The notes under the pieces are model-generated. The model did not search any database. It was not told the DNA's origin and was given only the letters and a program-made list of their open reading frames with translations. Positions 1-32,000 of a stretch of DNA of 32,000 nucleotides are shown piece by piece. The stretch lies in NCBI GenBank assembly GCA_003516025.1, contig CP023991.1, positions 90,001-122,000 on the forward strand, read 5' to 3'. The DNA is from Candidatus Saccharimonadota bacterium (GTDB lineage: Bacteria > Patescibacteriota > Saccharimonadia > Saccharimonadales > UBA4665). Every line of letters begins with the position of its first letter. Positions within the stretch are counted from its first letter, which is position 1. The translations under genes and the position numbers were made by a program.

Positions 1-516
1 GATAATTACCGGGGCGGTCCGTCGCAGTTCGTAAAAGTCAACGCCGACAATACCGGTAAGCAAACGTTGCTCGGCCAGCAAGTGTGGAATATTGTCCGGA
101 CATCTTATGACGACCTGAGCTTGTATACCTATAACAATCAGGAACGCCGGGACAACTGGTACTTGTACCACGTCGGTGACAGTGAAGCCAAAAAGCTGGC
201 ACAGGCTCCATCGAGCAGCTACGAGACGCGGTCGTACCTGGACGCGGCCGACGGTAAGCACTCATTATGGACTGAAAGCCGGGATGGCAAAGGCGCGCTG
301 CTGGTTTACGACACTGCTAGCCGCAAAGATACTGTACTAACAACGCAAAGCGGCCTCACGCAGCCGCTGCGATGGCTGGATAGCAGGACAGTAGTGTACC
401 GTATTGCCACCTCACAGGAAACCGCTTCGTACGCTAAAAGCCTGGACGGCGGCGAAGCCAGGAGGATCGTCGACGTTACCGCTGTAGGCGGTCTCGGCGG
501 CAGTGGTCAGTACTAG
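1..516 (+). CDS. C-terminal part of a WD40-like (PD40/TolB-type) beta-propeller repeat protein; the 5' end lies outside the window
   Basis: Frame 1 is open from base 1 (no stop before the listed M at 67) to TAG 514-516. Blade-like segments include DGKHSLWTESRDGKGALLVYD and SRTVVYRI. Confidence 0.45.
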   Translation, partial: DNYRGGPSQFVKVNADNTGKQTLLGQQVWNIVRTSYDDLSLYTYNNQERRDNWYLYHVGDSEAKKLAQAPSSSYETRSYLDAADGKHSLWTESRDGKGALLVYDTASRKDTVLTTQSGLTQPLRWLDSRTVVYRIATSQETASYAKSLDGGEARRIVDVTAVGGLGGSGQY

Positions 517-539
517 CTGTTTCTGTCATACTGACAGTA

Positions 540-1400
540 ATGGTCGGAAACCCTTTTTCTCATGCTCAAATTGATGAGTTTATAACAACATTATCTCTGT
601 ATTATGACCATAGCGGCCGGCATGATATGTTGTGGCGCCAACCGTCAGTGAGTGATTCGACCGGATATTTTGATCCCTATAAAATCATGGTTTCTGAGTT
701 GATGCTGCAACAAACGCAAGTCACCAGGGTAGCGACAAAATATGTAGAGTTTTTAACTACATTTCCTAAGGTTGAAAGTTTAGCGGAAGCCGAACTGAGC
801 GAGGTTTTAAAGCTCTGGAACGGCCTTGGTTACAATCGACGCGCTAAGTTTATCTGGCAGGCAGCCCGGATGGTTATGGAAAAGCATGCTGGCATATTTC
901 CTGATACGCTGGAAGGTCTGGTGAAATTGCCTGGCATAGGTCCGAATACGGCCGGTGCCATCATGGCTTACGCCTATAACCAGCCAATCGTATTTATTGA
1001 AACCAACGTCCGAACGGTTATAATCCACCACTTTTTCCCCGATCAGGATGCCGTCCCGGACGCGGCGGTTCGCTCGGCTATGGAGCAGGTGTTACCGCAA
1101 GCCGCCCGCGAAGGCCTAGAGCCGCGTCAGTTCTACTGGGCAATGATGGACTACGGCAGCCACCTGAAGGCTACGGTCGGTAATGTGAGCCGCCTTAGTA
1201 AACACTACGCCAAACAATCGGCCTTCGAGGGTTCAAAACGCCAATTGCGCGGCGCGGTCATCCGGTTGCTTGCTGCCGGTCCGCAGACGCTCGCCCAGCT
1301 TAAAGGCGCAGTCAGTGATGAGCGGCTTGACGAAATACTGGACGGATTGGTGCGGGAGGAAATGCTCCAGTATAAGTCTGAGTTATATCAACTCGGCTAA
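540..1400 (+). CDS. mutY: HhH-GPD DNA glycosylase of the MutY (A/G-specific adenine glycosylase) type, with no cysteines and no NUDIX-like C-terminal domain
   Basis: VSELMLQQTQV (catalytic Glu region), helix-hairpin-helix LPGIGPNTAGAI, WNGLGYNRRA and FYWAMMDYG motifs. TGTCATACT extended -10 lies at 524-532, 7 nt before the ATG. Confidence 0.7.
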   Translation: MVGNPFSHAQIDEFITTLSLYYDHSGRHDMLWRQPSVSDSTGYFDPYKIMVSELMLQQTQVTRVATKYVEFLTTFPKVESLAEAELSEVLKLWNGLGYNRRAKFIWQAARMVMEKHAGIFPDTLEGLVKLPGIGPNTAGAIMAYAYNQPIVFIETNVRTVIIHHFFPDQDAVPDAAVRSAMEQVLPQAAREGLEPRQFYWAMMDYGSHLKATVGNVSRLSKHYAKQSAFEGSKRQLRGAVIRLLAAGPQTLAQLKGAVSDERLDEILDGLVREEMLQYKSELYQLG

Positions 1401-1429
1401 ACACGTAGAATATTGTATAATAGTAGATT

Positions 1430-2014
1430 ATGACTGTTTTTCACCAACTAACTGAGCCTGCCGTCGTGGCCGCTCTGCGATCCGGCGCTGTCGGGGTATT
1501 GCCAGGTGACACGGTCTACGGCCTTATGGCCTCGGCTGGCAATCCTGACGCTGTCACAAAATTGTTCCAGCTAAAGCAACGCGAAAACAAACCGGGCACG
1601 GTTATCGCGGCCAGTGTTGACCAACTCGTCGAACTTGGTCTGAAGCGCCGCTACCTGACAGCGGTTGAACAGTATTGGCCGGGGCCGGTAAGCGTGATCA
1701 TTCCGGTCGATAACCGTGAAGAATTAAATTATTTGCATCAAGGCCTGTATGGTTTGGCGGTACGCATCCCGAAAGACGACCAACTCCTCAAGTTACTGCA
1801 GGAAACTGGTCCGCTTATGACTTCAAGCGCCAATTTAGCCGGACAGCCAACTTCAACGACGCTTCGGCAGGCACAGGAGTACTTCGGCGAAAAAGCTGAC
1901 TTTTACGTCGAAGGCGGTGACTTATCCGACCGGCTGCCATCAACGGTTATTCGAATTATAGATGATGCCGTGGAAGTCGTGCGCCAGGGCGCTGTTATAA
2001 TTGACCAAGACTAA
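1430..2014 (+). CDS. tsaC: L-threonylcarbamoyladenylate synthase (YrdC/Sua5/TsaC family, single-domain form)
   Basis: PGDTVYGL, KQRENKPGTVI and TSSANLAGQP motifs; about 190 aa. TATAAT 1416-1421 lies 8 nt before the ATG. Confidence 0.85.
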   Translation: MTVFHQLTEPAVVAALRSGAVGVLPGDTVYGLMASAGNPDAVTKLFQLKQRENKPGTVIAASVDQLVELGLKRRYLTAVEQYWPGPVSVIIPVDNREELNYLHQGLYGLAVRIPKDDQLLKLLQETGPLMTSSANLAGQPTSTTLRQAQEYFGEKADFYVEGGDLSDRLPSTVIRIIDDAVEVVRQGAVIIDQD

Positions 2015-2035
2015 CAGGATTAACAGGGGGCACGC

Positions 2036-2368
2036 ATGACATTCGACGACTACCAAAAGCAGGCACTGACGACGGCCGTAACCAATCCGGACCCATTGAT
2101 GGACAAAACAATTTGGGCGATGGGTGTCGCTGGTGAGGCAGGCGAGGTGATTGAAAAATGGAAAAAGATCGTGGCCTACAAGGGCGGGGAAATTACCGAT
2201 GAAGACAAAACTGAGTTAGGTAAGGAACTCGGCGATGTCGTGTGGTATATCGCCGTACTTGCCGACCGGCTTGGGTTGTCCTTTGACGAAATCATGCAAA
2301 AAAATCTGGCTAAACTGCAGGACCGCCAAAAACGGCAGGTTATTAAAGGCGCAGGCGATAACCGCTAG
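2036..2368 (+). CDS. MazG-like nucleoside triphosphate pyrophosphohydrolase (small single-domain form)
   Basis: AGEAGEVxEKWKK ... ELGDVVWY ... NxxKL pattern typical of the MazG/all-alpha NTP-PPase fold. SD AGGGGG lies upstream, and the gene is likely co-transcribed with tsaC. Confidence 0.75.
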   Translation: MTFDDYQKQALTTAVTNPDPLMDKTIWAMGVAGEAGEVIEKWKKIVAYKGGEITDEDKTELGKELGDVVWYIAVLADRLGLSFDEIMQKNLAKLQDRQKRQVIKGAGDNR

Positions 2369-2371
2369 AAA

Positions 2372-3670
2372 CTAAGCGGCTGTAACGAATTCTTTGCGCA
2401 GCCATTCGTCCAGGCTGCCGCCACCGCCAGCTGAAATACAGACTACCGTATCGCCGGCAAGCAAATGATCCTGAATGGCCTGCTTGAGTTCCGGCCCAAG
2501 TTGGCTGGCCACGGTTTTTGCCTGAGCGGTGTCGCTGAGCAGCGCGCGCAAGTCCGCCGGTGTCAGGAGGGCCAGCGATTCATCTTCGCGGGCCAGGTAG
2601 CTCGGTACAATGTATACTTGTTTGACGCCATCGAACAGGTCGCGCAGTTCGTCCTTAATAAAGTGCTGCCGCGTATTGTGGAGGCCTTCGTAGACAACCA
2701 CTACTTTACCTTCGGCAATCTCAGACGCCGTTTCCAGCGTGCCACGGATTTTAGGCGGTGTATGAGCGTAATCGGTGATTAAACCCGGCAGCAGCTGTTC
2801 AAAACGCCTGGAAACGCCCGGAAAGGCCTCCATGTGCGGCTGTAGTTCGCCGAGCGGCTTACCGGTAATAAATGAAACGGCTTGCATGACCTGCCAGGCG
2901 TCTTCGCGGTTAACGATGCCTGGAAGTTTGAGGCCGGCAATTTCCGGCGCGTCTTTGGCCAGTACGGTATGTTGTTCGGTTGGCTTGAACTGCAGTTTGT
3001 CCGCGTCTTCTTTCCATAGTAAGGTATGTACACTTTGCGTCACAAACTGCGCGAAAGCCTGCTCGTAATCAGGCCGGGTAGGATATATATCAGGATGATC
3101 CCAGTCGATACCAGTGACAACGGAAACGTATGGATGAAAGGTGAGGAAATTACGATCGAATTCGTCGGCTTCATATACAAAGTATTCACTACCAGGCTGG
3201 TAATGGCCCATTTCGCCAAATGAAATTTTGCCCCCCACCGAGTAACTGATAGGAATACTCAAACGGTTACATAGCCAGATGGCCATGGCTGTAGTGGTGG
3301 TCTTGCCGTGCGTTCCGGCAATGGCAAGCAGCTTCAAGTTCTTTTCGATCATGATATGGCTCAGCAGTTCGTCACGCTTGGTCATTTTAATACCGCGTTC
3401 CCGGCAGAATACCAGTTCGGGCGCGTTGGGCTGCTCAATGGCTACCGCCGATGAAAATACGTACCAGTCTATCGGTTGAGCGGTATGTATCTGTTCAATC
3501 TGCTCGGTGGTCTGGCCAATATGGATGTTTTGGATTCCATGGTCCTGTAAATAATGGATATACTGCGAGTCCTGCTTGTCGGAGCCGGAAACGATGTAAC
3601 CGGCTTGATGGGCAATCAGTGCTAGAGGCCCAAGGCCGGTACCACCGATACCTGAGAAGTAAATATGCAT
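2372..3670 (-). CDS. murC: UDP-N-acetylmuramate--L-alanine ligase (Mur ligase family; MurC most likely, Mpl not excluded)
   Basis: N-terminal IYFSGIGGTGLGPLA Rossmann motif, P-loop AGTHGKTTTT, and DYAHTPPKI near the C-domain. I prefer ATG at 3670 (MHIYFSGIGG) over the TTG at 3694 listed in the ORF track. Confidence 0.8.
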   Translation of the reverse strand: MHIYFSGIGGTGLGPLALIAHQAGYIVSGSDKQDSQYIHYLQDHGIQNIHIGQTTEQIEQIHTAQPIDWYVFSSAVAIEQPNAPELVFCRERGIKMTKRDELLSHIMIEKNLKLLAIAGTHGKTTTTAMAIWLCNRLSIPISYSVGGKISFGEMGHYQPGSEYFVYEADEFDRNFLTFHPYVSVVTGIDWDHPDIYPTRPDYEQAFAQFVTQSVHTLLWKEDADKLQFKPTEQHTVLAKDAPEIAGLKLPGIVNREDAWQVMQAVSFITGKPLGELQPHMEAFPGVSRRFEQLLPGLITDYAHTPPKIRGTLETASEIAEGKVVVVYEGLHNTRQHFIKDELRDLFDGVKQVYIVPSYLAREDESLALLTPADLRALLSDTAQAKTVASQLGPELKQAIQDHLLAGDTVVCISAGGGGSLDEWLRKEFVTAA

Positions 3671-3756
3671 ATTTAATAGTCTAAACGGCCACAACCGAAT
3701 AGTCCACTGCGACGGTCGGAGCTATACAAACATAAGTAGGATATAATCATAAGTAT

Positions 3757-4347
3757 ATGAATGTTCGGCAACTGCATCACTTGTGGACTAAAGTCCGGCC
3801 TGTTGAACCAGGTTATTTTTTTATTGCCGCCGGACTGTTCCTGGTGCTGGGAGTATTTGGTCTGCGTGCTAACTACATGCACATGGATGAGTTGCGGAAC
3901 GCCGTGTACGAAGCAGATAAAAATAACGGTGATACCAGCGCCGCGCTCACGAACCTGCAACGGTACGTAACGGCGCACATGAATACTAAATTAGCAGCGG
4001 ACAACGGCGTATATCCGCCTATCCAGTTGCAATACACGTACGAACGGTTACGGGAAACCAACGCCAAGGCAAGCAACGAACAGGTTTACGCTGATGCCCA
4101 GGCCCACTGCGAAGCCCAGAATTCCAGTGACTTCTCCGGCCGCAACCGCGTGCCATGCATTGAAGAGTATGTCGAGAGCCACGGTGTTCAGCAGAAAACT
4201 ATTCCCGACGCCATGTATAAGTTTGATTTTATCTCGCCAACCTGGTCGCCTGACTTTGCCGGCATTAGCCTGCTACTGGCTGGCCTGAGTTCTGTAGTCG
4301 GGGCCAGTTGGTGGGCGCTTCGCGGCTGGATTAAGCGCCGCGTCTAA
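3757..4347 (+). CDS. Hypothetical membrane protein with N- and C-terminal TM helices and a soluble middle part containing 2 Cys
   Basis: 196-aa ORF with hydrophobic segments YFFIAAGLFLVLGVFGL and ISLLLAGLSSVVGASWWAL. TATAAT 3742-3747 lies 9 nt upstream of the ATG. Confidence 0.7.
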   Translation: MNVRQLHHLWTKVRPVEPGYFFIAAGLFLVLGVFGLRANYMHMDELRNAVYEADKNNGDTSAALTNLQRYVTAHMNTKLAADNGVYPPIQLQYTYERLRETNAKASNEQVYADAQAHCEAQNSSDFSGRNRVPCIEEYVESHGVQQKTIPDAMYKFDFISPTWSPDFAGISLLLAGLSSVVGASWWALRGWIKRRV

Positions 4348-4358
4348 TGTTTATTTAG

Positions 4359-4460
4359 CTAGCTTACCGAACCGGGGCCACCACGCCCTTTATCTTTAAA
4401 GTGCAGCAGTACAACGCCGGTGCCAAGGAATAAGAGCAGTGCCATTATGAAACGTAGCAT
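4359..4460 (-). CDS. Candidate 33-aa single-TM micro-protein (MLRFIMALLLFLGTGVVLLHFKDKGRGGPGSVS)
   Basis: ATG at 4460, TAG at 4359-4361. TACAAT (4474..4469, minus) lies 8 nt upstream of the ATG, directly after the terminator of the upstream gene. No homology evidence. Confidence 0.25.
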   Translation of the reverse strand: MLRFIMALLLFLGTGVVLLHFKDKGRGGPGSVS

Positions 4461-4490
4461 ATATCAGTATTGTATAGCATCCGCGGCCTA

Positions 4491-4524
4491 TAAAAATAGC
4501 TCCCTGCCGAGGCGAAGGAGCTAT
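4491..4524 (-). terminator. Rho-independent terminator of the 4551-5243 gene
   Basis: On the minus strand, ATAGCTCC - 13 nt loop - GGAGCTAT is followed by TTTTTA. Confidence 0.7.
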
Positions 4525-4550
4525 TAGTGCTATTTGTATAGCTGAAGGAA

Positions 4551-5243
4551 CTAAGGGGTTTTAGTTGTGGTACTGTTACCGGTTGTAGGTGTTGTAGTAG
4601 CTCCTGTGCCAGTAGAGGTGCTGTTTTGAGTGCTGGAGCTTGGTGCCTGCTGTGTAGAGTTGCTTGTGGTGCTACAAGTCTGGCCCTTAGGATTATCTTT
4701 CTGGTACTGAGCGATAGCCTTAACGACTTGGCTTGATCCCTGGAGATTTTCCCAGAACAACACCTGATCCTCGTTAATGATCATCTGATCGTAAGGACCA
4801 TGGAGTTCACAACCCAGTTTCACCAGCTGTACACTATTGTTGGAGTCAGTGGTGTCGGTACCCGCTTGTTCGGTAGCGGTGCCATTTGTCTGAAGATAGT
4901 AAATACTGCCGAGGCTGATGTACTTATTAGTTAGATCTTTGATTTTACCAAAGTATACCTGGCCATTGTTCAGGAAAACTGCCTGGTAGCTGTCTTTCTT
5001 GATGGCGTTTGCCTGGCTCTTGCCGCCGAATACCGCGAAGGCGGCTATGGCGATGATCAGTACCGTAACGGCAAACAGCAAAGCGACGGCTGTCCGTTGT
5101 AACCACGCGTGGCTCAGTTTAGCGGGGCGTGGACTACTACCGTTACTACTGCTGTTAGTTGATACACTGCTGGCGCTCGGACTTACGTTAGAGCTTGCAG
5201 GTGTTGCGGCGGGTCGCCCAGCGCCACGGTTGCGAAAATCCAT
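4551..5243 (-). CDS. Membrane-anchored hypothetical protein with Ser-rich N-terminus, one TM helix, a globular ectodomain and a Ser/Thr-rich C-terminal tail
   Basis: Start chosen at MDFRNRGAG (ATG 5243), which is preceded by AGGAAG SD 7 nt upstream. TM helix is AVALLFAVTVLIIAIAAFAVF. C-terminus is TTSNSTQQAPSSSTQNSTSTGTGATTTPTTGNSTTTKTP. Confidence 0.7.
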   Translation of the reverse strand: MDFRNRGAGRPAATPASSNVSPSASSVSTNSSSNGSSPRPAKLSHAWLQRTAVALLFAVTVLIIAIAAFAVFGGKSQANAIKKDSYQAVFLNNGQVYFGKIKDLTNKYISLGSIYYLQTNGTATEQAGTDTTDSNNSVQLVKLGCELHGPYDQMIINEDQVLFWENLQGSSQVVKAIAQYQKDNPKGQTCSTTSNSTQQAPSSSTQNSTSTGTGATTTPTTGNSTTTKTP

Positions 5244-5403
5244 ATATATACTTCCTACCCTTTTATGCTTATAGCACATAGTGTAATACATAACCGTAAT
5301 GGGCGCAATAAACCGGCTTTAGCGTTCTAAGGTGTTGACAAATAAAATACCCCCAGAGTATTTTAGGGGTACCACCACTAACCATAAGAGAGGGAAACTT
5401 ACT

Positions 5404-5601
5404 ATGGCTTACAAGCACACGAATTCGAAAGGCGTAACATACTACCTGAATTCAAAGAAGGTTACATTACGCGGCGGTAAAGAGCAGCCAATCTATTACT
5501 TTTCTAAGGATGAGCGCCCGGAAGGCGTTGATTTGCCAGATGGCAAGCAAGTCAAGGAAAACCCACGCAACGGCTTCCTGACTGTTTCTAACAAAGCTTA
5601 G
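5404..5601 (+). CDS. Small basic hypothetical protein (65 aa)
   Basis: ATG 5404 is preceded by an AGAGAGGGA SD. The TTGACA at 5333-5338 lies inside the longer GTG-started ORF given in the track, so the short form is preferred. Confidence 0.6.
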   Translation: MAYKHTNSKGVTYYLNSKKVTLRGGKEQPIYYFSKDERPEGVDLPDGKQVKENPRNGFLTVSNKA

Positions 5602-5623
5602 TTAGCGTACGCGTTCAGTTTAA

Positions 5624-5660
5624 AACCTCCCGTTCATATATGCGCGGGAGGTTTGTTTTT
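5624..5660 (+). terminator. Rho-independent terminator after the 5404-5601 gene
   Basis: AACCTCCCG - 12 nt loop - CGGGAGGTT followed by TGTTTTT. Confidence 0.75.
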
Positions 5661-5690
5661 AACATAGGCAGTGCTGGTATACTGAAAATT

Positions 5691-6449
5691 ATGAGCGACT
5701 CAATTCTTAGTATAAAAAACCTGAAAAAAGTATATGACGGCGTACCGGTCGTCGATGGCATCTCATTCGAGGTAAAACGGGGCGAAATTTTCGGTATCCT
5801 CGGCCCGAACGGCGCCGGTAAGACCACGACGCTGGAAATGATTGAAACGCTGCGGCCAATCGATGGCGGGGAAATTACGCTGGACGGCTTCAACGTGGCC
5901 AAACAACCCGACCAGGTTAAGGCTATTATCGGTATCCAGCCTCAGTCGCCGGCATTCCAGGACAAGACCCGCCTGAGCGAAATCATTGAGCTGTTCGCGG
6001 CTGCGTACGGCGAAAAAGTTGATGTCATGCAGTATCTTAACGATGTGCAACTTGGCGAAAAGGCCAAATCGTACGCCGAAGACCTGTCCGGCGGCCAGCG
6101 CCAGCGCCTGAGCATCGCCGCCGCCCTGGTACACAGCCCCAAGGTATTTTTTATGGATGAACCGACCACTGGCCTCGACCCGCAGGCCCGCCGCAACCTT
6201 TGGGATCTCACCCAGCAAATCCGCGACCGGGGCGTTACGGTAGTTATGACCACGCACTATATGGATGAGGCCGAATTGCTGTGCGACCGGGTAGCCATTA
6301 TGGATAAGGGCAAGTTGATCGCGCTTGATACTCCTAAAAACCTTATTAAACAGTTGCTGGCTAAAGGTTTTACCAAGAAACAGCATGTTGAGCAGGCGAA
6401 CCTGGAAGATGTATTTATTGATTTCACCGGCAAGGCGCTGAGGGACTAA
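5691..6449 (+). CDS. ABC transporter ATP-binding protein (ABC-2 / DrrA-NatA-like exporter)
   Basis: Walker A GPNGAGKTT, signature LSGGQRQR, Walker B FFMDEPTTGLD. Start at MSDSILSIKNL, with TGGTATACT extended -10 at 5675-5683, 7 nt upstream. Confidence 0.9.
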   Translation: MSDSILSIKNLKKVYDGVPVVDGISFEVKRGEIFGILGPNGAGKTTTLEMIETLRPIDGGEITLDGFNVAKQPDQVKAIIGIQPQSPAFQDKTRLSEIIELFAAAYGEKVDVMQYLNDVQLGEKAKSYAEDLSGGQRQRLSIAAALVHSPKVFFMDEPTTGLDPQARRNLWDLTQQIRDRGVTVVMTTHYMDEAELLCDRVAIMDKGKLIALDTPKNLIKQLLAKGFTKKQHVEQANLEDVFIDFTGKALRD

Positions 6450-6450
6450 T

Positions 6451-7578
6451 ATGAAGAAAAAGCTATACACCGTACTTATTTTTAGCAAACTCAATACCCG
6501 GCGTTTTTTCCGCGACCGATTGTCGATTTTTTTCGGCATCCTGTTCCCCCTGATCTTCCTGTTCGTATTCGGCGGCATTTTCGGGAGCCAGGACAACAGC
6601 ATCTCCTTTAGCGTGGCGCTGGTAAATGATTCGCCGTCGGCTTTTGCCAAGGATTACGCCGACGCGATTAAAAAGTCTGAAGTATTTAAGGTTGACCCGG
6701 ACATTAAAACTCTCGACGGCGCCCGTGAAAAGATGGGCCGCAGCCAGCTGGACGCCACGCTGGTGCTGCCAAAAGATTTTGGCGTTGTCAAACAGGGTCA
6801 GACGTACCCGAGCGGTACGCTCATGGTCTACTACACTAACAATAACGCTACTGCCGGCCAGCAATTAGCCACGCAGTTAAACGGTTCGTTTAACGATCCC
6901 AAGCAAGACGGCATAAACATCAAACTGACGGGTATCACGCCACCGTTCACCGCCGAAGGCAAAGAACTCAACCAAAAGAGTCTCAGTCCGTTTGACTATA
7001 CCTTCGCCGGCCTGCTGGGCTTCTCGATTATCGGTTTAGGCATTTTTGGACCGGTCAATGTTTTTCCGGAATTGAAAAAACAGGGTATTTTGCGCCGCCT
7101 GCACACTACCTCGCTTAAAACCTGGCAATACTTCCTGGCGACCATGTTGTCACAGGCCGTGATTGGCCTGGTGTCACTGGCGGTTATGTTCGCCGTCGCT
7201 ATCGCGGTATTTGACCTGCGCGTTCTTGGCAACTGGCTGGAGCTGACGGCGTTCCTTACGCTGAGCATTTTCGCTATTCTCGGCATCGGTTTGGCCATCG
7301 GCGGCTGGGCTAAAAATGAGCGTCAGGCGGCTCCATTAAGTAACATCGTAGTTTTCCCAATGATGTTCCTATCCGGCACCTTCTTCCCACGCTTCCTCAT
7401 GCCTGAATGGCTGCAGAACGTTTCGGCATTCTTGCCGCTGACGCCGGTGGTTGACGGCATCCGTCTGATCGCCACCGAAGGCAAGCACTTCGTCGATCTT
7501 GGGCCGCAGCTTGGCCTGATCGCTCTCTGGATCGTGGTCATCTATGCTATCGCTTTCAAAGTTTTCCGCTGGGAATAA
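6451..7578 (+). CDS. ABC-2 type transporter permease
   Basis: N-terminal TM helix, large extracytoplasmic loop, then 5 C-terminal TM helices. It starts 1 nt after the ATPase stop and has a GAGGGA SD. Confidence 0.85.
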   Translation: MKKKLYTVLIFSKLNTRRFFRDRLSIFFGILFPLIFLFVFGGIFGSQDNSISFSVALVNDSPSAFAKDYADAIKKSEVFKVDPDIKTLDGAREKMGRSQLDATLVLPKDFGVVKQGQTYPSGTLMVYYTNNNATAGQQLATQLNGSFNDPKQDGINIKLTGITPPFTAEGKELNQKSLSPFDYTFAGLLGFSIIGLGIFGPVNVFPELKKQGILRRLHTTSLKTWQYFLATMLSQAVIGLVSLAVMFAVAIAVFDLRVLGNWLELTAFLTLSIFAILGIGLAIGGWAKNERQAAPLSNIVVFPMMFLSGTFFPRFLMPEWLQNVSAFLPLTPVVDGIRLIATEGKHFVDLGPQLGLIALWIVVIYAIAFKVFRWE

Positions 7579-7600
7579 ACCGCACAACCGTCGGAGCGTA

Positions 7601-7629
7601 TTGAAAATTATAAGCAAAAGTGCTATAAT
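7601..7629 (+). promoter_or_regulatory. Sigma-70-type promoter TTGAAA-17 nt-TATAAT (with TGC extended -10)
   Basis: TTGAAA 7601-7606, 17-nt spacer, TATAAT 7624-7629. The ATG of the next ORF lies 6 nt further on, at 7636. Confidence 0.65.
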
Positions 7630-7635
7630 AGTAAC

Positions 7636-8082
7636 ATGACTTCCGCACACCAAGAATTCATACAAACAGAACCCCTCCAAACCACTGAAGCAGATGATCC
7701 GCGAGTCGAAACACTTGACCGTCAGGGTTGGACAGCAGACGATATCCGCCGCAAAACGGCCGGAGTCGTAACCGGCAGGCCGCAAGCCGATGACACCCTC
7801 CCCGCGCGACAAACATTCAGGTCTCCGGCCGGTCGAAGCGGCAGCGTCCGTTCATTTGTTTCCGATCCCGGCAACGATCCTTATTGGAATGGTACGGTCC
7901 AGCCCTCCGCGGAAGAGCAGGCTCGAGCTGCGGGGCCCGATTCGCCCGGTTGGATCGCCGCTCATGCTGTAGCTGCTGAGATAAGTGCCCGTTCTTTAAA
8001 AAGACGCGCCGAAGAGCAGGGCAGCGACCACTATCTGTCAGCGTTGGAACGGGCACGCCGTGAGCGGAAAGCCCGGCCCTGA
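7636..8082 (+). CDS. Hypothetical protein, Ala/Arg/Asp/Pro/Gly-rich and probably largely disordered
   Basis: 148-aa ORF directly behind a near-consensus promoter. Its stop lies 2 nt before the dus ATG. Visibly more GC-rich than its neighbours. Confidence 0.5.
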   Translation: MTSAHQEFIQTEPLQTTEADDPRVETLDRQGWTADDIRRKTAGVVTGRPQADDTLPARQTFRSPAGRSGSVRSFVSDPGNDPYWNGTVQPSAEEQARAAGPDSPGWIAAHAVAAEISARSLKRRAEEQGSDHYLSALERARRERKARP

Positions 8083-8084
8083 GC

Positions 8085-9080
8085 ATGCTGCATGACTTAC
8101 CCAAGCCATTTTTCGTGCTGGCGCCCATGGACGACGTCACGGACACCGTATTTCGTCAAATAGTCGCCAGTACTGCCGCGCCCGACTTGTTTTTTACGGA
8201 ATTTGCCAATGTTGACGGTCTGCAAAGCCCTGGCCGCACACGGCTTATGAAAAAAATGAAGCATGCCGAAACCGACCAGCCGCTGGTGGCGCACATATGG
8301 GGCAGAAATCCTGAAAACTTTTATAAAACCGCTCAGCAGGTGGTTAGCGGCGAGCTGGGGAATTTTGTCGGCATTGATCTGAACATGGGTTGTCCGGTGA
8401 AAAACGTTGTTGGCCATGGCGTCTGCAGCGCGCTTATCAAAGACCGTCCGCTGGCGCACGATATTATTCAGGCTACTCAAGATGGGGCAGGCGCTAGAAT
8501 GCCGGTTAGTGTAAAAACCCGGCTTGGCTTCGGTGAAGTTGACCTGACGTGGCATGAATTCCTGCTTAGCCACAACCTGGATATGCTGACCATTCACGGC
8601 CGTACCCGGGCTCAGATGAGCAAAGTTCCAGCCAACTGGGATACAATCGGTGAGATCCGTAAGCTACGCGATAAACTGGCTCCGCAAACGCTTATTGTCG
8701 GCAATGGCGACGTCATGGACCGGGCTCAGGGCGTAGAACTGGCTACCCAGCATGGCCTTGATGGCATTATGATCGGCCGCGGTATTTTTCAGGATCCGTT
8801 CGCGTTCGCGCGTGATAGCGACCAGAGCGGGCAAAGTATATGGGAAACATACAGCCGCCAGCAGCGCATCGCGTTATTCCATCGCCACGTTAGCCTGTTT
8901 AAGGCCACCTGGCAGGAGGGCGAGCGACCTATCCATACGCTTAACAAATTCTGCAAGATATATATCAATGGTTTTGACGGCGCCAAAGAACTGCGTGAAG
9001 AACTCATGGCCAGTACGAGTATCGCCGAAACGCTGGGCATGCTGGATGACCTGCTGAAATCTGAAATGCAGATTAATTAA
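8085..9080 (+). CDS. tRNA-dihydrouridine synthase (Dus family)
   Basis: LAPMDDVTDTVFR, IDLNMGCP (catalytic Cys), TIHGRT and GNGD motifs. Confidence 0.9.
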   Translation: MLHDLPKPFFVLAPMDDVTDTVFRQIVASTAAPDLFFTEFANVDGLQSPGRTRLMKKMKHAETDQPLVAHIWGRNPENFYKTAQQVVSGELGNFVGIDLNMGCPVKNVVGHGVCSALIKDRPLAHDIIQATQDGAGARMPVSVKTRLGFGEVDLTWHEFLLSHNLDMLTIHGRTRAQMSKVPANWDTIGEIRKLRDKLAPQTLIVGNGDVMDRAQGVELATQHGLDGIMIGRGIFQDPFAFARDSDQSGQSIWETYSRQQRIALFHRHVSLFKATWQEGERPIHTLNKFCKIYINGFDGAKELREELMASTSIAETLGMLDDLLKSEMQIN

Positions 9081-9128
9081 ACCTTAAATCAGTTAGCTTT
9101 TGGCCGCAGGCTGACATATACTGGCAGT

Positions 9129-10064
9129 ATGATTGTTGCCCAGAATCTCACTAAACATTACCGCAAGAAAATAGCGGTCGAGGATATATCTTTTAAAGTT
9201 GAAACCGGCAAAGTGACTGGTTTTCTGGGGCCGAACGGCGCCGGTAAGTCCACGACTATGCGTCTAATGCTCGGCCTTGATTCCGGCCAGGGAAAGACGA
9301 CTTTTGATGACAAACCGCTAGCAGCCTACACTCAGCCATCCAAGATTGTCGGCATTTTATTAGAAGCTAAAGCTTTCCACCCGACCCGCTCCGCGCAAAA
9401 CCATTTGGGAATTCTGGCCGCCGCCGGTGGCATCCCGTCTTCACGGGTCCTGGAAGTACTTGACATTGTTGGCCTGGCTGATGTCGCCAAAAAGGGGCCG
9501 GGCAAATTTTCACTTGGTATGGCCCAGCGCCTTGGCATCGCGGCCGCTATTCTTGGCCAGCCAAAGTACCTGCTGCTTGACGAGCCTGCTAACGGACTCG
9601 ACCCTGAAGGCATTGCCTGGCTTCGCAGCTTTATTAAAGATTATGCCGCACAGGGCAACGCCGTGTTCGTCTCCAGCCACTTGTTGAGCGAAATGTCCCA
9701 AATGGCCGACAATATCGTGGTCATCGGTAAAGGTAAGTTAATCGCCAGTACGTCAGTGGCTGACATGCTGGCCGGTAATGGCCATGCCAGCGTAACTGTA
9801 CGTTCCAGTGACTCCGCTAAGCTGGAAGCCGTTCTAAAACAACAGTCGTTCACATACAGCAAACAATCCGGTAGTTTCCAGGTTAACGGAGTAAAAACTG
9901 ATGACATCGGCAAGGCGGCCTTTACGGCAGGTGTGCCGATTCTAGAACTGGCCGGCCATAATACTTCGCTGGAAGAGGCATTCCTGGAGATTACCAGCGG
10001 CGCTCAAGAGTATAAAGCTCATACCGCTCACACCGATAGCAAAGCGAAAAAGGGGAAGTCATGA
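9129..10064 (+). CDS. ABC transporter ATP-binding protein with C-terminal accessory domain
   Basis: Walker A GPNGAGKST, degenerate signature FSLGMAQR, Walker B LLLDEPANGLD. TATACT 9117-9122 lies 6 nt before the ATG. Confidence 0.9.
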   Translation: MIVAQNLTKHYRKKIAVEDISFKVETGKVTGFLGPNGAGKSTTMRLMLGLDSGQGKTTFDDKPLAAYTQPSKIVGILLEAKAFHPTRSAQNHLGILAAAGGIPSSRVLEVLDIVGLADVAKKGPGKFSLGMAQRLGIAAAILGQPKYLLLDEPANGLDPEGIAWLRSFIKDYAAQGNAVFVSSHLLSEMSQMADNIVVIGKGKLIASTSVADMLAGNGHASVTVRSSDSAKLEAVLKQQSFTYSKQSGSFQVNGVKTDDIGKAAFTAGVPILELAGHNTSLEEAFLEITSGAQEYKAHTAHTDSKAKKGKS

Positions 10065-10783
10065 TCGCGCAAATAAAATCTGAATTTAAAAAACTGCTGA
10101 CGATCCGTTCCACCTATGTTTTCCTTCTGTTTTGTCTGGCCGCCGATATTCTGTTCGCCTTCTATGTCGAAGGTTTCCGTGTAACGAATTTCGTAAATGA
10201 TCCAGGCAAACTGGCCGAACAGTCCAGAAGCGCGTTCCAGTCGTTGGGGTTGCTCATTGCGCTTGTCGGCATGCTGCTGATCACGCATGAGTACCGCTAC
10301 AACACCATCATGTACACGATTACCGCGGCCCGTAGCCGCGCGCAGGTATTTTTCGCTAAGTTTATCGTGGTTACAGTATTTACTGTGGTAGCGTCACTGT
10401 TATTCGCCGCCTTGGCGCCTTTACTGACTATAATAGGGTTGCAAATACACGGTACGGATATGGTTGCTCAATCATTCCCGTACCTTGATATATTGTGGCA
10501 TGGTTTGTTATTCAGCTGGGCGTATTCGATTTTTGCCCTTATCGTAGCTTTCATCGTTCGAAGCCAGGTTGGCGCCATAGTTTCTTTCATACTCGTCCCG
10601 GGCATCGGAGAGAGTTTGCTGACATTACTGCTCAAAGACAACTCGAAGTATTTGCCGTTTACATCGCTTAATCAAATATGGATGAAAACCGATACGCAAA
10701 CTACGGTCATCACCGTGCTGGCCTATGCGGTTGTTGGCAGTCTCGTCGCCTTGCTGCTATTCCAGAAGCGCGACGCTAATTAA
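10061..10783 (+). CDS. ABC-2 family transporter permease (6 TM)
   Basis: ATGA start/stop overlap with the ATPase gene and an AAGGGGA SD. Six hydrophobic helices. Confidence 0.8.
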   Translation: MIAQIKSEFKKLLTIRSTYVFLLFCLAADILFAFYVEGFRVTNFVNDPGKLAEQSRSAFQSLGLLIALVGMLLITHEYRYNTIMYTITAARSRAQVFFAKFIVVTVFTVVASLLFAALAPLLTIIGLQIHGTDMVAQSFPYLDILWHGLLFSWAYSIFALIVAFIVRSQVGAIVSFILVPGIGESLLTLLLKDNSKYLPFTSLNQIWMKTDTQTTVITVLAYAVVGSLVALLLFQKRDAN

Positions 10784-10943
10784 CGCTGTTTACGCGTCTT
10801 TTTGACCTTATAGGTCGGCTTAGGTGCTAATTCATAGGACAATGTAAACGTGGATAGTTTTTTCATGTTTTTTGTTTTAGGTTAGTATTCGCATCATACC
10901 ACTAATGGTTTAAAAACTCAAAATGATGGTTTAATTTTACCAG

Positions 10944-11567
10944 TTGGCCGAAGTTAGAGCGCTTTGCAGTACAATAAACCTAATCGTGTACGATTATATT
11001 TACCAGGCCGTTCTCTCCACGAAGTACTTTAGTATCTTTTTCTTTTCGCTGTTTTTTCCGACTGAGACCGTGATGCCAATCGTAGGTTATGCCGCGTCTG
11101 GGCATTCCGTGTCGTTTGTCGGGGCTGTCGTGGCAGCCACGATTGGCTCGACGCTATGGTCAATAATCATTTACACTATCGCCCGGCAGTTCAGCACGCA
11201 AGCGGTATATCGGGCCATTGATAAGTATGGCCGAGTAGCCGGTCTAAGGCGCAATAAGGTTGAACGGGCAGGCAAGTGGTTTGACCGTAATGCTAAAGTG
11301 GCACTCTTTTTCGGCCGCTTTGTGCCGGGTCTGCGAACGGCAATACTCATTCCTGCCGGCCTGCGCCGTACGCCGTGGGGTATTTTTTTGGTATGCACGA
11401 TAGCCGGGAACATCATCGACGCGGTTTTGCTCGGGTATGCCGGATATACGATCAAAAGTAATTACCAGGACTTGGCTTCACAATTGGCCGATTTTTCCAA
11501 TGTAATTGTAATCGTGCTCATTCTGGCGGGATTATTATGGTTTTTACGTTCCCGCCGACAGAACTAA
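10944..11567 (+). CDS. DedA family (SNARE-associated) membrane protein; start uncertain (TTG 10944 or GTG 10986)
   Basis: FFFSLFFPTETVMPIVGYAA ... FFGRFVPGLRTAILIPAG pattern typical of DedA. Confidence 0.8.
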   Translation: MAEVRALCSTINLIVYDYIYQAVLSTKYFSIFFFSLFFPTETVMPIVGYAASGHSVSFVGAVVAATIGSTLWSIIIYTIARQFSTQAVYRAIDKYGRVAGLRRNKVERAGKWFDRNAKVALFFGRFVPGLRTAILIPAGLRRTPWGIFLVCTIAGNIIDAVLLGYAGYTIKSNYQDLASQLADFSNVIVIVLILAGLLWFLRSRRQN

Positions 11568-11687
11568 TGAAATAGCTATGGCAGCATATTCCGACTTCGT
11601 ATGTAAGCGAGTTAACAATTTTATAGTTGGCCAGCCTCATTTCTCTTAAAGTAAGGTTATTGTTGATTAACAGAAAGGCTGCCGACC

Positions 11688-12875
11688 ATGCGAGCGATTC
11701 AATACAAGGACGATAAAGTAATACTGGCTGATGTGCCGAAGCCGGAACTCAAGCAGTCAACCGACGCGATTGTTAAGGTAACCTCTGCCGCAATTTGTGG
11801 CTCAGATTTACATATGTATGAAAACCGGACACCTATGGAAGACGGAAAGGTCATGGGTCATGAAATCATGGGCATTATCGAAGAAGTCGGTGATGGTGTT
11901 AAGCAACTGAAAGTGGGCGACCGCATGGTCCTGCCGTTTAATATTGCCTGCGGTAAGTGCTATAACTGCTTGCGTGGATTTAGCAGTGCCTGCTTATTCT
12001 TAAATCCTGAACATGCCGGCGCGGGTTTTGGTTATGCGGATCAGGGGCCATACGACGGTGGGCAGGCAGAGTACGTACGCGTTCCGGCAGCGGATTACCT
12101 GGCGCTCAAGTTACCTGGCGAAGCCTTTGACGAATACGAAGATGACTTCCTTATGTTGGCTGACATCTTCCCAACCGCCTACCATGCGGCTACGTTGGCT
12201 GGCGTCGCGACTGGTAAATCGGTAGTCATTATTGGTGCCGGTCCGGTTGGACTGCTGTCTGTGACTTGTTCTAAAATCCTCGGTTCAAACGAGATATATA
12301 TCGTTGACCATGTGGAGTCACGGCTTGAAAAGGCCAGGGAACTGGGTGCCATTCCGGTAAATATGGCCGAGGTTGATCCTGTAGAACAAATTAAAACTAT
12401 GCGCAAAAAGAATACGCTGCTTGCCGGCGCGCTGCGGCCAGGCGAAGAAAAACTGCTGGAAGGCGTAGACTGCGGTATAGATGCTGTCGGTTACCAGTCG
12501 CACAGCCAGGATGATATGAGTCAGGAAGACCACATGCAATCGGTTAAGTATCTGGCTGACCTGGTGTTGCCAACCGGCCACATTGGCTTGATCGGCGTCT
12601 ATTTGCCACAGGATCCAGGTGAAACCGGCGACGCCGCCGAAGGCGTGTACCCGTATCCGATCGGAAAAATCTGGAATAAGGGCATTACAGTCGGCGGTAG
12701 CCAGTGCCCGGTAAAAATGTATGACACGGACCTGCGTAACTTAATCATTGCTGGCGGCGCCAACCCGGGAACAATTGTTACCCACCACATTGCCATCGAT
12801 GAGGCCCCGGATATGTACGAGCGTTTCGATAAGCGTGAAGCCGGTATCCACAAAGTTGTCATTCAGTTCAAATAA
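11688..12875 (+). CDS. Zn-dependent alcohol dehydrogenase family, resembling glutathione-independent formaldehyde dehydrogenase
   Basis: CGSDLH, GHEIMG, structural-Zn cluster CGKCYNCLRG, GGQAEYVRVP, Rossmann GAGPVG. Length of about 395 aa is as in FdhA-type enzymes. SD GAAAGG. Confidence 0.8.
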   Translation: MRAIQYKDDKVILADVPKPELKQSTDAIVKVTSAAICGSDLHMYENRTPMEDGKVMGHEIMGIIEEVGDGVKQLKVGDRMVLPFNIACGKCYNCLRGFSSACLFLNPEHAGAGFGYADQGPYDGGQAEYVRVPAADYLALKLPGEAFDEYEDDFLMLADIFPTAYHAATLAGVATGKSVVIIGAGPVGLLSVTCSKILGSNEIYIVDHVESRLEKARELGAIPVNMAEVDPVEQIKTMRKKNTLLAGALRPGEEKLLEGVDCGIDAVGYQSHSQDDMSQEDHMQSVKYLADLVLPTGHIGLIGVYLPQDPGETGDAAEGVYPYPIGKIWNKGITVGGSQCPVKMYDTDLRNLIIAGGANPGTIVTHHIAIDEAPDMYERFDKREAGIHKVVIQFK

Positions 12876-12893
12876 TTTTTAGGAGTATTACCC

Positions 12894-13742
12894 ATGTCAG
12901 AAGTTACAGTCAATAAACGATTACTTGGTCTTAAAAGCGTGCAGGTCCATGTTGCCGATTACGGTGGTGAAGGGCGTCCGGTGGTGCTGATCCATGGATG
13001 GCCACTATCAGGCGAATCCTGGAAAGAGCAGATCGAAGCTTTCAAGAATGCCGGTTACCATGTCATTACCTATGACCGCCGCGGTTTTGGACAAAGCGAT
13101 AAGCCAAAGGCTGGTTATGATTACGATACGTTAGCGGAAGATCTCGCCGGTTTACTCGAAGAACTCGGCCTGCATGACGTCACGCTCGTCGGTTTTTCTA
13201 TGGGCGGCGGTGAAGCTGCCCGATACATTGCTAAGTACGGTGAAGACCGCATCCATAGCGTGGTATTCGCATCATCCGTTACGCCTATGATGATGAATTT
13301 GCCGAACAATCCAGAAGGCCCTTTAGAAAAATCCAAGGCAGCCCAGATGACCGCGGATCTCACTAAGGATCAGGATTCATTCTACGACCAGTTCACTAAA
13401 GAGTTTTTCTCGCCCAATGCCGACGGTAACATTGTTGTCACCGAAGAACAGCGCCAAGAGGCGTTGGCACTATGTAAGCAGGCTGACAAAGCCGCCGCTC
13501 TGGAAGCATTACAGTCATTCGGCATCAGCGACTTTCGTGAAGATCTCACGAAGGTGACGGTACCAACGCTGGTTATCCATGGTGACGCCGACGGCACTGT
13601 ACCGTTTGCCGGTAGCGGCCAGCGCACGCACGCCGCTATCCCACACAGCGAGCTGCATGTTATTACCGGTGGTCCCCACGGCATTAACGTGAGCCATGCT
13701 GAGGAGTTTAACGCTACGCTGGTCGAATTCTTTCAGAAATAA
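12894..13742 (+). CDS. Alpha/beta hydrolase of the non-haem haloperoxidase / perhydrolase / arylesterase type
   Basis: HGWPLSGESW, YDRRGFGQS, nucleophile elbow GFSMGG, HGDADGTVP and GGPHG motifs. AGGAG SD. Confidence 0.85.
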   Translation: MSEVTVNKRLLGLKSVQVHVADYGGEGRPVVLIHGWPLSGESWKEQIEAFKNAGYHVITYDRRGFGQSDKPKAGYDYDTLAEDLAGLLEELGLHDVTLVGFSMGGGEAARYIAKYGEDRIHSVVFASSVTPMMMNLPNNPEGPLEKSKAAQMTADLTKDQDSFYDQFTKEFFSPNADGNIVVTEEQRQEALALCKQADKAAALEALQSFGISDFREDLTKVTVPTLVIHGDADGTVPFAGSGQRTHAAIPHSELHVITGGPHGINVSHAEEFNATLVEFFQK

Positions 13743-13824
13743 GGTGACTAAAGTACATGTATAAAACGCTAATGCTATGTAAATTTGTACTGCTTAAGCT
13801 ACATATAATTGCTAATCTTGAGCC

Positions 13825-14211
13825 ATGACGCAATCCATTTCCGAGCGCCGTATGGCTGAAAATGAAGTAGTTTTCCGGCAGTATAACGAGAACATGCAAA
13901 AAAGCGTGAGTGATCTCAATGATTTGGCCGCTGAAACCGGCCAACATGATCTTGGCTATGCTAGTGACGAACCAATTTACTTTTACTGCGAATGTTCCGA
14001 TGAAAATTGTCGCCGGAGAGTGCGGTTGGAGCCGAGCAAGTATAGTGAAATTCATAAGCACCGCGATCGTTTTGTGATAGTCTGCGGCCATGAGGTATCT
14101 ACTATCGAACTGGTCATCGGCAAAAGCACCAATTTCTGTATCGTTGAAAAATTCCACACACCGCCCCAGCGCGCGACAAAGCTCAATCAGACGAATACCA
14201 AGAACATTTAA
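13825..14211 (+). CDS. Small hypothetical protein with CECSDENC motif (paralogue A)
   Basis: 128-aa ORF. About 40% of aligned positions are identical (by eye) with ORF 16834-17220 (SIxERRxxENExxFRxxNE ... CECSDENC ... KYxxIHxxRDxFxV). Confidence 0.7.
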   Translation: MTQSISERRMAENEVVFRQYNENMQKSVSDLNDLAAETGQHDLGYASDEPIYFYCECSDENCRRRVRLEPSKYSEIHKHRDRFVIVCGHEVSTIELVIGKSTNFCIVEKFHTPPQRATKLNQTNTKNI

Positions 14212-14342
14212 CGATAGTTCAGAATTAAAAAGTGTTTACCGGCACGAGTTAGCATATAACCCGAAGCAGCCAGAGTGTCAATGCTATTGTAAGGCATCAG
14301 TTTGAGGATTCTAATGAAGTTATCGGCGAATTTTAAGTGTGA

Positions 14343-14418
14343 TGGTGGGGGCAGCTGGACTTGAACCAGCGACCAATCGGTTATGAGCCGACTGCTCTAA
14401 CCACTGAGCTATGCCCCC
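14343..14418 (-). tRNA. tRNA with CAT anticodon, elongator type (tRNA-Met; lysidine-modified tRNA-Ile2 not excluded), CCA encoded
   Basis: Manual cloverleaf: GGGGGCA/TGCCCCC acceptor, GCTC/GAGC D-stem, GTCGG-CTCATAA-CCGAT anticodon arm, GCTGG-TTCAAGT-CCAGC T-arm, discriminator A + CCA. G1:C72 and C11:G24 indicate an elongator. Confidence 0.9.
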
Positions 14419-14522
14419 ATGGTTAAATGAGTGGTTAACAGGGTGCATTATAGCAAATAACTGAGCCGCTGGGTAACAGATGACGCTCCAATCCTGTCGA
14501 CGCGCTATAATACATAACGGAT

Positions 14523-14984
14523 ATGCTTGATGATCTCGAAAAATACAAACACCATCCAGTAGTGCAGCAGCTGCAGGACCCTCGTATGCTGGGTCTAGTC
14601 GTATTTGCTGTTATTGTGCTGCTCATGAGCTATAGCGGCGTCAAAATCATCCACACTAACTACCAGCTACAACAGCAGATCGCCCAGCGCAAACAGGAAA
14701 ACGACATCCAGAAGCTCAAAAACGAGAACTTGAAGCTTAAAAATGAGTACTACAATACGCCGCAGTATCTTGAGTTATCGGCCCGGCAGAACTTTGGCCT
14801 GGCCATGCCTGGCGAAAAGGAGCTACTGGTACCAAAAAGCGTTGCTCAAGCGCACATACCGGCCGACGCGCCGACCATTTCTACCGACCAGGAAGCAGCT
14901 ACCACTAAAGACCAGCCATTTTACCAGCGAAACTTCCAGGCGTGGGTGGATTTCTTCCTGCACCGTACGACAGCCGCGGAATAA
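14523..14984 (+). CDS. Septum formation initiator family protein (FtsB/DivIC-like)
   Basis: Single TM helix (LGLVVFAVIVLLMSY) followed by a coiled coil QLQQQIAQRKQENDIQKLKNENLKLKNEY, then YLELSARQNFGLAMPGE. Confidence 0.8.
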   Translation: MLDDLEKYKHHPVVQQLQDPRMLGLVVFAVIVLLMSYSGVKIIHTNYQLQQQIAQRKQENDIQKLKNENLKLKNEYYNTPQYLELSARQNFGLAMPGEKELLVPKSVAQAHIPADAPTISTDQEAATTKDQPFYQRNFQAWVDFFLHRTTAAE

Positions 14985-15044
14985 TTGACATAAACCATCG
15001 TAATTAGTAGAATATATAAGTTCTACCAGATATATATCTGATGT

Positions 15045-15119
15045 CGCGGGATGGAGCAGCGGCAGCTCGCGTGGCTCATAACCACGAGGTCCCAGGTTCG
15101 AGTCCTGGTCCCGCAACCA
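15045..15119 (+). tRNA. Initiator tRNA-fMet (CAT), CCA encoded
   Basis: CGCGGGA...TCCCGCA acceptor with C1xA72 mismatch, A11:U24, anticodon arm CGTGG-CTCATAA-CCACG, T-arm CCAGG-TTCGAGT-CCTGG. Close to the E. coli tRNAfMet layout. Confidence 0.92.
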
Positions 15120-15131
15120 AGCTATACAAAC

Positions 15132-15155
15132 GAGTCCCCTGAGGACTCTTTTTTT
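15132..15155 (+). terminator. Rho-independent terminator after tRNA-fMet
   Basis: GAGTCC-CCTGA-GGACTC followed by T7. Confidence 0.8.
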
Positions 15156-15209
15156 ATGTCCGCTAATCTGCAGATTGCTAATTCAAGCGCATCATCGTAG
15201 CATAGTGCT

Positions 15210-15770
15210 ATGGATGATAAGCTACTCTCACAGATGACCCTAACGATGCAGTTATATCAACAAGCATTCAGTTCAAAAGTGTATGTAACTGAAAATGATG
15301 ACCTTGACTTACTAATGTCTGCTTTTGGGATAACACCGGAATTAAAACGCGAGAACAGACAGTACTGGGGTCGAGAGCTGGGTATGTGCTGGCAACGAAT
15401 CGTAACTCTTGTAGCAGAGAGTCGATGTGCTGATTACAGCCCGCCAATCAAAGTGGGAGCTGATGAACCGATCGATTTATTTATAGGCAATGATGCGATT
15501 GATACAAAATATCGAATTGGCTCTGGCGATAGCGGTACGTTAAAAAAATTCAAAACTTATGGTAAGTGGATACAAGAACAAGGTAAGCAACCGGTAATTT
15601 TGATTATGAGAGAAGATAATCTAAATGCTGCTATCCAGGCATGTAAAGTAGGCGGTTGGTCTGTAAAAATTGGCGATGAATGCTATGACTATATCCAGGA
15701 AAAAACAGGGTTTGATATTAAAGCATTTCTGGCTTCGCAGAAAAACCAATTTACACTAACTCGAGGTTAA
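15210..15770 (+). CDS. Putative type II restriction endonuclease (PD-(D/E)XK-like)
   Basis: 186-aa ORF convergent with, and overlapping by 20 bp, the adjacent DNA methyltransferase. Candidate catalytic motif EPID-x8-DTK. AT-rich like the methylase. Confidence 0.55.
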   Translation: MDDKLLSQMTLTMQLYQQAFSSKVYVTENDDLDLLMSAFGITPELKRENRQYWGRELGMCWQRIVTLVAESRCADYSPPIKVGADEPIDLFIGNDAIDTKYRIGSGDSGTLKKFKTYGKWIQEQGKQPVILIMREDNLNAAIQACKVGGWSVKIGDECYDYIQEKTGFDIKAFLASQKNQFTLTRG

Positions 15771-16683
15771 CTCCGTCGCTGGCATGTTTGATTCTCTCTT
15801 CGCCGATTTTGCAGTAGTCCGTTACGACCTCAAAACCAACAAAATTTATGCCTTTACGTATCGCGGCTACGGCAGTAGTTCCTGAGCCCATAAAAGGATC
15901 AAGCACCATGCGGTTCTTTTCGAGAGGTATAATCAATTCAATTAAGTACTCAATCAAGTTCACGGGTTTGACGGTACAATGAACGTTAAAATCCTGTTTA
16001 GGTTCTCTTTTGAAATTCTCTATAACATTAGATAAAAAGTTTGTTTCAGTTTCAGCTTTCATTAACCCAACACCGAATTGTTGAATGGTAGTAGCGTAAT
16101 TATTAATTAAAGGTTTTTGAAGTACGACAATACCTTCCCATTCATTTCGCAGGGCGCTGTGCCAGCCTACCCATTCACTTCCATCAAGACCATCTTTCTC
16201 TAACTTCTTTGCGTAATTGAGACCTTTTGGAATACCTGAGTTTTTGCGCCAAACGACTATATCCCGCGCAAAAAAACCTGCTTTTTCCAAGGCAACCTGC
16301 ACATGCGCAACCGTACGAGAGCTATTAAATACCATTATAAAGGCACCCGGCTTTAAGACCCTGTATGCTTCAATTGCCCATACCTCCATCCATTCCTGAT
16401 AATTGTCCAGATTCTCCTGATATTTTTTATACCAACCCGGATTTCTTACTCCGCCCGCAAGCCCGCTTCCGTAGGGTATGTTCTTCACGAGTACATTACT
16501 GGATGATTTGGCTTTCTCTAATCGTCTGGTAACCTCTGCGGCATCCCACTTATGTCCCACGAATTCATAATTGTATGGCGGGTCGGTAATGCACCCGTCA
16601 ACTGAATTATCGGGTAATTTCTTAAGTCCGCTAACGCAGTCTTCGTTAATAATCTTGTTCGTATATTCACCCATTAGATTCAT
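15751..16683 (-). CDS. DNA methyltransferase, beta-class N6-adenine/N4-cytosine (N6_N4_Mtase type)
   Basis: Motif IV CITDPPYNY lies near the N-terminus and motif I VLDPFMGSGTTAVAA near the C-terminus (IV-before-I order means beta class). An alternative leaderless start exists at ATG 16674. Confidence 0.9.
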   Translation of the reverse strand: MNLMGEYTNKIINEDCVSGLKKLPDNSVDGCITDPPYNYEFVGHKWDAAEVTRRLEKAKSSSNVLVKNIPYGSGLAGGVRNPGWYKKYQENLDNYQEWMEVWAIEAYRVLKPGAFIMVFNSSRTVAHVQVALEKAGFFARDIVVWRKNSGIPKGLNYAKKLEKDGLDGSEWVGWHSALRNEWEGIVVLQKPLINNYATTIQQFGVGLMKAETETNFLSNVIENFKREPKQDFNVHCTVKPVNLIEYLIELIIPLEKNRMVLDPFMGSGTTAVAAIRKGINFVGFEVVTDYCKIGEERIKHASDGVNLELV

Positions 16684-16833
16684 TATATCTTGCGGCCGCT
16701 CTCCGGTACATTTATTTCAATGAGGTTTTGCAGCTCAAAGATTATAGAGGTCATTTTTTATTTAAGATGTTTGCCGCACCTTTATGTATGAGATAGAACA
16801 GACAAGTGCGCTATGCTGTGCTTAGATGGTGGT

Positions 16834-17220
16834 ATGTACATATCTATTGCGGAACGGCGACAAATTGAAAACGAGATGATATTCAGGCGTTTAAACGAAA
16901 AAGTTGGTGACGATCTCGGCGCTTTAGACGCGATGCATATCGAAGATGGAAACATACATCTTGTCCGTGACGAACTTCTCTTGCTTCGCTTTAAGTGCGA
17001 GTGCTCCGATGAGAATTGCAGTGCTCGAATACCTCTGGAACTAAACAAATACCAGGCAATTCACGAAGACCGCGACGCCTTTATTGTGAAGATCGACCAC
17101 CAGGTAGATCCGATTGAGAAAGTCATACAAAAAGAAGAGAATTATAACGTGGTGCGAAAGAACAATTCTACTCCAGAGCCAAATTCTACGCTCAAAAAGA
17201 CTACTATCAATAATCAGTAG
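16834..17220 (+). CDS. Small hypothetical protein with CECSDENC motif (paralogue B)
   Basis: Start chosen at MYISIAERR, which aligns with MTQSISERR of paralogue A. The same CECSDENC core and KYQAIHEDRDAFIV are present. Confidence 0.7.
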   Translation: MYISIAERRQIENEMIFRRLNEKVGDDLGALDAMHIEDGNIHLVRDELLLLRFKCECSDENCSARIPLELNKYQAIHEDRDAFIVKIDHQVDPIEKVIQKEENYNVVRKNNSTPEPNSTLKKTTINNQ

Positions 17221-17316
17221 CTGTTTCAGAAAAGAAGCCGCTATGGATTAGTGCATATTATGAGCGTCGCACAAGTTTAATGCGGGGTAAATAACGTTAT
17301 GATATAGTTTTTCAAT

Positions 17317-17838
17317 ATGAACATTGTTAATTCGGCTCTTGGCCGGTATGAACCTGTCGGTAGTCCTGAGGAAGCAGATGTTATAGTAGGTCATTCTTTC
17401 GGTACATTGACTGGTGAAAACAGTGCTAACCGTTCTATAGCTGACTTTATATTGCAGAACGCGTACGGTCGGCCGATTGTAGCCGATCGTACGCTTGTTG
17501 AAGCATTTCCCGGCAAGGACGAAGAAGTAGACTATATTGTAGAAGGCCCTGTCTCTAATGGCGTCGGCCAGGGAGTAGGCTCATGGGGAACTCTCCAAGA
17601 AGCTAAAGCTTTCATGGAACGTGAAAACTTGAAAGCAGCACTTATGGTTGGACAGGCCCATCACATAGGTAGGGTGGTAATGCAGGCTAAGAAGTTAGAT
17701 ATTATGTCGATAGTGCCAGCAAATCTTCCCCGAAGCTTCGATCCGGACTCCGGACAGCGCTGGACTCGTTCTATAGGAATGTGGCTCCCTCGAGAAACTT
17801 TGGGTTCCCTTGTGCTCCGCGCGCAGAAAAAACTGTAG
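17317..17838 (+). CDS. Hypothetical protein (possibly DUF218/YdcF-like fold)
   Basis: 173-aa ORF. The VIVGHSFG ... MVGQAHHIGRV arrangement is reminiscent of DUF218. TGATATAGT extended -10 at 17300-17308 lies 8 nt before the ATG. Confidence 0.55.
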   Translation: MNIVNSALGRYEPVGSPEEADVIVGHSFGTLTGENSANRSIADFILQNAYGRPIVADRTLVEAFPGKDEEVDYIVEGPVSNGVGQGVGSWGTLQEAKAFMERENLKAALMVGQAHHIGRVVMQAKKLDIMSIVPANLPRSFDPDSGQRWTRSIGMWLPRETLGSLVLRAQKKL

Positions 17839-17987
17839 TCCCAATTGTTCGCTGCGCTAATCAAAAACTATTATCATTCAGCATGCATCCTTGCGGCACT
17901 TACAAAAATTTAACTGCCCAAACATCCCTATAAGCGCATGATCTACGTAACAATTAAGTTCCAAACAAAGATTGGTGGGTGCATATT

Positions 17988-18707
17988 ATGGATTATTCAA
18001 ATTTAAGTGGTGCGACGGCGTATGATAAAGACGGCAAAAAAGTCGGGGAAATCGATACGTTATATTACGATGAAGATTCAAAAGCACCGACCTGGGCAAC
18101 GGTGAAATCATCGAGTTTGTTCGGCTCTAAGCTGCACTTTGCGCCACTGGCAGGTGCCCAACAGACCGACGACGGCATCGCATTTGCCGCCGATAGCGAC
18201 CACATTAAAAATGCGCCTTCGGTAGAAGTTGACGAAGAATTATCGGAGGAAGACGAACGCACTTTGTACGAACATTATGCTATGACTGATTCCGAGTCTG
18301 ATTCTGAAGGTTCCGGGCATGATACAAGCGGCCCTGACACTGATGATGCCATGACCCGCTCTGAAGAACAGCTCGAAGTCGGCAAGCAACAAACCGAAGC
18401 TGGCCGGATGCGCCTTAAGAAATACATCGTAACCGAGGAAGTCCATACTACTGTTCCGGTGTCGCATGAAGAAGTACGCCTAGAGCGGGAACCGATCACC
18501 GATGCTAATCATGACCAGGCTATGGATGGCGGAGATTTAACCGAAGAAGAACACGAAATGACGCTCAATAAAGAAGAAGTCGTGGTATCCAAAAAGACCG
18601 TTCCGGTTGAGCGGGTCAAGCTTGGTAAAACAACTGTCACTGAGCAACAGGATGTTAATGAAACACTTCGTAAGGAACAGATCGATCTTGAAGACGACGT
18701 AAAGTAG
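17988..18707 (+). CDS. PRC-barrel + YsnF/AvaK (DUF2382) domain stress-type protein
   Basis: N-terminal YDKDGKKVGEIDTLYYD...PTWATV (PRC barrel), acidic linker, then repeated EEQLEVGK...V..EEVRLEREP / EEVVVSKKTVPVERVKL units. GGTGG SD lies before ATG 17988. Confidence 0.75.
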   Translation: MDYSNLSGATAYDKDGKKVGEIDTLYYDEDSKAPTWATVKSSSLFGSKLHFAPLAGAQQTDDGIAFAADSDHIKNAPSVEVDEELSEEDERTLYEHYAMTDSESDSEGSGHDTSGPDTDDAMTRSEEQLEVGKQQTEAGRMRLKKYIVTEEVHTTVPVSHEEVRLEREPITDANHDQAMDGGDLTEEEHEMTLNKEEVVVSKKTVPVERVKLGKTTVTEQQDVNETLRKEQIDLEDDVK

Positions 18708-18727
18708 CTGACGGGTTTAATAGATAG

Positions 18728-18762
18728 GGACGGCTTAAAATCAGAGCCGTCCTTTTATTTTT
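18728..18762 (+). terminator. Rho-independent terminator
   Basis: GGACGGCT - 9 nt loop - AGCCGTCC followed by TTTTATTTTT. Confidence 0.8.
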
Positions 18763-18881
18763 AGAAACTTTGCTTACCAACCCGGCCGGGTTTACTGGCA
18801 ATCGAGTGGTCATTGGCGGTTAGTCTATCCAAGTGCCGGTAATAAGACTACACTGTTTAGATAACGTAAAAGGAATCGACT

Positions 18882-18947
18882 ATGTCCAAAGATAAAGGTA
18901 AAAAAGAAATCAAGAAACCAAAGAAAAATAAGGACGCCGCGCTCTAG
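18882..18947 (+). CDS. Candidate 21-aa lysine-rich micro-protein (MSKDKGKKEIKKPKKNKDAAL)
   Basis: AAGGA SD lies 7-8 nt upstream of the ATG. Its TAG shares the tetranucleotide CTAG with the stop of the convergent 443-aa gene. Confidence 0.3.
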   Translation: MSKDKGKKEIKKPKKNKDAAL

Positions 18948-20275
18948 GGGGCCGATACGACAGTTGGCCGCAGGGCGAACATGCCCAGCAGGCGATGAAA
19001 CCGTGATCCGATAGCCGTAAGGCTGGTAGCCTGATTGGTGGCTACCTTTTTTTCATGCATCATATCGTAGGGGTCCGCCGCCAGTAAACGGCTCATCGGT
19101 GAACTCTGCGATACATCGTTATGTAACAGCAGGCGCACAAACTCTTGCACAGCCTGTTCCTCATATGGGATGTTGAGTGATTCCAAAAGCGTAACGCATA
19201 GTTCTTCCAGCTTTTCTGTAGCCAGCGGTGTCATTTCCGGCCCCAGGCCAAGCTCGGATAGTAGTTGCAATTCCTGTACGACACTGACAATTTCCTGCAA
19301 AACAGGTGCTACGGTTTCTTGTTCGATAGGCTCTAAGTGTGTTAACTTCTCTAGCACTGTTACTGTAATGGGGGCGACATCAATTTCTTGTTGAGTGGCC
19401 GGTTTGTCTTCATTGATGGCGATACCGGAAGACAGCAATTCGCTGAAATCCCGAGCCGCTTCCACGAAGTCTGGTTCCGGTATTTCCAGTAATTCCGTGC
19501 TGGCAGCAGTTTCGATAATCACCGGCACTTCAAAACTATTTTCCAGGGAATCGGTTTCTATGTAGGCCACTTCCACGTCGGGAACTGGTACGGGTAATGT
19601 GGTGGCAGCTACTGGTGTCTCGGGAACCATTGAGGCGTCGAATGTTTCAAGGCTGGACATGGGGGCGGGTTGTACGGGTGCTGGCAGTTCGGTCGATAAG
19701 ACTGGTTCGCCAGCGATGTTTTCTACTTTTGTTGCAGGACTAATAACCGACCCGGTAACTTCCGGTAATGAGTTCGTAACTGCCTCATAGTGAGCTCTGG
19801 CGGCCTGCAGTGCTATAGGCGGCGGGATAACTGGCGACACAAGCTGCGACTCGGCTACTGCCATAGCGGCAAGCCGGTTGTGTTCACTCCTTAACGGTAC
19901 GGCTTCCCGCGGTCCTGTGGTTATGTCCGGGCTCGCCGGCGCGGCAGGTTTGGGATGCTTTTTTAACTCTGTCGATGGCTCGGGCGAGGCAACCTTGAAC
20001 TTTTGCTCGATGCCGGCCTTGGACAGTACCGCGCTGAATTGCTCGGCATGCTCGGCTTCAACCTCGCAGCCGCTGGCGTTCATGGCTTTTACTACTACGG
20101 CGTTCGTAGCCTCCGGAGTCATTCGTGGGTCATCGGGCGGTATGGGGCACCACTCCAACAGTTGTTTCAGAGGACCAGTTTTACCGAACATGGTAAGTTC
20201 CTGTTCGCCGTAAATCTCTAAAAAGCTCGGCTGCGTTAAAGCTTCGGGGTTGTCGCTGGTGTGTGCGCTTTCCAT
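18944..20275 (-). CDS. Hypothetical acidic, Pro/Glu/Val/Ala-rich protein (443 aa), third gene of the MarR-led operon
   Basis: 1.3-kb uninterrupted ORF. Its ATG lies 4 nt after the stop of the 83-aa gene. No family recognised. Confidence 0.65.
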   Translation of the reverse strand: MESAHTSDNPEALTQPSFLEIYGEQELTMFGKTGPLKQLLEWCPIPPDDPRMTPEATNAVVVKAMNASGCEVEAEHAEQFSAVLSKAGIEQKFKVASPEPSTELKKHPKPAAPASPDITTGPREAVPLRSEHNRLAAMAVAESQLVSPVIPPPIALQAARAHYEAVTNSLPEVTGSVISPATKVENIAGEPVLSTELPAPVQPAPMSSLETFDASMVPETPVAATTLPVPVPDVEVAYIETDSLENSFEVPVIIETAASTELLEIPEPDFVEAARDFSELLSSGIAINEDKPATQQEIDVAPITVTVLEKLTHLEPIEQETVAPVLQEIVSVVQELQLLSELGLGPEMTPLATEKLEELCVTLLESLNIPYEEQAVQEFVRLLLHNDVSQSSPMSRLLAADPYDMMHEKKVATNQATSLTAIGSRFHRLLGMFALRPTVVSAP

Positions 20276-20279
20276 GCGC

Positions 20280-20531
20280 TTAGTCAGTGTGTGCGACTAA
20301 ATATTCATCTTCAGGTTGCAGGTTTCCCGCGGCTGCCACCATGCCGGCCATGTACTGTACGCGCTTGGCGGGGTCTTGCCGTTTGCTCTCGTCGGCAGGG
20401 CAGAACAATTCTTCGGCTGCCAAAGCATCACCAAGGGTAATAAGATCGCCATTGGGCATTGCCACCTGTACGTCAGGGCCGTACTTATCAATAAAATCCT
20501 GTGGCTGTGGTGTTTCGAATGGTCGCGTCAT
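20280..20531 (-). CDS. Hypothetical 83-aa acidic protein
   Basis: ORF lying 20 nt downstream of the marR stop and 4 nt upstream of the 443-aa gene. No family recognised. Confidence 0.55.
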   Translation of the reverse strand: MTRPFETPQPQDFIDKYGPDVQVAMPNGDLITLGDALAAEELFCPADESKRQDPAKRVQYMAGMVAAAGNLQPEDEYLVAHTD

Positions 20532-20551
20532 ATGCCCTTATCATAACAGGT

Positions 20552-21043
20552 TTAAGAGTGATCACGCTCCACGATGTTGCTTAACTTATACAATACGTTA
20601 ACGTACGTGCGCAGCTCTTTAGGGGTAAGTTGCGCGTATAGGATAGTGCGCATTTTTTGGCGCAGATCCTGTTCGATATGCTGGAATGTCGTCTCGAAAT
20701 CTGGGCTGAGGGTGACATAACGCGTCCGGTTATCGTTTTCGCGGTTATTACGTTCTATGATACCCTTGTTTTCCAGCAGGTTGAGCGTATTGGTAATGTA
20801 GGGGACATTGGTGTCGACCATCTTGCTCAAATTAGTAACGGTCACGCCAGCGCTGCCAGCGTCATGGATGGTACCGATGATGAACCACTGCATCATACTG
20901 ATGCCATGACCCTTTAAGTTGTCCTCGGTAATTTTCTTCAACAACCGCTGGGCAGTGGACTGGGCCACGCCGGCGTGATAAGTCGCGATGTCGGACAAAG
21001 ACCCGGCCGGACCATCGTTACTGTTGTTTTTGATTGACTTCAT
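20552..21043 (-). CDS. MarR family transcriptional regulator
   Basis: Winged-helix core ISMMQWFIIGTIHDAG...VTNLSKMVDTNVPYITNTLNLLENKGIIERNNRENDNRTRYVTLS. Start preferred at the second ATG (21043), 7 nt after TATAGT (21056..21051); the first ATG is at 21049. Confidence 0.85.
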   Translation of the reverse strand: MKSIKNNSNDGPAGSLSDIATYHAGVAQSTAQRLLKKITEDNLKGHGISMMQWFIIGTIHDAGSAGVTVTNLSKMVDTNVPYITNTLNLLENKGIIERNNRENDNRTRYVTLSPDFETTFQHIEQDLRQKMRTILYAQLTPKELRTYVNVLYKLSNIVERDHS

Positions 21044-21070
21044 GAACATAACTATATATTATTATTAATA

Positions 21071-21090
21071 GTTTACTTTGTAAAGTAAAC
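21071..21090. promoter_or_regulatory. Perfect inverted repeat GTTTACTTT-gt-AAAGTAAAC, a probable MarR operator in the divergent promoter region
   Basis: 9-bp arms with a 2-bp spacer, centred between marR (minus) and ORF 21118 (plus). Confidence 0.6.
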
Positions 21091-21117
21091 AGTAATGTTT
21101 AACTCCAGGAGGTTCAT

Positions 21118-21810
21118 ATGAACGATGGAAAAAGTCATAAAGGCGGATTGATGGCCTTATTGCTGGTCCTTGGTCTCGTGGTTGGGGCGGCTATTGCCTA
21201 TCCACTCGGTAAGAACATGTCAGACGACAGTAGCAATACTCAAAACGTCGCGACAGTATCAACAAAAACCAAAGCAGCTGATTTGCGCTCCACACTCGAA
21301 GGCTTGCTTCGTGAGCACGTCAGTAGCAGCTTAATAGTTACCCGCAATATCGTTGACGGCGCGCCCGAAGCGAAATTACAGGGATCAATCGATGCTCAAA
21401 CTGCCAATGCCGTAGCTATCGCCAATGCTGTGGGTAGCGTGTACGGTGATGACGCAAAAACTGCCATCACTGCACCGTTTGTTGACCACATCAAACAGTC
21501 GAATGCCTACGCGACCGCCACTGCTAATAGTGACACTGCTGCCCAGGCACAGAGCCTGACTGCCCTGCAGGCTGATTTGCGTAAAGTCGCGGACGTTTTC
21601 CATAGCGTAATCCCAAGCTTGTCTTCCGATACGTTGTACGACGCGCTTAACCAACACGAAGGTTTACTGAACGACTCGATTACCGAATACAAGAACGGCA
21701 ACTTCCAGAAGTCTTATGAGCTTGAAAACCAGGCTCTAACCCAGATCTCCGGCGGTGCTGATGCCTTAGCTGAAGGTATCGTGGCTTCCAAGCCTGATAT
21801 GTTCAAATAA
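21118..21810 (+). CDS. Hypothetical exported or membrane-anchored helical protein
   Basis: AGGAGG SD, N-terminal hydrophobic anchor LMALLLVLGLVVGAAIAY, then two helical segments of roughly 80 aa each. Confidence 0.65.
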   Translation: MNDGKSHKGGLMALLLVLGLVVGAAIAYPLGKNMSDDSSNTQNVATVSTKTKAADLRSTLEGLLREHVSSSLIVTRNIVDGAPEAKLQGSIDAQTANAVAIANAVGSVYGDDAKTAITAPFVDHIKQSNAYATATANSDTAAQAQSLTALQADLRKVADVFHSVIPSLSSDTLYDALNQHEGLLNDSITEYKNGNFQKSYELENQALTQISGGADALAEGIVASKPDMFK

Positions 21811-21855
21811 GCATGTTCAAGTAGTCTTCCGACTGAGCGACTGAATTGACCAAAA

Positions 21856-21885
21856 AGAGGTTCCATCTGTGTGGAGCCTCTTTTT
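21856..21885. terminator. Rho-independent terminator (A-tract/T-tract flanked, potentially bidirectional)
   Basis: AGAGGTTCCA - TCTGTG - TGGAGCCTCT, flanked by AAAAA on the 5' side and TTTT on the 3' side. Confidence 0.8.
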
Positions 21886-21905
21886 AGTGCTTTAATCAAT
21901 AACCA

Positions 21906-21934
21906 TTGACATGAAAACTGGTCTGTAGTATTAT
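21906..21934 (+). promoter_or_regulatory. Sigma-70-type promoter TTGACA-17 nt-TATTAT driving a leaderless arsR-family gene
   Basis: TTGACA 21906-21911, 17-nt spacer, TATTAT 21929-21934, ATG at 21941 (6-nt gap). Confidence 0.7.
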
Positions 21935-21940
21935 ACCAAT

Positions 21941-22294
21941 ATGTTAATTAACCAAGTAGTTAATAATGATCCACTGACGCAGTTGTTTACTGCCTTGGCT
22001 GATCCTACCCGGCGCTCCATTATCGAACGCTTGACCCGCGGTAGCGCTACCGTTAACGAGTTAGCAGAACCTTACGATATGAGTTTGCCTGCTGTTTCTA
22101 AACATATAAAAGTGCTTGAAGAGGCGGGTATAGTCTCAAAAACCGTTAACGGACAACAGCGCGAATGCCACTTGGAAGCGCTGCGCTTGCAGGAGGCCGA
22201 ACAGTGGCTGGAACAATACAAGCAGTTTTGGCAGGCTAATCTGGACAATTTGGATGTGTATCTCAACCGGATCCGTTCGCAGGAAAAAGATTAA
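21941..22294 (+). CDS. ArsR/SmtB family transcriptional regulator
   Basis: LADPTRRSIIERL ... VNELAEPYDMSLPAVSKHIKVLEEAGIV helix-turn-helix. Confidence 0.9.
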   Translation: MLINQVVNNDPLTQLFTALADPTRRSIIERLTRGSATVNELAEPYDMSLPAVSKHIKVLEEAGIVSKTVNGQQRECHLEALRLQEAEQWLEQYKQFWQANLDNLDVYLNRIRSQEKD

Positions 22295-22303
22295 GGAGGA
22301 AAT

Positions 22304-22795
22304 ATGGCAGACGTACAGGTAAAACAATCAGACAACACAATGATTCTCAGCAAGGAATTCGACGCTCCGCGAACCCTCGTTTTTGAAATGTTCAAGAACC
22401 CCGAACACCTGGCAAGCTGGTGGGGTCCAACCGGTATGCCGGCCACTATTGTCTCATTTGATTTCAGCCCCGGCGGCGTGTGGCACTACTACATGCAGGG
22501 CCCTGATGGTACCAAGTATTGGGGCAAGGCGACGTTCAAGGAAATTGACGAGCCGAACAGCCTGAGCTATATCGACGTCTTTTCTGACGAAGCAGGTACG
22601 GTCAATCCGGATTTGCCCCAGGGCCTGACACTGGTTACTTTTGATGAACATGACGGTAAAACCACGTTGCGCATGGTTGGCGAGTACCAAAATGCTGAAG
22701 AGATTGAAAAGCTGACTGAAATGGGCATGATCGAAGGTGTGACCGACACCTGGAACCAGTTGGAAGCTTTGATAGAAAAGCACAAAACGTTGTAA
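22304..22795 (+). CDS. SRPBCC superfamily protein (AHSA1/Aha1-like domain)
   Basis: Typical ArsR-SRPBCC gene pair. PEHLASWWGP ... GGVWHYYMQGPDG ... TFKEIDEP pattern. AAGGAGG SD. Confidence 0.8.
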   Translation: MADVQVKQSDNTMILSKEFDAPRTLVFEMFKNPEHLASWWGPTGMPATIVSFDFSPGGVWHYYMQGPDGTKYWGKATFKEIDEPNSLSYIDVFSDEAGTVNPDLPQGLTLVTFDEHDGKTTLRMVGEYQNAEEIEKLTEMGMIEGVTDTWNQLEALIEKHKTL

Positions 22796-22824
22796 AAAAA
22801 CTGTTGTAAGGGGCTATTACAACA
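22794..22824 (-). terminator. Intrinsic terminator-like hairpin oriented for minus-strand transcription
   Basis: On the minus strand, TGTTGTAA-TAGCCCC-TTACAACA-G-TTTTTTT. On the plus strand the hairpin is not followed by a T-tract. Confidence 0.45.
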
Positions 22825-22963
22825 CCTGATTCAACTGTTCATGATTTACCCACGGGTTATCCACTATAGTTATTCCTACAACAAAATGAAATAATACAAC
22901 TGGAATGGCGGCTCCTTGACATAAGCTTTTCTGTCTTTAGCGCCGCTTGAGTATAATGAGCCT

Positions 22964-24865
22964 ATGACAAAGGCACGTACCCCTATGCTGGGGCTCCTGG
23001 TAGGGGCTCTCGGCGTGGTATTTGGCGATATTGGAACCAGCCCGTTGTATGTCATGAAAGTGGTATTTGGTGAGGCTGATTACCAACTGCCAATTACCCG
23101 GTTGGCGGTGTTGGGGCTGATTTCACTTATTCTGTGGACAGTTACCCTGGTCGTCTCGGTTAAGTACATTATGTTTATCATGCGGGCCGATAACGCTGGT
23201 GAGGGTGGCATCATGGCGCTGGTGGCGCGCGTACGCAAGAGTCCGATGACGGGCTGGCATAAACCTGTTTTAGTGTTCCTGGGGCTACTAGGGGTCGCCT
23301 TGTTTTACGGTGACAGTGCCATTACGCCAGCTATATCCGTCCTGTCGGCAGTAGAGGGAATCAGCGTGGTCGATACGCGCCTGTCTTCGTTAGTGTTGCC
23401 GCTAACGGTCGCCATTCTGATTGGCCTGTTTTGGATTCAAAAATACGGTACTGCCACTATTGGCAAAGTATTCGGCCCGGTAATGTTGCTGTGGTTCCTG
23501 GTAATCGCGGCCGGCGGGATTAACCAGATTGTGCATTATCCGGCGGTGCTACAGGCCCTCAATCCGTTCAGCGCCCTGCAGTTTGCGCGTGAACTGCCGC
23601 TTACCGCTTTCACGGCCATGGGGGCCGTGGTGCTGGCGATCACGGGCGCCGAAGCTTTATACGCGGACATGGGTCATTTCGGCCGGGCGCCAATTGCCCG
23701 TAGCTGGTTCTTGGTAGTGTTTCCGGCGCTGGCCCTGTGTTATATGGGGCAGGGCGCGCTGTTGCTGACGAGTCCCGAAGCGGTGAATAATCCGTTTTAC
23801 CTGTTATTCCCGGCAGCTGTCCATATCCCGCTACTGGTTTTGGCTGCGGCGGCTACCCTCATCGCGTCGCAATCGGTTATTTCCGGAGCCTTCTCTCTGA
23901 CCCGCCAGGCGGTGCAGTTGAACTTTTTGCCGCGCATGCGGATCCTTCATACCTCGGACCGCGAATCAGGGCAGATCTATGTCCCCATGGTTAACCTGCT
24001 GTTGTTCCTAGTCGTGATGTTAGTCGTGCTGCTATTCGAGTCGTCGGTACGTTTGGCTGGCGCTTACGGGATTGCCGTAAGCGGGGCGATCGCGGTGGAT
24101 TCTATACTATTCTTTGCCCTGGCATTTACGCTATGGCGCGCGGCTCCGGTGTATCGTTGGCTACTTGCCGTACTGGCGGGAGTGTTCTTATGTGTCGATA
24201 TTATCTTGGTGAGCGCAAATCTGTCAAAGATAGTCCACGGCGGCTGGGTGCCGTTACTGGCGGCCGCAGGAGTACTGCTGGTAATCGATACTTGGCGCCG
24301 CGGACAGCGGATTGTAGTCCGTGAACGTAAACAATTGGAAGGGCCGCTGCAGACTTTTATTACCCGACTGCACCAGCACGAACTTGGCGATGTGTCGCGC
24401 GTTCCGGGACAGGCTGTGTTTATTGGTCATCATCCTGGTTTAACACCGTTGGCGTTGCATGCCGCGGTCGAAAAGTTTAAGGAACTGCCCGACAAAGTAG
24501 CCATCGTGTACGTACAAGTGTCAGAACATGCCCACGTACCGGAACATGAGCGGGCGCAGTGCAGTAGCCTGGAATACGCCGACGGTGTCAGCCAGGTCGT
24601 ATTGACGTTCGGATACCACGACGCCCCCAACGTTCCACGCGAACTGGAGCGCCTGCGCGGCACTAGCCCCGAACTCGATTTTGACCCTTACGCTGCTGCT
24701 TACTTCATTTCTCTGACCGAAGTGATTATGACCACCCGCCATAATCTGGCGCCGTGGCGCAAGTCGTTATACAGCATCCTGGATCGCAATAAGTTAAGCT
24801 CCGGTATGTACTACAAACTTCCATTTGAAAATACCACTGAACTGCGCGCACTCATTAAACTATAA
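22964..24865 (+). CDS. kup: Potassium uptake protein Kup (KUP/HAK/KT family)
   Basis: GDIGTSPLYV hallmark near the N-terminus, about 12 TM helices plus a cytoplasmic C-domain, 633 aa. TATAAT 22952-22957 lies 6 nt before the ATG. Confidence 0.92.
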   Translation: MTKARTPMLGLLVGALGVVFGDIGTSPLYVMKVVFGEADYQLPITRLAVLGLISLILWTVTLVVSVKYIMFIMRADNAGEGGIMALVARVRKSPMTGWHKPVLVFLGLLGVALFYGDSAITPAISVLSAVEGISVVDTRLSSLVLPLTVAILIGLFWIQKYGTATIGKVFGPVMLLWFLVIAAGGINQIVHYPAVLQALNPFSALQFARELPLTAFTAMGAVVLAITGAEALYADMGHFGRAPIARSWFLVVFPALALCYMGQGALLLTSPEAVNNPFYLLFPAAVHIPLLVLAAAATLIASQSVISGAFSLTRQAVQLNFLPRMRILHTSDRESGQIYVPMVNLLLFLVVMLVVLLFESSVRLAGAYGIAVSGAIAVDSILFFALAFTLWRAAPVYRWLLAVLAGVFLCVDIILVSANLSKIVHGGWVPLLAAAGVLLVIDTWRRGQRIVVRERKQLEGPLQTFITRLHQHELGDVSRVPGQAVFIGHHPGLTPLALHAAVEKFKELPDKVAIVYVQVSEHAHVPEHERAQCSSLEYADGVSQVVLTFGYHDAPNVPRELERLRGTSPELDFDPYAAAYFISLTEVIMTTRHNLAPWRKSLYSILDRNKLSSGMYYKLPFENTTELRALIKL

Positions 24866-24914
24866 CTAATCAGGCAGCTTATATACGCTGCTTGGTCCGT
24901 GATATAGTTTGAGC

Positions 24915-25571
24915 ATGAACCTGCATCGTATCGAGGGCGAACCGGAATGGTCTGGAGTTAAACCAAAAGACCGCAATAGCTGGCAAAAATTGGCGGCCGC
25001 AACCAAGGGTTTCGTAACACCAGGTAACTTTTTTAGCGTTCTTGGCTTATTAAGCGTGCCGATTGGCCTGTGGCTCATTATTGATGGCAAGCACTACCTT
25101 GCGGGGGCTATAGTTTTGGCAGCGGGGCGGCTATGTGATCTGCTCGATGGCTGGGCGGCCGACAAGACCGGCACAAAGAGTCCATTGGGTGAAAAAATTG
25201 ATGCTTCCTTCGACAAAATTAGTACCGGGCTCGTGCTCCTGGGTTTATGGCTTGGCACGGACTTTCCATTACTATTCGTAGTCCTACTATTAGTGCCCCA
25301 CCTGTTGATTACGCCGCTGGCACTGGCGGCATACCGGCACGGTAAGAGTTTTCACCCATCCTTGCCCGGTAAGTTGAGTATGGCGCTTATCTGGCTCTCG
25401 ATTATTGTCAGCCTGGTCGCCGCGGAGTTGGCAGAACGATCGGAGTCGATGTCGACGGATACCCGTTACATCATCGTGCCGGCCGTAATAGTAGTGGCGT
25501 CATTTATCCTGAGTACGATAGCGTTAGCCGGCTATGTCCGCCAATACTGGCAAACATCGTATGGGCGCTAA
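24915..25571 (+). CDS. CDP-alcohol phosphatidyltransferase family protein
   Basis: DLLDGWAADKTGTKSPLGEKIDASFDK matches D-x2-DG-x2-AR...G-x3-D-x3-D. Multi-TM. TGATATAGT extended -10 at 24900-24908 lies 6 nt before ATG 24915. Confidence 0.85.
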   Translation: MNLHRIEGEPEWSGVKPKDRNSWQKLAAATKGFVTPGNFFSVLGLLSVPIGLWLIIDGKHYLAGAIVLAAGRLCDLLDGWAADKTGTKSPLGEKIDASFDKISTGLVLLGLWLGTDFPLLFVVLLLVPHLLITPLALAAYRHGKSFHPSLPGKLSMALIWLSIIVSLVAAELAERSESMSTDTRYIIVPAVIVVASFILSTIALAGYVRQYWQTSYGR

Positions 25572-26131
25572 ACGGGCTGTTCTTTGAGGCCAAGTTTCCA
25601 ACCGACGTAGGTGGAGGCGAAGTGCATGGCAAACCAGATAATGAATAGCAGCACGTATTGGCGCAAACTTAAGACTACGAAGGGCAGGCTGACCAGCACG
25701 GCTCCCACGATATAGTCCAGCTGGTCAAAAGGAACCCATGCGCCGCCATCGCGCGTGCCTCGCCGGCGTTTAAAGAAACTTTCCAGGGCATCGCCACCCA
25801 GCGCGCCGAGCCCGAATAAAGGTCCTAGCAGTAAAACGGGAAACTGACCGTAGTCAACGCCAGCCGTTACGTTTCCACTCCAACTTACATGAGCGGCAAA
25901 CAACTGCTGCAGCCATAAGACGAGCGTGGCGAAAATTATGCCGCTTATAAGGCCACGCCAGGTTTTGTGTGAGCCGAGTAATGGCCGGCCGTGAAACTGT
26001 TTCCCGAAGTCAAGGCGAGCATTCCACTTATCAATAATTGGAAACCGAGAGGTCAAAATTGGTGCGCCATTAGCCACTGCCGCGGGTAGCATAAACCAAA
26101 AGGCCAGCAGGATGTCGTCGACAAGTTCCAT
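25568..26131 (-). CDS. CarS-like (CDP-archaeol synthase / DUF46 family) integral membrane cytidylyltransferase
   Basis: LPAAVANGAPIL ... LDFGKQFHGRPLLGSHKTWRGLISG ... GDALESFFKRRRG ... PFDQLDY closely follows the CarS family pattern. TGTTACAAT extended -10 lies 6 nt before the ATG. Confidence 0.75.
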   Translation of the reverse strand: MELVDDILLAFWFMLPAAVANGAPILTSRFPIIDKWNARLDFGKQFHGRPLLGSHKTWRGLISGIIFATLVLWLQQLFAAHVSWSGNVTAGVDYGQFPVLLLGPLFGLGALGGDALESFFKRRRGTRDGGAWVPFDQLDYIVGAVLVSLPFVVLSLRQYVLLFIIWFAMHFASTYVGWKLGLKEQPV

Positions 26132-26214
26132 GCAGCTATTGTAACAATAATCAGATGGTTAAGTTTGTGAATAGTTTCACATGCTTTCGATCTTTCATAC
26201 GCTATAGTTTTTGT

Positions 26215-27627
26215 ATGAGAACTGCCATCGTCTGGTTTAGAAATGACTTACGCGTACACGACCATCCCGCGTTAATGGCCGCGATCGCCGCCGCAGACCG
26301 AATCGTGCCGCTGTTTATATTTAACCAAGCCCTATTAACCGGCAAACATGCCTCTGCTAACCGCAACCGTTTTTTAGTGGAGTGTTTGCAGGATTTACAG
26401 TCGTCTTTGCAAAAGATTGGCGGTGATTTGCTTATCCGTAGCGGCGAGCCAAAAGAAGTGTTAAGCAAACTCATCGAGGAAACCGGCGCCAGCGAACTGC
26501 ACTACAGCATTGATTACACGCCGTACGCCCGGAAGCGTGATCGGGAAGTGGCCCGTGCCGTGGAAAACGACGGGCTGGAAATAGTGGCACATCCTGGGCG
26601 CCTGATTGCCGACAGCTTCGAAGGTGTATTAACTGGTGGCGGCAAAGTTTATAAAGTGTTTACGCCGTTTTGGCGTACCTGGGCGAAATTGAAGCGGCGG
26701 CAAGTATTGCCCGCTCCAGCGAAATTAACTGTTCCTCAAAACATGCCCGGCGACTCATTGGAGATTGTCACCGAACATATATCTCAAGCCGACTTATCCC
26801 CGAATGTGCTCAAAGGTGGGGAAACCGCCGGTCGGGAACGCTTGGAGCAGTTTATGAAAACCGGCATCAATAATTACGCGCAGATGCACGACAGTCTGAC
26901 GCCTGATGGCACGTCGCGGCTTAGTCCATACCTGCATTTTGGCTGTGTGTCGCCGCGCGAAATCGAAGACATGTTACGGACAATGACCGGAGACAGCGCT
27001 GCGCGCTTTCACCGCCAGCTGGCCTGGCGTGATTTTTATAATTATGTACTGCTGCATTATCCCGACAACGCTACTCAAGAATTCCAGGAACGTTTCCGTG
27101 GCATGGAGTGGAGTTATGACGAGACTGCCCTCAAGGCCTGGCAGCGGGGCAAGACCGGGTACCCCATTATCGACGCGGCTATGCGCCAGCTGAACGCTGA
27201 GGGTTGGATGCACAACCGCGCCCGCCTGATCGTCGGTTCGTTTTTAACCAAAGACTTGTTGCTGGATTGGCGGCTTGGTGAAACGCACTTTATGCGCATG
27301 TTGCTGGATGGGGACGAGGCCAACAATAATGGTAACTGGCAGTGGATCGCCAGCGTGGGCGTTGATCCGGCACCGGTTTTTCGCCGTTTATATAACCCTA
27401 TGACACAGCAAAAGCGCTATGACGAAGATGGCAGTTACGTCCGCTATTACGTTCCTGAACTTTCAAAAGTCCCCGACAAATACCTGGCTGAACCGTGGAC
27501 TATGCCGCCCGACGTGCAGCAGGAAGTCGGCTGTGTAATCGGTAAGGACTACCCGGAGCCAATAGTGGACCATGCGGCGGCCCGGATTGATACACTTGAG
27601 CGTTTCCGAGTAGCCGGTAGGCCATAA
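26215..27627 (+). CDS. phr: Deoxyribodipyrimidine photolyase (cryptochrome/photolyase family)
   Basis: IVWFRNDLRVHDHPAL, WRDFY, TGYPIIDAAMRQL..GWMHNRARL and DGDEANNNGNWQW motifs. Start at MRTAIVWF, with TATAGT 26203-26208 6 nt upstream. Confidence 0.92.
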   Translation: MRTAIVWFRNDLRVHDHPALMAAIAAADRIVPLFIFNQALLTGKHASANRNRFLVECLQDLQSSLQKIGGDLLIRSGEPKEVLSKLIEETGASELHYSIDYTPYARKRDREVARAVENDGLEIVAHPGRLIADSFEGVLTGGGKVYKVFTPFWRTWAKLKRRQVLPAPAKLTVPQNMPGDSLEIVTEHISQADLSPNVLKGGETAGRERLEQFMKTGINNYAQMHDSLTPDGTSRLSPYLHFGCVSPREIEDMLRTMTGDSAARFHRQLAWRDFYNYVLLHYPDNATQEFQERFRGMEWSYDETALKAWQRGKTGYPIIDAAMRQLNAEGWMHNRARLIVGSFLTKDLLLDWRLGETHFMRMLLDGDEANNNGNWQWIASVGVDPAPVFRRLYNPMTQQKRYDEDGSYVRYYVPELSKVPDKYLAEPWTMPPDVQQEVGCVIGKDYPEPIVDHAAARIDTLERFRVAGRP

Positions 27628-27630
27628 ACC

Positions 27631-27659
27631 TTGAGCTTACTCGCTATGGCGGTTATAAT
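27631..27659 (+). promoter_or_regulatory. Sigma-70-type promoter TTGAGC-17 nt-TATAAT for the fibre/hydrolase pair
   Basis: TTGAGC 27631-27636, 17-nt spacer, TATAAT 27654-27659. A leader of about 22 nt contains a GAAAGG SD before ATG 27689. Confidence 0.65.
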
Positions 27660-27688
27660 TACACTAAACAAGAAAGGTAGTAATTTAT

Positions 27689-29830
27689 ATGGTAACTCGT
27701 CTCCCACGGCCTGGCAGTGATGATGGTCAGTGGGGGGCTATCCTCAATGACTTCCTTGCCGTCGAACATAATACCGACGGTTCCCTCAAGCGCGCCGTCG
27801 TCATTACGAGTGCTTACCAAAAACCTCAAAATGGTATCCCCGTATCCGACCTTGACGCCACCGTCCAGGCCTCCCTGGCCAATGCGGATACCGCTGCCAG
27901 CGGTACTGCCCCAGATGCCAGCACGACTACCAAAGGCATTCTCCGCCTGTCTGGCGACCTGACCGGCAGTGCTTTGAATCCGCTCATCGCGCCCGGAGCC
28001 GTCACGGGCGGCGGGGGCGGCAGCATTGCTACCGGCACCATCACCGGTGACAACATCCACGCGACGGCAAACATCGCCAAAAGCAAGCTGGCTCCGCTGG
28101 CTATTTCCGATAGTGACGTCGCTTCCGGTGCCGCCATTGCCCAGAGTAAGGTGAACGGCCTTACGACTGACTTGGCCGGCAAAGCCAGCGTCACGCATAC
28201 CCACCCCATCTCCGCTGTGACGAACTTACAGTCCACGCTGGACGGCAAGGCTGACGTCGCGGCGACAACCAGTGCTTTGGCCGCCAAGGCCAGCAGCACC
28301 GACCTCAATACCAAGGCCAGCACCACCGACCTGACCACCGGTTTGGCCGGTAAAGCGAACACCAGCCACACCCACTCCATTGCTGATACTACTGGATTGC
28401 AAGTCGCGCTGAATAGTAAGGCTGCTACCACCCACGTCCATACCACCGACAACATTACCGACTTTGACCAGTCGGTCAGTGACACCATTGGCAACAAGCT
28501 GATCGCTGGTAGTAACGTCGGTATTACCTACGATGCCGTTAGCGGTGAAACCACGATCTCGGCCACCACTACGAGCGGTGACAACGAGGGCAGTACGACC
28601 GTCACCACCGTTGCCGGGCGCACTGGTGACGTTGTCTTGACCGCTGGTGATATCACGGCCGGCACGCTCGCCACGGCCCGCATCCCCAATCTTGACGCAG
28701 CCAAACTGACGAGTGGTACACTCGCTCTCGACCGCTTTCCAACCGGTACCACAAGCTCCACGGTGGCCCTGGGCAGCCACACCCATGTCGTCTCTGACGT
28801 CAGCAACCTTCAGGCCAGCCTCGACGTTAAAGCTAGCACCACCGACCTGACCACCGGTTTGGCCGGTAAAGCGAACACCAGCCACACCCACGCTGCTGCC
28901 GACCTCACCAGCGGCACCCTGGACGCAGCCCGCATCCCCAACCTCAGCGCCACCAGGATCACCAGCGATACCCTTAATATTGCCCGCATCCCCATAGGTA
29001 CGAGCGGAACTACTGTAGCTCTCGGTAGTCACCTCCACAGTGAATACGCTGCCTTAGTGCATACCCACGACGACCGCTACTACACTGAAACGGAAAGTAA
29101 CGCCGCACTAGCGCTCAAACTTGACGCCAACCAGAAGGGTGTCGCCAACGGCGTTGCCACCCTCGGTGCCGACAGCAAGATCCCCGCCTCACAGCTTCCG
29201 GCTATTGCTATTAACGACACTTTTACAGCTGCTTCGCAGGCGGCCATGCTGGCTCTCACCGCGCAGCGCGGTGATGTGGCCATCCGGACGGATACCGACA
29301 AGACATATATCTTAGCCTCCGACAGTCCAACTACTCTGGCCGACTGGAAGGAGCTGGTCGCGAGCGGCCAGGTCACCAGCGTGGCGGGTAAGACCGGTAC
29401 TGTTTCGCTCGCTAAAGGCGATGTGGGGCTCGGCAATGTTGACAATACGAGCGATGGGGATAAGCCGGTATCCACGGCTACTCAGACTGCGCTGAATAGC
29501 AAAGCTGACAGTGCTGATCTCGCGAATAAAGTAGATTTATCCACGCACGCGCAGGACATCGCAAATGCGAAAGCAAGGGCCAATCACACCGGTACCCAAG
29601 CTGCCTCGACCATTACCGGACTAGCCACGGTGGCTACCACTGGCACTTATGCCGACCTGACGGGCAAACCGAGTATTCCTAGCACCGCCGATTTTGAAGG
29701 CCTTAAAATTCATGACGGTACCGCTGGCGGTGGTGCGAGGCCGGCCGGCTATGCCCGCATCCGGTGGATCGGCGGCACCTCGCGGCCTACGAACATGGTT
29801 GTTGGTGATATCTGGGAACATGACGCCTGA
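27689..29830 (+). CDS. Phage-tail-fibre-like repeat protein (HxH repeat fibre)
   Basis: Seven HxH motifs in LxGKA..(S/T)HTH..L repeats, SGTL..ARIPNL repeats, and VAGKTGTVSLAKGDVGLGNVDNTSDGDKPVS and NHTGTQ motifs. 713 aa, no signal peptide. Confidence 0.75.
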   Translation: MVTRLPRPGSDDGQWGAILNDFLAVEHNTDGSLKRAVVITSAYQKPQNGIPVSDLDATVQASLANADTAASGTAPDASTTTKGILRLSGDLTGSALNPLIAPGAVTGGGGGSIATGTITGDNIHATANIAKSKLAPLAISDSDVASGAAIAQSKVNGLTTDLAGKASVTHTHPISAVTNLQSTLDGKADVAATTSALAAKASSTDLNTKASTTDLTTGLAGKANTSHTHSIADTTGLQVALNSKAATTHVHTTDNITDFDQSVSDTIGNKLIAGSNVGITYDAVSGETTISATTTSGDNEGSTTVTTVAGRTGDVVLTAGDITAGTLATARIPNLDAAKLTSGTLALDRFPTGTTSSTVALGSHTHVVSDVSNLQASLDVKASTTDLTTGLAGKANTSHTHAAADLTSGTLDAARIPNLSATRITSDTLNIARIPIGTSGTTVALGSHLHSEYAALVHTHDDRYYTETESNAALALKLDANQKGVANGVATLGADSKIPASQLPAIAINDTFTAASQAAMLALTAQRGDVAIRTDTDKTYILASDSPTTLADWKELVASGQVTSVAGKTGTVSLAKGDVGLGNVDNTSDGDKPVSTATQTALNSKADSADLANKVDLSTHAQDIANAKARANHTGTQAASTITGLATVATTGTYADLTGKPSIPSTADFEGLKIHDGTAGGGARPAGYARIRWIGGTSRPTNMVVGDIWEHDA
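28319..28375 (+). repeat. 57-bp perfect direct repeat, copy 1 (encodes STTDLTTGLAGKANTSHTH)
   Basis: Identical to 28835-28891, in frame within the fibre gene. Confidence 0.95.
28835..28891 (+). repeat. 57-bp perfect direct repeat, copy 2
   Basis: Identical to 28319-28375. The offset is 516 bp (172 codons). Confidence 0.95.
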
Positions 29831-31818
29831 TGGCCACGCTAGTTTCCACATCGTTTACTGGAACCGATGGAACCGCTTGGCCCTCCCCTTGGTCGCAGGT
29901 GTCTGCCAGCTCTAGTATCCGGTCCAACCGTGGCCAGCAGTCTACCCCCGGTACGGGCACTTGGTTGGCAGTGGAAAACCGTGCCAACCAGACGATTACC
30001 GATGCCTCGATAATCGCTACTGCCTACTTTTCTAGTGTAACCAACGTCTCCCAGCGGATTAATCTGCGGTGGAACCCAAACACTGGCAACGGTTACCGGC
30101 TGACGCTGACTCCGAGTTATAATGGTATCCAGTTGATGAAGGTCACCGCATATAATGAGACCGTTTTACAGGAACGATTCGACGTTATCTGGACCGCCAC
30201 CACGGATTATAAGATTCGGATTGAGGCCGAAGGGTCCACGATCCGTGCTCGTCGGTGGCTGGCAAGCGCTACCGAACCAGCCACATGGGATGTAAGCGCC
30301 ACCGACGCTACCTACGACAGCGGTGATGTGTCGCTGGTAACTGTTAATATGGATACCGCCGCCATCGCTACCGGTAACTGGGATGACGTTACTGTTACTA
30401 CGATCACGTCTGTTCCGGCGCTTGCCGCAATTACTAATCCAGAGCGCGGATTTTTTTACTACACCGAAACCCACGAGCTTGCGGATGACAGCGGCCGCAG
30501 CCCGCTCACAGAAGCGACGTTGACCACCGAACGCACCAGTAACGGGCGTACTCTGGTTTTTCGCTATTACGTTCTTGAGAAATACTTAGCAAGCAATACC
30601 ATAGATCAGTCGTTCCTCAACTTTGTTGCTGCCGACCTGGCCGCCTGCCGCGCTGCCGGCGTGAAGATGATTTTGCGTTTTACTTACTCTACCTCTGGCA
30701 ATATGACCCCGCCGTATAATGTAGACCCCCCTGTGGCGCGTGTAATTGGACATATCCAACAGCTTGCTCCTACGCTTAACGCCTATGCCGATATCATTGA
30801 CGCTCTCCAAGCGGGTTTTATCGGCATGTGGGGTGAGTGGTATTACACAGACAACTTTGGCGATCTTGGCGTCGTTACTATACAGCAATGGTCTGACCGT
30901 AAGGCCGTTGTAGATACTCTGCTTAACGAGCTAGATTCGCGTATCTTTGTACTTATACGCTACATCGGTGCCACTCGGCGTCTTATTGACGCCGAACCGT
31001 CGAATACAGCCTATGCCACTCGCCTTGGACACCATAACGACGCGTTCCTGGCCGACGCGCAAGACTGGGGTACTTACGAAACCTTTTCGAACGGGTATAC
31101 GGCGGCACAGAACCGGACCTGGCTGATGTCCCGGAACACCATTGGTCACTATCCACAGGGTGGGGAGTCGGCTAATTTGAACCCGCCCCGCTCGGATTAC
31201 AGCACTGCAGCAACGGAAATGTCTGATTATCGGTGGACTTTTCTTAATCCGATCTATCATCCGGACGTCCTGTCTTCCTGGGGTTCAACTGGTCAAGGCG
31301 ATGCCTCCGCTCGACTCGGCTACCGGCCCGCGCTGGTTTCGGCCACCGTTAGTACTACTAGCACGGCGGCTGGCGCGAACGTGTCCGTTTCCGTGCAGAT
31401 CCGCAACGATGGGTGGGCCGCTCCTTACCGGCCCCGCCCTTGGCAAGTCATGTTCGTTAACGGGTCAAATGTCATTATCCGGAGTCTGCCTGGCGACTTC
31501 CGTGACTTAACACCGGGCGGTACGACCACAATCACGGGGATAGTCGCGGCACCAACCAACGCGGGCGTCTATAGCGTACACCTTGCCATACCTGATGCGA
31601 CACCGTCATTGCAGAGCAACCCCGTCTTCTCGGTACGCCTTGCCGACACAACCTGGGACGCTGCCACGGGCCGCAACAGCCTCAATGCTAACCTTACGGT
31701 TGCTGGTACCGTCACACCAACACGCGTCGTTGATCGCTGGAGCGGCACTGCTCTGGTAAGGGTTCGTACCGATCGTTGGGACGGAGTAGATATTACTGAG
31801 ACTAACATTACGTCCTGA
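29830..31818 (+). CDS. DUF4874/DUF4832-type glycoside-hydrolase-like protein with N-terminal jelly-roll-like domain and C-terminal Ig-like domain
   Basis: NPERGFFYYTE (DUF4874-like) and LQAGFIGMWGEWYYTD (DUF4832-like) motifs. Its ATG overlaps the TGA of the fibre gene (cTGATGg). Confidence 0.7.
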   Translation: MATLVSTSFTGTDGTAWPSPWSQVSASSSIRSNRGQQSTPGTGTWLAVENRANQTITDASIIATAYFSSVTNVSQRINLRWNPNTGNGYRLTLTPSYNGIQLMKVTAYNETVLQERFDVIWTATTDYKIRIEAEGSTIRARRWLASATEPATWDVSATDATYDSGDVSLVTVNMDTAAIATGNWDDVTVTTITSVPALAAITNPERGFFYYTETHELADDSGRSPLTEATLTTERTSNGRTLVFRYYVLEKYLASNTIDQSFLNFVAADLAACRAAGVKMILRFTYSTSGNMTPPYNVDPPVARVIGHIQQLAPTLNAYADIIDALQAGFIGMWGEWYYTDNFGDLGVVTIQQWSDRKAVVDTLLNELDSRIFVLIRYIGATRRLIDAEPSNTAYATRLGHHNDAFLADAQDWGTYETFSNGYTAAQNRTWLMSRNTIGHYPQGGESANLNPPRSDYSTAATEMSDYRWTFLNPIYHPDVLSSWGSTGQGDASARLGYRPALVSATVSTTSTAAGANVSVSVQIRNDGWAAPYRPRPWQVMFVNGSNVIIRSLPGDFRDLTPGGTTTITGIVAAPTNAGVYSVHLAIPDATPSLQSNPVFSVRLADTTWDAATGRNSLNANLTVAGTVTPTRVVDRWSGTALVRVRTDRWDGVDITETNITS

Positions 31819-32000
31819 TTGGCATGGCTTGCCGCCCACAACTTAGTCCAGTCCTCCTAGTTGTCCAATGCGACTAGCAGGGGCCGCTCTAGATAATGTA
31901 AAACCTTAGGGATTATATGCCGAACTGTGCTAACTGCACTGGCGTTAGAGGTTGAATCCGCAGTTTATGCAGCTTGGTTTCCATAAATGATTGCAAGATT

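What the first reader, a model, noticed from the sequence alone, without database searches (positions are those of the whole stretch)
24915..26131. Archaeal-type CDP-lipid synthase (CarS-like) paired tail-to-tail with a CDP-alcohol phosphatidyltransferase in a bacterium
ORF 25568-26131 (minus) follows the CarS/DUF46 pattern: ANGAPIL, DFGK, GSHKTWRG, GD..ES..KRR and DQLDY. This is the family that makes CDP-archaeol in archaea. It is not the bacterial CdsA family.

Its stop overlaps by 4 bp (CTAA) the stop of a CDP-alcohol phosphatidyltransferase carrying the D-x2-DG...D-x3-D motif. That enzyme would consume a CDP-activated lipid to attach a head group.

Together the two genes form a minimal 'activate, then add a head group' module. 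No fatty-acid, isoprenoid or glycerol-phosphate backbone genes are nearby.

Hypothesis: in a reduced genome this pair could remodel lipids or phosphatidic acid scavenged from a partner or host, or could handle ether/isoprenoid lipids.
Basis: partly seen in the sequence, partly recalled or inferred. Interest (0 to 1): 0.6.

Follow-up and report, generated by a model that had tools for sequence, protein, structure and literature searches.

The report
CarS-type lipid head-group pair, Saccharibacteria
A tiny, lipid-dependent Saccharibacterium has no bacterial CdsA and instead carries the archaeal-family enzyme CarS, joined stop-to-stop with an unusual head-group transferase; the pair most likely puts new head groups on lipids salvaged from a host.

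Summary
ORF 25568-26131(-) is a full-length Pfam CarS-like protein. Its model superposes on A. pernix CarS (5GUF). ORF 24915-25571(+) is a CDP-alcohol phosphatidyltransferase, and the two stop codons overlap in CTAA.

The genome is a 1.0-Mb, 98%-complete Saccharibacterium. I found no CdsA, PlsX/Y/C, ketoacyl synthase, GGGP synthase, DGGGP synthase or G1P dehydrogenase. It does have two DAGK_cat lipid kinases.

CarS-like genes occur in 132 of 201 sampled Saccharimonadales genomes. CDP-alcohol transferases are almost confined to those genomes (116 of 122). True CdsA is rare in the phylum (about 8 of 401).

Best reading: the pair is a salvage route. Lipid kinase makes phosphatidic acid, CarS-like makes CDP-diacylglycerol, and the transferase adds a head group. 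Nothing supports archaeal ether lipids.

The new detail is the transferase. It belongs to a Saccharibacteria subfamily ("type A") that lacks the signature Arg (here D85) and has an invariant Arg before the first Asp. It is closest to PgsA, and its acceptor is unknown.

This scan has already reported the related CarS/PIP-synthase-like/PHP operon in at least 41 other genomes. It noted the convergent type A form once. Public pipelines already name these genes CDP-archaeol synthase.

The parts
25568..26131 (-). CarS-like (PF01864) integral-membrane CTP:lipid-phosphate cytidylyltransferase, 187 aa. It is the only CTP_transf_1-superfamily gene in the genome.
   Evidence: Pfam 94.9 bits, full length. 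NCBIfam CarS equivalog 130.1 bits, below its cut-off of 148. phmmer against 5GUF gives E 5e-13. The AF2 model has pLDDT 95.5, and Foldseek against 5GUF gives TM 0.71/0.83, rmsd 1.7 A. Polar residues invariant in 42 Patescibacteria sequences: N21, K56, T57, R59, D114, S118, K121, R122, D136, D139. No other PF01148 hit in the genome.
24915..25571 (+). 'Type A' CDP-alcohol phosphatidyltransferase, 218 aa from ATG 24915 (220 aa from TTG 24909). It is PgsA-like, with the signature Arg replaced by Asp (D85) and an invariant G73-R74 before D1.
   Evidence: PF01066 72.5 bits. All NCBIfam equivalogs fall below their cut-offs: AIPS 47, ClsA 45.5, pgsA 39.1. The motif has A-D/E in 108 of 120 homologues. 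Invariant residues are listed. The profile's best PDB hit is S. aureus PgsA 7drj, E 1.4e-10. The AF2 model has pLDDT 93.6, with best TM to 7drj of 0.64/0.75. GR lies before D1 in 22 of 22 type A genes against 1 of 68 canonical neighbours.
25568..25571 (.). Four-base overlap (CTAA) of the two convergent stop codons.
   Evidence: Sequence read directly. The same tail-to-tail layout, typically with a -4 overlap, is present in 20 of 80 related loci from other species and in L121 from the window's own family.

Best explanation
The pair is a lipid-salvage and head-group module of a Saccharibacterium that cannot make lipids itself.

1. Diacylglycerol or phosphatidic acid is taken from a host. A DAGK_cat lipid kinase encoded elsewhere in the genome would convert diacylglycerol to phosphatidic acid.
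2. The CarS-family enzyme takes the place of the missing CdsA. It uses CTP to make CDP-diacylglycerol.
3. The convergent 'type A' CDP-alcohol phosphatidyltransferase transfers the phosphatidyl group to an alcohol acceptor. The acceptor is most likely glycerol-3-phosphate or phosphatidylglycerol, giving PGP/PG or cardiolipin.

Shown: family membership, fold, conserved active-site residues, absence of alternative genes, conserved gene neighbourhood and genome co-occurrence.

Inferred: the diacyl (not ether) substrate, the direction of flux, and the acceptor.
For: **Family and fold**
- CarS family membership and fold, with active-site residues invariant.

**Genome inventory**
- No CdsA.
- No PlsC, PlsY or PlsX and no ketoacyl synthase.
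- No GGGPS or G1PDH. The only UbiA-family gene is heme O synthase beside cyo oxidase.
- Two DAGK_cat kinases are present.

**Gene neighbourhood**
- A CDP-alcohol transferase lies within 1.5 kb of CarS-like in 20 of 30 Patescibacteria loci, and within 4 kb in about 66 of 77 Saccharibacteria-type loci.
- In 9 of the 20 loci with the convergent pair, a DAGK_cat kinase sits divergently next to CarS-like. It is 42% identical to the window genome's kinase at L006.

**Co-occurrence in 201 Saccharimonadales genomes**
- 116 of the 122 genomes with a CDP-alcohol transferase also have CarS-like. Only 6 of the 69 CarS-negative genomes have a transferase.
- 35 of the 37 genomes with type A have CarS-like. 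The two exceptions are fragmentary MAGs.

**Phylum level**
- CarS-like is in 73 of 401 genomes, full-length CdsA in about 8.

**Type A identity**
- Type A is nearest to PgsA by profile and by fold.

**Literature**
- Starr 2018 (PMC6031116) proposed salvage of PA followed by CDP-DAG and head-group transferases for a soil Saccharibacterium.
- CDP-alcohol transferases, and CdsA versus CarS, are reported to tolerate both bacterial and archaeal lipids (PMC11334171, PMC7852524).
- A genome-reduced Asgard lineage keeps CarS and head-group enzymes without core-lipid synthesis (PMC12411855).
Against: - No enzyme of this bacterial clade has been assayed. Characterised CarS enzymes act on archaetidic acid, so acceptance of diacyl-PA is an assumption.
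- The protein scores below NCBIfam's CarS equivalog cut-off (130 against 148).
- The two genes converge and cannot be co-transcribed.
- The pair is patchy: 18 of 61 genera in its own family and 0 of 11 in one sister family. Many relatives therefore live without it.
- Type A lacks the signature Arg. In M. tuberculosis PgsA1 that Arg contacts the alpha-phosphate of CDP-DAG (PMC6506517), so its donor or chemistry may differ.
- No PGP phosphatase candidate was found: no PAP2 and no PHP. There is no clear GpsA either. This weakens the PGP route specifically.
Confidence: 0.6

Rival explanations
1. CarS-like acts on a different lipid phosphate, such as lyso-PA, a polyprenyl phosphate or another salvaged lipid, or works as a CTP-dependent lipid kinase like dolichol and phytol kinases of the same superfamily. 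The pair would then build a surface glycolipid or polymer anchor and not bulk membrane phospholipid.
For: - The superfamily includes CTP-dependent polyprenol kinases (established knowledge).
- The genome has no DgkA-type undecaprenol kinase.
- The gene is patchy, as an accessory function would be.
- Type A is atypical.
- Starr 2018 linked Saccharibacteria PI to mannoside glycolipids.
Against: - The match is to the CarS model over its full length, not to the CTP_transf_1 kinases.
- The near-exclusive co-occurrence and linkage with CDP-alcohol transferases argues for a CDP-lipid product.
- The adjacent DAGK_cat kinases in relatives point to DAG and PA.
Confidence: 0.15
2. Type A does not use the CarS-like product. 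Like eukaryotic CPT/EPT, it uses a soluble CDP-alcohol (CDP-choline, CDP-ethanolamine or CDP-glycerol) with diacylglycerol as acceptor, and the neighbourhood reflects a shared lipid theme only.
For: - The motif stretch T-x-T-K-S-P-L-G-E resembles the S-S-P-L-G-E stretch of CEPT1/CHPT1. These are the second-best PDB hits to the type A profile (35.6 bits).
- The Arg that contacts the CDP-DAG alpha-phosphate is missing.
Against: - The best profile hit is PgsA, matched over nearly its full length, and PgsA also gives the best TM-score.
- The protein has six helices, not the larger fold of lipid-acceptor enzymes (PMC4634129).
- 35 of 37 type A genomes carry CarS-like.
- I did not search for a cytidylyltransferase that would make a soluble CDP-alcohol.
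Confidence: 0.1
3. It is a true CDP-archaeol synthase. The bacterium activates ether or isoprenoid lipids, either made by itself or salvaged from archaea.
For: - It belongs to the CarS family.
- CarS-like proteins of other Patescibacteria are 50-55% identical to proteins from Woesearchaeota/Nanoarchaeota MAGs and interleave with them in a tree.
Against: - The genome has no GGGPS, DGGGPS or G1PDH.
- The Saccharibacteria sequences form their own clade, apart from the mixed CPR/DPANN group.
- Known hosts of cultured Saccharibacteria are Actinobacteria with diacyl lipids (established knowledge; for the lifestyle).
- Relatives place a diacylglycerol-kinase-family gene next to it.
Confidence: 0.07

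Closest known systems
Archaeal CDP-archaeol synthase CarS (A. pernix ApCarS, PDB 5GUF; Pfam PF01864; NCBIfam PRK04032)
   Same: - Same Pfam family, matched over its full length.
- Same five-helix fold (TM 0.71/0.83, rmsd 1.7 A, 30% identity).
- Same conserved blocks: G-x-x-K-T-x-x-G, G-D, S-F-x-K-R-R and D-Q-L-D.
   Different: - The host is a bacterium with none of the archaeal core-lipid genes, so the likely substrate is diacyl-PA.
- It scores below the NCBIfam equivalog cut-off.
- It has a loop insertion of about 20 residues relative to 5GUF (alignment).
Bacterial CDP-diacylglycerol synthase CdsA (T. maritima 4Q2E/4Q2G; PF01148)
   Same: The proposed reaction and role are the same. The superfamily is the same, and the C-terminal catalytic region aligns (33.8 bits, positions 164-238). 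It is the second-best fold match.
   Different: This protein has 187 aa and five helices, against about 260-290 aa and nine helices. TM is only 0.39. NCBIfam CdsA scores 27 bits against a cut-off of 385.
PGP synthase PgsA (S. aureus 7DRJ) and CMP-forming cardiolipin synthase ClsA of Actinobacteria
   Same: For type A:
- It has the six-helix CDP-alcohol phosphotransferase fold.
- PgsA is the best profile hit (E 1.4e-10) and the best TM match (0.64/0.75).
- It shares a G-K near helix 5 with PgsA.
- All four signature Asp residues are present.
   Different: - The signature Arg is replaced by D/E (108 of 120 homologues) or by H/N/Q/A.
- There is an invariant G-R before D1 and an invariant T-x-T-K-S-P-L-G-E.
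- It falls far below the pgsA and ClsA equivalog cut-offs.
Saccharibacteria three-gene operon: PIP-synthase-like transferase, PHP phosphoesterase, CarS-like
   Same: It uses the same CarS-like enzyme and the same logic of CDP-activation followed by head-group transfer.
   Different: - The window genome lacks both the PIP-synthase-like 'type B' gene and the PHP gene, and it lacks inositol-phosphate synthase.
- It has only the convergent type A partner, so phosphatidylinositol is not the expected product here.

Membership tests
CarS / CDP-archaeol synthase (PF01864) | Full-length match above Pfam's gathering score | tested here: met
   94.9 bits against 22, over positions 3-173 of 175.
CarS / CDP-archaeol synthase (NCBIfam PRK04032 equivalog) | Score at or above the curated equivalog cut-off (148 bits) | tested here: not met
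   130.1 bits, full length 2-171 of 172.
CarS / CDP-archaeol synthase | Five-helix fold of ApCarS (5GUF) | tested here: met
   AF2 pLDDT 95.5. Foldseek E 2.3e-6, TM 0.71/0.83, rmsd 1.7 A.
CarS / CDP-archaeol synthase | Conserved polar active-site blocks shared with ApCarS | tested here: met
   The blocks align with 5GUF. K56, T57, R59, D114, S118, K121, R122, D136 and D139 are invariant in 42 sequences.
CarS / CDP-archaeol synthase | Works on DGGGP within an archaeal ether-lipid pathway (G1PDH, GGGPS, DGGGPS present) | tested here: not met
   PF13685 and PF01884 gave no hits. The only UbiA-family gene is heme O synthase.
CarS / CDP-archaeol synthase | CTP-dependent cytidylyl transfer to a lipid phosphate | not testable with these tools
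   Needs an enzyme assay.
CdsA (PF01148, nine helices) | Full-length match and typical length of about 260-290 aa | tested here: not met
   Only positions 164-238 of 264 match, at 33.8 bits. The protein is 187 aa. NCBIfam CdsA scores 27.3 against 385.
CDP-alcohol phosphotransferase (PF01066) | Pfam match above gathering score and a six-helix fold | tested here: met
   72.5 bits against 22. The model has six long helices, with TM 0.64/0.75 to 7drj.
CDP-alcohol phosphotransferase (PF01066) | [quoted passage not shown] | tested here: not met
   Seven of the eight are present: D77, D80, G81, A84, G94, D98 and D102. The Arg is D85. It is D/E in 108 of 120 homologues.
PIP synthase / archaetidylinositol-phosphate synthase | Equivalog score and the two acceptor Arg residues (R155 and R195 in MtPIPS) | tested here: not met
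   47 and 32.5 bits against cut-offs of 180 and 170. The region of the first acceptor Arg (R155, on helix 5) instead carries an invariant H149...G154-K155; the second (R195) was not mapped. Acceptor residues are from PMC4634129.
PgsA / ClsA / PssA equivalogs | NCBIfam equivalog cut-offs | tested here: not met
   pgsA 39.1 against 109, ClsA 45.5 against 240, pssA 26.7 against 107.

The most novel reading that the evidence does not exclude
Type A is a functionally distinct CDP-alcohol phosphotransferase. Its relocated Arg (lost from the signature, gained before D1) would reflect a changed donor or acceptor. Examples are a head group not made by the host, or reversible CMP-dependent head-group exchange on salvaged phospholipids. 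More broadly, CarS-type enzymes would be the standard CDP-lipid synthase of lipid-scavenging CPR bacteria and DPANN archaea, exchanged between them because they accept both diacyl and diether lipids.
Probability: 0.15. Interest if true: 0.7.

Novelty: new variant of a known kind. Interest (0 to 1): 0.45.

Why it matters
Saccharibacteria and other CPR bacteria cannot make fatty acids or phospholipids, and how they build and tailor their membranes is an open question.

This locus gives a short, testable route: lipid kinase, then CarS-type activation, then head-group transfer. It also shows that where Patescibacteria have a CDP-lipid synthase at all, it is usually the archaeal family and not CdsA.

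The Arg-less type A transferase breaks a signature described as absolutely conserved. That makes it a natural experiment on how these enzymes hold the CDP-lipid.

None of this implies archaeal lipids in a bacterium. The gene family is already named in public annotation, so the advance is modest.

Tried and rejected
- **Rooted CarS phylogeny.** I could not obtain canonical (euryarchaeal or crenarchaeal) CarS sequences by reference. The searches returned only Patescibacteria and DPANN-labelled proteins. The tree is therefore unrooted and was built in quick mode. It says nothing about the direction of transfer.
- **Literature.** Searches for CarS in CPR or Saccharibacteria found nothing specific. 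The ApCarS structure paper is not held.
- **Conserved wider synteny.** The kup, photolyase, ArsR and SRPBCC neighbours are not conserved around the pair.
- **Promoter and terminator scan.** The scan around the pair gave no more sites than shuffled sequence.
- **ESM Atlas.** For type A it returned only generic family names.
- **Head-group clues in the genome.** There is no Psd, inositol-phosphate synthase, PAP2 phosphatase or PHP phosphoesterase, and only a weak GpsA-like Rossmann hit. The acceptor could not be narrowed further.
- **DGGGPS.** The UbiA hit was rejected as DGGGPS because it is heme O synthase.
- **Complex prediction.** None was run, because I do not claim that the two proteins bind.

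Full report
**What is there**

It matches Pfam CarS-like (PF01864) over the whole model at 94.9 bits. It matches CTP_transf_1 (the CdsA family) only over the C-terminal catalytic part, at 33.8 bits. NCBIfam's CarS equivalog gives 130 bits, a little under its cut-off of 148, and its CdsA model gives 27 bits against a cut-off of 385.

The only solved structure found by sequence is A. pernix CarS, 5GUF (E 5e-13), and the conserved blocks align. An AlphaFold model built on 42 homologues has pLDDT 95.5. It superposes on 5GUF with TM 0.71/0.83 and rmsd 1.7 A. CdsA comes a distant second at TM 0.39.

The plus-strand partner starts at ATG 24915, since homologues begin MNLHR, and ends at 25571. It matches PF01066 at 72.5 bits. 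The two stop codons overlap in CTAA at 25568-25571.

**The organism and its lipid genes**

The window lies in a single-contig genome of 1,005,782 bp that is 98.5% complete. The closest homologues are named Candidatus Saccharimonadales or Saccharibacteria.

Six-frame family searches of the whole genome gave the following:
- No other CTP_transf_1 gene, so no CdsA.
- No PlsC, PlsY or PlsX.
- No ketoacyl synthase.
- No GGGP synthase and no G1P-dehydrogenase-type Fe-ADH.
- No DgkA, no Psd and no PAP2.
- One strong UbiA-family gene, which is heme O synthase beside a cyo-type oxidase and not DGGGP synthase.

Present are two DAGK_cat lipid kinases, one PLD-like protein and a second, odd CDP-alcohol-transferase-like ORF.

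The genome therefore has neither the bacterial nor the archaeal route to a lipid core. It does keep a kinase, a CDP-activating enzyme and a head-group transferase.

**Distribution**

- In an even sample of 401 Patescibacteria genomes, CarS-like is present in 73. Full-length CdsA (over 70 bits) is present in only about 8, and most genomes have neither.
- In 201 Saccharimonadales genomes, CarS-like is present in 132, covering 98 of 153 genera.
- In the window's own family it is present in 18 of 61 genera. This tally includes two unpublished genomes, G585 and G597, both positive. No other claim rests on them.
- A scan of one genome per species found relatives in at least 542 genomes.

The gene is common, vertically coherent within Saccharibacteria and often lost. 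A quick-mode tree gives one supported Saccharibacteria clade (SH-aLRT 96).

CarS-like proteins of other Patescibacteria are 50-55% identical to proteins from MAGs named Woesearchaeota or Nanoarchaeota, and they interleave with them in the tree. I could not root the tree, because no canonical archaeal CarS could be fetched by reference.

**The link to CDP-alcohol transferases**

In 20 of 30 Patescibacteria loci, a gene with the CDP-alcohol signature lies within 1.5 kb of CarS-like. In the 80 best related loci, two arrangements recur.

- *Type B.* This transferase has the canonical signature and lies upstream on the same strand. It is usually separated from CarS-like by a PHP-like phosphoesterase gene of about 215 aa. 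It scores best against PIP synthase and archaetidylinositol-phosphate synthase (102 bits, below cut-off). One locus also has inositol-3-phosphate synthase close by. This is the three-gene operon that this scan has already reported on at least 41 other genomes.
- *Type A.* This is the window's kind. It converges on CarS-like, typically with a 4-bp overlap, in 20 loci. The arrangement also occurs within the window's own family. The scan had noted this form once before, without follow-up.

The window genome has no type B gene, no PHP gene and no inositol-phosphate synthase. Phosphatidylinositol is therefore not the expected product here. The kup and photolyase neighbours are not conserved, so the pair itself is the conserved unit.

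Co-occurrence across the 201 order-level genomes supports dependence:
- 116 of the 122 genomes with any hit to the transferase profile also have CarS-like.
- Only 6 of the 69 CarS-negative genomes have a transferase.
- 35 of the 37 genomes with a clear type A gene have CarS-like. The two exceptions are a 68%-complete MAG and a 170-contig MAG.

Related genomes are not independent, so the Fisher P values overstate the case. The pattern is nevertheless plain.

In 9 of the 20 convergent loci, a DAGK_cat kinase sits divergently beside CarS-like. It is 42% identical over 284 residues to the window genome's kinase at L006. This points to diacylglycerol and phosphatidic acid as the input.

**The type A transferase**

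All four signature aspartates are present (D77, D80, D98, D102), together with G81, A84 and G94.

The signature Arg is D85 here. Clarke et al. describe it as one of eight absolutely conserved residues (PMC4634129). Grave et al. show that it contacts the alpha-phosphate of CDP-DAG, as R76 of M. tuberculosis PgsA1 (PMC6506517). Among 120 homologues the position is D in 86, E in 22 and H/N/Q/A in 12, and it is never R.

The subfamily also has an invariant T-x-T-K-S-P-L-G-E and an invariant G73-R74 three residues before D1. GR at that place occurs in 22 of 22 type A genes, against 1 of 68 canonical transferases next to CarS-like genes. A relocated Arg is my inference from this covariation and has not been tested.

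A profile of the subfamily hits S. aureus PgsA best (E 1.4e-10, nearly full length, including a shared G-K near helix 5). CEPT1/CHPT1 follow through the S-P-L-G-E stretch, and PIP and PS synthases come after them. The model (pLDDT 93.6) superposes best on PgsA, with TM 0.64/0.75. No NCBIfam equivalog cut-off is reached.

I read type A as a PgsA/Cls-like enzyme with an unknown acceptor. Because no lipid-phosphate phosphatase candidate was found, a one-step product such as cardiolipin from PG is at least as likely as PGP.

**How it most likely works**

The host supplies DAG or PA. The DAGK_cat kinase makes PA. CarS-like makes CDP-DAG with CTP. Type A transfers the phosphatidyl group to its acceptor.

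Starr et al. proposed this salvage logic for a soil Saccharibacterium (PMC6031116). A genome-reduced Asgard lineage follows the same logic, keeping CarS, PgsA, PssA and Cls without core-lipid synthesis (PMC12411855). Reported promiscuity of these enzymes between archaeal and bacterial lipids makes a diacyl substrate plausible (PMC7852524, PMC11334171).

The substrate, the acceptor and the direction of flux remain inferred.

**Comparison and novelty**

The protein is a member of the CarS Pfam family by sequence and by fold. It is not shown to be a CDP-archaeol synthase, and the pathway context that defines that function is absent.

It would work like CdsA but is not a CdsA.

Public pipelines already name these genes 'CDP-archaeol synthase'. 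I found no paper in the held library that discusses them in CPR bacteria.

The parts I consider new are:
- the Arg-less type A subfamily and its tie to CarS-like;
- the adjacency of the lipid kinase;
- the count showing that CarS-type genes far outnumber CdsA in Patescibacteria.

Overall the finding is real and of moderate interest.

Noticed in passing
window 26155-27627 (+): The photolyase ORF as listed starts only 23 bp from the CarS-like ATG, on the opposite strand. Its Pfam match begins at residue 24, and an internal Met (M21, about 26215) precedes the conserved MRTAIVWFRNDLR. The true start is therefore probably about 60 bp downstream, which leaves an intergenic region of about 83 bp.
   Followed up: partly
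own genome C1:592524-593321 (L003:1210-2007:+), upstream of dnaX: A 265-aa ORF has a canonical D-G-x2-A-R...G-x3-D-x3-D motif but otherwise barely matches PF01066 (23 bits over 31 residues). It looks poor in transmembrane helices. It may be a degenerate or repurposed CDP-alcohol-transferase relative.
   Followed up: partly
L072:3352-4005, L076:3351-4001, L115:3318-3986 and many other related loci: A PHP-like metallo-phosphoesterase of about 215 aa lies between the PIP-synthase-like transferase and CarS-like in many Saccharibacteria. It is a candidate lipid head-group phosphatase. It is absent from the window genome.
   Followed up: partly
L040:3099-3980(-), L061:3102-3980(-) and 7 further loci; own genome L006:979-1941(-): A DAGK_cat/YegS-type lipid kinase is divergently adjacent to CarS-like in 9 of the 20 loci with the convergent pair. 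Its orthologue (42% identity) sits about 97 kb away in the window genome.
   Followed up: yes
P0306, P0308, P0316, P0343, P0358 compared with L009 and other Patescibacteria loci: CarS-like proteins of non-Saccharibacteria Patescibacteria are 50-55% identical to proteins from MAGs named Woesearchaeota or Nanoarchaeota, and they interleave with them in an unrooted tree. This could mean gene exchange between CPR and DPANN, or mis-binning.
   Followed up: partly
own genome L004:498-2307: Cytochrome o ubiquinol oxidase subunit III and heme O synthase are adjacent, so this Saccharibacterium has an aerobic terminal oxidase.
   Followed up: no
control genomes: Thermus thermophilus also gives a hit above the cut-off for PF01864, so CarS-like proteins exist in non-CPR bacteria that also have CdsA.
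   Followed up: no
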